Position numbers and translations under genes: made by a program | NCBI GenBank assembly: GCA_010093995.1 | Contig: ML992504.1 | Location: 1,330,885 to 1,394,884, forward strand | Reading direction: 5' to 3' | DNA from: Elsinoe ampelina | Lineage: Eukaryota | DNA length: 64,000 nt | In this document: one piece after another, positions 1 through 64,000 of the stretch | Numbering within the stretch: position 1 is the stretch's first letter | Layout of the letters: every line of letters begins with the position of its first letter | The notes under the pieces: model-generated | Databases searched by the model: none | What the model saw: the letters and a program-made list of their open reading frames with translations, nothing else | Told to the model about the DNA's origin: nothing

Positions 1-1014
1 ACGGGCGATGGCGACGTGTTCGACTGCTGCGGCGATGAAGGCGGCGATGGCGCCGCCGACTGACTTCATGAGGAGGCCAGTGTCGGGGACGGCTGGTTGT
101 TGGATGCCGTTGGCGTCAACTTCAGAAACGGAGAAAAGGTAGTCATCTTCGCCGCGGCCCTTGTTGACGGCGTAGCTGATACCGGTGTAGAGGACAAGGA
201 CGGTGAATGCTCGTGTAATGCCAATCAACCAAGCGATCTTGTTTGTCTTTCCCCATCGAGTGCCAATGTGTTGAAGACCACAAAGCAGGAGGATTGCTGA
301 TATTCCAACACCTGCGGCTCGTCCATTCGCTTCTGGTAGTTTGGCGAAGATGTCGTGGATGGTGTTGGCGATACCGTCACGAACGTCACTCTCGCCGAGG
401 AGGTTGTCAACCTGGCCGAGACCAATAGTGATGGCTGCGGCGGAGATGAAACCTGTGAGGACTGGCTCGGAGATGAACTCGAGAAGGAAGCCAAGTTTGA
501 GGAACCCCAGAATCATGCCGAACGCACCCATCCAGAAAGACACGGCGCCCGCAATTGCTTGTGGAGTGTACTCCCCTTGGAGCTGGTGCACCACCTTTGC
601 AGTAAGGAGACCGATAAGTGAGGTCGGACCGGTAGACAGATCTAGTAATGGTCAGTATGGTCAACATAATTGATTCTGGCGGGATGGATTACCTTTCGAT
701 GTGCCCATGAAGGCGTAGAGAGTTGCCGGCAACCAACTTGCCATGAGACCGTACTCAACAGGGATATCGGCAATCTGGGCATAGGCGAGGGATTGGGGAA
801 TCAACATGATACCCAAAGTTAGGCCAGCGACAACATCGCTGATGAGCCATCGTGGGTTGTATCGCGGAAGCCAGCCGACGATAGGGACCTTGTCGATCAA
901 GTACTCAAGCGCCCTCCGAGGGGCAGCTCGAGCTCCTCGTTGACCATAGATGCCGACTCGTTCCCAGGTGACATCGGTCTTGAAGGAATGTCTCACGTTG
1001 TCGATGAGCTTCAT
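1..1014 (-). CDS. SulP/SLC26 sulfate permease (5' part; runs off the window's left edge)
   Basis: ATG at 1014. WLPRYNPRWLISDVVAGLTLGIMLIPQSLAYA...YAFMGTSK|DLSTGPTSLIGLLT is the SulP N-terminal signature. Intron 692..642 (GTAAT..CTGAC..TAG) restores the frame. Confidence 0.9.
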
Positions 1015-3425
1015 GGTGTCTGTGGGGGCTTAAGGAAACAGAACGAGGAAAGAGAAGGACGACTCTGCCGTTGGAGAAGAGGGGATCCATCGAGCGGTAT
1101 ATTATACCGAAGGATGTCAATGGCGAGGGGTATTTGATGAGTGGCGCTAGAGCCAAGCGAGCAATTATGTGATGGTCCATAGAAAACATGCAGATCCTCT
1201 CACCTGTGACGAAGATACCCTGCAGGGTACATGATGACCTGGCACGCGGTCGATGGCGCTGAAGGAATGGCTATCTCGACCGTAGATGTCGGCACATTGA
1301 TGAAGCAGCCCTATCTGTCGCACCGAGCAGTAAACTAGAATCGGCAAGTGAAGGAGGACTGTGATCACACGCCCGACCAAACATACATCTACTACTCCTT
1401 TTGAAGTTAAAATGCCTTGCTCGGGCGATTCCCTGCCGCAGGTAAAGATGGTGTGGTAGTCTCCTGCCGATCATCAAGACTTGCCATAAGAGGTCGGGAA
1501 GGCGTCCAGGGTGCTCAACTGAGGAATGGACATTGCTGTTGACGTTGCGTGATAGAGTTGGTGGATACACTAAGCATGCAGATTGATGGATCAGCTTGGC
1601 ATGCACCAAACCATTACACCCGAGACAGACACATTCTACTATCAACGCAGTCGGCATGATATCAAAACAGACCGGAGAGTCAATTGATGGTGCTTCCCCA
1701 GATTGTGCTGCCACGAGGATACAGGATCGAGCGGCATGCCTGATGGTTCCCGTGAGACACCCCGCGCGTCGGCTAAAGCGAACGAGTGTCGAGACGTGCA
1801 AAGGTAGCATCGAAATGGAACTGAACGACGTTAGTCTAGTCGCCAAGAAGAAAGTTTGCCGGGTGTAGCGGGTGGCAGAGTCTTGTAGAGCTTGAGAAGA
1901 ACTTGGACTAGTGCCAAATCAAGGACAAGCTCGACAAGGCGATTTGCCAAATAACCCTGGGGATGCGGGGAAGAGGCGAATCAGATCATCCACACCGTGG
2001 CACCAGACATGATCAATAATAGTACCACTCTCCTTGTACATTCCGTGTTCCGCTGTTTTGTGGCTGGCCTGGGTGGTTCGACGGGCGAGCGGGCGTCTGG
2101 AGGTCAGCCAGAGTTGTATCAGTGAAGCCTCCGGCAGTCAAGCAATGTAACAGCCATATGAGTTGTGGTTAAAAGTATTGCCCGTGCGATTAGAGGTTTC
2201 GGCGAAAGGTCCCCGAAGCTCGATCGTACTGCCCAACCGAGAGTAGGGCAAGTTCGTGACGACTGCAGCTGGATCCACACTCTCAACTCTCCTTTTCAAC
2301 TTGGCTTTGTTCGACACAACCTTCATCATTCGGCCTAGCCACAGTGAGATCGTTGAGCTCGATGTATGCAGGCTGTAGAGCCATCACAACGTCCGAGACA
2401 TGGCCGTGATACGTGGTCGCCAAGTTGCCACGCAAGCAACGACAAGACTTATAAGAAGCGACAAGGCGCCGAGGCGATCTTGGGAAAGCAAGTCATGACA
2501 TGCTGTACCCTACTGAACCCTTGTATCTTATCGCCGGACGGATGCACTTCATTCCTCCAAATGACAGCAGATTAGCAACAGGGAGGAGGGCGTAGATATG
2601 TTTTCCGCCGACATCTGTGCTTCGCTGTGGCGACTGTATTACTCTTACATTGACAGTGGAGTCGGGTTCGGTAGTATTCGTGCCATACACAGTGTCCTGC
2701 AGAACTGCTGGCGAAAATCCTTGGTCGAGTTACTGCCGAACCCATATCGATCGCGCAATGAAGCTGAACCCTACTTCTACCATCCCACCTGTGCAGCTGT
2801 AGGCTGTGATTGAGAGGTGGGTCGTAAAGTGGTATGTGTGCATGGCCTGCATACGGTTGGCCTCTTCTTGAGAGCCTCGGGTGGCAATGGTACGTCAAGA
2901 GCGAGATCCACTCACTGCATCTGTGACAAGTCCGACCACCGATCCCGACTCTTACGCGGCCAGGAACATCTTTGCCGATGGAGCATGACAGTTTCCAGTG
3001 ACAATCGGGGTCCAAATTTAGACCAATCGGTAGTGTATACCATCCTTGCCTATATGACACTCTTCTATGCGCATGTATCCACTATTCGAATTTTGATTCA
3101 GCAATGGTTGATAGGGATATCCATCCCATTCACGGTGACGAGGTTTCTGCAGTGGTCGCGCCTCACTGACCAGCTAGTCGACGACCCGTTCCCTGATAGC
3201 GGACAAGGCTGAACATCGTCCTTATCGCTTTCGTTCTCCGTTGAGCTGGCTCGATCAAGGACAACTGTAGTGCTGCCTAGGGCCCTAGGGCTGGTCTGTA
3301 TCGAGCACAGCGCCATCAGACATGATCAAATGGGATGCCAGCTCTTAACCTTGTCGTTCTCGTTTAGGAACAACCCGGAGGCGGTTTTAACCTGGTATTC
3401 TGCTTGGGTAAACCGATGGTGTCTC

Positions 3426-3947
3426 TCATGTCGTTACTTGTTTTTGTCGGTGCTGGTCTTGTTGGGTGTCCACGTCTGTCAACTGCTTGAGTAGAGCGGC
3501 GATCTCTTGAGCTTGAGTGTCGACCTTGTCCTGCATATCGCTGACTTCGAGGGTGTTCAAGTGACCAAAGAGCCACATTTCTTGCATCTGACGGGTCAAA
3601 GCGAGAATCTCTTCGGCAGTGCGAACCTGATATGATGTGTCAGAGCAGAGGTGAAGATCCTGAAGGCTCGACTAACGAGGCCAGTTGTCTCGACTTGTAT
3701 GCGGTATTCCAACAGCGCTGTGGTATTTCGATCCGTACGCTTGATCTGAGTGCACTTTAGTCGTGGTCCACGGTCACGTGATCATGTAGGTAGTACTTCG
3801 GCCATCTCGACCAGATTCTCGAACCGCTTGATCAAGCTATTTCGAAGCTGATCGATCTTAGCTGCGTTCGAGTCAGTATCTTCGGCCTATGAGTAAATGA
3901 TACTGCATACAAAGCACGGCGGGGGTGTTCCTCGGAATGCCGTCCAT
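3426..3947 (-). CDS. MED22: Mediator subunit Med22/Srb6 (SURF5 family), 4 exons, about 123 aa; not in the ORF track
   Basis: Manual splicing of exons 3947-3911, 3861-3797, 3745-3677 and 3626-3426 gives MDGIPRNTPAVLSKIDQLRNSLIKRFENLVEMAE-IKRTDRNTTALLEYRIQVETTGL-VRTAEEILALTRQMQEMWLFGHLNTL. The VRxAExILxLTR..WLFG motif is typical of Med22. The three introns are canonical and about 50 nt. Confidence 0.8.
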
Positions 3948-4259
3948 GGCTGTTTGCGGAGACTTGAGGCTTGCCCTGTATTTATTCCCTCTCCGTCGTC
4001 CAACAACGACCTTGGAAGCGTGTCAAAACGGTCCCTCTTGTTCCAGGCAGCTATTATGATATGTGCGAGAAGGCAATGTAAGTGGTTGAGATAGATGAAA
4101 GTGAGGGTGAGTGGGGAAAGAAGATGCGGCTCTGTCTCACACGAGATGATCGTCAGGGCCGTTCAATTTTACTGACCCCTCCCCTTGTACTCACTTCATC
4201 ACATCATCTCAATACATAATGTTTCAATATCGACAGTACATACCATAAGATATCTCAGC

Positions 4260-5537
4260 ATGACAGCAGCTCCGTCCTACGTCGCCGTAAAGCGCAAGCG
4301 CGACGATGCGCCGATCCAGTCTCTCATCCTCGAAGAACGCAGAACAAAGCATGCTCGAGTCAACGTCGAGTACAAGCTGAAATCAGTGTCGCAAGCGTCG
4401 AATGAGCAGCCACAGAAACCGATAGAGTCAACAGCTCCAAGGGAGGAGGAGAAGGATAAGGAGGGCGGTGGCGCGACTGCGATTAGTACCCCATCAAAGA
4501 GTCCCTTTGTGAAGAAGACGGATACACTTGCACACAAGGCGATCAAGAACTCGGGTCCACGTCACTTCGAGCTTGCGACCGGAAAGAGGACCGCAGATAC
4601 TGCTGGTCTGCTACCTACCTTCATCGAGCGACCACTGAAGCGATCAAACGTCGAACTCGAGAGCCCGCCTGTACTAAAGACCACCCCTCTAAAGCGACCA
4701 GGCACAAAGAGCACACAAAAGAGCGCATCAAATGCTACGTCAGATCTCAAAGCACTCGGCCGAACCGAGCCTTCAGCCGCGCTCTCAGCCAAACTCAGCG
4801 CACTCGCCTTTGAAGAATCAGGGGAAGCAGCACCCAAGCCACGAGTGACCGTCCAACCACGACCCACCCCACGACGGCGCAGAGAGCCTGTCCCCGCCGC
4901 TCATCCCGCCTCAGACGACGACTACGTCTACGACATCTACATCCGCTCAGCCGCGACCCCTTCCCTACCCCCGGCACCAACGACTCCGAGCATTCACTCC
5001 ACCCCCTCCCCAACCACGCACACCCCGCTCCCACTCCCCACCGACTCCACCGCCCCCCGCTCCCTCACCTCCCTCCCCACCTCCCTCGCCTCCTTCTCAC
5101 CCACCCACCCGGACCCAGACGTAGGCTACCTCATCCTCCCCGACTCGTCCGAATCCTCGTACTTCTGGTCCTCGGACCCTCTGGCGACCAAACCCACCGC
5201 CGACTCGGACACCTCGGACGAAGGCGACGACGAAGACAGCAACGCCGAGGACTTTTACGCAAACGAGTACCCCGACGACGAGGTGGATGGGGAAGACGAG
5301 ATGGGACGGGGCGCGTACGGGTTCAGACACGGGCGAGGGAGCGAGGATGAAGATGAGTATGGCGATGATGGGTGGGGCGGGAGGAGGGGGGTCAGTGATG
5401 AGGATAGCGACGAGGATGCGGCGGGGGAGAATCCGTGGAAGAAGTTCATGGGGAGGGAGAGGAGGAGAATGGAGGAGGAGGAGGAGGAGGAGGAGGAGGA
5501 GGAGTTTGGGAGGCGGGGAGGGGGGGATAGTGATTGA
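4260..5537 (+). CDS. IWR1: Iwr1/SLC7A6OS RNA polymerase II nuclear import factor
   Basis: N-terminal VKRKR..P..SL motif, DYVYDIY, and the acidic DEDSNAEDFYANEYPDDE Iwr1 signature. ATG at 4260 preferred over the upstream TTG. Confidence 0.8.
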   Translation: MTAAPSYVAVKRKRDDAPIQSLILEERRTKHARVNVEYKLKSVSQASNEQPQKPIESTAPREEEKDKEGGGATAISTPSKSPFVKKTDTLAHKAIKNSGPRHFELATGKRTADTAGLLPTFIERPLKRSNVELESPPVLKTTPLKRPGTKSTQKSASNATSDLKALGRTEPSAALSAKLSALAFEESGEAAPKPRVTVQPRPTPRRRREPVPAAHPASDDDYVYDIYIRSAATPSLPPAPTTPSIHSTPSPTTHTPLPLPTDSTAPRSLTSLPTSLASFSPTHPDPDVGYLILPDSSESSYFWSSDPLATKPTADSDTSDEGDDEDSNAEDFYANEYPDDEVDGEDEMGRGAYGFRHGRGSEDEDEYGDDGWGGRRGVSDEDSDEDAAGENPWKKFMGRERRRMEEEEEEEEEEEFGRRGGGDSD

Positions 5538-5802
5538 CGAGTGCGAGGGGAGGGGATGGAGACGAGGAGGTTGTGGTGGTTGTATACTATCTGATCAGAA
5601 GAGGGTGCCGAATCGTGGATGATCGGCACGACTAGTCGCCCACCCCGCACCCTTATCTCTGTTTCTAAAGGTTCCAGAGAGGCAGGTGAATTGTAAATAC
5701 TTAATCCTCCTTGACGCCCACATCCTCCATTCTCTATCCCTCCTGATCGCCTCCCACGTCTGCTCGTAACCTCCTTCTCCTCCTCCCCGACTTCACCGCA
5801 AA

Positions 5803-6708
5803 ATGCCACCCGCATCCCTCATCGGCTCCCCCTCCAACTTCCACATCCTCCACGCAAACTACATCGACCTAACCCGCTCCCACCCTTCCCCACCACCACC
5901 CACCTCCATCCTCCTACCCACTCGCACCCATGGCGTCCAATTCGACCCGGCCAAAACCGCCCTCGTGATCATCGACATGCAGAACTTTTTCCTCTCCCCT
6001 GCACTAGGCCGGACGCAAGGCGCAGGCCACGCTGCCGCGAAGAAGCTGGAAGAGTTCACAATACCTGCCGCGAGAAAGACCGGGGTGAGGGTTGTGTGGT
6101 TGAATTGGGGTTTGACGGAGGAGGATTTGGAGACGATGCCGCCGAATGTGAAGAGGGCGTTTGGGGATGGGGGACGGGAGGTGGAGATTGAGGCTCAATT
6201 CGAGGAGGGGCTGGGTGATGCGGCGGGGTCGGGGAAGGATAAGAAGGTGTATAGAGGGATGGGGACGGAAATGGGGACGGTGGAGGCGGATGGTGAGAAG
6301 GTGGATGCCGGGAGGATGTTGATGCGGGATCAGTGGAACGCTGCCCTTTACCCGCCGTTGGACCGCATGTGGGAAGAGGGAAAGGGCTTGTCAAATCTTC
6401 CAGATGTGTGGATGTACAAGAACCGCATGAGCGGGATGTAGGGTGGTCCGGGAGTGTTTGAGGAGTTCCTGGAGAAGGAGGGTATCAAGACCTTGTTGTT
6501 TACAGGCGTCAATACTGACCAGTGCGTTGCTGGGACGTTGACCGATGCGTACAACAAAGGTTATGATTGCATCATGCTGGCGGATGGTTGCGGAACTACC
6601 AGTCCAAGTTGCGCGCAGGAAGGAATCGAGTACAATGCCGGACGGTCGTGGGGTTTCGTGACTGATTGCGAAGCCTTCGCAAAAGCCGCCGGCAAGTCTT
6701 CGAGCTGA
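5803..6708 (+). CDS. Isochorismatase-like cysteine hydrolase interrupted by one in-frame TAG (6439-6441); either edited/readthrough or a recent pseudogene
   Basis: TALVIIDMQNFFL, VVWLNWG, KNRMSGM*GG, TLLFTGVNTDQCVAGTLTDAY..GYDCIMLADGCGTTSP. ORFs 5803..6441 and 6454..6708 are in the same frame, separated only by the TAG. Confidence 0.8.
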
Positions 6709-6755
6709 GAAGCGACCTGTCGACAATGGATCGTCTCAAGAAAGCAGGAAAAAGC

Positions 6756-8135
6756 TCAACCTGAGACGAAGAAGCTCAGAAGACTGCCGACTGCAAGTCC
6801 GAGCACCAGACAAAGGCCCATGAATCCACCAGCAGCCTCTCTCTCCTCAGGCTCAACCCAGTCAGCAGCTCCCATCATACACGAGCTACCAATATACCCA
6901 TTCGAGATTCCGAACAATACCTGGACGATGGCCAGATAGAAAAAATCGCTCTTTATGACGGCACCTTTGCCTCCAATGTTGCATAGATAATACATGGGTA
7001 TCCAGACGAGCCGTAGAATCGCAAGTAGAAATAGAAGCATTGGTCGATGTGTGAGGAGAAGCTTCGGGTACGCCGTAAGTACACGACCGATAAGATCCCC
7101 GATATTCCACATGAGAAAAGCAAGAGGTACAAATGACGCTGGGTAGAGTATGCGAGGTGCCTCATCGATCGACGTGTTGCTCATTACTTTTTGTGTAAAG
7201 ACTGGAAACAGCATCGTGATGACAAAGGTGGCAAAGACGGCCGAGGCGAGCCAGAAGAGCTTGCGAGCAAGTATTCGAAAAGGCACTCTCTTCTTCGGAC
7301 CGGACGAGGTCGCGCGGTCAGAGCTAGCATCGTTGTGGACAGCGGCTTTAAGCTCTTCAGTGGCTCGACTTTTGACCAGGAAAGAGAAGGAGAAGAACGT
7401 CAAGACGGAAATGAGGATGGAGGTGGAAAAGTAGGCAAGGGCAGCTGTATCCGGGACGGGAGGTGCGTTTGGTACACTTCCTGGAGGCTCAGGGGGCTTG
7501 TCGCTGGTCTTTGCATCAGGCGATGCAGACGGAGACAGGGCAAGCACAAGCCCGATCTGAGCTACACATGGCAAGACTCCGGCGATGCCCTGTCCGACCA
7601 TGATACCTTGAGTGTATCTGCTCTGGCCAAATCCTGACACGAATGCGAAGATACCGTTCTGGAAGAAGCCCGTAGCCACACTGGTGGATAAGACCATGGC
7701 TATGATGAAGCCAAAGTAAGAAGATGCAGTGACTGAGGTGAAGACCTTGGTAGATATCGCGAGCAGGGTAAACACCACCGAGTTGAGCACCAACGCAACG
7801 AAGATGCGCCTGGAGTAGGAAGCGCCCTTCTGCATATTGGTAAGGACGAGCGTCATACCGAGTGTTCCCACGGTCGATGCAGACAGCTCAGCTGCCTGGA
7901 AATTCTTTGCAATCCATGCGCTTGAATGGAATCGCTGCTCCAAGTATGGTCCGGCGGCAAGGAACATGTTCCACGCCCAAAGCATCGATATCCCGAGGAG
8001 GACGAAGATAGAGTACTCAAGCCATGAGAAGGCCGGTCCAGCGACCGCGGATGGCCTTGCGTCTCCATCCTCTGGGATTCCATCATCGATCGCCTGATAT
8101 TCCTGTCTCCCAAACCATGCTCTTATGCGATCCAT
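6756..8135 (-). CDS. Equilibrative nucleoside transporter (ENT/Fun26-like)
   Basis: FVLLGISMLWAWNMFLAA, YTQGIMVGQGIAG, FLMWNIGDLIGR, FGISNGY, EREAAGGFMGL; about 11 hydrophobic segments; single exon. Confidence 0.9.
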   Translation of the reverse strand: MDRIRAWFGRQEYQAIDDGIPEDGDARPSAVAGPAFSWLEYSIFVLLGISMLWAWNMFLAAGPYLEQRFHSSAWIAKNFQAAELSASTVGTLGMTLVLTNMQKGASYSRRIFVALVLNSVVFTLLAISTKVFTSVTASSYFGFIIAMVLSTSVATGFFQNGIFAFVSGFGQSRYTQGIMVGQGIAGVLPCVAQIGLVLALSPSASPDAKTSDKPPEPPGSVPNAPPVPDTAALAYFSTSILISVLTFFSFSFLVKSRATEELKAAVHNDASSDRATSSGPKKRVPFRILARKLFWLASAVFATFVITMLFPVFTQKVMSNTSIDEAPRILYPASFVPLAFLMWNIGDLIGRVLTAYPKLLLTHRPMLLFLLAILRLVWIPMYYLCNIGGKGAVIKSDFFYLAIVQVLFGISNGYIGSSCMMGAADWVEPEEREAAGGFMGLCLVLGLAVGSLLSFFVSG

Positions 8136-9160
8136 CTTGGTGCAGTCCAACCCCACTGACTCTCGGACAGGGCGGACTCAAATTGCGAAACGGTGAGGTC
8201 AATCAAGCGGAGAATCAGCGATATGATTGCATATCGTCCACAATTTCCAGCGATCGCAGAATGTCGAGCCGGGTATGATGGAGTGTGATAGGGCGATGGT
8301 GTGTTGTCAGGAGATGGAAGAAGCTCACATGAGCATGTGGAGGCGATCGGGGTCCGGTCAGATCTTGGCGCGATCTGCCGTCTTGCGTGTGCCTTCCCTT
8401 TCCACTGCCCATCTTCCGCTCGCAACCTCTTCCATGATTGTTGTCTCACGCACTTGTGCCCAAAATTCATCAAGACATACATCAGGAGTCCAGACTATTG
8501 ACATTCGACCGGCAGATCAACCCAAGTTGGTGGAATCTCGTTCGGCCTTGCTCGCTCCGGGTTTAGTATCACTCCGTCTGCCGCAGTGAGGTAAGGCAGT
8601 CAGCTAAGGCCCGTGGCTTAGCGTTTACCACTCTCGATGCGGCTGCTTTTCTGGAAAACCATCCACAAATAGAAGAGCCTGTCATGAAGATCCGGGTCAA
8701 GGCCGGCCTGCGCAATGACGAGAGAGGCACCGACCTTGTGGGATCTGCATCACGGCACACTACCTGCTCTGAGACCTTGCGCCTGTATACCGGTACGTTC
8801 AGCGAGATTGCGCTGATCTATTTCCTGCTCTTTACTAGATCTTGTCATGAGGTAAGTCCTCTCTTGGTGTCGCCTTGCTTACCGGAGGATGGTTGTTGTT
8901 CCGCATATAATAGATCAACATGCAAGTCATTTGCAAACATGCTTCATCCAAGATCGACTCTATTTCGACACCCAAAGCAGATTAGCTTTCCAATATAATC
9001 CTTCACCAGTTCGGTCACAACAGACAGCCTCATTCAGCTATACCGCATTGTACCAGTCTTCCGAACAATATCTCGGCACACCAACACACTACCACGGTCC
9101 TGACTTCACCGCCCATCCTTTGGTAACCCGTACGGCTATATCTCAACGCAGTCAGTCATA

Positions 9161-10069
9161 ATGTCCACTCCACTGCCAACAAATTCACCTTTCGCCTCGT
9201 CGAACTCATCAATCGCTTCATCGTCCAAGGATCAGGCCTCGGGAAGCCGCATATCGACCTCGTCCAGAGCTAGATCGAAGTCGCCTTCTGGCACTAACAT
9301 GTCTACCACTACGACTACCATGACGGACACCCTTCCTCCGTATCGAGCTCCTTCATATCAACCACCCACATACATCCTCACACCTTCAGGCCGTTTCCTC
9401 GATCTTGTCCTCCGCACGTCGAAGAGCACAGAATATTATCTGTCAGTACTTACTGGCCACGATCCACCACTTCTCCTCCGGGCTGGACCTTCTCCTTCAT
9501 CTCCGATAGTCGGGGCTCTCCGCTTCGGCAAGTTCCCAGACGGACAGCTTTGTCTGGGTGACCCGCTAGGATCGTCCAATGCTCGATGGACACCATGGGC
9601 ACGAGAACTTGGCTTCAAGACATTTTCCTTCTCCGTCCCAGGACCAAATGGCGGCGCTTCCGGCTCGAGAAGGTTACGGTGGGAGAAGTCACGTTCCCGC
9701 AAGCACGGTCTTGCCACTCTCGGCAGGACGAAGGGTTGGGTCCTCCGGAACCTTGACACAGACGAGATTCTCGCTTCGTTCAAACAAGAGCAAGTCGGTG
9801 TTGGCAAGCCTGGCGAGAAAGTTGGGGAGCTTAAGTGGTTTAGCGATGTGACTTCTGACGAGGAAGTCGGTAGTACGATGGTACTGGTCGGAATGTGGTT
9901 CCGAATGAGCCAGCTTGAGATTGGCGGTGATTATGAGCGAGTTGTCGCGGCACAGGAGGGCAAAGGAAAGGAGAATGTTGACCGAGTGCATGAGGAGATG
10001 GGCGGCTTGTCTGGAGCATTATTTGGTCAGACCAATGCGTTTGTCGGCGGTGCAACAGACCGGCGGTAG
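9161..10069 (+). CDS. Uncharacterised fungal protein (beta-rich, DUF6593/tubby-like appearance)
   Basis: 302-aa ORF with a Ser/Thr-rich N-terminus, then L..GP...SP.VG, FSFSV...LRW and EILASF...VGELKW patterns seen in fungal hypothetical families. Family assignment is tentative. Confidence 0.55.
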   Translation: MSTPLPTNSPFASSNSSIASSSKDQASGSRISTSSRARSKSPSGTNMSTTTTTMTDTLPPYRAPSYQPPTYILTPSGRFLDLVLRTSKSTEYYLSVLTGHDPPLLLRAGPSPSSPIVGALRFGKFPDGQLCLGDPLGSSNARWTPWARELGFKTFSFSVPGPNGGASGSRRLRWEKSRSRKHGLATLGRTKGWVLRNLDTDEILASFKQEQVGVGKPGEKVGELKWFSDVTSDEEVGSTMVLVGMWFRMSQLEIGGDYERVVAAQEGKGKENVDRVHEEMGGLSGALFGQTNAFVGGATDRR

Positions 10070-10294
10070 CACATGATTTACGCTAACGACGTGACGACAA
10101 GAAACATCGACAGGATTTGTATATAGCAATGATTACGATCACTTTCCGGTCATACAGTCCAAGTATAAAAAGTGCACACAGAGCACAGTAAACTTAATTG
10201 ATCACGTGCTTTCGCGACAAAGCAAATCCGCGTTCATCGGGTCTTCCTTCGCCATATACATTTCTTCAAAGGGATTCACAAATACGCGCACGAC

Positions 10295-10954
10295 ATGTCG
10301 CAACCACCGCTCACTCTCATTGTAGCAGCAACGACCAAAAATGGCATTGGCAAAGGCGGTGGACTGCCATGGCCTATGTTAAAGAAGGAAATGGCATATT
10401 TTGCCCGTGTCACGAAGCGCGTGCCGAAAGCACTGCATCCCCAATCTGATACCAGCAAGAAGGTCCAGAATGTGGTCATTATGGGTAGAAAGACCTGGGA
10501 CAGTATCCCACCCAAGCTGCGACCTCTCAAGGAGCGGATCAACATTATCATCACGAGGCAAAGTCTCGACAGCTTCGCCACATCGCACAAGGATGTCATA
10601 GTCGCAGGCAGCATCGAGGACGGTATTGCTCAACTCGCGAACAAGACGTCTGATGATGCTGCGGTTTCGCCAGGACGGTACTACATCATTGGCGGATCGA
10701 GCATCTATGAGGCAGCGCTGAGATTGCCAAATCGCAAAAACATCCTCCTCACACGGATACAGAAGGAATATGATTGCGACACATCCTTCCCTATCAATCT
10801 TGATAGTGACAAGGCTACCGGTGAAGGATGGAAGAAGAAAAGTAATGCCGAATTAAGCAACTTTGTCGAGGAAGACGTGGAAGACCAGGATATGGAGGAG
10901 ACTGCGGGAGATGAAGAGGTCCGATATCGTTTCACGCTGTACGAACAAGAGTAA
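10295..10954 (+). CDS. DFR1: Dihydrofolate reductase
   Basis: LIVAATTKNGIGKGGGLPWPMLKKEMAYF, NVVIMGRKTWDSIPPKLRPLKERINIII, IIGGSSIY, YDCDTSFP. Confidence 0.97.
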   Translation: MSQPPLTLIVAATTKNGIGKGGGLPWPMLKKEMAYFARVTKRVPKALHPQSDTSKKVQNVVIMGRKTWDSIPPKLRPLKERINIIITRQSLDSFATSHKDVIVAGSIEDGIAQLANKTSDDAAVSPGRYYIIGGSSIYEAALRLPNRKNILLTRIQKEYDCDTSFPINLDSDKATGEGWKKKSNAELSNFVEEDVEDQDMEETAGDEEVRYRFTLYEQE

Positions 10955-11728
10955 CCAACAACTACGAATGATCACAATGAATGTTACGGTTCATTTTCGT
11001 CTGGCTTGACCGTGGCTGTTCTGCTCTGTTGCGCTGGCTGTCTTGCTGCACTCGAGTCGCAGTCATCATCGGCGTGGAAGGCTGGACCTCGGCACAAGGT
11101 CGACAACCAGGACATTTCCCCACAAAGTCCCGGAGGCCCCAAAAATGCCAAGCGTCATGCAGCCTTCACATGCCGAAACCGAAAGAGGAAGCAAAAGGCT
11201 AGACCGACGTCACCTGCCAGGAGCATTTTTGGGGAAGCAATGCAGGGGAGACGACTCCGACAGGCATTGAGAGGCTACATTGACATGAATGAGAGATGCT
11301 ACTGCTTCTCAAAAACATTCAGACAATCAATTGACCACCAAAACTCATCCCTCGGTCCATGACTTCCCCAGATTCTCCAGCATTGTGAGATGAACATCTG
11401 AGCGTTTCCCCTCGTCCCGTCATTCTCCGAGGTACAGCTCCATCCGTCCAGCCTGGAGCTCGGTCAGTTGACTCAAATTTCTGGAACAATTAAACAGAGC
11501 CGCTGTGCCCACTGACAATTCAATTCTTTACTCTTTGTATTTTGCTTCTGTACATCTGCGACTATTACCTTGAATCTCCGCTCAGCCAGGTCGCCAATCC
11601 ATCTCTACCCCGCGTCGTCACAGCAAGTGTCAACAAGGAGAACATCCACGCCCGCAACCCATTGCTTCTTGTACAGGACACTGAGAGCATCACACGAGCA
11701 AACATAGCCAGTGCATGACACGACCAAC

Positions 11729-12816
11729 ATGTCCGCAAAGTCAACAGCTGGGCCGGGGGGCAAGAAACCCGCTTCTGCGGCGACCAATCTCATAGGTATG
11801 CTGGACTACCACCACCGCGAGAATCGGACCACTGACGAGAAGACCAGCCGGAGGAGGTGCAGGAATGATGGAGGCGCTGGCATGCCATCCTCTAGACACA
11901 ATCAAAGTGCGCATGCAACTTTCAAGACGTGCGAGAGCACCAGGAGTGAGTGCCCCCGAACCAACACCACGCCTCTTGGCCATGAAGAACACCCACTGAC
12001 ACCGGCCAGCAAAAACGCCGCGGCTTCATCAAGACCGGCGTCGAGATCGTCAAGCGTGAAACTCCTCTCGGCCTGTACAAAGGCCTCGGCGCCGTCCTCA
12101 CCGGCATCGTACCCAAAATGGCCATCCGCTTCACCTCCTACGAATGGTACAAACAACTCCTCGCCAACTCGGACGGCACCATCGCCTCGAAAGGCACCTT
12201 CTTCGCCGGTCTCGCAGCAGGCGTGACCGAAGCCGTCGCCGTCGTCACCCCTATGGAAGTCATCAAGATCCGTCTGCAAGCGCAACACCACTCCATGGCC
12301 GATCCCTTGGACGTGCCCAAGTACCGCAACGCGGCGCACGCTCTGTACACTGTTGTCAAGGAAGAGGGTGTAGGCGCTTTGTATCGCGGAGTCAGTCTGA
12401 CTGCTCTCCGGCAGGGGACGAACCAGGCTGTCAACTTCACGGCTTACACGGAGCTGAAGGCGTACATCCAGTCGCGGCAGGTGGATCAGTCTGCTGCGTT
12501 GCCTAGCTGGCAGACCGCGGCGATTGGGTTGGTCAGTGGTGCTATGGGACCCATGTGCAATGCGCCTATCGATACGATCAAGACGCGGTTGCAGAAGACG
12601 CCGGCGCAACCAGGGGAGACGGCTGTGGGGAGGATCGTGAATATTGGGAACATGATGTGGAAGCAGGAAGGCGTGAGGGCCTTTTGGATGGGTATCACGC
12701 CTAGGATAATGAGGGTCGCGCCCGGGCAGGCGGTGACGTTTGCGGTGTATGAGTTCTTGAAGGGCGTTCTGGAAAAGGGTAGAGAGGTGATGGAAGGTGG
12801 GTCGTATGAAGAGTAG
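11729..12816 (+). CDS. SFC1: Mitochondrial succinate/fumarate carrier (Sfc1/Acr1)
   Basis: Exons 11729-11795, 11848-11945, 12010-12816 give NLIAGGGAGMMEALACHPLDTIKVRMQ, TPMEVIKIRLQAQHHSMADPLDVPKYRNA and APIDTIKTRLQK: three PxDxxKxRxQ carrier motifs. Confidence 0.92.
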
Positions 12817-13012
12817 AGTCCCGGATCACAAGAGCTGGAAATGGGGATTTGGGTGTGATATCTCTTGGTATGACAATGTCTATCTATCTTGCTAGACAGG
12901 ATACTGGGACCTGTCCTGCATACTCCAGTAGACAGCACAGCGCTTTGGCGACAAAATACTTTTCTTTATCCTTCATGCCTTCTTTCACACCTCACCCGCC
13001 TTTCTCACTCTC

Positions 13013-14065
13013 TCATCGACGTCCCGGCCTCTTCGGTCTCGCAAACCCCTTACTCTCCTCCTGCCTCGTCACAAACTCCGCCTTTATCGCCTCACCCCCA
13101 AAATCCTCCGGACTACTCCCCTCCAGCTTCTTCGCAATCACCACCCCCAACTCATTCTCCGCCATCTTAACCACCCCAGTCCGACTCGCGGCATACACCA
13201 TCCTCTCCTTAATCTTACTCCCACTGGGACAAGTATACAAGAACACCACCTTGACCTCCCCCTCCACCTCATACCCATAAAACGCATACCTCGGCTCCGT
13301 CGCACTGATAAACCCCTGCACCTCCCCGACCCCAACCCCATCCTCCACCTTGTCCACCTCCAGCGTCTCCCGCCCAACATCCACCCTCACCACCAACAAC
13401 CTCCCCGCCCGTCCCCCTCCCTCCCCTACCCCCCTCACAGCCCCCTCCACCCCCTCCCCCCTCCCCAACCCCTTCGTCCCCATCGACCCCCTCCCCCCTC
13501 CTCCCCCCAACATCCCCCCCATCTCCCTCCCCCTCATGCCAGACCCCTCCAACATCTCCGCCTCCCTGACCCCCTCACTCACCCTCTCCTCCTCCGTGAG
13601 CGGATTGTCAATCTTCTTGTGCGCCTCGTGCCTCGCCCACCCCTCCGGACTGCACTCCTCGGCCGTCGTGGCGAAGATACTCTCCCCGAACCTCTCGAGG
13701 CCCAGTTCGCGCACGAGCGTCAGCCGCGTCGACGCGAAGAGCATTTTCTGGCGCACGGGCGCCGCGTCGGGGACGTAGGTGATTGCGAGGAAGGAGGGGG
13801 TGGTGGTGCTGCTGGTGGTGGTGGTGGTGGTGGTGCCGGTGGATGATTGGGAGGTTTTGGCGAGGATGTACAGGGGCGTGGTCGGGGTGAGGTGCGGGGT
13901 GAGGAGGGAGAGGGAGGCTGGGAAGGGGGTCGGGGAGGAGAGGGTCTCGAGGGGGACGAGCGTTTCTGAGGTGATGGTGGCGAGGAGGAGGGATTGTGAG
14001 GGGTCGGAGACGAGCGTGTTGAAGGCGGATTTGAGGTCTTGGGACGCTTTGATGCCGGATTGCAT
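13013..14065 (-). CDS. TWF1: Twinfilin (two ADF-H domains plus C-terminal tail)
   Basis: MQSGIKAS start, YVPDAAPVRQKMLFASTRLTLVRELG, FLYTCPSGSKIKERMVYAAS, and the C-terminal GFARPKRPGRR capping-protein-binding tail. Confidence 0.92.
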   Translation of the reverse strand: MQSGIKASQDLKSAFNTLVSDPSQSLLLATITSETLVPLETLSSPTPFPASLSLLTPHLTPTTPLYILAKTSQSSTGTTTTTTTSSTTTPSFLAITYVPDAAPVRQKMLFASTRLTLVRELGLERFGESIFATTAEECSPEGWARHEAHKKIDNPLTEEERVSEGVREAEMLEGSGMRGREMGGMLGGGGGRGSMGTKGLGRGEGVEGAVRGVGEGGGRAGRLLVVRVDVGRETLEVDKVEDGVGVGEVQGFISATEPRYAFYGYEVEGEVKVVFLYTCPSGSKIKERMVYAASRTGVVKMAENELGVVIAKKLEGSSPEDFGGEAIKAEFVTRQEESKGFARPKRPGRR

Positions 14066-14532
14066 GGTGGTGGAGTTGTGGGTTGGTGTTTGGGTGAGGT
14101 TGGGGCGGCCAATGCCTGGGTGGAATTGAGATGACGAGACTCTAGTAGGTGGGAGGTCGAGTGGTTTATATGTGTTTGAGTAGTAAGGGCATTGGATGAG
14201 GTGACTATGGTGAAATGTAACAAACACTGTCGATGTCATGTTGAAAGCTCCGGCTTGGCGTTGCGTTGCTCTATTTCTCAGGCATTCACTTCGGACACAT
14301 TCAGCACGGCACAATGAGACATAATCGGGGGGACATATTCATCCGCTACGGCTGGAGCGACAAGATTGAAAACAGGCAGCAGAAATGTAACAAAGTTAAG
14401 ATACAACTTCATTCGGGTATACGGGTATCATAACATCATGCCTTCTTAAAACCCGCAGGTATGGAGGCGATGCCGCGCCATCTCCAATACCACGTCTGCC
14501 GGAACGCCGTCGCTAAGAACAAATCCAAGTCA

Positions 14533-16468
14533 TCAAGAGCCTAGTGCATCGACGGCCTTCTGGACCTCGTCTGCAGCCAGCTTTTGAAGCCTATTCCTAG
14601 AGTCGTAATCCGCCAAATCATTGGCATCATCAATTTGTTCATAAAGTAGACGTGACACGTCACGGTTGATGTCCGTGTATTGATCCTTGGTGATCTCCTG
14701 GTCTCTGTAGCGAGATCCGAGAGCGCTTTTCACCATACGCTGGACCTCAGCTTTCGTGGAATATGATAAGCGTGTAGGAGATTGCGGTGAATGTTCGCGA
14801 GAGGGAGACTGCTGACGAGACGCGCGTCCCCTGGCATGTCGACGAGAACGAGACCCGGACTCGTCAACAGGCGAGAATGGAGAAAAGGCGATGGGTGGTG
14901 ACATTGGAGGTCGGACGTATGACGACAAAGGTGTAACGGCAGGTCGCGGGAGTAACAGCGGCGGCGGTGTCACGGATCCACCACGAGGACTTGCATGGTT
15001 TGACGTAACAGGTGACCAGTCTGGCGAAGACATTGGACCGGCAGATGTTTGGTCATCAGGTTGAGCAGTAGTTGGTGATGTTGGATCACTCGCTGCAGTT
15101 CTACGTTCGACTTCTTGTAGTAGAGACGAAAGGAAGCCGGGTTGTCGGGTTTGAGCCTGTGTCGAGGATTCTGGAAGTGGTCGTGGATTGCTAGGAACGC
15201 CAGACAGGGCACGCATAGCTTGGGTACGTGGCCTTTTCAACTTTCGGTCCTGTGCAGCTTCGGGTTCTTGTGGCGAAGCAGGAGATGCTGTCGCTTTCCT
15301 CTTACGCCTAGTCGGAAGATCATTCGATGCATCCCTTGCCTTCTCGAAAGCATTCCAAGCACGTATCTCTTCCTGTGACTCGGCTGGTTCCTCGCGATTC
15401 AAGAGCGCCGGCGCCGCTGCCTTGAAGCGACTTGCAGCACCCTGGTGATTTGCGACGCGCAGACGTCTTTCCCAAGCGGTGAAGTCGCGTCGCTGAGCAG
15501 GGGTGCGTCTAGCTTCAGCGGGTTCTTCGTCGAATGGAAAGTCGAGATCCAGATTCAACCTGTCCCACACGGTCTGCCATACACGAGCCCAGTCAGAGTT
15601 CGGCTGTCGCTGGTGACGGCGAGAGATCCTTCGGGTCTCGTTCGTCCTTCTTGAGCGTGTGTTGCCGTGCTCTTGACCACCAGCCATGGGAAGAATGCCG
15701 CCTGCGTCCAACCTATGGCAGCAGTCGCGGCAGTAGTATATGTCGGCAGGCTCTTCATCGTCCCCAGCACAAAAGATGTGGACAGCGCGGTCGCACCCAT
15801 CACAGTACATGAGTTCATGCTCATCGTTGATAGTTCCGCATATGATGCAAAGCCCATCTTCCTCGAACAGACTTTGGTCGTGTACTGGTACTGTGTCTAC
15901 TTCTGCTTGTTGTTGTTTGTCTTGAACTGCGTATGAAGTCACGGTCGGGCCGTCGATGTAGTCCTTGACTTCGACCTCGTTGAAAGTCGATCTGCATATA
16001 GGACAGCTGTTGGCGCGCTCAACCCAAGGTTTGAGACATTCGTCGTGAAGATCATGTTTGCAGGGCAGGAGGTGGGCTATGCGTTCAGAGTCGGTAATGG
16101 CTTTGCCGGAAGTTCTGCAACATAGTCAGCTAAGGTGTCTTCATCCGTCTTGTGTGTCCAAGAAGCGAGGATCTATCAAGGCTACGCCAAGGCATGAGCA
16201 AGTGAGTCCTCACCTCAAAGCCCCATCAGGCCGGGACCTTGTTCGACAAGGGTTTGTTTGACCAGGACCAAGAGGATAGACGACGGACAGCGATGCGCCT
16301 GCATGCTCATGCAAAAGGGAGGATGGTCGTGGAGGGGTACCTTGTTTGTATCTGGTGGCGCGGCGAGGAAGCACGGCTTCCAGGACTGGATGGTTCGTCG
16401 TTGTCTTCGGGTTTGTTGGTTCGTAGGTTGCCTAAACAGACAATACAATCTTCTGCCATGTCTGGCAT
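14533..16468 (-). CDS. RING-H2 plus PHD finger protein (Asr1/PHRF1-like) with C-terminal SRI-like region
   Basis: Exon 1 CIVCLGNL; intron 16340..16115; exon 2 IAHLLPCKHDLHDECLKPWVERANSCPICR (RING) and CIICG...LMYCDGCDRAVHIFC...YYCRDC (PHD); C-terminal ITKDQYTDINRDVSRLLY. Confidence 0.88.
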
Positions 16469-17135
16469 TTCGGCCACGAGGCCTTGCACCTAGCGAAACT
16501 CTCTGTGTGGCTTTGAAGATCGTCTTTGAATAAAAGCGGCGAGCAAGACGGAAGGGCAGCTCGCTCTATATAGGCCCGGGGCGGGGCGCTTGGACCATGG
16601 CTTCCTCACGTGTGGAAGCCGCAAACCTTAAAACTCGATGGGTAGCGGGCTTGCTTCCCTCTGAATGACCAATGTCGAGTCAAACATTCTCAGAAGGTCA
16701 GCCGAACATTCATTGAGCACAAAACAACACTATCGCCATTTTAGACATTCTACGGCAAAGCGAAGTGTGGCGATACGTCACGTTTTGAGTTGGAGGGCCT
16801 AGCATGTCTTCCTGTACATTCCGCGAGTCACCTCGCAGCCTCGATTATTCAAGGAGTGCCTGCGAGTATGGCTGGAATGGCCCAATGTCCATGCCGATAT
16901 CGCATTCGGACCAAAGTTCTGTCCGATGGGAAGAACATCCAGGTTGTTGCAGTTGCCGACGAAGTCATCAATGATAGTGCGTCGTACACGGATTGTGTCT
17001 TGAGAAGATTTTGTCATTTCGAGTGTGTCTTCCGACTATCTCGCATGTTGCGTCCCTTTTGACAACGCCAGATCCGCAGCTTTCGAATCGTAAAAGTGCC
17101 TCTTCTATGCCATGACCTTCGTTCCTAAACCCACT

Positions 17136-17537
17136 CTAAACCTCGGCGATTTCCCTCAGACGGCGGATGGTCGATCGGGTTGCGGCGGCAGCAGGAGTGC
17201 TGGTGATTTGTTAGATATTGTCATGTCGTTCTCGTTCCCATCTCCACGTACGAAAGGTTGTAAGCACCACCAGCCACAGTCTTGTTGCATGACTTGCAGT
17301 TCCAGATACCGACAGAGTGACGCTTGACAGTGGGCTTTCCGCAGAATGAGCAGGTGTATCGGGCGTGCTGGCTGATTTCCATCTTCTTCACCTGCTTACG
17401 CAGGGAGGCACCGTAGCTTTATGGTCATTAGTTCGTGGTTCTTCTGCCGGACGGCGACAATTGTCTGTTTGCCAGAGGGATGCGTACCGGGTACCGTATT
17501 TACCGGTGATGCCGACCTTCTTTGTGCGCTTCGACAT
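17136..17537 (-). CDS. RPL43: 60S ribosomal protein eL43 (L37a)
   Basis: Exons 17537-17488, 17416-17252, 17199-17136 give [44 protein letters not shown]...WNCKSC...[12 protein letters not shown]. Confidence 0.97.
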
Positions 17538-18009
17538 TGTGACTGGTGTGATGTGTGGATTGTCAAAAGTTGTCGTCCGAAGCGTTTTGGACAAAGTGAG
17601 GATTTTGGAATCGGGTGTGGGCTCGGGAGTCTCCGCACGCTAGTTCCGTTTCAGCACAAGTGGATCTTTGCTTCAGCAATGCGATTTCTGACAACACTCT
17701 TCCTCTCTGCACCCTCGCTCTCAAAATGATCAATTAGGGTATGTGTTGATAGAGCTTATCAAGCCGCCTTGATTCCAAGCGTCGTCCAGCCGATATGGCG
17801 TCCTGGTGTCGCATTTCTGCGCACCGCGGTAAGATCACGAAACTCTACTTCTGGTGTTGTCGGGTCGCAAGCGAGCTCGCTTTTTTAGCTCGTGCTCTTC
17901 TCTCTTCTTGAACTTCAGTGATATAAGTGATTATCATTAACCTTCCTCGTTTTCTACTGTGAGACAGTCAACAGCGACAGAGAGCAATTGCACTTGTCAG
18001 TCACCCGCC

Positions 18010-19466
18010 ATGTCACAAGGTCAACGCCAGTATGACCTGGTAGTATTCGGCGCCACAGGTTTCACTGGGAAGTACACTGCTGAGCATGTGGCAACCGACT
18101 TGCCTACCGATGTCAAATGGGCGATCGCCGGGCGTTCGACGAGCAAGCTTCAAGCTCTTGTCGATGAGCTTAAGCAATTGAACCCCGACCGTCCAAGTCC
18201 AGGTAAGCCATTGCAGTCGGCCATCGCCACGCCAGCTGACAAGGACCAGCCATTGAAGAATGCAGCTTAGACAAGCAACAGCTTGATACTTTGGCGAAGA
18301 AGACCCGAGTTTTGCTTACGACAGTTGGCCCATACGCAAAATATGGCACGCCAGTCCTGGAGGCTTGCGTGAACAATGGGACGCACTACTTTGATGTGTT
18401 GGTCATGCCAGAACGGCACCAAATACCCACGCTGACACTACTCAAAGCACTGGAGAGACTCCTTGGGTGTATGACATGATCGATAAGTACCACGAGAAGG
18501 CCAAAGCCAACCACGCTATCGTACATAATGCCTTGTCCGACTGTGGGATTGACACTAATAGCCATCCAGATCATCCCCCAGATTGGCATGGACTCGGCCC
18601 CCGCCGACCTCCTGACATGGTCGCTAGTCACTCATGTTCAGCGAACTCTCTCCAAAACGACCAAGCAAGTCATCTTTACGCTGCACAAAGCCCGATCCAA
18701 ACCGTCCGGCGGCACTCTTGCCTCTTTGCTTGGTCTCTTCGACACTTACAGCCTCTCCTTCGTTGGTAAAGCACTGAAACCATGGGCACTCTCTCCAGTC
18801 TCTCCTGTGAAGACTCAAGGCCGCAGCGTCTCTCCATCGCTCATTCAGAAAGTCACTGGCGTTCGCTCCGTGCCTGACCTTGGCACCCTAACTACCAGCC
18901 TCCAAGGCGCCGTAGACCGCACCCAGGTCTACCGCACCTGGGGCCTCCTTGATTCCGGCAAATTCTACGGATCATCCTTCCGCTTCTTTCCCTACATGAC
19001 CGCCCGTAACGTCTTCGTTGGCATGCTCACGCACTTTGCCATTGCCTTTGGCGGGTTGGCTCTACTGCTCTCGCCCCTTCGCGCTATTCTCAAGCGATTC
19101 GTCTACGCCCCCGGAGATGGCCCTACTCGGGAGTAAGCTCTACTACCACTATCCATACTCACTGATACCCTCTGACGATATCGCAGTGAAAGCAAGCATG
19201 ACTACATCGAATATCGCGCCATCGCTGAAGCCGACTCCCCCGACCCCTCCGACCCGAAGCGCGTCTTCGGCCGCTTCGCCTTCGAAGGCAGCGCGTACCA
19301 TATGACCGGCGTCTTTCTCGCGCAAGCAGCCATCTCGCTTCTCCGGGACGAAAGCCTGGCCAAAGAGCTCGGCGGCGGCGTCTTGACTCCCGCAACGCTT
19401 GGTGCAGGGTACATTGAGCGGCTGCAGAAAGTGGGTTTCAAGCTGGAATTGCGCACTTTGCCTTGA
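18010..19466 (+). CDS. Saccharopine dehydrogenase-like oxidoreductase (SCCPDH family), multi-exon
   Basis: YDLVVFGATGFTGKYTAE, KWAIAGRS, TVGPYAKYGTPVLEAC..NGTHYFD, G.DSAPADL, GGGVLTPATLG; several short GT-AG introns. Confidence 0.88.
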
Positions 19467-19678
19467 GTATTATATGTGTATCTTGTGTTGCTCGAGTGTG
19501 ATGCCCAGCATCCTACCCAAGCGGGAAATGCAGTATAGTCTATGTACATCTATCGATATTATAACACGTTCTCGTTCCTCCTGAATTGCCTGTATCGTCG
19601 AACCGCTCTCTCCCTTTCACCCTTGTCATCCCCGCAAGAATACCCTTCTCACATGCTAATCCTGGAGCCAAAGTCGAC

Positions 19679-21076
19679 CTAGACACCCGGCGTGCCCACC
19701 GCTCCCTTCCCAGCAATCCCCCTCCACCACCCCAAGGCCCCCAACCCCAACACCGCAAGTCCCAAATACACAACCACCATGACCAACCGACTACTCTTCA
19801 ACGGCCCCTGGGAAACATACAATCTCGCCTCGGCCGCCAACCCCTGCAACTTCTCCGCGCCCAGCTTATAATACACCAACCCGGCCAGCGAGATGGAGTA
19901 ACCAAAATACTGCTGGGCGGTGACGGGATCGCCAAAAATGACCAGGCTCGACACGACGAGGAGGATATCCTTCAGCACACCGCAGAGCGTGAGGACCACG
20001 GCCGAAGTCTTGCCGATGAGCAGCACGACGGAAATGTTCAGCAAGAAGGCGACGAAAGCGTTTGCGACGAGGGTCGAGATGCCGAGGGTGAGGATGCGGT
20101 CGAGGGACATGCGCGGCATTTCGATGAAGAGGGTGAAGAAGGCGTTGATGGCGGCGCAGGCGGGGGCGAAGTAGTAGACGGATACGAGGGGGTCCATTTT
20201 GAAGTCTCCTGAGAGGAGGCGTTGGACCATGACGAGGCGGACGGCTTCGGCTATCACGCCTGCTACTTGGACTGTACGATTCGTCAGCATCGGGGGGTAA
20301 AGGGGGGGGGTTGGGAGAGGGGGAAAGTACCGATGAATCCAAGGGTGTGGAACTTCAGCTCGCCGAACGAAGCGATGACGATTCCGATCACGATTACGAG
20401 AACGTTGAGCATTTTCTTGCTGTCCGGGGAGGCCATGCCGAAGAACCAGGTCGCGGCGAGGGTGGCGGCTACGTTGGTTGCTTTGAGCATTTGGATGAAG
20501 GACACGGAGAGGTAGAGGTATGCGAGATTGCCGCAGATGAGGCTGAGGGAGAAGACGGCGCCGATGGGGACAATGGCTTTCCTGCCGGGTATCAGTATGG
20601 ATGGAGGGGGGTTAAGGAGGGGGCTTACATGTATGTAGCCCTGTCCATGGGGACGCTGTGGCGCGAGTCGAGGACTGTGGTTGTTCGTGCCAGGATTTGG
20701 GTCATGATGGTGGCGAATACCATGTGCCATGTTGTCAAGAAGAGAGCTTGGTCACGTTAGTTGAGTTCTCGTCGCGTTCCTGATCATGCTTACGGAAATC
20801 TACCAATCAGTCAGTATGCAGTCTGGTCGATGTAGACTCTTCTCCATGCTCACCAAACTTTGCCGTCGAAAGCACCCATTTGTTGAACAGAATGACACTG
20901 CCACTCAACGAGATCCAGAGACTGCTTTTCCATCAGCGCCGTCAAGATCTCGACATCACTGTCCCGTACATGACATAAAACGCGGCCGGTATGCGATCCA
21001 TCAACGACTTTGACTGTACTCCACCCTTCTCCAGAGTCCGCGCGTCGGCAGTCGCGTCATTTGTGGTAGAACTCAT
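19679..21076 (-). CDS. Triose-phosphate/nucleotide-sugar transporter family (DMT/TPT), multi-exon
   Basis: PAAFYVI|WISLSGSVILFNKWVL, FSLSLICGNLAYLYLSVSFIQMLKA, MDPLVSVYYFAPAC, LIGKTSAVVLTLCGVLKDILL. Confidence 0.88.
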
Positions 21077-21517
21077 GGCTGCGGTATATGACAACACAAC
21101 AACAGACGAGATGAAGGAGTGACAAAGACAGAAACGACGAACGAGAGACGGGAGGCAAATGTACAGGGGAGGAATATTGTCGAGGGCGCGGAAAATTGCA
21201 GCTCAAATGATTGACCATGATCATGCAGATCCCAAGTTAGCAAGGGACGCCGCACGCCGGACATTGGACATTTTTGGGGCACGCTATTGGGTCGTTTCAG
21301 AAATTTATCAGGGACGTGAAACGAAGCCTTGGCTTGGTCTTTTCGTGTCAGCCAGCACCCGGGAACGTCCGCGATATAATTTTGAGAACAGGACTTGTTC
21401 ATGTGTGTTGCATTTTTCGCAGGTTGAGCAGAGAGTCGCATACTAGCATACAGGAAAGCACCATCAACAGGAATCGACAGAGTGGGGTCCTATCCATATC
21501 TCAGGAGAAGAAGCCAT

Positions 21518-22888
21518 CTACTCGTCATCAGACTCCTCGTCACTCTCAGCAGTCTCCAACCACTCGATGAACTTCTCGGCGCTCTTGCGCACCTTCTTGC
21601 TGGTGGAGATGTCGACGTACTTCTTGCTGGCCTTGGTACCCCAGGCCTTGAGAGTGTCCTCGGCGATCAGGTCGAATTGGTAGTACTTCATGAGGATGGC
21701 AGAGACTTGACCGATGAGATCGGGCTTGTCTTGGCCGACGAATCGCTCAGTACCGCCGAGAAGTGCCTTCTCGTGACGCTCAGAGGTGATCATCTTCTTG
21801 AGCATGGCAGCGCGTGGCTCAATCTGCTTGACGATGTTCTCATCGAAGATGGTCTGAGCGAGGACGGCCAGAGTTTTGTGCTTGGTCTCGATGTGGAGCT
21901 CCTTCGCCTTGAGAAAAATGTCGACGTCGCTGACCTTTGAGACACCGCCCTTCTCAGCAGCGGTCTCCTCGATCCACTTGCCAAGAGTCTCGTAGGGACT
22001 GCCAGCACCTTCTCCATCCTCGTCCTCCTCATCGATCAGAGTGGTACGCTTGAGATCATCGGGCAACTCCTTTGCGCGAGCCTTGACTGCGGCTTCAGAG
22101 GTGTCGACTGTCCATTCGATTTCCTTCTCCTGCTCTGGCTCGTTGAGCTCTTTCGCCTCTGCGTTGATGCGCTTGAACAGTTCATCGTCACTGGCATTGG
22201 CGTCATCGTCGTCGCCGTTCTCGTCGGCATGATCCGAGTTGCTGTCACCGGGGCTGTGCTGGCCATTACCATTGTAGTCTTCTCCGTTGCGTTCAGCTTC
22301 CTTGCGAGCCTTGCGTTCGGCCTTTTTGGTGGACTTGTCCTTCTTTCCCTTCTTGGGAGCATTCTTGATGATGAAGCCGGAGAGCTTGTGACGAAGATCT
22401 ACATCGGTGCGCTGACCGCAAGCTTTGCAGTCGAGGATGATATGGCCATCCTTGATATTGACAACAGTCTCGGGGTTCTTGCAGTCCTTGCAGAGAACGA
22501 ACTTGGAGATGAAACCATCCAAGTAGTCCTGGAGCTTGCTGGCGTCATGGGCTCCGTTAATAATCCAGCGGTCGTCCTTGGGATCGATGTTGGTCTGCGC
22601 ACCCAATTCGAAACCAAAGTATTTGATGACGTCTACAGATGTGAGACTCTGTCAGGATGCTACAAAGGGAGAAACACTTACAAGAAGGCGGACGGGCGAG
22701 TTGCTGAGCAACATTGCTCAGGTTGACCACGACAGTCTTGATACCATTCCCTTTGCCCTCGACTTTGGACTGGAGCTTCTCCATCTTGTAGCGGTAAAAG
22801 GGGTCAGTGACATCCTGTGCTATGTTAGCACGAGTCTCTGATCGGGTCGATCTGTTTCACCTACCCTACGAATGTTGACGTTGGCCAT
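21518..22888 (-). CDS. TIF5: Translation initiation factor eIF5
   Basis: [53 protein letters not shown] zinc ribbon, C-terminal W2 domain ending [17 protein letters not shown]; two introns. Confidence 0.97.
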
Positions 22889-22931
22889 GATTGCGGTAAT
22901 GAAATTTTTGTCCTAGGAGACGAGAATGTGT

Positions 22932-22988
22932 CTATAGCTGAATACAGGGATGAAACCGAAAGACTCCTGCCGAAAGTGCCACCGACAT
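22932..22988 (-). promoter_or_regulatory. uORF2 in the eIF5 5' leader (18 aa), poor AUG context
   Basis: TGC-ATG-T context (U at -3, U at +4); MSVALSAGVFRFHPCIQL*. Confidence 0.65.
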
Positions 22989-23054
22989 GCAGTAACACAC
23001 GACCTTTGTTATAGGCGATTAAAATCTCTTCAGGGCTGCTATTGCGCAGGTATA

Positions 23055-23159
23055 TCAACCGTTTGTGCTATGGTGGATGTGACAAGGTCTCCGCGATATG
23101 CGAAGGGATTGCAGCTTGGGCGGCGGGGCGACTGCGAGATCGTGAGAGTAGGGATACAT
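23055..23159 (-). promoter_or_regulatory. uORF1 in the eIF5 5' leader (34 aa), poor AUG context
   Basis: TTT-ATG-T context; MYPYSHDLAVAPPPKLQSLRISRRPCHIHHSTNG*. Confidence 0.7.
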
Positions 23160-23772
23160 AAACACCGCGCTGTTGTCGATGCCGTGAATGTAACTGTGAG
23201 GTGTAGGCTCCTTGGTGCGAACCGAGTGTGTAGGGGGCGGACGACCGTATTTTGTCTCGGTAGTCCGTGGACGCGTGTTTGTGTGTGTTTGGCTGGGTTC
23301 TGCTCGTCTGCTGCTGCAGATGGGTGGAAGTTGTCCTTGAGAGTGGTTGTCTGGGAGGAGAGAGGAGAAGTCCGTGTGGTGAGACGGAAGTCAAAGAGGA
23401 AGATCTGCGCACTCAAAAATCTGTTCTTTGGCCCGCCGGCCGCGTCGCACGTGCTGGGCAATGGTTGGCTCAAAGTCCGGAGCATGCGGGGCTAGCATCG
23501 GCAAAACTTTGCCCGTCCTTCCTCCAGAACTTTGTTGAACCGCAAATGCCGTCTCTAGGCAAGCTTGAGCGTCGGGTCTTGTAGTACACGCATCGCGAAG
23601 CCTGTGATCAAGGTAAGGACCTGTAACAGCTGTATATCGGTAAGTGAATATCTTTGCCATCGTGTCTGCGAGCACCCTTTCTGAAACAAGGAGGCCTCTC
23701 TAGGACGGAACGTGTCTCTTTCCGCTTTCAGCCCTGTCAGGAGTGTCCGGAGTAGCCTCAAGAGCGGCACAA

Positions 23773-25395
23773 ATGGACCTATCCAAGGTCGACTACTGGC
23801 TGTATCTGGTGACAGATAACACGCCAGCTATCCTGGGTGGGAGAGATCTGATCGATGTTGTCAAGAAAGCTGTCGAGGGAGGTGAGGCTTGGTTCCCTGA
23901 GCACGTGTTTAACTAGTGACTGACGTATTCAGGTACTACTATTGTTCAGCTTAGAGACAAGACAAGCGAAACGTCAGAACTTATTCGAATCGCCACACAG
24001 CTTCGAGAGATCTGTCACAACCACAATGTCCCGCTTATCATAAACGACCGGGTCGACGTAGCGCTTGCTTCCGATGCCGACGGGGTCCATCTTGGACAGG
24101 ATGACTTTGACGTCGTCAAGGCCCGCCAACTTTTCGAGAAGCTCGGTAAGAAAGCCATCATTGGAGCGACAGTCTGCTCTATAGAGGAAGCAAAGAATGC
24201 CTGCAGCGATGGTGCCGACTACCTGGGCATCGGCACCGTCTTCGCTACTCCCACCAAGGAAAACACAAAGTCTATCATCGGTACAGCAGGGACGCAAGCC
24301 ATTCTTGCGGCCATCGAGGATCTGTCACCGCCAGTCAGGACCGTTTGCATAGGAGGCATCAATGCCAGCAACCTGCAGCGTGTCATATATCAAAGCACCA
24401 CCGCAAAAGGCACGCGGCTTTCTGGTGTCGCTGTAGTGTCTGCAATCATCGCCGCCACTGATCCGGCCTCGACATCTCGTGAGCTGAGATCTCTAATCGA
24501 CTCCTCTCCTGCCTTCGTCCACTCTGCATCCACTCCAGCGTCGCTCACCGATTTCTCCATCACTTCCGCAGTCCCCACAATCATCGCTCGCATGGCTAAT
24601 GCCAAACCTTTATGCCACAACATGACCAACCTCGTGGTTCAGAACTTTGCCGCAAACGTTGCCATCTGCATTGGCGCTTCTCCGATCATGTCCAACAATG
24701 CCGCAGAAGCAGCTGACCTTGCCGACCTTGGCGGCTCTCTCGTCATCAACATGGGAACAACGACACCCGACGTCCGTGCAGCTCATCTCACAGCTGTCAA
24801 AGCATACAACGCTGTTGGTGGACCAATTCTACTCGATCCTGTCGGTGCAGGCGCCACAGCTCAACGTCGCGAGGGCACTCGTGCACTGCTCGCCGGTGGA
24901 TACTTCGATGTGATCAAGGGGAACGAAGGGGAGATCAGGACCGTTGCTGGGGCACAAGGAGTGAAGCAAAGAGGTGTAGACAGCGGCGCTGCCACACTTG
25001 ACCTGGCAGGCAGGGCAGGACTGGTCAAGGAAGTCGCACAACGTGAGAGGTGTGTGGTGCTCATGACTGGCGAGACCGACGTGGTGTCAGATGGCCAACG
25101 GACCGTGGGAATCAGTAACGGCCACAAGCTGCTGGGAGAGATCACCGGCAGTGGCTGCACATTGGGTACGACGATAGCAAGCGTTCTGGCTGTTCAGCGG
25201 GAAGACAAGCTGCTAGCTGTTGTGGTTGCTCTGTTGATGTATGAGATCGCCGCTGAAAGAGCAGCAAGCAAAACAACTGTCAAAGGACCAGGGACGTTCG
25301 TGCCTGCATTTCTGGACGAGCTGTATGCGATCCGAGAGGAATGCTTGAAGGATGACGGTAAGTGGGTGGAGGCTGCCAAGATCCAATTCTTCTAG
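23773..25395 (+). CDS. THI6: Bifunctional thiamine-phosphate synthase / hydroxyethylthiazole kinase
   Basis: VDYWLYLVTD..G|TTIVQLRDK, LIINDRVDVAL...GVHLGQDD (ThiE), then PLCHNMTNLVVQNFAANV, LLDPVGAGAT, IKGNEGEI, ITGSGCTLG (ThiM); intron 23882..23932. Confidence 0.95.
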
Positions 25396-25450
25396 CCACG
25401 ATGATGTAAATATCTGGACAATGTCAAACCTCATGAGCCTGTATCAGACG

Positions 25451-26906
25451 TTACAACTTCGCCTTGTCCTCCCCCAACACACTTTGAACAAGCCCCTCAA
25501 CCTCCTTCGCCAACCCTACACTATTCTGATACCCCGCCCCATCCACCCCATAAGCATGCACCACCCTGAAACCCCCCACCCTCTCCACCTCCACCCTCGC
25601 ACCCCCTTCCCTCCCCGGCCTAAACCCAGCCTGCGCACTCACAACCTCAAACCCCCCATCCCTCCCCGTCAACAACTCCGGCGCCAACCCCTTCGCCCCC
25701 TCCAATATCCGTCTCGTCACCTCCTCACTCACCCTCTCATCCCACGTCCCCACCTCCTTCGTCCCACCCAACACCGTCGTCCCCGACCCCGGCCTCGGGA
25801 TCACATAAGCAATATACCCCTCCCCCAACCGCGTCCAAATCGCATCCGCCTCCCCCCTAACCAACACCGTCTGGCCCTTGACAGGCCTACACTTCTCATC
25901 GCCACACAATTTCCCCGCCCCCAACCCCGTCGCATTGATAAACACATCCCCCTCCCTCCCTGTAATCCTCCTCACCGTCGCCCTCGCCACCTCCAACGCC
26001 CCCACCAGCCCGCGATCAACAGGCACCGTCGCGCGGATAAAAACCCCTCCCTTCTCCACCACCCTCTCCCTGAGCCAAGTGAGATAAACCGGCACATTCA
26101 CCGCCACAGCATCAAACCTCGCCGCGGCCTGGACCCTCGTCCCCTGCCCTCCCTGACCTCCTTGCCCTCTCCCTCTCCCTATCCCCGCCTCCTCCACCCC
26201 CCTAACCACCCCTCCCCCCACCGCCACCGTCTCAAACCCCCCCACCTCCCCGGCCCACCACAGAATCCCCCCCTCCGGATCCCGGTCCCAAAAACTCAAA
26301 CTCTGCACCACCTCCAGCCCGAGCTCGCGTCGCGCCCGCACCGTCTTCGCCTCGTCGATCAGCGCCCGCCACGCGTGGTACGTCGCCGTGTCCCATTTGC
26401 GTTGGCGCAGGTCCGAGGACGAGGCGTGGGTCCGCCAGTGCGCGCCCGCCCGGGGGGAGGTGTAGTGTGGGGAGGTGTCGCCGGGGAGGTGTGTGGCGAG
26501 GAGGGTTACGGTGTTGTTGGAGGGGGCGGAGGAGAGGAGGGTGAGGGCTGTTTGGAGGGCGATGACGCCTGCGCTGGGAGGGGGGGGGTTAGTTGGGGTT
26601 AGGGAGGAGGGGGGGGATGGAGGGATGGGAGGGGGGGGATGGAGGTGTGAGAGGAGGGGAGGAGAGGGGGGTGGTAGAGGGGGCCGAGGCGAGGGGAGAG
26701 GTGGGGTTGGGGTGAGGAGAGGTCTGGCAGAGGAGGAAAACCGGATATAGGAGGGAAAGAGATGAGATTGGCTTAGTCTGCTGCGTATGAAAGGGGATTA
26801 AAGTAGCAGTAAAGTGCTACCCGGCAGTGGTGAAGGAGCGTGGTAGTGATAGTAGAAAAGGCGACATGGGAAGAGAGACGTACCCGATGATCACTACGTG
26901 CGGCAT
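25451..26906 (-). CDS. D-amino-acid oxidase family FAD oxidoreductase, peroxisomal
   Basis: Exon 1 26906-26884 MPHVVIIG; intron 26883..26574; then AGVIALQTAL, YTSPRAGAHW, INATGLGA, PVKGQTVLVR, GFRPGR, VHAYGVDGAGYQNSVG; C-terminal AKL PTS1. Confidence 0.9.
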
Positions 26907-27199
26907 GTTTTGGGACAACAAAGACTAGCTGTTAGAACAGAAATGCGTGTTATATCTGATGGGATAAATCGGCAGGAGGTGAGAATTGATATGCTGACAT
27001 GGTCGGCCGTTCCGCCGCATCAGCTCGGCGAAATGCTTGGATGCCGAGGAGAATTTCTTCAACAACCAGCATATTCATATTTGTTGGGTGCGGTCAAGCT
27101 ACGTCGTGGGGAGATCTGTGGTATGATGATAGTCAAAGATATTCACATTTATACATATTAGCTGGTATTATCTACATCCCTGGCTCTGTGCCTCGTTGT

Positions 27200-29249
27200 T
27201 CATACAACCTCCTTTACACCCTCTACACCATTCTCTCCAACCCTCTTCTCGTTTACAGGTGTTTGTTCCTCGTCCTCGTCTACTTTCTGTTCCTCAAAAG
27301 GATTCCCTACCCGGTTCGGGGGTGTGCTGAGCTTCACAGCCGGCGTCTCCTTCCCTGGCGCTTGTACGAGCACTACGTTTCCATTTCCTGCTTGGCTGCC
27401 TTTTTCGCCTTGTCCACTTCCTTGGCTATTGTTTCTCCTCTCTTCCTCTTTGCTCCGTGTCTCCTTGTCAGCCAGTATTTGCGCTTCTCGTAGTACAGTA
27501 GGCACTACACCCCCTCCCAGCCTACACCAGAACATCCTCTCCCGCAATCGCACGCCCTCCTCCCATGCTGCGCGCATCTCCTCTTCATTTGCTGCCTTCC
27601 AGGTCCCGTCTCGACACATCCGCAAGAATGCAGCGAAATCGCATGTGGCGCGCAGGCGGTTGACGCACCATTCACAAAGCGGGTATCGTTGGGCGGACGG
27701 ATCTTCGCTTGTCCGGAACCTATGCCTTCGTGCGTAGATATCCTGTCTACGGTCTTCTCCGCACAATGCACAGGCGTAGACGGGCCCATAGAGTTTTGAT
27801 GAGGTCGCAAAGGGCTCAATCACCAGAGCACCGGCCGTGATGGAGGTCAAGACAGTCCGTCTGGCGAGCCATGAAAGTCCGGGAGCAAGATCGAGTCTTA
27901 GTGTTGGCTCGATATCCTCTGTCAGCGCGCGCTTGAAGAACTTCGAGTCCTTCAGCGGCGGCAGTGCAGGCGAGCCAGGTGCGCCAGGCGATGTTATCGA
28001 GGGCACAAGGGGACTATTGAAGGATCCGGGCAGGTGCGGCGATGAAGACGATGCAGCTGGATTTGAGGCCAGATTCGATGGAGACCGATTCACGATGTTG
28101 CCAGAAGAAGACCTCTGGTGTGTTACAGAATTAATCGCTCGAGAGGTCCTGATCAATTCGGAAAAGTCGTTGTATGCTGGCAAGTCCGTACGAAGCACGG
28201 GATGTAGTAGTTGAGCGAAACGAAGCGGATGGTCGGGCGCAATCTCACCCGGCATGCCTGGCGACAATGGTAGGGCGTCCAAAATACGTGACATCTTGTT
28301 CGCATCGGTAGCTGGCGTCGAAGGTGCAGTCGCAAGTTGCGGAAGTGGTTCGTTGACATCGCGTTCCGATCCCAGCCTCTCCATTACGCCCTTCAGATCC
28401 TGAAGCTGCTCCTGTTGAGATTCGAGCAGAGTTTCGGTATCCTGTAACTGTGATCGCAATTGCGCGGTACGTCGCTCTGCAGCTTCGCTTTCTTTGCGCG
28501 CGTCCGCCACCATCTATGCAGGATTAGCGCCAATTCATGCCGTTCTTGTTTATTGTCCATACCGTATTCGCCTCTTCGAACAATGATGCCGTGAGGTTCT
28601 CCAGCTCCGTCTCTATTCCTCTCTTGGCTCTATCAGACGCCTCTCGCTCCCTTCGCGCTTCTTCCAGCTCTGTCCTCATCTGTTGTATTTGCTCATCCAC
28701 CTCGGCCTTCTTGACAAGCACGCCCGTCTCGATGTCCGCGGCATGCTTCTTTGCATCTGCTTCCAGCTCTTCTATCCTCTTCCGTGACGCCTCAAGCTCC
28801 ACCCGAACGTGTTGCAGCGAGTCGTCCAAGTTCGTGCTATGGTTAATAGCATTGATCAACTTGGTGCTGAGCATCGACACCTCCCCACTCAGGTCATTCT
28901 CCGACGCGGGCGAACGTAATCTCGGTGTCGGACTAGGCGTGCGAGGATCCGGTAATGTGTTGAGGAATTCTGAATCTATAGGCGTAGCTCCATTCGAGTG
29001 CGGCATGTTCGCGACAGCTGCCATGTTGGGTACTTCGTTGGCGGACTTTGCTCGTGTGACGATGGTGCGTACTTGTAGCTTGTCGGAAGTCTGCGGTCTG
29101 GACTCGGGCAAGGTAGAAGAACCGCCGGAAGGAATGTTGAAGCTGGCCATGACATGCTGGTTAGTTCTCCAGAACATGATGCTTTTGCGCGCTTCGCATT
29201 TACAGAACAAATGCAGGGTAGGAAGCTAAAGGCAAACTCACTCTGCCAC
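27200..29249 (-). CDS. SEC2: Rab guanine-nucleotide exchange factor Sec2 (start uncertain: GTG 29249, ATG 29150 or ATG 29024)
   Basis: LSTKLINAINH..LDD, coiled coil IETELENLTASLFEEANT|MVADAR (intron 28562..28514), EDIEPTLRLDLAPGLSWLARR, CALCGE...YPLCEWC. Confidence 0.9.
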
Positions 29250-29888
29250 TTTTGCGGTGTTTGCACGCACCCCTCCAACGCTTTCGAGCGTGGAAGATGC
29301 GGTTTAAAATGAGGTTATCAGATTATATTTCTGGCCGTTGGGTGTCGATAGAAGGACGTTGGAACCTGAGAAAGTGGTCTAGCTGGTGAAACGGAGTCTG
29401 GAAGGAGTGTAAGGCAGCAGCCATTATTGTGCGAAGCGGGTCATGCCAGTGAAGGTATAGCAAGGAGTGACAATGGTGGAAGAGTAAATAGGCCGATCGC
29501 ATAGCCTGTCACGAGCCTGCGCACTTGACATTCGGATGGACCTGTCACACCTCGACCTCAGCCAATCTCCAGCCGCGCCATTTGACGGATGGGGAAACTG
29601 GCTGCAGGCTACAAACCTAAATATTGTTGCTAACCCACAACCAAAAGTCATTTTAAAAACTACCATAACCTCAACGCAGCATTCCTCCATCAAGAACTCA
29701 TTGCCATCAAGGCTGGTAGTACACAGTAGGTAAGATCGAACAAGTTCTGAATTGAACATTATGAAATTATACACTCTGTCTGTCGAGACTGGTCTTTGCT
29801 CCTTCGCTGGGAAGCTTTTTTCCTTCTTCTTAACAACAAAATATCCCCGCCATAATCATGAATGGTATCGTGAGAAAATGGAAAGAAT

Positions 29889-32644
29889 TTACACCGCACA
29901 TCCCTTGTCATAGTAGACGTCCGCCGAGGTCTCGTCGGCGGTGACGTGAGCCTCATTATACTGTCCATACACCACACAGTAGGTCTCTGCGTAGATGCTG
30001 AAGGATCCACAGGCTGCGTCGGCGCTGCACGTTTGGGCGCAGGAAGCGAGATCAGTCGTAGGGACACCGTATAGTGGCGCGGTCGAGGAGGTGCCTGCGA
30101 GACCGCACTGGATCTGAGCAGGAGGAGTTGGGGCGGTGACTGGTGGGAGGGTTGGCGGGGTTCCCGAGAAGCAGCTTCGGTCAGAGAAGACGATGGTATT
30201 GTCTGTGCTGGGAGTGACGTGGCTGGTGAATGGCTGGTTGTAGAGAGCGCAGATGCCAGTGGACACACCGAGGGTGAGGCACGAAGCGTCGTTCAAGCAC
30301 TCGGCAAGGCAGACCTGGTAGTCGCTGGTGAAGAGAACCTTTGTTGGCGACAGATTGGTAATTCCTCCCTGAGTGCAGGTGGCAGCCGGCGGGGATGTCG
30401 TGGTAGTACTTGGAGCAGAGGTAGTCGTGGAAGTGATCATTGTGGACGGGGTCGTCAGAGAAGAGGAGGCACTAGTGGTAGTTGAGGATGTGGTTGTAGT
30501 GGTTGTGACGGTGACCTCGGTCGCGCAGGCCACGTCGTAGAAGGTGAAGTCGCTTGTGTCAACAGCGTCTGCAGCATCGACTACTGCGAGAGGATAGCAT
30601 GCACATTGGAGAGCGTTAAATGCGAAGCACTTGGAATCGGGCTGAGCAGAACAAAGGGCCTTGCAAGCAGCAAAGTTGGCATTGTTGCCGGAGCCGTCAA
30701 AATAGTTGGTCAGGACGCCAGCTTTAGCGAATCCTCTTTGGCCACAAGTTGTCGGACTCGGTGCAGGGGTGCTGCTAGTGGTCGTCGTTGTAGTGGTGCT
30801 GGATGGTAGATCTGATGTAGTCGTGGTAGTCGTGCTGGACGGGAGATCAGAAGTGGTGGTCGTCGTCGTACTTGAAGGAGCTTCGGCACTGGTAGTCGTA
30901 GTTGTGCTTGACGGGACGTCAGAAGTCGTAGTCGTAGTTGTAGTAGGCTCTGCGGTCGAAGAGGTAGATTCCGAAGTTGTGGTAGTCGTTGTTGTAGCTG
31001 ATTCTGTGGTGGAAGTGGTAGAATCAGAGGTAATAGTGGTGGTCGTCGAAGTCGCCTCTGCGCTGCTAGAGGTTGTGCTCGTTGTGGTAGAGCTCTCCTC
31101 GGATGTTGTCGAGGTGGTCGATGTGGTGGAAGTGACTGGATCATATGTGAACGACGCTGTAGACTCTGATGTTGTGCTTGGTGGAGCGGTGTATGACGAG
31201 TAGCTGGAAGAAGTCGTCTCACTCGATGTAGGCTCAACGGTGGATGATGATTGAGGCGCTGAGTATGAAGAGCTCGTGGTGGTAGCAGCCTCTGTAGTCG
31301 ACGACGTCTGGTCAACTGTAGTGGAAGGTTGCTCGGACGATGACGATGACGAGGGGCTGGCAGTCTCCGAGGTGGTCGTCGTCGGACTTGGCTCGTGGCT
31401 AGCGGATGACTCTGACGATGTTGTGCAAGTCGTCGTGGTGGGGATAGAATCTGCAGTAGTCGAAGGTGAAGAGCTGGTGGTTATATCACTGCTCTCAGCA
31501 GCTGTGGTGGAAGAGGAGACCGAGTCGCTTGAAGACGAGTAAGAGCTGGGGGAGCTACTCGTTGTTACAGGCGCTACATCAGTGGACTGCGAAGTCGTGC
31601 AACTAGTCGTGGTCGATGTCTGATCCGAGCTGGACGACTCCGAAGGATAGTGCGTGACTGGGGGAACTGTCTCAAGCGTCGACGATGACGAGACGGCGTC
31701 GACAGTGGTCGAGCTAGCAGGAGGCAAAGTCTGGGTCGTCAAAGAACTCGACCCAGCATCGTACGTGGATACTGAGGTTGTCACAGGTGACTCAGACGGC
31801 AGTGTCGCGCTGGTAGAAGACGCGCTCCCAGCAGTGCAGGAGGTGCTGCTTGATACGGGCACATTGCTCGTCGAAGGTGAAGCAGACGACGACGGGACTG
31901 TGCTCTGCTCGTAGTCCGATGCTGATGTTGTTGGGAACGCGCTTGGCAGAGTGGCGCTCGTCAAGACATATGATTCGGAACAGGATGTTGATGTTGACGC
32001 GAGCGGGAGCGTGAAGGACACGGAGGTCGCGGGGACATCGCTTGGGGATGGGCCGCTGGGAGAGCCTGATGGTACCGAGTCTGCGGTCGAGCTACTTGCG
32101 GCACCCGAAGTCGTCACGACGATGGTGGTTGTCTGGGAGGGATACTGAGCAACAGGAGTTGACGGGCTGTAGGTAGGCAAGGCGGAGGTCTTCTTGGTGG
32201 TCTTCTTAGTGGTGGTCGTGGGACTGGTAGGCCATTGTCCCTTTTTGGCGCAGCACTTTGCGTAGAACTCCAAGTTGCCCTTCTTGTGCTTGATCACTGA
32301 CCAGATGCTGAGATCAGATCAGTGACAGTTCAGGTCAAGATGATTGCGATTACTTACGGCGTCTTGTAGTGCTTGCAGTACCCATCGCCAACAGAGAAAG
32401 AGTCACACTTGCGATCGGCCAAACAGTGAGCAGCACAAGCACCAGTGTCCTTGTACTTCTTGTTCTTGCTCTTCCAGTAAGGGGCGAAGCTCTTGTGAGG
32501 AATTTGCTTGCCACGAACAGCGCAGGCACTGCTCGGACAGTAGTCCTTCTCGTTGAACTTTTTCGGCGAGTGCCTCTCCTCGAGATCACCAATAGGTGAT
32601 GCGGCGGCCAAAGAGGCCACCAAAGCAATATTAAGAAGCTTCAT
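29889..32644 (-). CDS. Secreted Ser/Thr-rich mucin-like protein with four Cys-rich PAN/Apple-like modules
   Basis: Signal peptide MKLLNIALVASLAAA; intron 32357..32308; one N-terminal and three C-terminal C..xC..xC.SF/.F...C..Y modules flanking a Ser/Thr stalk of about 500 aa. Confidence 0.8.
30770..30960 (-). repeat. Coding tandem repeat, units of about 36 nt encoding (SD[L/V]PSS|AEAPSS)TTTTTT
   Basis: TTTTTTTSDVPSSTTTTTSAEAPSSTTTTTTSDLPSSTTTTTTSDLPSSTTTTTTT in the translation; synonymous divergence between units. Confidence 0.7.
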
Positions 32645-33749
32645 GGTTGAAAGAGACACACAAAAGCGAACGTGTGGTATAGCGAATGACTGAGGAAGAC
32701 CCTACCTTTCGCAAAAGGGCGAACACGCTTCTGTCTATATTTGCATCCCATGGCAAGCCCGAGACTGAGGCGCGTGGCATCAGCGCCATCCATGGTACCA
32801 AAGGATTCCCAAAAGTTTGTCAAAGGAAGCGTGCATACGAGAAGCCATGGCCGCTAGTAGGGTCGAAGCGGGTTTTCCGGGGCGATATTGGGCGAGGGAA
32901 GGTTCAGGCACAGACTGGCCTCTGGGAAGCCCGGAGGTTACCCGGACAAATCATGAGACGGCGCTGGACCCATGGAAGGGGATCGCACCTGGTTTGAGGC
33001 TGGTTTGCCGCTGTCAAGGCGTGCGAGTTCCCTGCATCCGGTCAAGTTCCCGCAAACTAGGCCCACAGTCTCGCCAAAACAGGGCTTTATGTGGTAATGA
33101 GGCTCCCAAATTTGGACGTCGATTGTTTATGGCTTTTTCTTCACTTCAATAATCCCTCGGCCTCAGTGCGGGAGATGAAAGATGTAAGCAATCCGTATTC
33201 ATTCCATCTCGTCATTATTTCCCCACTCCATGAACATGATGTCGACCGGGACGTTGGCACGTTGGACACGTTGAGGGAAAGGCCCGGGGTCGGGATAAAC
33301 GGCCTTCTTTGACGACGAGGACGAGCGCATGGCCGTTCTAATTTTGCAGGTTTCACCCACGCATCTTCGCTGCAATGCAAACGGCCCCTAAGACATGCAT
33401 GGCGACTGCATGTCGTGACTCTCGCCTCTCCCGACGCCTGATCCTGTCGCCAAATGCCCACGAGTGGATCTCGTGCTTTATGCCCGTTGTCTCGAACGTC
33501 ACTGACGTCCTCAACTTGCCGCGGTGAGACCAGAAGAGTCTGCTTACGGCCTAATGCGGCGCAGACTAATGCTCTCCTGTTTGTCACGCCACAGACAGAA
33601 GCAAAAGAGCAACATGATGATCCCAGGCGGCATGCCAACGTGCTCTCGCAAAGGCAGCGTGGGAGTGCCGTGTTCCAGACATACCATGATTTTGTTCCTC
33701 GATGTCAAGCAACGCAGGATCTATAGTCGGAAATAATGATAGTGAGACA

Positions 33750-34882
33750 TTAAGCATCCCCGGCCGCTTTAGCCGCATGCCCTGGTAGTTTACCAAGCTT
33801 CTTCGCCTCCACTTCCACCGCGTCCTTTACCTCTTCTCTCAATCCATGTCGCTTGGGCTGCCAACCCAACAACTTCCTCGCCCGAATAGCCTTACACCTA
33901 CTATTCGCCCCCCAGAGAATATGTCCCCCACCAGTCGCCTGTATCGCCTCCTCCTTATTCAACTCCCTCACCACCTCACTCTTCGCCAAGCCCAACTTCC
34001 TCACCTCCTCAAGCACCCACTCACTCACATCCCCCCAATAAAACTCCCCATCCTCAGCAAAATAATACCCTTCCCTCCCCCACGTCGCCTTCCCCCCACC
34101 CACCACCGCCTCCTCCACCAACCTCACAAACAAATCCGCCAAATCCCCCACATGCACCCCAGTCCACCTCGCCCTCCCCTTCCCAACCCTCACCCCCTCC
34201 CCCCTCTCCACCGTCACCCTCGCCAGCTCAGGCACCTGCATACTCCTCGTATTCCCCGCCCCCCTCCCCCTCCCATAGATACAAGGCGGACACACCACCG
34301 CGGTCCTCACCTTCCCCGCTCGCCCAGCGTCATCGTCCCCAGCAGCCAGCACAATCTTATCCACCCCCCTATGCAGCGCCTGATCCGGCAAACTCGTCAC
34401 CGCCCCAACACCCTCCCAATCATCATACACCTCCCCGCTCTCCTCCCCGTACGTGTCCCTGTCCACATCCTTCCACGTCAGTATCCCCGTTCCAGAGAGG
34501 TGGATCCAAAACCCCACTTGTCCGCCGGGCTTGCTCCTCAGTCCCTCCGCGATAGCCCGGGCCGAAGACACGTCGTCGGCGTCGGCGAGGTGCAGGACGA
34601 TGTCGGCCGCGCGGGCTTCGGAGGTGATCAGGGAGGTGGAGGAGAGGTCGCCGTAGACGAGGCGCAGGGTGGGGTGGGTCGCGGCGAGGGAGACGGCGCG
34701 GGGCCCGGAGCGCACGAGGGCTGTGTAGGAAAAGTCCGGGTGGAGGGAGAGGAGGGCGTGCAGGGCGTCGCCGCCTATGTAGCCTGTTGCGCCGGTGCTG
34801 GGTTGGGGTTAGTGGGGATACTGGGGAAAGGAAGGGGGGAGAAGGGAGGAAGGGGGGAGGGGTACATGAAGATTTTGACCAT
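33750..34882 (-). CDS. NAD(P)-binding epimerase/dehydratase-like (atypical SDR) protein
   Basis: Exon 1 MVKIF(I), intron 34865..34798, then TGATGYIGGD; WIHLSGTG, VCPPCIYGRG, VHVGDLADLF, RARKLLGW. Confidence 0.88.
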
Positions 34883-35243
34883 CTTTGTGGAGGCTGGTAG
34901 GGCGGTTGATGAGTGGAAGGTGTGGTAGGTAGGAGTAGAGGATGGGAGCTCAGATTAATGAGCTGCGGAGGATAAGTAGATGTGAGCTGCGGCTTGGGAT
35001 GGGCCGTTGGTCATGGAGGGGCAGCATGGAGGGGCAGCCAACGTCTTGAAGCTCCATCCTTGCGCCACGTCACTGTTGCTCAACAGTCACTTCACCGATG
35101 CATACACGTGAGATGCAAATCCTGCGTAATCGTAAAGTGTATTGATATTATGCTAGTGACATGCAAATCATTCCTGGGTATCATGAGTCCCCCTCTTCCC
35201 TCTTTGAATTCCTGAGCATCACAGCCCAGACCTCTTCTTCTGA

Positions 35244-37041
35244 CTAGCCCTCTCTGCCAGTCACAGCTCGAAATGCCAGCATCTCGGTCCTCCTCGCATA
35301 CAGGCTCATGCTATGCATAGCCGCCTCCCCAAATATCACCCCCCTCAGCATCTCGTCCGTGACCGCGCACGCCTCAACCATGTGATCTCCTGTTCCCACA
35401 GAACCAGGCTTCTCTCTCAGCAGTACCAATCTTCCGGCACAGCTTAGTTGAGCTGGGGGCACATTCCAGACCGGCTTCACAAGCGGACGAGGTGGTTCCG
35501 CCTGCCCTGATGCTCGTAGGTCGGCCATGCTCTTCACCACCTTTAGCAGCCCCTTTGCGCACTTCTTCTTCCCCTTCTCATCGTCTTTCTTGCCTTTTTC
35601 CATTTTGCCACTCTTCCTTGGATAATCAGACTCGGCCGGCCGTGGCGCGGGTACAGAAGCCAACCATAACCTAGCCAAACTTGCCACGTACTCTTTGCTG
35701 GCTCTGACAACAGGATCACCCTGGTTGATGACGCCGAAAAAGCACCACTTCCTGTATCGCTCGAAGTTTGGCTTCGTCAAAGGTAGCAAGCTGACCGGAG
35801 GAGCGCCGAATGTGACACAATGTACGCGTCGGAACACATTGGTAAGTATAGTGAGTTCGCTCTCAACAGATTGCGATAGCATGTGGGCGTATAGAAGAGC
35901 AGCGACAGCACCACCTGCAGAATGACCAGTAATCAACAAAGAGGAATTGCATCTGCTTGGATCTTGCTCCAAGAGTTGGCGGAGGCGTGCGGCGACAGGT
36001 CGAACCATGCTTCGAGCCACAGACAGGAAGCCCGAGTGGCAGTAATTCTCGGCGTCATCGAGAAATCCAGATGGCGAAGCAGGCGCCGGACGGAAATTGA
36101 CAGCCCAGTCTGCGAATGAGGAGGAGCCACGAATAGCGAAGATCAGCGTGTTCTGGTTGTCAACCGGTATAGACTTAAGGACCATGGCTTTGGTACCAGT
36201 GAGAAAGGAGGCAGGGATGTGTGATTCCGTTTCGGACCCGGACGGCGAGGAATGAGAAGGTGGAGAATATGCTGACAACGAGTAGCGAGCAGCTATGGAC
36301 AGCAGTCGATACGTCTCCATGTAAGCACGAAATGGCATCAGATCACGCGGCAGGCGTGAATTTCCGTAATTATAAACCTTTGAAGACACATTCTCTCGGG
36401 CAGTCGCATCTGGAACTATCTCGTCAAGCTGGAGTGAAGTGTTGTTCTGGTGTGAGGTCCTAGGAGCGTCCTGGTAATAAGCATAAGTATTTGTCGAACC
36501 AATGCCTGAAATCATTAGCTCAAGACACGGCGGTGTGATTGGCTCATGTACCTCGACTCCTAGATAGATTCGTGCTGAGATCCAATGTAGATGCAGCTCT
36601 GTCGATTGCAGTGCAAATGTCATCATAGAAGAGCGACCCCTCCCTGACGGTCTCGGCAGGAAGGGGATCATTGGTCCTGACTGGTGGGGAATGACTCGGT
36701 ACAGCAAGCACTGGTGCTCGTTCCGGTATCACGGGTTGACGGAGATGTAGATCTGTTCGTGATGGCGGAGGGGTCGCAACCGAAACATTCGATCTTGAAT
36801 AGTCAGGTGACCGGTGTATCTTGTGGGACTTATGACGACTGTCATAACGATCGTCCTTTGACGACTTCTTCGCACCAGACCTGTGGCGACGTCGTTCATC
36901 CTTGATGTCCTCGATAATGAGAGGCTTCGGTGGCATAGGGCGATGATGTAACGTTTGTAATGCCGTGTAGGGTGGTGGCGGTTGGTACGAGGAGTCTGAC
37001 ACGCACAGAATCGAATCTCCTGGGTTCCGGTATGTGGCCAT
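35244..37041 (-). CDS. Class 3 lipase-domain protein with a long N-terminal low-complexity region
   Basis: FAIRGS...DW..N, HSGFL, LLITGHSAGGAVA nucleophile elbow, CVTFGAPP, DPVVR, HSM..Y; one intron about 36551..36507 joins ORFs 36544..37041 and 35244..36707. Confidence 0.82.
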
Positions 37042-37855
37042 GTTTGCTAGGTAGTCTGAGATCGGTGGTTGGAAAGTGGCCGTTCGAGATGCTATCCCTA
37101 CCTATGGGCTTCAGGGACCATGAAGCGATCCGATGGTATACAAATTATGTCAGAGTCCAAGTCAGAAAGCTGCCCGTACTCTGAGTGAGATCTGATAGCT
37201 AGGCAAACGTTCATGCTGTAATTTGTGGATATCGGGGGCGCTCATGCAGGAACGAAGGACTGAGGTTCAAGTGCGAGTCCTGGGCCACGGGCTCTGATGC
37301 GAGCTCACCCACTTCTGCCCGCTCTGGAACTGACAAAGGCAGTTTTTCCGATCGGATGTGCAGGAACTAGACATGTGTGCCATGGCAGTGGAAAGAGTGT
37401 CGAGAGCTCGTGGTTGGACGACGGGGCTGAGCCACAGGCGCCAATGCAATGCCACGCAACCAACTCAGCACTGATTCGTGGACGTCGCGGCAACGGAGAC
37501 ATCCATGTCGACAGTGCATCGGACCATGGCCGCGATTCTTTGTGAAAGAATACGGTAGCCTACAGGGATGTAAAGCTTGCTTCTCAAAGAAGATGCTTGT
37601 AGTTTCGTCTTTTATTTCGATACTGGTACTGGCTCCACATGAACACCAAGGCGAAAACAAAGCAACAGTGATGAAGTGTTCCGACACGCGATAAAGGTAT
37701 GATATGTTGAATGGATTTTATCAGTACTTCCTCGCGATCCAGTGGCTGTAGTATAATCCGTCCATTGCCGCGCCACCATGATCCCTGCATTCGAGTATCC
37801 CAAAATAGCTACATTTCATGACCTCACTACAATGTCGATTCTCATCATCATCTTC

Positions 37856-40800
37856 TCAATCCTTGACCTTTGACTGACGCTTTGCCGTGCCGATGTGGGT
37901 ATTGTGTACCTGCAGAGCAAAGTTAGCGGACTTCTATTGGGAATGCTCAAGGTAAATGTCTGATCCCGATGATCCATACCTTTGTTGCAAACTTCAAGCT
38001 TGTCAATGTTTCGCCAAGATGAGCTTGCAGTGGACTGATCATGACGAACATGAGCGTCTTGCTGTTACCACCGAGCGAGTATTGAAGAAGGTAGGTCAAC
38101 TGAGAACGTTAGTCAGGAGTAGTGACAGACCGTCGAAGTTCTAACCTTGCTGTTGCGGTAAGGCACATGTCCACCCTCCTTACCTTGTCCGAGGGCACTG
38201 ATGACATCACCGAGACAGCTCAAGGACTTGTTGATGTGCTGAGTCTCCTTCATTCGGTCTCCTGTAGCTCCAGAATGGCTCAGACGCTCACTGCCGGCCA
38301 AGTCGACCAGATTGAGGGTGCCTTCGGATCGCTCGCCGGTAATGCTGTTCTCTCCGGTAAGCTTTAGGATGAAGACGGAGTGACTTCGTGATGATCGAGA
38401 ATTGGCCTTGGTTGCTGCAACGCTTCGATTCCGTCCAGCCTTCTCAAGAATGCTGTTGACCCTACTGGGTGAGTCGAGAGGGACTGTGTTGACGTCCGTG
38501 ACGATAGTTCTGAGCTTGATTGGATCATGCTTGATTTCGTGCTTCTTCTTCTCCCAGTCTTCCGCCTTGCCAAGAAGATCGTTGAGTGTCTCGTTGTAGA
38601 CCTCGATGAAGCTGCCTTCCATAGAGTACCTCCAGCCCTTCTCCTCGAGACTCTTCGCAGTGTCGTATATCTGAGTAACTGCCCTCGGGATCATGCCGTC
38701 AATCGAGGACATGGTGTATGTCTTTCCGGACCCCGTCTGACCATAACAGAAGATGCAGACATTGTAGCCGTCAAGGGCACTCTGTACAAGCTGGCTAATC
38801 TCATCAAAGATCTCGGCATTCTGCGACTTTGGTGCAAAGACCCGATCGAATGTGAAAGCATGATTGCTGGTCGTCACATTGCCGAGAGCGCTCTTCTGCT
38901 CTGGCCCTTGAATGGCGACTTCCTTGCTGTCTGTCTCTGCATCTGGAAAGCCTATCCTTGCCTTGTCCTCAACGTCATTCTCAAGTGCTGGACGAACACG
39001 ACAGAAAACGCGAATGTTGCCCTTCAGCTCCTGGACCTGATTGTGAAGCTTTCGGCGAAGAGACTCCTCGGCCCTGAGTTTGGATTGTGCCTCCGCGGCA
39101 GTATCCAGAGCGTCTTGCATTTTTTGGTGGAGGTCTGCAAATGCTTGAGACTGTGCCTGATTGTCGGACTCGAGGAAGTCGATCTTGGCTTTGAGGGCTT
39201 TGCTGGTCGTCTCCAGTGTCAATGAATTCGTTGCAGCTTCTGCGAGCTTGTCTCGAAGATTGCTGATTTGGCTTGTGGCACCATCGAGTTTACTCTTGGT
39301 TTCGTCCAGCTCCCTGCGAAGAGCATCCAAATCCTTCTCGCGCCGTGTCTGATCGGTGTCGGCATTTTGTCGCTCAATTGCGTACTGTGTCGTGATATCC
39401 TGTATTTCGCGTAATCGCCGGCTCCGCTCCTCATCCAGCTCGGCCTTTAAAAGACGCTCTTGATCTGCCAGCTCGTCGCGTTTCTGTCGTTGCAACCTTT
39501 CAATCTCATCTTGGCTTTGCTTTCGCAGTCGATCTTTCTCGTCCCATTCTTCCCGCCGTAATCGGTCGAGCTCTTTCCTGTGCCCTTCGTCTTTGTCCTC
39601 CACAAGATTACGATGCTTGCGTGTCAGCTCATCCATCTCGATACCATGACTCCTTCGTGAATCATCAAGTGCCAGACTCGTCGTCGAGAGCTTGACCTTG
39701 ACATCGGACAGTTCATCAGTCATGGCTTTGTTAGACGCATTCAATTGAAGTCGAATTTGCTCGAGCTCGTTGACTGCATATGGTCAGCCATATTCAATAG
39801 ATTGGTGTAGCTCTTACTTCTTGTCTTGTACAGCGTCAAGCTCTCCTCCAGCCCATTCTTCTCAAACGCAGCACTCTGGAATTGCGACTTGAGCTGAGCA
39901 TACAGCGACTCCATATCTTCGAGTCGGCCTTTGGTATCCCATGCTAGAACAGGAGTGTCAGAATCTTTGGTCAAGTATATAGGCCTACCCGGTGTGCGCG
40001 GTAAAACACGATGCTTGGTGCGAGGAGACTTGAAGACTTGGGGTGACCTCTCCACCTTGGGTGTCTTAAATCTCCTCTGAGGAATCTTGGTAGGCGTTTC
40101 CGCTTCTTTCTTGGTTTGTTCATCGCAGGTAGAAAACACACTGCTCTGCATCGGACCTTTGCTTGTTCCCAAGCTTAGTCCTTGAAAGGCAGTGCTCAAA
40201 GAAACGCATCGTCTATCGGGTGCTGGAGTACGGATCGGTGACTCGCATCTTGTCGCAGCGCGCTTCGGAGGTAGATTTAGGGACATGCCCTCGGCCTCAG
40301 AAGCTGTACACTGCTCGTCGATGTTGCGTCCCTGCCGTAAAGCAGATAATGAGAATTTGGTCGTACCCTTTCTCTTCGCCGGAATGCCATTTGTGTCTGT
40401 GTCTTCCTCTCTTTCGTCCAGTGCGGTTGCTGGTCGTGTAGACGCAATGTCTTGCGATTGCGTTCGAGTATGTGACATTGACGTTTGAGGTCGGTAGTTG
40501 CCTGCGGCAGACTGTGATCGGGTGCATGAGCCAGTACTCGTATTCGAGCTATTCGAGACATTACGAGCTGTGTACCCATTCGACCTCGTGGAGTTGTTAA
40601 GCGCGACTGGTTTCGCCCCGGCTGTGACGTTCGCTCGGATTGACGCGCCCAGAGATCTGTTCGGTTGGGGGGTAGGAATGGCCTTGTGGTAGTCGCCTGC
40701 TTGTTTTACCAGGGTGATCCTCTTAGTTGCGGGCTGAGGCTCCGGCTCTGAAAGTGTGTTAGTCCTGTACGCAATCTCATGGTCAAGCTGACTTACGTCC

Positions 40801-41005
40801 AAAGGCCTTGTGTTTGAGCTGGGGAGGAGGCATGGATCTTGAGTTTGTGGCGGAATTGGACATTTCGTTCAGACCTCCCAGTGCTGGCAGTCGACTCGGT
40901 GGGCGCAATCGCGACCCTGTCAAGGTCTATATAGCTCCAATCAGTATATACTTCTTCAATAACGCTCCCAAGGTGCGATACCGTGTTCTCCTCGTTGTAC
41001 ATCAT
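37856..41005 (-). CDS. KAR3: Kinesin-14 minus-end motor (Kar3/KlpA)
   Basis: C-terminal motor: [59 protein letters not shown]; preceded by a coiled-coil stalk; multiple introns; last exon [12 protein letters not shown]. Confidence 0.95.
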
Positions 41006-41523
41006 GATGATGGCGATGTTTGGTCGTAACGCAAGATAGAATAGTCCGCATCTGAGTCAATGTGTACTTATGGCCGCCATGGAGCTCTGTTGAAGGAATC
41101 CATCTTTCTCCAGAACCCGTTGCTGGTCAAGATGGGAGAGATAAACAGACGAGGTCAACACAACGCTTTCACCCAAGCGAACCAATCGGGGCAGCCCGAG
41201 CACTAGCGGCAAAGTAATAACTCCGGGACCCACCGAGCTGACATTCACATGCTTCCAACTTTGCGCCGCAGGGTTCCCGTCGTCCTCGAAAAATGACGAG
41301 CCGTTGCGTCTGCCTGCAGCGTATTCCCGTCAACCTTCTCCATCCTTCTCCAAAGCTCTTGTAAAAGGTACTTCAGACCTGTCACGAGCTCCTATTCCGC
41401 CCACCACGCGAATTCGACGAGTACATTCATCATCTGCTTAAAGATGCGAGTTGCGCCGAGAATGCGCCGTTCTTGACACGCTTCTGTCCGACCTGATTAA
41501 ACACCGACAACCAGCTGCGCAAA

Positions 41524-42640
41524 ATGGAGAAATACGGCGCCTTTCGCGACAAAGGTATGAATTCTGCACAGTCATCACCTGCCGCGACACTTGCTAAGCC
41601 TCATCAGGTTCGGGAATAGCACCCTTCTTTCCAGTCCCGACCCAGCCATCTGGGATAGCTCTGCCATTTCACGCCTTTCTAGCGTTCATCCGGGTACCGC
41701 TTGTCATTAGCTTTAGTGTCACGTACTTTCTACTCTTCTCGTGGTTCCCCATCGGTTCCCTGGGCAAGAAGGCGGTACTATGGTGTATACTGGGAATACC
41801 GGGGATCTGGTGGGTGGATCTGCAAGTCGATGGCGTGAAACGAGGGTAGGTCTTGAATGCCCCGTCGTTCCCTATTGAAAGCTGACTGTCAGGAGCATGC
41901 TCGGTAAGAACAGCAGCCGTGTACCTCATCCAGGGTCTGTGATTGCGCCCTCCTTCACATCACCATTCGATGCGCTGTATCTGGCTGCCATCTTCGATCC
42001 TCTCTTCGCCAGGTCCTTTCCCGACACCCGGCAAGTTCAGCAGATAACTCTATGGCAAGCGATCTTTGACGCATTCTCTCTGACACCTAAGGACCCTCCG
42101 ATTGGAACACGACTGGTCGATCTTGCCACACTGCTACGCGAGAATCCTGACAGGATCATAGCAGTCTTCCCCGAATGTACTACGACAAATGGTCGTGGCA
42201 TTCTCCCTCTAAGTCCCTGCATCCTGACTGCTCCTGAGAAGACCAAGATCTTCCCCATCAGTCTAAAGTGGCAAGCCGCAGACATCACTACTCCAGTGCC
42301 AGGCTCTTACTTCACTTTCATCTGGAATCTCTGCTCAAAACCGACGCACACGGTTCGCGTTAGGATTGCAGAAGCAACCTACAACACATCGATATCCTTA
42401 CGAAAGGAGAAGCAGCCTCTACGGAGGAATTCCTACGAGACCAATTTTCTAGATGATCTTCATGCCAACGAGAAGAAGGTCAACGGCCACACAAAGGAAG
42501 ACGAAGGGCTCACCGAAGAAGAGAGAGCAGTCCTTGACAGGATCGGTGAGGCCCTAGCCAGACTGGGCAGGATCAAGCGAGTTGGTCTAGGCGTGGAAGA
42601 CAAGGCGCAATTCATCAAAGTCTGGAGCAAGAGAAGATGA
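41524..42640 (+). CDS. LOA1: Lysophosphatidic acid acyltransferase Loa1/Vps66-like
   Basis: MEKYGAFRDKG|SGIAPFF start, FTSPFDALYL, VFPECTTTNGRGIL acyltransferase motif; introns 41555..41607 and 41846..41892. Confidence 0.82.
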
Positions 42641-42856
42641 AGGCACTCAAACGTCACTGAGATTTACCATTTTGACTTGCGTCCAAGCGATATACGGAGG
42701 TGGATAAGACCAGATTTTTGTGTGAGCGAGGCCATGGGATACCCTAGAAAAGGCCGTTCAGCGATGAGAGCATATTTGTTTGCATGCAGTGAATGCAGAA
42801 CTGCCACATGAATCATGGTGAATATACACGTGCAGATGGTATCAATTAATCATCCA

Positions 42857-44029
42857 CTACAGCCCTCGTTTCCGCCGTCTCCTCCAATCCCTTCGTATCG
42901 ACCTCATTACACTTCCCACTCCCGCCCCGTCTATACTAAACGGATCCCCTCTCAGTACCTCTGGCGGCGCTCCAACCGGCACAGGTCTATCCTCTGGCGC
43001 CTCGGAAGGTGCCCCACCATCCCTCCTCTTCGGCTTGACCAATATCAGAATAAACATCCCCACCACCAATAGGACCAGAAGCAGGATTATCTTCCTCTTG
43101 GTCGACTTTTTCTGATACCCCGTCGCAACCGTTAACTCCTTATCCGCCTCCTTGACCTCCGTCGCCATCTTCTCGACATTATAATCAATCCGATCCAGCA
43201 TCGTCCCCTGATCAATGACCATAGTCTGCAAATCCTGAAAGATATTCGCCAGATCAATAATCCCCTGCGCAATCTGCTCAATCTCCCTCTCACGCTGCTG
43301 GATCGTCACATCCTGCAGCCCCTGACGCTGCTTCTGCTTCGTCTGCAAAATCGTGCCCTGCGCCGACGCCCGGTCCGTCTCCGTCTCCATCATACTCGGG
43401 TCCGTGTAGGGATTCTGTGGCATGGGCGTGCTGGCGCGGTCGAAGGGGGAGTCGATCCCGCCCAGCGCGCGCATTTTCTTGAGGTACGCGGATTGTTTCT
43501 TGCGGAACAGGGCGGAGATGTCGCCCACGCGGGTCGCGAGGGAGATTTTGAGGTTCATGGCCATGGTTTCTTCGGCGCGGGTGATGGTGGAGGTGCCTTG
43601 GGCTTCTTTCACCATGGCGTCGATTCGCTTGATGCTTTTCTGGCAGCTCTGGAAGCCGCGGGTGATGCCTTGTGTCATGCTCTCGATTTCGCGCTCTTCT
43701 TTCTTTTTGACGCTTTCGTCGTCGAAGCCTGGGAGGACGTGCTTTTGGTGGAGTTTCTCGAGGGTTGTCATGTTCTTTGTGATGTCGTCGAGCTTGTCGG
43801 AGACTTCGTCGCGGATGTCGAGCCAGCGAGGGGGTAGAAGGTCCATCTCGATTACTGCATCGCCGTCGTCGTCGAAGGGGCCGGCGGACATGAGGCCCTG
43901 GGTTTCTTCGTTGGGACCGCCATTCTCGCCAAAGGTACGGGAGGTTGGTGAGAACTTGGTCTTCTTTGCTGGATGGTGGGCATAGGATTGACGGTAGGAG
44001 ATGTAGAGATTGGTCCTGTCCCGCCACAT
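42857..44029 (-). CDS. TLG2: t-SNARE Tlg2/syntaxin-16
   Basis: MWRDRTNLYISYRQS N-peptide, LPPRW, HVLPGFDD, SNARE motif IFQDLQTMVIDQGTMLDRIDYNVE, C-terminal TM helix. Confidence 0.95.
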   Translation of the reverse strand: MWRDRTNLYISYRQSYAHHPAKKTKFSPTSRTFGENGGPNEETQGLMSAGPFDDDGDAVIEMDLLPPRWLDIRDEVSDKLDDITKNMTTLEKLHQKHVLPGFDDESVKKKEEREIESMTQGITRGFQSCQKSIKRIDAMVKEAQGTSTITRAEETMAMNLKISLATRVGDISALFRKKQSAYLKKMRALGGIDSPFDRASTPMPQNPYTDPSMMETETDRASAQGTILQTKQKQRQGLQDVTIQQREREIEQIAQGIIDLANIFQDLQTMVIDQGTMLDRIDYNVEKMATEVKEADKELTVATGYQKKSTKRKIILLLVLLVVGMFILILVKPKRRDGGAPSEAPEDRPVPVGAPPEVLRGDPFSIDGAGVGSVMRSIRRDWRRRRKRGL

Positions 44030-44379
44030 GGTGGCTCAATGGCCTTGGAGGCGCAAAGGGTGTATCAGTCTATCATTACTGGTGATTATGTTCCGGACGC
44101 CAGTCAATGATGGACCAGTCAAGCTCTTCAGATAATGGATTGTGCTTCGTAGGGACCCGTGTTGTGAGCTACCAAAGGTCGTCGTCACTGATCGTCCGTG
44201 CAGAAACGACGGAGCTGAAGCCGATCCTGCCAAGGCCATCGCACTCAGGCGTCAACAACCTTGAATGATCAACTGGTTTTCATTCCTACATAGACATCAC
44301 TCTTGCAAACTACGTACAAACTCTTTCGGACACTCAATCGAATACCCCGACCTCAAAAAATCTCTCTTCGAATCTTATC

Positions 44380-45178
44380 ATGGTCAGTATCGGAAGCTCA
44401 CCGCCCGAGCACATCGAATAAGCTCATAGCGGGGACTGACGTCTCATAGGCGGACTCATTGACTGAGGAGCAAGTCTCCGAGTTCAAGGAAGCCTTCTCC
44501 CTCTTCGTATGTTTTTGCGCATATCCGGCATATACTGAACAAGCTGCTGACCTCTCTCAAAGGACAAAGACGGCGATGGTAAGCACCCCTTTCGAGTCAA
44601 TGCAGCTCTCAGCCGTTGAGAGCTTCGCGTCGCGACCAAAGAGCGATACTGGACTTTTGGTGGCATTGAGTATAAGAGATTCTGACAGGGATGGTACAGG
44701 ACAAATCACCACGAAGGAGCTCGGCACTGTCATGCGATCTCTCGGCCAAAACCCTAGCGAATCCGAGTTGCAGGACATGATCAACGAGGTAGATGCAGAC
44801 AATAACGGCACGATCGATTTCCCTGGTAAGCGAGACTAGCCACGCAAAGGAGAACATGAGACTGAGCAGGTCGTACAGAGTTCCTTACGATGATGGCAAG
44901 AAAGATGAAGGACACCGATTCTGAGGAGGAAATCAGAGAAGCATTCAAGGTGTTCGATCGTGACAACAATGGCTTTATCAGCGCCGCCGAGCTTCGCCAT
45001 GTCATGACTTCTATCGGTGAGAAGTTGACCGACGATGAGGTCGACGAGATGATCCGAGAGGCTGACACCGATGGCGATGGAAGGATCGACTGTAAGAGGA
45101 ACGATACATTTCAGAGTCATAAAGGTGCTGACAAGACGTATAGACAACGAATTCGTCCAGTTGATGATGCAGAAGTAG
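44380..45178 (+). CDS. CMD1: Calmodulin (6 exons)
   Basis: Exons 44380-44382, 44450-44506, 44563-44578, 44700-44825, 44879-45091, 45144-45178 give [44 protein letters not shown]...[12 protein letters not shown]; four EF hands. Confidence 0.98.
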
Positions 45179-45777
45179 TCTTGCGCGAGCAGATAGTATC
45201 AAATAGTGAGCAATTGGCGTCCATCCAGGCGAGGGAACAGGTTCTCACTCAAGCTTACGGATTCTACGAAACCTGATATGGAAGAGGCCGCTTTCTTAAT
45301 CCCTAACGATCCTGAGTATCACATATTCGAGAATGAAGTGCCGAGAGAATTGGTCTTGCGGGCTGTCTGATCATGGGCATGTCCACGTCTCCATCACTGC
45401 CAACCCTTTCCAATTGCTCATCGGCTCGGTGCGAGCGGAATTGCCCTACCTCAACTACTCAAGGCCACTCACGTGTCCATGGTCGGAATCTCAATAGATC
45501 GTCTCGTGCACACGTGCACGCCCAGCCCTCAGGGTCGGCTAGACAAGCATTGGATAGATTCCGGCGTGTGCGATGAATGTGGGGGTGCACAATTCCAGGT
45601 GTTTGGTGGAATGGCTGAAAGCGGGGCAACATACACATCGTCCTTCACCCAAATGCCCTCGGAGATTGCTTCTCCTGTCCGACATTCAAGGACAACCAAT
45701 CGTTGAGCAATTGATTGGGTTGATTTTGACAATCTTCTTTCCTGTTTGACGCGAACGAAATTTAAGGCAAGTCGAAC

Positions 45778-46499
45778 ATGGCTGCTCCCGCTAGGCGTCT
45801 AGGTATGCACGATCTCTCTGCCACAACCGTCATGGCTCGAGCATCGACTGACGTCTGAACAGTGAGGCCTGCACTATTGTACCACCGCCATCCTTTTGAA
45901 CAGAACAACCATTGACATAACGCAGTATCTGTGATCTTCAGGAAAAGTTCAGACCTGCCATCTATGAATATGCAAAGGTCATCTCCACCACACAGAAGAT
46001 GCTCAAGGCGAGCCAGATCCTGGACATTCCCGTCTTCGCCACGACACAGCTCAAAGGCAAGCTGGGAGAGACATGCAGCGAGCTAGGCCTTGATGCCCCA
46101 GACGGGGTGCAAACTACTATTCACGCCGACAAGTCAAAGTTTTCGATGATCGTGCCAGAACTCCAGAAGGCCTTTGAAGCCCTCGGACCAGAGAAGAAAG
46201 AAGTAATCATTCTCGGTATTGAAAGCCACATCTGCGTAACTCAAACGACCCTGGATCTACTTCGAGAAGGGCACAAAGTTTATGTCCTTGCCGATGGCGT
46301 GTCAAGTTGCAATAGGGAGGAAGTGCCTATAGCCCTCGCCAGGCTTAGGGCTGAAGGCGCTGTAGTGACCACTTCGGAGAGCTTCCTCTACGAGCTGATG
46401 GGCGACGCCGGGATTGCAGAGTTCAAGGGAATCGCTGGATTGGTGAAAGAGTACAATGGTAAGACGAAGGAAAGTCTGCAAGCGCTGTGCAAGATATAG
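45778..46499 (+). CDS. Isochorismatase domain-containing protein (ISOC/YcaC-like)
   Basis: Exons 45778-45802, 45863-45878 (16 nt) and 45926-46499 give PALFICDLQEKFRPAIY, KSKFSM, LGIESHICVTQTTLDL, VLADGVSS, TTSESFLYEL. Confidence 0.9.
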
Positions 46500-47314
46500 G
46501 TACCTCAGGAATGTAGATATCAAATTGCTGCATTGGTGGTGGACAGGGGAAGAAAGCCGCCGCCGGACCCTTGTCACATTTTAGTTTTTGTCACGGCCAT
46601 GTCATGCAGCGGCCCCGCCGTCTGTCCTGCCGCATAAGTGGCACAAGTTCCTCGAGTCCACGAGCTGTGACTACTAGACGAAGACTCACTCAGGAAGTTT
46701 ACAGGCGAGTGACAGAGTCGGCCAGATAAAAACCAGAATGAGAAGGTGATCAGATCCCGAATCACAGTGCCCGGCCAGAGTTCAGAGCTCCCGGCGGAAC
46801 ACGAAGATCCCTTGATCGTTTTTGGCCGTAGTCTGGGTTTCAGAACGTGTGTATCATCACAAACTTCTACGTAACCCATTGATCAGTGACGGCAGCTTCA
46901 ACATTGTCGAGTTTGTCCAAGCGTTGGCCAACGCGGCAGGAACCCTTTGTTCCACCACCCATTCGACTTCCACACCCATCTCGCCCAGCTGCCTACCGAC
47001 CGCGTCTGCTGCCGACCGCGCATCAAAGACAGGCAGAGGAAGACTCGTCCGCCCATCCCCCACCAAACGACCATCCAGTAATCCTGAGTGTGGGGCGACT
47101 CTTTCCCTGTCTTACCTCTCTCCTGCGTTGGACACCGGCACATCGCAGAATCCTGGCCCATCAAACGACGTCCGTTGACATTATTTGACCTTTCGACCAC
47201 TTCTCGTTCACTGTCAAACCCTCCTGCTTCATCGCTGCCGATGCTACAGACATGATCGCTCCCCACCCACGGCTTCATCAAGATACTGTCCGGTAGGATC
47301 AGTGGTTGCAAAAA

Positions 47315-50300
47315 ATGGCTGCCACCGAACGATTATACCAGCACAGGTCGCCACATAGCGCTGGCGTACCAGTACAGTCAAGCTCAGTACCTTCGACGCC
47401 ACATCAACATCCTCGAGACCTTCAATTTCGAGCACGGTCACCATCTCCAGGGCGGGGCCTTGGACCTCGTTCGCCACGAGCCAATGCCGCGAGGCCTCCG
47501 ACTTCTGTTCCGCAGCAAACACAACCAGTAGTCTGCAAGTTTGAGACTGGCGCAGAGTTCAGGAAAAGACGGATACCTTACAAAGATGGCGGGAATGATC
47601 CACTCCCATCACCAAAGACCCAACCGAAGACGGCCCTCGAGCCCGATGAGGAAAATAAGCTTAGTGGGGATATGCGCGAGCTCTACGACCGGATATTACC
47701 TTCAGACGAGTCCGAGGAGCGGCGGGCCAAGCTGGTCAAGAAGCTGGAAAAGATCTTGAACGATGAGTGGCCCGGTAACGACATCAAGGTGAACGTCTTT
47801 GGATCGTCAGGAAACTTGCTGAGTTCGAGCGACTCTGATGGTATGGATGCAACTTGCTCAACGCAACACTTGTCGCATGCTGACGAGTTGCAGTGGATAT
47901 TTGTATTACTACCTCATTCAAGAAGCTGGAATCCATGCACAGTCTGGCTACTGTTCTGCATCAACGTGGGTGGGACTAACCTTTTGCCAATTCAAGCGCT
48001 AATGGCAAGCAGATGGCATGGAACGAGTCGTCTGCAGGGCTGCGGCAAAAGTACCCATTGTAAAAGCTTGGGATCCAGAGCTACAACTTGCATGCGACAT
48101 GAACATCAACAATACCCTCGCGCTGGAGAACACGCGAATGATCAAGACCTATGTCCAGATCGATGATCGTGTACGACCACTTGCGAAGATTATCAAATAC
48201 TGGACGAAGCAACGGATATTGAACGACGCGGGTATGTTGGACGTACAAACTTTCAAGAATAATCTACTAACGTACTGTACTAGCGTACGGCGGCACCATT
48301 TCTTCTTACACATGGATCTGTATGATCATCAACTTCTTACAAACTCGAAATCCACCAATACTACCATCTTTACAAAAGCTAGACCAATCATTACGTTCGA
48401 CCATTGACGGAAAGCGATCAGAGTTTGCAGATGACTTACCAAAATTGCAAGGGCACGGCAAGGAGAATAAGGAAAGCCTGGGCACACTGTTGTTCTGCTT
48501 CTTCCGCTACTACGGTTTCGAACTGGACTACCAGACTTATGTCGTCTCGGTCAAGGAAGGTCGACTGCTTTCTCGAAAGGAAAAGGGCTGGAATCCAGAC
48601 AACTATCAAGACAAGGAGGCTCGGACACGGCTTTGTGTCGAAGAACCGTTCAACACCATCAGAAATCTAGGAAACTCTGCGGACGATTACGCTTTCTCGG
48701 GAATACATGAGGAGATTCGACGAGCTTTTGGTCTCGTTGCCGAAGGAAAACTGGACGAGTGCTGTGCAGAATTTGTCTTCCCACCAGAAGAGAAGCCATT
48801 ATTTCAGCGACCACCGCCGAAACCAAAGCCGACCTTGACGAGAAGTGCATCTCAGTCCGCGGGAGGAGGAGGAGGAGGAGGCAGCAGTTGCAGTGGACGA
48901 TCACACGCTGCGTCCGTTGGAGCAAAGGGAGGAGATCGAGAGCACCGGAATAACAGGACCAGCTCGAGCCACAGGGGTAACAACCGGCGAGCTTCAAGCG
49001 GTGCAGCATTTGGCAATCCCAGGTTCCAGTTCATGAGCCCACCCATCGGTATGAACGGAGGAGATTACTTTGCGAGCTCTCAGCCCATCCCGAACGATCA
49101 ATTACATGAGCAGCTGTACAAGCAGTATCAGTTTTTGCAAGCTCAGCAGGAATTGCTCAGAGCGCAGCTTCTGCAGCAGCAGCAGAGTCATACGCAACTA
49201 CAGGCAGCACAAGCTCAAGCACAGGTTCAAGCGTACCAGCAGGCACAAGTCAAAGCACAAGCACAAGCGCATGGGACACGGACAGCAGAATATTCAACAG
49301 CATCACCCAGGCAGCGGCAATTTGCGAATAGCTTGTCAAGTCCACGCACGCTTGACAATCCGCCAAATACAGCACCACTTTTACCAGGATATTTGTACCA
49401 CTATCCTGCTCGGTATCCAGGTCCTGGATCACCTTTATCGCACAACAGATCTCAGGATGGTACTATGACAGATCCTTCCTCACCCTCCGTCAGCTCGAAC
49501 ATGTCCTCAGCGCGACGAGGGACGAGAGCGTCACTGCCTGAAGGCAACAACGCCGCTTCAGCCAGATCCCAGTCCCAGCCTGGACGCACTCTGCACAACC
49601 CACTTACGCTACAAAGTCTGGTCCATCCTGGCTACGATGTGTCAGGTGCCATCGGTATGCCTGTGTTGAGTCAGCAGCAGTTACGACTGTATCAGCAACA
49701 ACAAAATGGCTACGATCTCACGAGCCCGATGTCACAAGGTTTCTATGACGCCGCTATGCCCAAAGAATATGTCGGATACTTCATGGGTCAGTCTCCCCAG
49801 CTCATGCCACAGCAACATCTGCAGCAGCAACATGTGCCTATCCTGCACGACGTAACACCGCGGCCGAAGCAGTCCACTGAGCAATTTCCGCCCGCGCTGG
49901 CGAACGGCTCTAGGCGCCAGTCAAGATCGCCGTCGCCATTGGAGCAGAGGCGGAGCTCTTCAGTCTCAACCAATGCTCGATCTGCTCCTCTGCCTCAGAT
50001 GCCCTTCCCAGAAGTCGCCAAGAAACAGAGGAAACAGCCACGGCCAGTCGAGGATGGGCCAGTCATTGTTAATGGCTCCACACCCAAGTCTGTGCAGACT
50101 GGCCCCGCCATTGTAAGCTCATCAGCAGCATCAACGCCGGCCAAGACAAATGGCTCAATCAATGGGCTTGGTCTGGACCGGTCCGAGAACCAACAACCTG
50201 TTTCCGAGCCACAGACACCGGAACGCAAGTCAAGGCTCCCGCCCGCCATCGTCGGCTCCCAACGCGCCATGCCCGGTGACGGTGCTGCTGTCAATGTCTC

Positions 50301-50964
50301 CAATATGGAGCCTAATCTGGCAGTGAAGCATTCCCCTCCAACCAAAGATGGCTCTACGCCGAATGGACACTGTCATACGAACGGTCTTGGCACGAATCCA
50401 TGGCAGTCAAGTCCTGCCATGTCCCCTTCAGTGCGGGCTCGGCCGCCGCCGCCTCTCAACTTATCGCCCAATGCTGCACCGGATGAGTCCGGTCCGTCTC
50501 CTGCCGACACACGGTCCACCCAGATTTCGCCCTTGGTGACTGCTCCCCTCCTCAGCCCGGTCGCGGAGCTGCAGACCCCATCGCCTACATCATCGAGGGG
50601 CAACAACAGTCCCAAGAAGGATGGACGAGATACAGCGAGGAGCGTGCAGGTCGCCAATGGTAGACTCAACGAGCGTGTCAATTCTGTCATGACCAACGGA
50701 TCCGGAAATCACCACGGCACGGCGTTGTCATATGGTCAACTTCCACCTCCGCCCAAGCCGCTTGGCATCGGAGAGACGTTGGCCCAGAAAGGAGCCTTAC
50801 CTGCTCAGCCAGGCCAACAACCTGTTCAGCAGCCACCACAATGGCAACATGCCACCCGCAAGCATAGGAAAGGCAAAAGCCAAGGCAGCGTGAAAGAGCT
50901 GGGTCAGCGCAATGGGACCGGGGAAGTCATGCCCGCTGACGAAAGCGAGCGCAAAGGAGGATAA
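47315..50964 (+). CDS. Cid1/Cid13-family non-canonical poly(A)/poly(U) polymerase with PAP-associated domain and Q/P/S-rich tail
   Basis: VFGSSGNLLSSSDSD|VDIC nucleotidyltransferase motif, AKVPIVK.WDPELQLACDMNINN, GGTISSYTWIC, LCVEEPFNTIRNLG; three introns around 47840-48280. Confidence 0.9.
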
Positions 50965-51458
50965 GAGAATGGCTCGACAGCGCAAGACGGAGCACAGACT
51001 GTATGGACTTCACAGATGGTCCAAAACGGGATCGGAGTTGGTTCATGGGATATGGCATGGGATGATAAAAAGAAGCGAGCTCTTGTTTTGGGAGCGCCAA
51101 AATTCATGTATGATCAGTGAATGTCGCTGTGGAAAGGGAGAAGGGTCTGGATCATCTATCTTTCCGTAGGAAATGTGAATGGAGGATATGAGAGATCTAG
51201 ACATTTGGGTGGTTGTGTCGGATGTTTGCTGAGTTGTAGGGTGATGGGGTGTGGTAGGTGAGTGGCGGCAGGTAAGCTCGGCTTCGAAGAACATGCGCCT
51301 CAACCCACATTCTCTCTTCTTCCTCCAAATCACATCTCAATTTTCACGGTAACACATTACATCTCTCAGACTTGTTTTGTCTGGCTCACATGATGCCGAC
51401 GGCGCACTTGCGTGCGCCAGTCCATGATGATCGCGACCAATACCGGTGAGCGACGTCC

Positions 51459-52386
51459 TTGGTAGTATATCCGAGATCCTGGCTGACCACGCATAGACTC
51501 ACGCTCTCCGACGAACATGCACTCCAAGGACCATCCGAGCGCCAACAAGCTGGTAGGAATTCGCCCCGGTCACCACCCGCCGCTGTCACAGCTGTGATGG
51601 CCAGTCCGTACCTGGTCGAAATGATCCTATCAGGCACACGAATGGAAGATCTGCTGCGCTGCATGCGTGTTTGCAAGGACTGGAAGCACTTGATTGACAG
51701 AACTACCAGGCTGCAGCAGAAACTTTTCTTGGCACCGATCGAGAAGCCTTTCCGATTCGTGGTCGATGCCTCTGCGCCTGGGTACGTCTTCCGTGTCAAC
51801 AGGATCGTGTATCCCCCTGAGGCTCTCGAAGGTCATGAGGTGGTGGAGGGACACGTGAGGCATTCGCTACTCACTGCGGCAGCGCGTGGAGTCTCCTGGG
51901 CCGAGTTTGACTGTCTTGAGGATATGGAGTCTCTTGAGCGGCCTGCTGAGCCGCCAAATGAGCCATCGTGGACAAACATGTTCTTGACACAACCGCCAGT
52001 CAAGAGAGTCTCTGTGGAATGGTGGAACACGAGGTCCGGCTTAAGCTTGGGCGGACTATGACATTGTCTGTGGTCCGGAAGAAGTTGGTCTGAAGTGGGG
52101 CTTTGTCATGGCAGAGCTGGTGAAGAGGAATGAGAAACGGTTCCAGAAAGGAATTGGTCTGATTGACAATCTACCTGATGACATCAGACCAGATGATAGC
52201 TCCGTTCGGGAGCAGGACGAAGAGCAGGTGTGGGAGACGAATTGGCGTCCAACTTTCGAAATCAACGAAGAGAGGGGAAAGACAAGAGCCGTGGTAGTAG
52301 AGCGCAGGGAAGCAGCGGAGGACTCCTTCGACTTCCTCTTTAGCCCGTGCGGTCCTGAGGTGTCTGGTATAAGGGTGGAGATCTGA
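51459..52386 (+). pseudogene. F-box array member 1, frameshifted near 52040-52060
   Basis: ASPYLVEMILSGTRMEDLLRCMRVCKDWKHLI..LQQKLFL and SWTNMFLTQPPV. The family's G..W motif (GLKWGFVMAEL) continues in a different frame (ORF 52108..52386). Confidence 0.65.
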
Positions 52387-52780
52387 GCGGGTGTTTGCTT
52401 CCCGCTAATAGTCAGGGCGTGAGGAGAGTAGGCAGGAGCAACGAACGGAAGGTACGTACGTATGGGCAGGCAATCACACGTCTCTAAATCAATGTTGTCA
52501 TGTGATCGAGTCCACATTTGTCTTTGCCGCATTTCTGATTTACCGATTTCAGGCTTCTCTACAACCTCTCTCTCAACCACGACTCACACACCACCTCATA
52601 AACACCACGCACTCGCAGAACTCTCCAAGATCAGCGTCTGTCGCTTGACGATCTTTCATCCACGACTCGCATCACAGCCAAGATCGCTGTCGCTCACTGC
52701 ATCTCACTTCACTTGAACTACCAGAAATCAACAGAACTTCTCCCTTCCCACCACAAATCACACAACACACACACAAAGCC

Positions 52781-53410
52781 ATGGCCGACAAAGAAGAAAA
52801 ACAAAGCGAGGCGGTAGCCGGATTCATGAACAACACATATCTTCTCGAGATGGTCTTGCGCCATCTGCCCATGCAGGATCTGCTTCGCTGCCAACGCGTG
52901 GCCAAGGACTGGAAGGCTCTGGTAGGATCTTCGAGGGCGCTGCAGAGCAAGTTGTTCTTGTTACCCGTCGAAGAAGAGATTGCGGTTGTTGTTCCCGACC
53001 GTGAGGCAAACGAAAACCTCATCTGTGACGAATGCACCAAAGATTTGAGAGTCATCCACCCACCTCTCTGCTTACATGGGACCAAGATCTTGAGCGGTCG
53101 TATCGTTCATCCACTTCTTGTTGATCAAGGAGGTATCCTACCCGCCATCGGAAGTCTGGAATTCATACACCTCAGCGAAATACTGGACAATATGTCCAAA
53201 GAGCCAGACATGTCTCAAGCATGGGCAGAGATGTTTGTCACGCAACCACCATGTAAGACTGTCACGCTCTGGGATCGTGAGGAGATGGTCACAGGGAGTT
53301 CTATCGTACTCGGGGCCGAGGATGAAGGCGATTTCGTGCGTTGGAGACAGGTGTTTGATTGTATCCAAGAGTTGGAGGATGAGAGTGGTGAGAATTTCAT
53401 GAAGCTGTAA
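52781..53410 (+). CDS. F-box array member 2
   Basis: NTYLLEMVLRHLPMQDLLRCQRVAKDWKALV..S..LQSKLFL, HPLL, AWAEMFVTQPP, VRWRQV. Confidence 0.8.
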   Translation: MADKEEKQSEAVAGFMNNTYLLEMVLRHLPMQDLLRCQRVAKDWKALVGSSRALQSKLFLLPVEEEIAVVVPDREANENLICDECTKDLRVIHPPLCLHGTKILSGRIVHPLLVDQGGILPAIGSLEFIHLSEILDNMSKEPDMSQAWAEMFVTQPPCKTVTLWDREEMVTGSSIVLGAEDEGDFVRWRQVFDCIQELEDESGENFMKL

Positions 53411-53633
53411 ACAAGAACCTGACAGCTAACTCGATTGCAGAGCATCACTATCTTTCCAAAAAGCAGAATCCTTCATACATGAGTCATTACGACTGGTTCA
53501 TGACTCTCGACAACGATTGTTATCCTATCTCTGAGGAAGCCCCTTTGTTATCGCTCAGTCGGTCATGCACAGGTTGTGGGACGGCAATCAGACATATGGT
53601 GATGCAGGTGTAGATTCCTGAGTAGCTCATAGA

Positions 53634-53885
53634 ATGGTGCGAGTCTGTAGGGATTGGAAGGATATTAGCGGCCGGGACACCTGCATACAGCGAAACCTTT
53701 TCCTGGCACCAATGGACAGCGCAGTCATTGTACCAACTATCAACAGCTCACACACACAGCCCCATCTTCGCCATAATGAAGCTCCTGTGACCAAGTCAGA
53801 CGGGTCCCTCGACTCGAACGTGTTGTGCCTCCGAGCCTCGCTGACCATGACGAAGTGGCAAGATCGTCAACTCGTTTGCTGGTAG
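53634..53885 (+). pseudogene. F-box array member 3, truncated remnant
   Basis: RVCRDWKDI..RD..IQRNLFLAP matches the second half of the sibling F-box; the first half and the C-terminal motifs are missing, with an early stop. Confidence 0.55.
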
Positions 53886-54480
53886 TTACATACACGCAAT
53901 GCCTCATGTCAACGCTCTCTCCCAAGTATTCCCAACATCAGTCCGAGAATACTCAATTGTCGCAGATGACCATGGTGCTGTCTCAGATGAGCATCGAACA
54001 AGAATCTTGAAGTCCGCAGCCCACATCCCGCGGCTCCCGCCCGTGTCGGCACCTCGCGCTTATCGCGGCTCCAACCTCCACCGACAACACGGTGTTGCGA
54101 CAGTAGGCCCAGCATAATATACAGTTATCCGCGTCAGCGGGCTCGGTATCCGTGGCCGTCAAATATCGATTCCTTGCTTGGTTGTCGATAGAGATGCGGG
54201 AATGATCCCTTCCGGTCAAGCAGAGGCCACATGCACAAGGAACATGAAGATCATGAGAGAAGCACGATGGACCATGGGAAGGGAGAGACTGTGTTGTTTG
54301 GTACATGATGTCCATGCTTGTAGTGTATTCTTCTTTGCAAACGACTGATACCCTCTGCTCCGTTCTCGTTCTAATTTCATGCCAAATCGCTGTGATGGCG
54401 AGGATCCAGGCGGATGCACCACCTCCTGCATGGGGTGGGACGAGCTAGCGCTCTTGAACTTTGTGGGTAGCTCCAGCTTC

Positions 54481-55299
54481 CTAAGTCTTGCCAACAATGT
54501 GGTGAAATGGTAAATCACACCACCCACACAGCGTTCCTTCGTCGGGATGCGGTTCGCAAGATATCAACGTGGTGTTCTCGAGGTTGAAGGTGATCTCCAA
54601 GACATATCCAGCGATACTGAGGGGATTATCGACGTCCTCGTGGTAAGGGGTATCGATACCCCTGCTTTGCATCTTGCCGTTGCTCCATTTGAAAGGTTTC
54701 TGCCTCTTGCCCCGCTTTACCTCGTCCACCGCGGTGACGAGATCTGCCCAGGTGACTCCAGTGGCGATGTCGAGGGCGAAGTCGCCCGAGAATGCGATCT
54801 CGCCGAGTCGACCTTGAAGTTTTATGCCGACCTTCTGAATAGGTGGCTGCGTGATGAACATGTGAAGTGCAGAAGTGCCCTCGGCCTTTGGGTGGTCGAG
54901 AAGCTGCACATCACTGGCCTCCAGATTGACGATGCCTGCATGTCGTTCCTCGAGTGGATTGAAGAGCAAGGGGTTGAGAACGTACCCATTTGCCACAACC
55001 CCTGGGTCTTGTAGCTCGAGAGGTGGGTACAACTGAGTCCCGCACCAGCAACTTCTCTTGAGCCGGCGTCGCCGGCCCCTTCTGACATGTTCGAACAGTC
55101 GCAATGCGACCGGCTTGGCTTCGTACTTGCTTGGCTCCAGGAACAACTTGCGTCGAAGTGACAGCGAGGATTGGATCGTACCATTCCAGTCACGGCAGAC
55201 GCGCATGCAGCGCAGGATGTCTTGTGTCGGGAGACGGGACAAGATCATCTCGCTGAGATATGGATTGGACACCACATCGCGAACGGCCGGTAATACCAT
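54481..55299 (-). CDS. F-box array member 4
   Basis: VVSNPYLSEMILSRLPTQDILRCMRVCRDWNGTIQSSLSLRRKLFL, NPLL, MFITQPPI, GVTWADL. Confidence 0.82.
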   Translation of the reverse strand: MVLPAVRDVVSNPYLSEMILSRLPTQDILRCMRVCRDWNGTIQSSLSLRRKLFLEPSKYEAKPVALRLFEHVRRGRRRRLKRSCWCGTQLYPPLELQDPGVVANGYVLNPLLFNPLEERHAGIVNLEASDVQLLDHPKAEGTSALHMFITQPPIQKVGIKLQGRLGEIAFSGDFALDIATGVTWADLVTAVDEVKRGKRQKPFKWSNGKMQSRGIDTPYHEDVDNPLSIAGYVLEITFNLENTTLISCEPHPDEGTLCGWCDLPFHHIVGKT

Positions 55300-55613
55300 G
55301 GCTTCTCTCGCAGTCCTCTGGATGGGACGTCAGATACGTGAGCTTTTCGGGATGGCGTGAAATATCGATCGCGGTTGGAACTGTTGTATGGCGAAACGAG
55401 CGAGGCTGTCTAGAGTTTCCCTTGGGGATGGATTGTTGAGAAGCGCAAGGTTGTCGCACGGCAGGCGAGTGTGAAGGTAAGATGTGGAAATGTGGCGGAG
55501 GTAGAGTCAAGCAGATTTTGGTCTGAATGCTGGAATTTTGAAGGACTCACAGACCAATCACACGCCCTTCACATGCTCGCGCGATCTGGACAAGGGCTTC
55601 GCTCCATTTCCTC

Positions 55614-56462
55614 TCATGATGTAAATGGCCGATCTGGATTCCAGCAAGGCCTGCCAATCCGTTGTGCCTCCCTACGCGTACCTTCAGTCGCCACCACGTC
55701 GTTTGGTATAATCAGTCCCTCAACCCAGTATCTCCTGCTCGGCCCCGGCAATTGGCAAATCACTCCATGAACATAGCCGTGCCGGTCCTCACGCCTGCCC
55801 TCCTCCCATCCATCTTTACCGTCCACCAGCACAAGCTGTCTCTGGTCGATTTTGCCGGTGAGTGTTGACACAACATCAGCCCACCTGATACCCCCGCTAT
55901 CCACCTGCTGTTGAACATGTAGATCCCAGTCGTCAAAGCCCAGATCGCCGCCAACAAGTGCGATATGGACTTGCGACACAGGCGGCTGAGTGATGAACAT
56001 TCTCTGCCAAGACTGCCCCTCCTTGTAGCTTTCGACAAGCTTGCGTGCTGATGTTGATCCCCAGTAGAGTCCTAGTCCGTGAAGCGACGACGACTCGAGT
56101 GGGGGCTTCCCAAGCAATAGTGGATGTGTTTTGTATGGGATCTTGACGTCAGCGTGCCCTTCGATGTGTTGATCGTCCGAGTAATCGGTATCAAATGATA
56201 GACACCGTTCCTCGAAGAAAGTATGCAGAGTTTCCGGGTCGGCCTTCGCGCTCGTCGGCTTGAGAAAAAGACGCTCCTGCAGCTCCGAGCTGCGGTCAAT
56301 GAGATGCTTCCAGTCCTTGCAGACTCGAACACAGCGTAGGATGTCTTGCGTGGGTAGCTTTGTGAGGACGGCAACAACAAGATATGGGTTAGCGATGACT
56401 TCGTCCTGTGCTGGATGTGTGGTGGCAGGGTCCTCCATTGGTAATGGCTGTGTCGCGGCCAT
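55614..56462 (-). CDS. F-box array member 5
   Basis: VIANPYLVVAVLTKLPTQDILRCVRVCKDWKHLIDRSSELQERLFL, HPLL, SWQRMFITQPPV, GIRWADV. Confidence 0.82.
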   Translation of the reverse strand: MAATQPLPMEDPATTHPAQDEVIANPYLVVAVLTKLPTQDILRCVRVCKDWKHLIDRSSELQERLFLKPTSAKADPETLHTFFEERCLSFDTDYSDDQHIEGHADVKIPYKTHPLLLGKPPLESSSLHGLGLYWGSTSARKLVESYKEGQSWQRMFITQPPVSQVHIALVGGDLGFDDWDLHVQQQVDSGGIRWADVVSTLTGKIDQRQLVLVDGKDGWEEGRREDRHGYVHGVICQLPGPSRRYWVEGLIIPNDVVATEGTRREAQRIGRPCWNPDRPFTS

Positions 56463-56733
56463 GACTAGCAGCGAGGTGTGGATAATTAGACCGTTGTTAT
56501 AGTAATCTTCAGATAGTTGTGGTAGTTGTGTGGCATGGGGGGAGGCGCAGTCCATGGAGTTGCAGCCGGCCGGGGTAAATTTGGGTATTTTTTTTCCCCA
56601 GGCATCAAGGTCAGCGCAGCTTATTCACGTGGCTGCCTACCTGCTGAGAAAGCGTTTACATTCGAGCCAAAACGCGGCCAATAAATACCAACTATGAGAA
56701 CCATGTTTGGACCTCGTCCGCCATCTCATGGCC

Positions 56734-57537
56734 TCATCCTTTAATATCTCCAACCTCCCGAACCAAGCGTGCGACGTCCCTACCACAAAAGAAGCACATC
56801 GAAGGTTGTACTGGATGCGTTCTGTCATACAGGAGGTAGCTGGTCTTCGATTCAAATTGCAGCCAGCGCTTCGGAGACTCCGTGCGCGACCGCATAGACC
56901 TGCGTAGGGATCGTGTTGATGTCCACTTCGTCAAACCTTTCACAGGGTGTATCCCGAAACGTGAAGCCGCTTCTTCGAAGAATTGACCCCAGGTGATGCC
57001 GCTGGTGGACTCGACCGAAAAGGTGACCGACGTACATGTCGGGGAAGAGTCGAAGCCCCACAGAGTGGCCGTTATCTTTTCGACGGGAGGTTGTGTCAAG
57101 AACATGTTGTACCAAGAGGGCTTGTGCTGGACATTGTGAAAATAGCTGGTAAGGACATCGCCATCCTCGGATAACCCTGCGAGCCCGAGGAAGCTGTCGC
57201 AACGATCGACTTGGCGAACAAGTAATGGATGTGTGATTTGAGCATCTCTCAGAACCACCTCGATGCCGCTGAAGCGCTCCGAGGACGGTAGGGTGGCTGG
57301 ACAAGGACCATAGCGGTGAGAGCGATCCTGGCGGAAAGGGAAGCTGCCAATTGGGGCAATAGGGAAAAGGAATAGCTTTTGTTGCAGTTTCCTCGAATGA
57401 CCAATGTAATGCTTCCAATCTTTACATATCCGCTGGCACCGCAAGAGATCCTGCATGGGAAGGTGCTGAAATACCATGTCTATAAGATAGGGGTCGTTGC
57501 AGATGTTCTTGTCCATGTCTGCGCTGCTGTTGTTCAT
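56734..57537 (-). CDS. F-box array member 6
   Basis: ICNDPYLIDMVFQHLPMQDLLRCQRICKDWKHYIGHSRKLQQKLFL, HPLL, SWYNMFLTQPPV, GITWGQF. Confidence 0.82.
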   Translation of the reverse strand: MNNSSADMDKNICNDPYLIDMVFQHLPMQDLLRCQRICKDWKHYIGHSRKLQQKLFLFPIAPIGSFPFRQDRSHRYGPCPATLPSSERFSGIEVVLRDAQITHPLLVRQVDRCDSFLGLAGLSEDGDVLTSYFHNVQHKPSWYNMFLTQPPVEKITATLWGFDSSPTCTSVTFSVESTSGITWGQFFEEAASRFGIHPVKGLTKWTSTRSLRRSMRSRTESPKRWLQFESKTSYLLYDRTHPVQPSMCFFCGRDVARLVREVGDIKG

Positions 57538-57926
57538 TTTCAGAGGTCGTGCACTGGCACGCAAACCACGAGTTGCTCTTGTGAAAGACCGAGTATTAGT
57601 CCTAGAAGCCGAGTTGACAGCACTGGCAACAACGTGAAAAGGCTAGAAAAACAAGTAGGTTCGTAGTCCAGAGAAGCTCCGAAGCTTGTGTGAGATGCTG
57701 CACTGTATCTTTCAGATTGCCTTCTTCGCCATTCTACGCGACAACAAGCCCGCGCCGTTTGCCAAAATCGTCTGCCTCGTGTTAGAGATTCTTTACCAGG
57801 AAGGTCTCGTCCGTGCTGCAGAGAGATTGGTGCGAAAAGTCGGGTTTCTGTATGACAGCTGGGCGTCTGCCGCCTTGGGGTATGCTTTGCTAATCTCATG
57901 ATTTTGCATACCACAGCCCTGTTCTC

Positions 57927-58438
57927 CTAATTGTCGTTGAGAAGGTCTTCCAGATCATCATCATCCCACCCACCCTTCCTACGCTGCACTGTGACCGTCT
58001 CTTTCTTCTCTTGCTGTTCTGACAGTTGGCCAAGCAGGTCCTTCAGTTGTTCCTCGGTGACCTTTTGTCGCAGCTGACCTGACCTGGCGAGCATGATGAG
58101 GCGATTTTCGACGTCTTCGGCACGAGAGGCTTTGACGAGACGGATTCTGCCCAGGCGATCAAGAGCGTCTGGTTCTAAGATTTGATTGAGGGTGGATTGT
58201 CTCGCTTCTGTTTCTCTTTGTCTAGTATTCGATCAGTACAAGGTCATGGAATCGCGCCGCCATCGCTCACCTTTGCTGTTCTTGCTGACCTTCATCTCCC
58301 CCTCCTCCCTCACCACCCTGCTGCTCTCGAAGCTGTTGCAGTCGCGCTCGACGAATCTAGACTACGGTTAGTTGCTAAGCCTCAGGCCGCAAGTAGCTGT
58401 CGAAGTCGACATACCTCTTCCAAATCTGCGTCGCCCAT
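57927..58438 (-). CDS. PDCD5/Sdd2-like double-stranded DNA-binding domain protein (3 exons; not in the ORF track)
   Basis: Manual splicing gives MGDADLEE|IRRARLQQL...QQR|QRETEARQSTLNQILEPDALDRLGRIRLVKASRAEDVENRLIMLARSGQLRQKVTEEQLKDLL...RRKGGWDDDDLEDLL. Confidence 0.9.
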
Positions 58439-58880
58439 CGCGTTTGATAAATATTTGTTGTATGGCTGCTGTGGGAGGAGGAAAAAAGAGCTTGCCTATT
58501 CTGGGAAAATTAACCCCGCGGTCGGAAATAGGCTTGGCGACGACGAGCTCCTCACTCTATCCACGCCTCTTTCTCCTCTGCACCAGCCGACTTGGGCAAA
58601 CGTTCCCTCGAAAGGATCCTTGCGGGTCAATTCTCCATGTTCTCCATACGGTCGTTCGCTGACTTGGCTGGAACAGTGAGAGCACCTTATCATTGGTCGT
58701 AGCTATCTCGACCCCTCAGTTGTCTGCCCGCTCCCCTCCATGTGGTCCATCGAGACGCAGATGGCATGTGATGAGGTAATGTGCTACCTCTGTGTTATCA
58801 TCAAGGTATAGATACATATCAGAGACTCCCCAAGCAAGACTTGCACCTTCTTCCCATTCCTCCCACATTCGTCAACGACC

Positions 58881-60400
58881 ATGTCTAGCTCTCTGATTCT
58901 GCTAATCTGGGTGCCTTTTGTGTTTGTTTCGCTACTATATCTAGTTCTCTCGAAGAGGCCAAGAGGAGTCATCTACGACCGCTTCCACAATGCCATCACA
59001 TTCAAAACCCACACGCAACCCGTCGATACCAAAGCGACACCACCCCTGAGCGACAAGTTGACCGAGCTCCAACGCGCCTTTCCGCCCGAGCGACTGTCTA
59101 GCCATAGCAACCAAGCGGCTCTGATTGAGCAACGACTACATGCTCTGCAGGATCCATCGAATTGCGTGCCTGACGATCAAAACGTGTTTGATGAGAAGTA
59201 CCACAGCCGCTTGACACCTACAGGCTTCTCCATGTTCGACATCAAAGCCCTCGGTGACTTTCCAGACTATGCTAAGCTGAGTGGCGTGCCTCTGCCGACC
59301 TCGTACCCAGCATTCGACATTGACAGGGCTCTGCCTCGCCCATACCGTCCATTCCGCTGGGCATACCACCAGACCATGTGTACGTCACCCTCCTTGCCCC
59401 CATCACTCCTCCTAACACCCCACCAGCCCTCACCAAACTCGACCCCGACTGGTGGCTCGAACTCGAATCCACCTACCGCCAACGCATCACCCAACGCCTC
59501 ACCCTGTACACCACCCACGGCTCCTCCGTCCTCCAATCCCTCCCCGGCTCTGAGCTCGCCTGCAAAGAACTCATGGAACTCGCCCTCCTCTTCCTCACCA
59601 CACGGTACCCACACTACTTCACCCTCACCTCCGCCTCCCCCTCCTCCCGCCCAACGCACTTCCACAACCACATCCTCTCCACCACCACCAACCTCCTCAC
59701 CACCCCTCCCCTCCTGACCCTCCTGCACAACATCCCAGAAGACTTCGCCCTCATGCTCCGCTCCCCCTCCACCGGCGCATACCACTTCCGCGCAGGCATA
59801 ATCTGCTCCTCCCTAGGCTGGACCCTAGGGACCAAAATCTCCCTCCCCCTCTCCGCCATCCACGCCCCCGTCCCCGACTACGCCGCGAAAATGGCCATGA
59901 GCATGGACCGCTTCTTCTCGCGCATGCCCTGCGATCGACCCATCCAGCGCGGCTCGTGGGGGTTGGAGAAAGGGACACCGCTCTACCTCCCGCCTGAGGA
60001 CGAGGAGATGGCGACGCGAGGGGACCAGGATCCGGCGTTGGGGGTGGAGGATGTGAATCTTAGGGTCGATTGGCAGACGTTGCGCAGGTTGCCGCTCAGT
60101 GGCGCGGTGTGTTTTAATTTCAAAGCCGTGTTTACGCCGTTGGAGGAGATGAGGGACGAGCCCGGGGTGCCGGCTTTGGTGAGGAGGATACTGGAGGAGG
60201 GGAAGAGGGGGATTATGGAGTATAAGGGCACCAAGGGGGTGGAGCATGTTGTGCTACCTGTGTTGGAGGAGTGGGAGAGGGAGCAGGTCGAGAAGGGAAT
60301 GGTGGATGAGGGGTGGGAGGTGGGGACGTTGGGGGAGGCGCCGTTCTATGAGGGGTGGAGGGCGAGGTGGGAGGGGAGGCAGGGATTTGCGGCGCCGTGA
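58881..60400 (+). CDS. HRQ/DUF3445 (heme-dependent oxidative N-demethylase alpha-like) protein with N-terminal TM segment
   Basis: PRPYRPFRWAYHQTM|SLTKLDPDWWLEL (intron 59380..59426), IPEDFALM, IHAPVPDY, PIQRGSWG, LRVDWQTLRRLPLSGAVCFNFK. Confidence 0.85.
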
Positions 60401-60551
60401 AGATGGGGATGAAGGGGAGGAGAAGGTGGAATATGTTTATACAGTAAAACAGTTGTGCCAAGGGCACGGAGAATATATGTACAGATGGGTTTAATTGAAT
60501 CTTTCTTGCTTCCTGCGCTTGCCCGCGCTTCTCCGAAGTATGTTATACTCC

Positions 60552-62390
60552 CTACGGGAAGCTCAGGTAAACATGCTCCCGACCGACCAGAGCTAGCTGG
60601 TTCTTGGCTGCGTCAGTGTAGAAGAGTACGGCGGACTTGACAGTGCCAGGAATGGTGTCAATACCAAAGTACGAATTCTCAATCGGGAACGATGACTTCG
60701 CGGCCTGAACAGCATAAATATTTGTGAAGGTTGACGCGATCGTGACCTGTGCCGGACCATATGCCAGGGCCTGGATGGTGATGTTGGAGCCGGCAGGAGG
60801 GCTGATACTTGGGATCAAGCCTGACCCCGGAGCAGTGGCGGTGGAGAAGTAGGCATTCGTTTGATTGAAGACACCCCTGTTGACCATGGAGGCGAAGACG
60901 CGTGTCTCATTGGTCCCGTAGGTATAGAGGATGGAGATGGACTTGACGGTAGTGGACCATGGGTCTGTGGACCCGAGACCGGCGGATCCAGGAAAGGTGG
61001 TATCGATGCTCATAGAACTGCCATCGCTGCTTATAAAGTTGGCACGAGCTAGAGCAGTGATGTCAAGATCTGCTAGCCAGGCTGAGAGTATCTTGAACTG
61101 AGGGCGAGGCAAAGTACCAGCGTCGGGTGTGCTCAATGTATAACCATACGAATTGACCAGGTCGTATGTGGCACCGCTTATGGTGGATGTATAGATCTGT
61201 GGATAGCTTGCGACGGTAGCATCAGAGTACAAACCGCAGTAGTAGCCATACTTGGTGCCATTGTTACTGACCGAGAAGGCGTTGAAGTAGTTGCAAGCAT
61301 TGTAGGAGTATGTACCTGCGGCAATTGCGGCAGCCTTGTTGCTGGCGGTCAGAGCAGTACATTGGGCAGCGCAGACGGAGACGTTGTAAGTGCCGGTCTG
61401 GTAATTCTGAGCGAGAAGAACCCTATTGTTGTTGATAGTATTTACGTTGACGGCGCCGGCAAGTCCGACGGGGCCTGTGAAGCCTGACACCGGGGCTGGA
61501 GCAGTGTTCTTGACGTAGCCAGCAGAAGCTGAAATGACGACCATGAATTGCTGTCTCCATTCACCAATATTCTGTGCCTGAGCAGCATTGATCTGGCTGC
61601 CCCATAGAGCACAACGGACTGTGACGCCAGCGGTAGGATCCTGGCAGCTGACACCCGGATCTTGTACAGGGTCTCGCTCGAAATAGATGTTGAAAGACTG
61701 ACAACCGGGAGTCTTGTCGCAGAGGATGGAGCAAGAAGCTGGATCATACGCGCTCAGCTGGTAGTAGGTAAGGTAATTTGTGGCAAACATGGATCCGAAC
61801 TGGTCAGAGAAAGTCCGGGTGTATCCAGCCGGAGGTGTCGCACTTGTGCCAGTGGAAGCCAGAGTCGTGTCAACCAAGAAGCCTCTTGGCGTGTTGACCA
61901 CAGGGGTGTACTGATACAAGCCTTGTTGAGGAGTACATGCGCTGCTTACTTGAGAGATTGCATTGCCAGAGCTAGCGACAGGTGCAGCAAGGATCCCTGG
62001 GCGCACAGTGAAGATCTCCGCTCGCTTACCGACCTTTGGGGTGGCAAGGGGCTTCTTTGGTTTCTTGGTCTTCTTCGCCTTCTTTGTCGTGGTGGTAGTA
62101 GTGGTAGTCTTTGCCTTCTTGCCTGGTTTCTTGGTTGTCGTCGGCCTAGCTGAAGTAGTGAGCGTCGATGCTGTAGTTGTGGTTTCGGCCTCGACTCCAG
62201 AAATTGGTGTTGGCTTGCTCTTTTCGAGCCTAGCTACGATCGAGTTTGCCACTGCTTCTCTGTCGACAGCTGTGTTAGTAGCTGGGGGATCGTCTTGAAG
62301 CTCGGGGTTCTCAGCAATCATAGCGGAGAGGTCGAATGCTCCCACGGTGGCCAGGGCGGCCGCGAACGGCAGTGCTTTGATGAGACGCAT
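60552..62390 (-). CDS. Secreted protein: Lys/Thr-rich N-terminus, two Cys-rich PAN/Apple-like modules and a duplicated C-terminal lectin-like module
   Basis: Signal peptide MRLIKALPFAAALATVGA; YDPASCSILCDKTPGCQSFNIYFERDP and VCAAQC...CNYFNAF modules; two DP/DT..GTVKS..LY motifs. Confidence 0.8.
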   Translation of the reverse strand: MRLIKALPFAAALATVGAFDLSAMIAENPELQDDPPATNTAVDREAVANSIVARLEKSKPTPISGVEAETTTTASTLTTSARPTTTKKPGKKAKTTTTTTTTKKAKKTKKPKKPLATPKVGKRAEIFTVRPGILAAPVASSGNAISQVSSACTPQQGLYQYTPVVNTPRGFLVDTTLASTGTSATPPAGYTRTFSDQFGSMFATNYLTYYQLSAYDPASCSILCDKTPGCQSFNIYFERDPVQDPGVSCQDPTAGVTVRCALWGSQINAAQAQNIGEWRQQFMVVISASAGYVKNTAPAPVSGFTGPVGLAGAVNVNTINNNRVLLAQNYQTGTYNVSVCAAQCTALTASNKAAAIAAGTYSYNACNYFNAFSVSNNGTKYGYYCGLYSDATVASYPQIYTSTISGATYDLVNSYGYTLSTPDAGTLPRPQFKILSAWLADLDITALARANFISSDGSSMSIDTTFPGSAGLGSTDPWSTTVKSISILYTYGTNETRVFASMVNRGVFNQTNAYFSTATAPGSGLIPSISPPAGSNITIQALAYGPAQVTIASTFTNIYAVQAAKSSFPIENSYFGIDTIPGTVKSAVLFYTDAAKNQLALVGREHVYLSFP

Positions 62391-64000
62391 TTCGCAGAGG
62401 GGACGAATGTGAAGCAATTACTGACGGGTAGACGTGGAATCCGAAAATGTGCGGCACCCGGGAGAAGATGATATACATCCCGTGGCTCGATATTGACTCG
62501 TTTAGCCGTTGTGATCAAAAGCCTCTTACAAGACAGTATTCTCTTACTTTGATTCAACGTCAGGGCCAGCCTAGCCGGGATCTGGGCGGACGGGATCGCA
62601 TGTTTCTGGTCTCTCGACCTGTAACGGTCAAGCCGGCCAGTGTTGAATTGGAAGACTCGATCCTTGGTTTTGTTCCTGGTTTTGCGGTGATAATATAGTT
62701 CGCGTTTTCACGCTGTGCAAGTCATGGAAGCCGACCATTCCGACCTTCTTGACACTACGTAGTTGATCAGTGGCACTAGTGCTAGTCCAAGGGTTTGGGG
62801 ATAACCGCGAGGAAGCGGCGAGGAACCTCTTCGTTCTGATTTTGCCGCGGCCGTTTCCATATACCGGTATGTGGCCGGTGGCAGCCGCGGACCACTCCGG
62901 ATCGAGATGTTATTCCGTGGATGATATCGGCCAGACATGCAATCGATTGGCTTGTGTGCCTATCCTCGAATGTTGCAATGGCCCTCGTTAATTTGATATT
63001 TCGGTCTTTCGTCGGATCTAAGCCTAGCCATGACATTGTCCTTACCTGCTTGACACACATGGCTGCACTGACTGATCCGTCCGGATGTCGATTGAAATGA
63101 AATGACATGCCAGGCATAATCGAGCGACGGCTCTCGTATCATGTGGGTCCTAAAGTCGTCCTGTGCCTGGCGACAATGCTCGTGTCCAACGTCGTAGGGC
63201 TGCTTAGGCTCCGGCAAAGACGTTGGGTAAGGCGGGACGTTACTCGATACCACCGGACAGCATAGTAAAATGCCATGAGGGACAGGACCGCCTTTGTAAG
63301 GCTGGCAACGGCGTGCACAGGTGATCGCTCGTCAATTAGCTGGGCAAGACAAATGACGAGAGGCTGGAGTCTCTGCTGTGAAGTCTCACGTTGGAAGTGA
63401 GATGCCGCAACTTTGATCTGCTGGATAGTCTTGCGCGATGAATGCCCGAAGAAAGGGAGGTCAGACCAACCGCGTGTGGTGGACTTGCCAATGTGCTCGA
63501 TACCTGATGTAGTGGATGAGGTGAGAAGTTGGAGGGCAAAATGGGATGATTCGGTTAAATCCGCGGGGTCAATTTAACCAGATCACCCGCCGGCATGCTG
63601 AGAAAGGACCTGCATTGATCATCTTGTGCTGCTCGTCTGCCCCACGGGTTCCTCTTTGCCCCTGGATTACAGGCAATTTACGCAATTTCACTGCAAAGAT
63701 TCTTCTGCTCGTTCGTGTCCGTAGGGCTCCGGAGGGGGAAACGTGTCCATGGCCTACTGCGCTCTTCAACCAGCTCTGCACGCCCGATAAAAGAGCTTCA
63801 GGTAGGCGAGACGGGCAAGTTCAACCTTTTTGCCTCTTGATTCGCTGTGAATTATTCGTCCATACGTCTACAGCAGTTCTTGAATTTGTCGAATGATCGT
63901 CAAGTATCTGTAATTCACCATGGGTTCCACCGGACCACTCTATATCGTAAGAGGCCGATTTTACCCCGCCGCTGTCTAAATTGCTCTCTCTAATCGCGAC

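Follow-up and report, generated by a model that had tools for sequence, protein, structure and literature searches.

The locus described here raises the question of how a gene that is open on both sides comes to carry one stop codon inside its conserved domain, and whether a full-length protein is still made from it. The gene lies near one end of a 64,000-nucleotide stretch of DNA (hereafter the window) and was marked in a first-pass annotation, made from the letters alone, as an isochorismatase gene with TAG in place of an expected Trp codon, for which A-to-I correction of the mRNA or readthrough was put forward and a recent nonsense allele or a base-call error was named as an equally simple cause. 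Homologues, public sequencing runs, the genes related to fungal RNA editing and the public gene model were examined for their bearing on these readings.

The sequence at positions 6421-6447 is AAC CGC ATG AGC GGG ATG TAG GGT GGT, as first reported, with the A of the stop at 6440. The claim that the frame reopens was borne out as well, with 212 open codons from the ATG at 5803 leading to TAG and 88 open codons following it up to the TGA at 6706-6708 (Table 1). When the stop is read as X, the Pfam Isochorismatase match runs across it (E 7e-16). As a control, every stop of the 64-kb window flanked on both sides by 70 or more open codons (58 in all) was read as X in the same manner, and this TAG was the only one of them to fall inside a Pfam match. 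It is a real feature and not a product of chance, and since it is unique among the 58 stops scanned, a change of the genetic code is rejected, as the first-pass annotation had also held.

Table 1. Positions of the interrupted hydrolase gene, its parts and other features in the window
Feature	Position	Strand	Remarks
5' part, codons 1-212	5803..6438	+	RutB-like cysteine hydrolase (isochorismatase superfamily); Asp58 at 5974-5976, Lys206 at 6418-6420
Codon 86, Thr	6058..6060	+	Ala in 114/119 homologues; G at 6058 (Ala) in X4 and X5, hence variable among isolates
Codon 93, Thr	6079..6081	+	Ala in about 97% of homologues; Thr common to all four runs
Pseudo-intron, 36 nt, GT..AG	6406..6441	+	Apparently used by the public gene model to skip the stop; annotation artefact
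Codon 205, Tyr	6415..6417	+	His in 116/119 homologues, Tyr also in E. australis; Tyr common to all four runs
Premature TAG, codon 213	6439..6441	+	Trp in 119/119 homologues; A at 6440 is the candidate editable base; present in contigs of X1, X3, X4 and X5
3' part, 88 open codons	6442..6708	+	Presumed nucleophile Cys241 at 6523-6525; ends in TGA; no excess decay relative to E. batatas
F-box ORFs	51450, 52649; 54481, 55614, 56734	+ (first two); - (last three)	Pfam matches above cut-off

The window appears to come from Elsinoe ampelina (Dothideomycetes), or to be identical in sequence to it, since a public E. ampelina protein (P0003) matches that of the window at every residue outside a 12-residue gap that ends at the stop. 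A homologue search returned 1308 proteins with E values of 1e-20 or lower, and the best 120 of these include this E. ampelina protein (96% by BLAST), E. batatas (92%) and E. fawcettii (71%), together with E. australis, Sphaceloma murrayae and Myriangium duriaei. For the E. batatas orthologue, the best match among solved structures was the ureidoacrylate amidohydrolase RutB (8bkd, E 1.8e-18), followed by biuret hydrolase and other amidases, and its Asp, Lys and Cys residues align with those of RutB. The reading frame in the window has a PF00857 match above cut-off and the Asp-Lys-Cys triad, as isochorismatase-like cysteine hydrolases do; Asp58 (in 118 of 119 homologues), Lys206 and Cys241 (each in 119 of 119, with the window and P0003 excluded) are taken here to be the catalytic triad, with Cys241 as the nucleophile. 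The score, however, is far under the cut-off of the RutB equivalog TIGR03614 (78.7 vs 377.95 bits), and the fungal subfamily of the window gene has a long insertion. By sequence, the interrupted gene would be a putative fungal cysteine hydrolase, for which "isochorismatase" is merely the superfamily name, and a literature search found no paper that had both "isochorismatase" and "Elsinoe". Because the stop falls between Lys206 and the nucleophile Cys241, we infer that the 212-residue product cannot be active.

Further family members are found elsewhere in the E. ampelina genome, namely L002 (46%, intact), L003/L005, L004 and L006. Trp and Cys are retained in L002, L003/L005 and L004, and L002 and L003/L005 are intact paralogues. 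L004 (G000:C18) is broken up by introns and aligned with the query in three pieces. In the Paraphoma homologue P0111 (480 aa) a further domain of ~210 residues is attached, which many Pleosporales have as a separate protein; either the fusion is genuine or the gene model has been merged.

Conservation at the site was judged from an alignment of 121 rows, with counts made on the 119 full-length homologues that remain when the window and P0003 are left out. The column of codon 213 holds Trp in all 119, E. batatas included, as the first-pass annotation had expected, and in each of the five nearest named relatives (E. batatas, E. fawcettii, E. australis, S. murrayae and M. duriaei). A further search, aimed at shorter homologues, added 119 proteins, of which 45 belonged to the other domain of the fused query P0111 and were dropped; none of the 74 remaining members of the hydrolase family ends at the stop site, 73 having Trp there and one being without the motif. 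Scanning metagenomes for the motif with TAG gave five matches, none of them homologous, a weak blank, as the scan was run without a control for the Trp form. Conservation of TAG in related species, proposed earlier as a check on the idea of a maintained stop, was thus not found, and among the species examined the stop appears confined to one, with E. batatas as the closest comparison.

Twenty-four sequencing runs matched the window, 11 of them with half or more of the sampled words and none of these recorded as RNA; X1, X3, X4 and X5 were compared as contigs over positions 4201-12300, leaving out X12-X17 (small share, possibly other species) and X18-X24, which are raw reads. The DNA run X1, perhaps the source of the assembly and so not independent, has a contig over 5513-12300 at depth 191 with no other letter. 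The contig of X3 (5556-8298, covering two genes) has no differing letter and no gap, and those of X4 (5560-6981) and X5 (5724-7289) have one differing letter each, which is A>G at 6058 and not at 6440. Since X3, X4 and X5 skip two GT..AG introns (11794-11845 and 11946-12009) that X1 keeps, they hold spliced RNA, and in the majority RNA of all three the TAG is unedited and unspliced. X4 and X5 also have T>C at 9174 in common and X5 has two more differences, from which X4 and X5 would come from at least one genotype other than that of the window. The TAG is shared by at least two genotypes from separate studies; it is not a private laboratory mutation, nor is it private to one strain, whereas the first-pass annotation had named a stop private to the strain, with no A>G RNA reads and no downstream peptides, as grounds for giving up editing.

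The differences of X4 and X5 from the window (6058, 9174, 8891 and 5204) are few for the kilobases covered, which suggests low diversity among the sampled isolates. The A>G at 6058 was also considered as an editing event in its own right and rejected as unlikely, as it has C at -1, is the sole letter in the contigs, gives the residue found in 114 of 119 homologues and goes together with a T>C at 9174 in a plus-strand frame.

In the same region, the hydrolase gene and a nucleoside transporter gene on the minus strand (6756-8177) face each other tail to tail, with fewer than 50 bases between their stops, and because the RNA contigs run over both, their 3' ends probably overlap. In a distant part of the window, between 51450 and 57642, five neighbouring ORFs form a cluster, each with an N-terminal Pfam F-box or F-box-like match above cut-off.

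Together with the Trp of all relatives, the TAG in both DNA and RNA and the intact paralogues, these results fit best the recent nonsense allele that had been mentioned at the outset as one alternative, and codon 213 is very probably a young loss-of-function allele. Most likely it is common or fixed in E. ampelina and masked in annotation by an invented intron. Under this reading, a single G-to-A transition would have turned Trp codon 213 into TAG in the E. ampelina line, presumably after its split from E. batatas. The gene is still covered by RNA, and translation would stop after residue 212, ahead of Cys241; the next in-frame ATG is codon 259, also past Cys241, and no active enzyme would be made. 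The loss would be tolerated, perhaps through redundancy with the intact paralogues.

How far the gene has decayed was assessed by comparison with E. batatas, from which the window protein has 25 residue differences besides the stop. The directions of change given here are by-eye readings of the outgroup columns in the alignment. Among the 17 differences before the stop, outgroups side with E. batatas in 8 and with the window in 3, and 6 are unclear; among the 8 in residues 214-301, outgroups side with E. batatas in 2 and with the window in 4, and 2 are unclear. The 3' part has not decayed, which may mean either that the stop is recent on the branch or that a full-length product is still made, and the data fit both equally. 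An absence of 3' decay requires the stop to be recent if the nonsense reading holds, and this is allowed by the isolates that share the stop, which differ at only about four sites in the covered kilobases.

As to frameshifts and stops, of which no further one was found, the first-pass annotation was right in stating that there is no other lesion, but not as to conserved residues. In 89 columns that are at least 95% conserved in 114 reference proteins, the window has private changes Ala86Thr, Ala93Thr and His205Tyr besides the stop, and E. batatas has none; at a 90% cut-off the counts are 3 for the window and 1 for E. batatas. An excess of 3 vs 0 is too small for significance, and hints at relaxed selection. 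All three substitutions are upstream of the stop, and Ala86Thr, missing from X4 and X5, would have arisen after it if the stop arose once. Repeat-induced point mutation (RIP) changes TpG to TpA and CpA to TpA. It would account for these changes at best in part: the stop (TpG to TpA) and His205Tyr (CpA to TpA) fit, but neither Ala86Thr nor Ala93Thr does, and no AT-rich block is present in the window.

The alternative that gave the locus its interest is restorative A-to-I editing, in which A6440 would be deaminated in a stage outside those sampled here (ascomata, or under stress), UAG would be read as Trp and the full enzyme would be made. The site has several traits in its favour. Edited premature stops of F. 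graminearum originate most often as TAG at a Trp codon according to the accessible part of PMC10776026, and the context G-U-A-G-G-G, with U at -1 and G at +1 and +3, agrees with the fungal preference for U at -1 and a purine at +1/+3 (PMC11156358, in part). The stop is common to at least two genotypes, the 3' part is undecayed, and the species does have a sexual stage, if a poorly known one (PMC8295512, in part). However, the -1 and +1 bases are automatic for any TAG, and of the 21 ways in which a single C>T or G>A change can create a stop in the hydrolase gene, 7 yield TAG at a Trp codon, so that a third of random transition stops would resemble the one at codon 213. Predicted folding has A6440 in a loop in a 31-nt fold and paired in minimum-energy folds of at least 61 nt, its unpaired probability dropping from 1.00 to 0.11 as the flanks grow from 15 to 100 nt, and the folds around it are no better than those of shuffles (z -0.03 to -1.2).

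The RNA contigs bear on editing more directly. No letter other than A was found at 6440 in any of the three RNA runs (X3, X4 and X5), where contigs drop rare variants and lack strand and where no run is on record as being of sexual-stage origin. For the same reason, editing at the level known from hyphae would be invisible here: in F. graminearum without sexual cofactors, 33 sites are edited, at <5.5% on average (PMC11169179, in part). The edited stops of that species arose at ancestral nodes, often more than once (accessible part of PMC10776026), whereas the stop at codon 213 is not conserved beyond E. ampelina in the species examined. Three further conserved residues are changed and intact paralogues exist, which also argues against a protein kept in use through editing.

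With respect to lineage and machinery, the accessible parts of PMC11156358, PMC7306014 and PMC13431901 report fungal editing in Sordariomycetes and in Pyronema (Pezizomycetes), and say that neither Aspergillus nidulans nor Botrytis cinerea showed it; the first two call its presence in other fungal classes an open question. A literature search on editing in Dothideomycetes, with most subscription journals outside its coverage, found no report of it in the class. In Sordariomycetes editing needs the residues MV at 500-501 of Ame1 in place of the ancestral KN, and the Pezizomycetes origin is separate, as stated in the accessible portion of PMC11087585, the supplement of which has one E. ampelina Ame1 orthologue. 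In the genome itself, two full DUF726 proteins (L013 and L012) were found, and MV is absent from the Ame1 interface column of both, with KS in L013 and LA in L012. Across 151 rows this column has MV in 14 and KN in 10; it was placed 30 residues before the catalytic Ser, by that offset and the MV/KN split rather than by aligning a named sequence of F. graminearum. L016, presumably RID-like from its motifs, is free of in-frame stops once a canonical-looking 60-nt intron is set aside, and its F. graminearum counterpart is an edited pseudogene. One file of the supplement to PMC10776026 gave no match for isochorismatase, PF00857, cysteine hydrolase, Elsinoe or amidase, and other gene tables of that work may list a homologue. 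The proposal that the stop is corrected by editing or readthrough therefore goes unsupported, with no A>G in the RNA contigs, no other species with the stop and no MV-type Ame1. Restoration of the codon by editing is very unlikely, and equally doubtful is the corollary that the TAG has been kept by Tad2-Tad3 acting without an MV-type Ame1, which would be a third independent origin of fungal editing, in Dothideomycetes.

Readthrough or near-cognate suppression of UAG would yield small amounts of the complete enzyme, sufficient for continued selection on the 3' part. The open and undecayed frame after the stop is consistent with this, and as RutB of the E. coli type carries Phe at the corresponding position, the enzyme might accept a different aromatic residue there. 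Leaky stops are known with a following CARYYA-type motif, but here GGTGGT follows, and no stable downstream fold is predicted (z -0.20). Readthrough at UAG usually inserts Gln, Tyr or Lys, against Trp in all 119 homologues, and the stop is conserved in no relative; readthrough at this site is very unlikely.

A third way around the stop is taken by the public gene model, in which the 12 residues absent from P0003, listed as a 289-residue protein without Lys206, correspond to a frame-keeping 36-nt GT..AG interval that has the stop itself as acceptor. The first-pass annotation had seen no plausible intron around the stop; a formal one does exist and is used in P0003, but the conclusion stands. 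The interval has a poor donor (GTGTGG) and no branch-like site inside, and its joint is found in none of the RNA contigs of X3, X4 and X5, where other introns are skipped. Splicing would also remove Lys206, Arg208 and Ser210 (each in 119 of 119 homologues), so that the product would be without a catalytic residue anyway. The intron of the public model is an annotation artefact, and a genuine intron that removes the stop is largely refuted and extremely improbable. A false small intron was likewise placed by automated annotation at the edited CHE1 site of Fusarium (PMC11169179, in part), which can be counted on the side of editing; since CHE1 is masked in the same way, the false intron says nothing on which explanation holds. 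Lastly, an assembly or base-call error is refuted, its probability being next to nil, by the TAG of X1 at depth 191 and of X3, X4 and X5 from other studies.

In the ordinary case of a nonsense allele, the locus would represent a recently lost amidase in a grape pathogen, with a wrong public gene model, and it carries the caution that invented introns can conceal edited stops and nonsense alleles alike. Were editing to be shown here, fungal mRNA editing would be extended to Dothideomycetes, and given sexual-stage RNA the site offers a cheap single-locus probe for editing in the class.

In comparison with known systems, the locus shares with the F. graminearum pseudogenes with edited premature stop codons (PSC; PUK1, AMD1, RID1 and CHE1, in the accessible parts of PMC10776026 and PMC11169179) a single in-frame TAG at a Trp codon with both sides intact, U at -1, and a stop hidden by a false small annotated intron. 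It differs from them in that no edited RNA was seen, the stop occurs in one species among those examined, and the host is a Dothideomycete without MV-type Ame1; moreover, 69% of the PSC genes are without homologues outside Pezizomycotina (PMC10776026, in part), whereas the hydrolase gene has distant ones such as RutB. From a typical young nonsense pseudogene the locus is set apart by the absence of any frameshift or, as yet, of measurable downstream decay, and by RNA contigs that still cover the gene. It resembles such a pseudogene in its one stop, its intact relatives, its few changes at conserved sites and the intact paralogues that accompany it in the genome.
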